Below, one piece after another: positions 1 to 4,336 of a stretch of 4,336 nucleotides of DNA. Each line of letters begins with the position of its first letter. Within the stretch, counting starts at the first letter, position 1. This DNA comes from a virus (taxonomy: Duplodnaviria; Heunggongvirae; Uroviricota; Caudoviricetes): the IMG/VR virus record IMGVR_UViG_2711768011_000009. One strand, given 5' to 3'. Both the position numbers and the translations under genes were made by a program. The notes beneath the pieces were generated by a model. The model ran no database searches. It was not told where the DNA came from and was given only the letters and a program-made list of their open reading frames with translations.

Positions 1-2
1 GG

Positions 3-212
3 TTATCGCTCGCCACGGGAATATCTGCGGCAGCGGGCTTGTAATGGGTTAAGTGATAACAGATGTCTGGAAATATAGGGGCAAATCCAATCGTCGCCGT
101 ATTCCCGTATTAACAGAGACCGTAGCCCGACGGGGAACTCCTTCTGCGCGAGTGTGCGGGAATAATCAAAAACGATGCACACCGGGGTTACCGGGTACAC
201 ATATTTCATCAT
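3..212 (-). CDS. hypothetical small protein (69 aa); weakly supported ORF
   Basis: Complete ORF on the minus strand beginning with tandem ATG ATG (plus-strand 207-212) and ending at a stop at 3-5. No convincing Shine-Dalgarno motif upstream, several rare codons (CTA, CGG, ATA, AGA), and no family I recognise. Supported only by ORF length and its position in an otherwise unassigned ~250-bp stretch. Confidence 0.2.
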   Translation of the reverse strand: MMKYVYPVTPVCIVFDYSRTLAQKEFPVGLRSLLIREYGDDWICPYISRHLLSLNPLQARCRRYSRGER

Positions 213-257
213 GCCAGCGAGTCCGGTTCTGGCACGGAAGAAACCGGACGTTATGAT

Positions 258-668
258 TTAGTGCGGAAATATTTGTGTAGTGTTCTGTATGTTCTCAGTA
301 AAGAGTAATGAATTATCAAAGGTATAGTAATACCTTTTGTTTTCGTGGATATTTGTAATCCATCTGAAAACCCCTGCTGTAGCAAGATTTTTCCTGTATT
401 CGTAAAATGATAACTCTCCTGATTTGAATCCTTTTAAGGTGGCTTCTATAAGGCATTTATTTTTTGAAAATCTTACATTTACAACCTTACCCTGTCCTTT
501 TATTAAAACCGTATTATCGTTTTCAAGAACAAGATGAATATTCTCTGTGGCTAAATAGTAAATGTAATGTGAGACATTGTGACGTTTTAGTTCAGAATAA
601 AACCAGTGATAGTTTAAATTATTTCGCACTTTATCGAATATTTGTTTAAAAATGGCAACCTGAGCCAT
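258..668 (-). CDS. hypothetical protein (~136 aa), AT-rich accessory gene; possibly a DUF1398 (YbcV/YdfO-like) prophage protein
   Basis: Minus-strand ORF with TAA stop at 258-260. The ORF track starts it at 683 (141 aa), but the second in-frame ATG at 666-668 is preceded by GGAAGG with ~7-nt spacing, so I prefer 258..668. Hand counts of two 60-nt slices give ~27-32% GC, against ~55% in a Nu1 slice. Same orientation as the small gene immediately upstream, 57 bp away. Family assignment is from recollection of genes found at this position in lambdoid prophages and is not verified. Confidence 0.6.
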
Positions 669-725
669 TGTAGTACCTTCCATGTGATATGAGGGGGCGT
701 AGTCTGCACGATTATCTAAATTGCT

Positions 726-959
726 TCAATCTGGTCTAACCTGTTTTCTGAGCAATTCAGTAATGTCACTCTTTTCTTTGTTTGCTTCAGGCGAAACTCT
801 TTTTTCTGAGCACAGTCTCCGGCGGCAGGCTTCAATGACCCAGGCTGAGAAATTCCCGGACCCTTTTTGAACAAGAGCGATGTTAATTTGTTCAATCATT
901 TGGTTAGGAAAGCGGATGTTGCGGGTTGTTGTTCTGCGGGTTCTGTTCTTCGTTGACAT
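726..959 (-). CDS. small Arc/MetJ-type ribbon-helix-helix-like DNA-binding protein (77 aa); resembles the YlcI/DUF3950-type ORF found next to cos in lambdoid phages
   Basis: Minus-strand ORF, ATG at 957-959, TGA at 726-728. The protein has a basic N-terminal tail (MSTKNRTRRTTTR), then NIRFP (beta-strand like Arc NLRWP), helix NQMIEQINIALVQKG, a G-S-G-N-F-S turn, and helix AWVIEACRRRL. This is the beta-helix-turn-helix layout of RHH repressors, and it contains the conserved NFS motif I associate with DUF3950. Weak AGGG ribosome-binding site ~8 nt upstream. Confidence 0.65.
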   Translation of the reverse strand: MSTKNRTRRTTTRNIRFPNQMIEQINIALVQKGSGNFSAWVIEACRRRLCSEKRVSPEANKEKSDITELLRKQVRPD

Positions 960-1128
960 GAGGTTGCCCTGTATTCAGTGTCGCTGATTTGTATTGTCTG
1001 AAGTTGTTTTTACGTTAAGTTGATGCAGATCAATTAATACGATACCTGCGTCATAATTGATTATTTGACGTGGTTTGATGGCGTAGATGCACGTTGTGAC
1101 ATGTAGATGATAATTATTATCATTTTGC

Positions 1129-1135
1129 GGGTCCT
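1129..1135 (+). other. cosQ: cosQ-like element (gggtcct), ~30 bp upstream of cosN
   Basis: Position relative to cosN matches my recollection of lambda cosQ, about 30 bp upstream of the cohesive-end segment. Exact boundaries are from memory and uncertain. Confidence 0.45.
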
Positions 1136-1158
1136 TTCCGGCGATCCGACAGGTTACG

Positions 1159-1170
1159 GGGCGGAAGGCG
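1159..1170 (+). other. cosN: cosN 12-nt cohesive-end segment, variant sequence GGGCGGAAGGCG
   Basis: Flanked by caggttacg on the left and cgcgggttttcgc on the right, exactly as the lambda 12-nt cohesive end GGGCGGCGACCT is. The left half GGGCGG is conserved; the right half differs (CGACCT in lambda, AAGGCG here). Confidence 0.75.
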
Positions 1171-1210
1171 CGCGGGTTTTCGCTATTTATGACAATTTTC
1201 CGGTTTAAGG

Positions 1211-1226
1211 CGTTTCCGTTCTTCTT
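1211..1226 (+). promoter_or_regulatory. cosB R3 element (gpNu1 binding site)
   Basis: cgtttccgttcttctt matches the lambda R-element core (CGTTTCC..TTC) at the expected offset from cosN, equivalent to lambda positions ~53-68. Confidence 0.7.
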
Positions 1227-1267
1227 CGCCGTAACCTAATGTTTTTATTTAAAACACCCCCTGAAAA

Positions 1268-1283
1268 GAAAGGAAACGACAGG
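1268..1283 (-). promoter_or_regulatory. cosB R2 element (gpNu1 binding site, inverted relative to R1 and R3)
   Basis: gaaaggaaacgacagg is the reverse complement of the R1 core (15 of 16 positions). An AT-rich stretch between R3 and R2 (~1236-1262) corresponds to the position of the IHF site I1 in lambda. Confidence 0.7.
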
Positions 1284-1306
1284 TGCTGAAAACGGGCTTT
1301 TTGGCC

Positions 1307-1322
1307 TCTGTCGTTTCCTTTC
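1307..1322 (+). promoter_or_regulatory. cosB R1 element (gpNu1 binding site)
   Basis: ctgtcgtttcctttc (1308-1322) forms an inverted repeat with R2 and lies ~25 bp upstream of the Nu1 start codon, as in lambda. Confidence 0.7.
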
Positions 1323-1347
1323 TCTGTTTTTGTCCGTGGAATGAACA

Positions 1348-1867
1348 ATGGAAGTCAACAAAAAGCAGCTGGCTGACATTTTCGGTGCGAGTATCCGTAC
1401 CATTCAGAACTGGCAGGAACAGGGAATGCCCGTTCTGCGAGGCGGTGGCAAGGGTAATGAGGTGCTTTATGACTCTGCCGCCGTTATAAGATGGTATGCC
1501 GAAAGGGATGCTGAAATTGAGAACGAAAAGCTGCGCCGGGAAGTTGAAGAACTGCGGCAGGCCAGCGAGACAGATCTCCAGCCAGGGACTATTGAGTACG
1601 AACGCCATCGACTTACGCGTGCGCAGGCCGACGCACAGGAGCTGAAAAATGCCAGAGACTCCGCTGAAGTGGTGGAAACCGCATTCTGTACTTTCGTGCT
1701 GTCGCGGATCGCAGGTGAAATTGCCAGTATTCTCGACGGGATCCCCCTGTCGGTGCAGCGGCGTTTTCCGGAACTGGAAAACCGACATGTTGATTTCCTG
1801 AAACGGGATATCATCAAAGCCATGAACAAAGCAGCCGCGCTGGATGAACTGATACCGGGGTTGCTGA

Positions 1868-1893
<26 letters not shown>
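1348..1893 (+). CDS. Nu1: terminase small subunit gpNu1 (181 aa)
   Basis: ORF translation MEVNKKQLADIFGASIRTIQNWQEQGMPVLRGGGKGNEV... matches lambda gpNu1 over its full length with a few substitutions. The N-terminal winged helix-turn-helix region that binds the cosB R-elements is present. Sits immediately downstream of cosB, and its 3' end overlaps the start of A by 26 nt, as in lambda. Confidence 0.95.

Positions 1894-4336
<2,443 letters not shown>

Follow-up and report, generated by a model that had tools for sequence, protein, structure and literature searches.

Gene content and setting of the locus

The window, that is, the whole 4,336-nt stretch of DNA analysed here, comprises the right end, cos and the left end of a lambda-like prophage. 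Two minus-strand genes lie in it between the plus-strand lysis and packaging genes. The features used below are the following (window positions):

258-668, minus strand: ydfO/ybcV-family gene (DUF1398), 136 aa; the RefSeq start is the second ATG, at 668
669-725, minus strand: intergenic spacer of 57 bp, holding the -10-like hexamer of the DUF1398 promoter-like site
711-738, minus strand: sigma-70 promoter-like site, TAGACC - 16 nt - GATAAT, 9/12 consensus matches
726-959, minus strand: ynfO/ylcI-family gene, 77 aa; ATG at 959, TGA stop at 726-728
729-745: PdhR-box-like palindrome, reading AACAGGTTAGACCAGAT on the minus strand
747-796: Qin-type junction segment of 50 bp, from blastn block boundaries
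798-959, minus strand: conserved N-terminal domain of the small gene, codons 1-54, from alignment and blastn
1140-1200 (about): lambda-type cos region, from alignment to HK630 and 2H10
1348-1893, plus strand: Nu1, terminase small subunit (Pfam Phage_Nu1, E 2.4e-101)

The original prediction had placed a 77-aa and a 136-aa minus-strand gene, 57 bp apart, between the lysis side and cos. Both genes were found as described, cos lies beyond the small gene as expected, and the lysis cassette lies directly left of the window in near-identical prophages and phages. Nu1 and the 77-aa gene are divergent, and Nu1 is followed by gpA and then by gpW. The drop in base composition was likewise recovered, with a GC content of 0.305-0.375 in segments across 201-800 vs 0.51-0.58 in the packaging genes (segments across 1401-3100). 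With this deviating GC content and an orientation opposed to the late operon, the two genes have the features of the AT-rich, moron-type accessory insert that had been proposed.

Three side observations concern the remainder of the window. The gpA ORF (terminase large subunit) looks interrupted in the ORF list because of two N runs, at 3162-3289 and 3452-3655. The cohesive-end positions 1157-1168 read GGGCGGAAGGCG where lambda has GGGCGGCGACCT (5 of 12 bases differ); among the loci retrieved, this variant was present in 13 and the lambda form in 111, with some contigs entered under two locus ids. Just upstream of the Nu1 start codon, a 26-nt inverted repeat (1267-1323; 85% complementary, 5-nt loop) gave only spurious microRNA-family matches in Rfam, and the Rfam scan of positions 1-1400 returned nothing meaningful.

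The small gene belongs to the ynfO/ylcI family

The 77-aa protein was assigned to DUF3950 by profile search against Pfam (PF13132; E 2e-20, 72.8 bits, cut-off 25), the check that the original prediction had proposed for it, and to YlcI_YnfO_N by NCBIfam (NF041551; 35.2 bits, cut-off 30). It also matches PHROG 949 (E 6e-33), and 75 of its 77 residues are identical in K-12 YnfO. Nei-Gojobori comparison of codons 1-54 with the Qin, DLP12, HK630 and Stx-phage copies (pairs with dS >0.1; dS up to 0.84) gave dN/dS values of 0.12-0.28. The gene is protein-coding, well beyond chance, and under purifying selection.

Conservation is concentrated in the N-terminal domain. In the alignment, residues 1-50 are nearly invariant across YlcI/YnfO variants and the tails are divergent; the domain is the only part common to all variants, the C-terminal tails being unrelated because they are encoded by whichever DNA follows the junction. 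The conserved domain is very basic (pI 11.7) and has the pattern of a basic arm, N-I-R-F-P, a helix (19-31), a G-S-G-N turn and a second helix (37-50). An hhalign comparison with an Arc/Mnt profile was in register over YlcI residues 11-34 (E 0.0023, probability 13%), weak PHROG matches were obtained to an Arc-like repressor (E 0.088) and to HicB-like proteins (E 0.012-0.28), and the YlcI profile had no match among PDB sequences. From these weak profile signals and the secondary-structure pattern, YlcI/YnfO is plausibly an Arc-like ribbon-helix-helix (RHH) DNA binder. The earlier Arc-like label is plausible, with weak statistical support (hhalign 13%, PHROG E 0.01-0.3).

Full-text literature search found no function given to DUF3950, ynfO or ylcI. 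Transcription of ylcI has been reported in K-12, as part of a convergent ybcW-ylcI excludon (PMC12288877).

Lambda and HK630 each carry a conserved 64-aa YlcI-like ORF beside cos, which is absent from the features of J02459 and of the HK630 record:

J02459.1 48139-48303, minus strand: YlcI-like ORF of lambda, unannotated
HK630 (locus L001) 2735-2929: YlcI-like ORF of HK630, unannotated

The dN/dS of this ORF family is about 0.1-0.3. Near-identical YlcI sequences also appear in records assigned to Staphylococcus aureus, Bacillus, Klebsiella, a spider and a Campylobacter phage, and many error-laden homologues lie on ENA contigs of ~3.5 kb, a pattern that would fit the 3.6-kb lambda control DNA of nanopore sequencing.

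The larger gene encodes a DUF1398 protein

The suggestion that the 136-aa protein belongs to DUF1398 was borne out by Pfam (PF07166; E 3.3e-43, 147 bits, cut-off 22), with profile positions 1-119 of 119 matching residues 8-126 of the 136-aa product, or 13-131 of the 141-aa ORF that results from a more upstream ATG at 683 (258-683). The ATG at 668 has GGAAGG 7-8 nt upstream and the ATG at 683 is without a Shine-Dalgarno-like sequence. Against the Qin, DLP12, HK630 and Stx-phage copies, dN/dS (Nei-Gojobori) was 0.12-0.34, and this gene too is protein-coding, well beyond chance, and under purifying selection.

The YdfO fold of PDB 2HH8 was found for the 136-aa protein, which is 76% identical to YdfO/2HH8. 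The model contains an internal duplication, (alpha-alpha-beta-beta-beta) x2, and the duplicated sequence motif can be seen by eye in distant Bacteroidota and Streptococcus suis DUF1398 sequences too. No structural neighbour of the fold was found except 2HH8, the family alignment has no invariant polar or catalytic residue, and no signal peptide or membrane segment was detected (maximum 19-residue hydropathy, 0.39). The pI is 9.1-9.75 in prophage copies vs 4.5-7 in distant members, and this variation in charge across the family argues against a conserved nucleic-acid-binding role. Taken together, the lack of an invariant polar residue, a membrane segment and a structural neighbour, and the non-conserved charge, favour a soluble binding protein over an enzyme, a toxin or a virion part, as judged from the model and the family alignment.

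Neither protein matched a toxin family in Pfam, NCBIfam or PADLOC, in agreement with the earlier statement that the 136-aa product has no toxin or enzyme motif. In PADLOC-DB v2, the best match of the DUF1398 protein was Csx23 (E 0.025, 12.6 bits), and the small protein had none. E. coli DUF1398 alleles are diverged (65-100% identity). Per-site variability is somewhat higher in helix 71-82; it is modest and spread along the protein, with no sharply hypervariable surface.

Published data are available for several copies. CRISPRi mapping found lambdap78, the DUF1398 gene of lambda, to be non-essential for plaque formation (PMC10695390). In K-12, ydfO is strongly induced by imidazolium cation shock (PMC4077768), and YdfO overexpression is reported there, with reference to earlier work, to raise oxidative-stress resistance. 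No paper assigning a function to DUF1398, ydfO or ybcV was found by full-text search, as the original prediction had supposed. We consider a lysogen-expressed, host-regulated accessory factor to be the best inference for this protein.

Database labels describe DUF1398 proteins as 'head protein' (PHROG 413 and several RefSeq phage records) or 'putative envelope protein' (lambdap78). These look like propagated errors, because the protein is soluble, antisense to the late operon and non-essential in lambda.

Junction types and mosaic boundaries

Comparison with lambda and DLP12 by blastn resolved two homology blocks, 89-742/746, which contains the DUF1398 gene with its upstream region, and 797-1347, which contains the YlcI N-terminal domain and cos. 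The 50-bp junction segment between them (747-796) stands in place of the ~610-bp ybcW/p79 segment of lambda, HK630 and DLP12, and the 14 nt CTKTTTTCTGAGCA occur as a direct repeat on either side of it, at 741-754 and 799-812. The repeat suggests that recombination between such short sequences could convert the Qin-type arrangement into the ybcW-type and vice versa. In a third type of junction, YlcI is 64 aa long and the gap measures 101 bp. In the Stx-phage copy, homology upstream of the ylcI ATG decays within ~45 bp, and alignment of lambda-type with Stx-type contexts upstream of ylcI revealed no common operator or repeat.

The region is abundant. In a set of 5426 complete E. coli genomes, the 1.35-kb region was covered at >=80% in 2629, the Qin-type junction was present in 2177 (~40%) and the ybcW-type (lambda/DLP12) junction in 1433, so that the predicted recurrence in lambdoid prophages was found. 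The identical allele pair occurs in phages PhiR49_1, Kati, Chlobot and ev099, and identical alleles occur in at least 80 IMG/VR contigs.

The two genes are separate modules

Among the matches listed, YlcI and DUF1398 were adjacent in 79 of 80 YlcI-anchored viral loci, which are of the lambda type (Nu1); viral-contig scans with single proteins retrieved only near-identical copies and are thus uninformative on diversity. The wider comparison separates the genes in both directions. In lambda, HK630 and DLP12, an opposite-strand gene (ybcW/lambdap79) lies between them. Across the phage collection, YlcI was found in 155 records vs 43 for DUF1398. The 54-codon YlcI domain abuts two unrelated packaging modules, Nu1-type and HNH-terS-terL. 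The latter is exemplified by Stx2a_WGPS8 (locus L199), which has no DUF1398 within 3.5 kb; its ylcI start lies 41 bp from a divergent HNH start codon (3459-3501), and this gap implies a ylcI promoter located within the HNH gene. In another locus (L209), YlcI adjoins Nu1 and DUF1398 is absent. One of the 80 YlcI-anchored viral loci (L048), with a YlcI 98.7% identical, had no DUF1398 match in its 4 kb downstream of YlcI.

DUF1398 in turn occurs without YlcI. K-12 ycgX is a lone DUF1398 gene adjoining bluR. A genome-wide search with the distant subgroup of the alignment yielded 38 distant DUF1398 loci (Kluyvera, Pseudocitrobacter, Klebsiella, Raoultella, Salmonella diarizonae, Flavobacteriia and Streptococcus suis), none with a YlcI relative within 5 kb (no tblastn match below E 2.3). 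The neighbours there are unrelated chromosomal housekeeping genes, resembling by eye a diguanylate cyclase, umuDC, ttcA, truA, pdxH and glyQ. Three distant members that were scanned (Epilithonimonas, S. suis and Klebsiella) are genuine Pfam DUF1398 proteins (E 1e-23 to 1e-38).

These results show that the two genes are separate mosaic modules, made neighbours by the mosaic history of the phages. The constant association is that of YlcI with the start of the packaging module, and DUF1398 is an optional neighbour, whose module includes ~80 bp of upstream sequence. The suggested layout of a toxin-antitoxin or autoregulated module fails here, as it is only within one subgroup of prophages that the genes form a unit; the proposed check for conservation as a unit gave YlcI without DUF1398, DUF1398 without YlcI, and an interposed gene in lambda and DLP12.

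Apparent natural fusions of the two proteins (P0014, 233 aa, and P0010, both metagenomic) were rejected as evidence for coupling. The two ORFs share one reading frame, which the 57-bp spacer preserves, and the fusions show Trp precisely where the TGA stop lies; they are therefore an artefact of gene calling with code 4.

The spacer, a promoter-like site and a PdhR-box-like palindrome

The sigma-70 promoter-like site upstream of the DUF1398 gene overlaps the 3' end of the small gene and is a candidate from consensus match alone, the region giving 4 such sites vs 2.5 expected by chance. Short inverted repeats at 716-725 and 751-760 flank this promoter-like region. Its -35 region coincides with AACAGGTTAGACCAGAT, which matches the PdhR box of K-12 Qin, AACAGGTCAGACCAGAT, except at one spacer base, and also resembles the box in the ybcV/ybcW spacer. 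By gSELEX, PdhR sites have been placed in the ybcV/ybcW spacer and at ynfO/ydfO of K-12, and ybcV mRNA is 10-fold lower in a pdhR mutant (PMC7660256); these data refer to the K-12 copies, not to the allele of this window. In the window and in both K-12 copies alike, the box is found about 60-77 bp ahead of the DUF1398 start codon (for K-12, older published coordinates were converted to the current record), and this constant distance in three copies indicates that it belongs to the DUF1398 module.

No terminator-like site was predicted between the genes on the minus strand, which makes read-through from ynfO likely in the tight arrangement. The two genes may therefore be co-transcribed, and hence to some extent functionally coupled, in this particular arrangement.

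Interpretation

By sequence, the genes are the counterparts of K-12 ynfO and ydfO, already known and with no function assigned. In the reading that we favour, with good confidence, they are ynfO-ydfO-type genes in an accessory slot, separate mosaic modules that would supply a regulator and a host-controlled DUF1398 factor. Lysis genes stand on one side of this accessory ('moron') slot of a lambda-like E. coli prophage and cos on the other. YnfO would bind DNA as a small basic Arc-like RHH dimer and may act as a transcriptional repressor in the lysogen. For the DUF1398 product we propose a soluble binding protein of pseudo-twofold alpha/beta fold, without enzymatic activity. Most transcription of its gene would start at a promoter belonging to the gene itself and controlled by PdhR, the pyruvate sensor of the host, with read-through from ynfO probably incidental. 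The protein could serve as a lysogenic-conversion or stress-tolerance factor, dispensable for lytic growth.

A more specific version of the same picture is possible but, on balance, unlikely. Here YlcI would be an Arc-like junction regulator, kept at the lysis/packaging junction whatever the terminase type and controlling, e.g., transcription in the lysogen that crosses cos or runs antisense to the late operon, and DUF1398 would be a PdhR-controlled effector altering lysogen physiology or phage susceptibility. We regard as improbable a single autoregulated operon in which YnfO represses or activates the adjacent DUF1398 promoter. The adjacency in 79 of 80 YlcI-anchored viral loci (among the matches listed) and in ~40% of E. 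coli genomes would fit it, as would the overlap of the ynfO 3' end with the DUF1398 promoter-like region and the short inverted repeats around that region. Many phages, however, keep YlcI without DUF1398, the DUF1398 upstream block and its PdhR box are retained whether or not ylcI is directly upstream, and no operator is common to the different contexts upstream of ylcI.

An anti-phage function (superinfection exclusion, defence or counter-defence) encoded in this moron slot between lysis genes and cos seems quite improbable. In its favour, the slot has the location and base composition usual for prophage morons, E. coli harbours several diverged DUF1398 alleles with helix 71-82 somewhat more variable, and one phage-resistant APEC mutant had lost ydfO but carried many other changes too. 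Against it, PADLOC is negative, the variability is modest and spread along the protein with dN/dS well below 1, distant members of the family are ordinary genes of the chromosome that lie outside prophages, and no phenotype has been reported. Very unlikely is a type II toxin-antitoxin system with the RHH protein as antitoxin and autorepressor and DUF1398 as toxin. The layout of a small, basic, DNA-binding-like gene directly upstream of a larger co-oriented one, 57 bp away, and the weak PHROG matches to a HicB-like antitoxin family (E 0.012-0.28) speak for it. Against this, the pairing is unconserved in either direction, lambda and DLP12 interpose an opposite-strand gene, neither a toxin or defence family match nor a toxin active site was found, lone chromosomal DUF1398 genes occur in many species, YdfO overexpression is described as protective, not toxic, in PMC4077768 with reference to earlier work, and the apparent fusion protein is a TGA-read-as-Trp artefact. 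A virion or envelope component is scarcely credible, since the database labels (PHROG 413, lambdap78) are all that favours it; the gene is oriented against the late operon, its product has neither a signal peptide nor a membrane segment (maximum 19-residue hydropathy, 0.39), lambda forms plaques without it (PMC10695390), and homologues occur in non-phage chromosomal contexts.

For annotation, listing the pair among toxin-antitoxin or defence candidates is not warranted, and calling DUF1398 a 'head protein' or 'envelope protein' is unsupported. What is conserved as a unit beside cos is the 54-codon YlcI domain; its role is a small but real gap in what is known of lambda, and J02459 has no feature for its gene. 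As a discovery the pair is of little importance, comprising annotated K-12 y-genes with a solved structure and many thousands of copies.

Comparison with known systems

Lambda bor and lom, like the genes of the window, are opposite-strand or autonomously expressed accessories of the late region with deviating composition, and they are also dispensable for lytic growth, as is lambda p78. They differ in being envelope proteins with known phenotypes, whereas the proteins of the window are predicted to be cytoplasmic.

P22 Arc and Mnt resemble YlcI in having a ~50-aa domain with a basic N-terminal arm, and in Arc the sequence N-L-R-W-P, a helix and G-R-S are in register with N-I-R-F-P of YlcI (common motif N-[IL]-R-[FW]-P). 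Like ynfO, they are small genes within a lambdoid late region. Their sequence relationship to YlcI is not significant, however, and unlike P22 the window has no adjacent antirepressor gene.

The lambda and DLP12 arrangement (ylcI-ybcW/lambdap79-ybcV/lambdap78) occupies the same slot between the lysis genes and cos. Its DUF1398 gene and upstream block are homologous to those of the window at 83% DNA identity, and its ylcI N-terminal domain and cos at 94-95%. It differs in having ~610 bp with ybcW/p79 where the window has 50 bp, and its lambda-type YlcI is 64 aa long with an unrelated tail.

The closest counterpart is the K-12 Qin pair, ynfO (b4533) and ydfO (b1549), with the same families in the same order beside the Nu1-type nohA. 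It shares with the window the 77- and 136-aa lengths, the 57-bp spacer and its sequence, the TGA stop and the position of the PdhR box. Its DUF1398 protein, YdfO, is 76% identical to the allele of the window, and Qin is a decayed cryptic prophage, whereas the pair in the window lies in an apparently intact packaging module.
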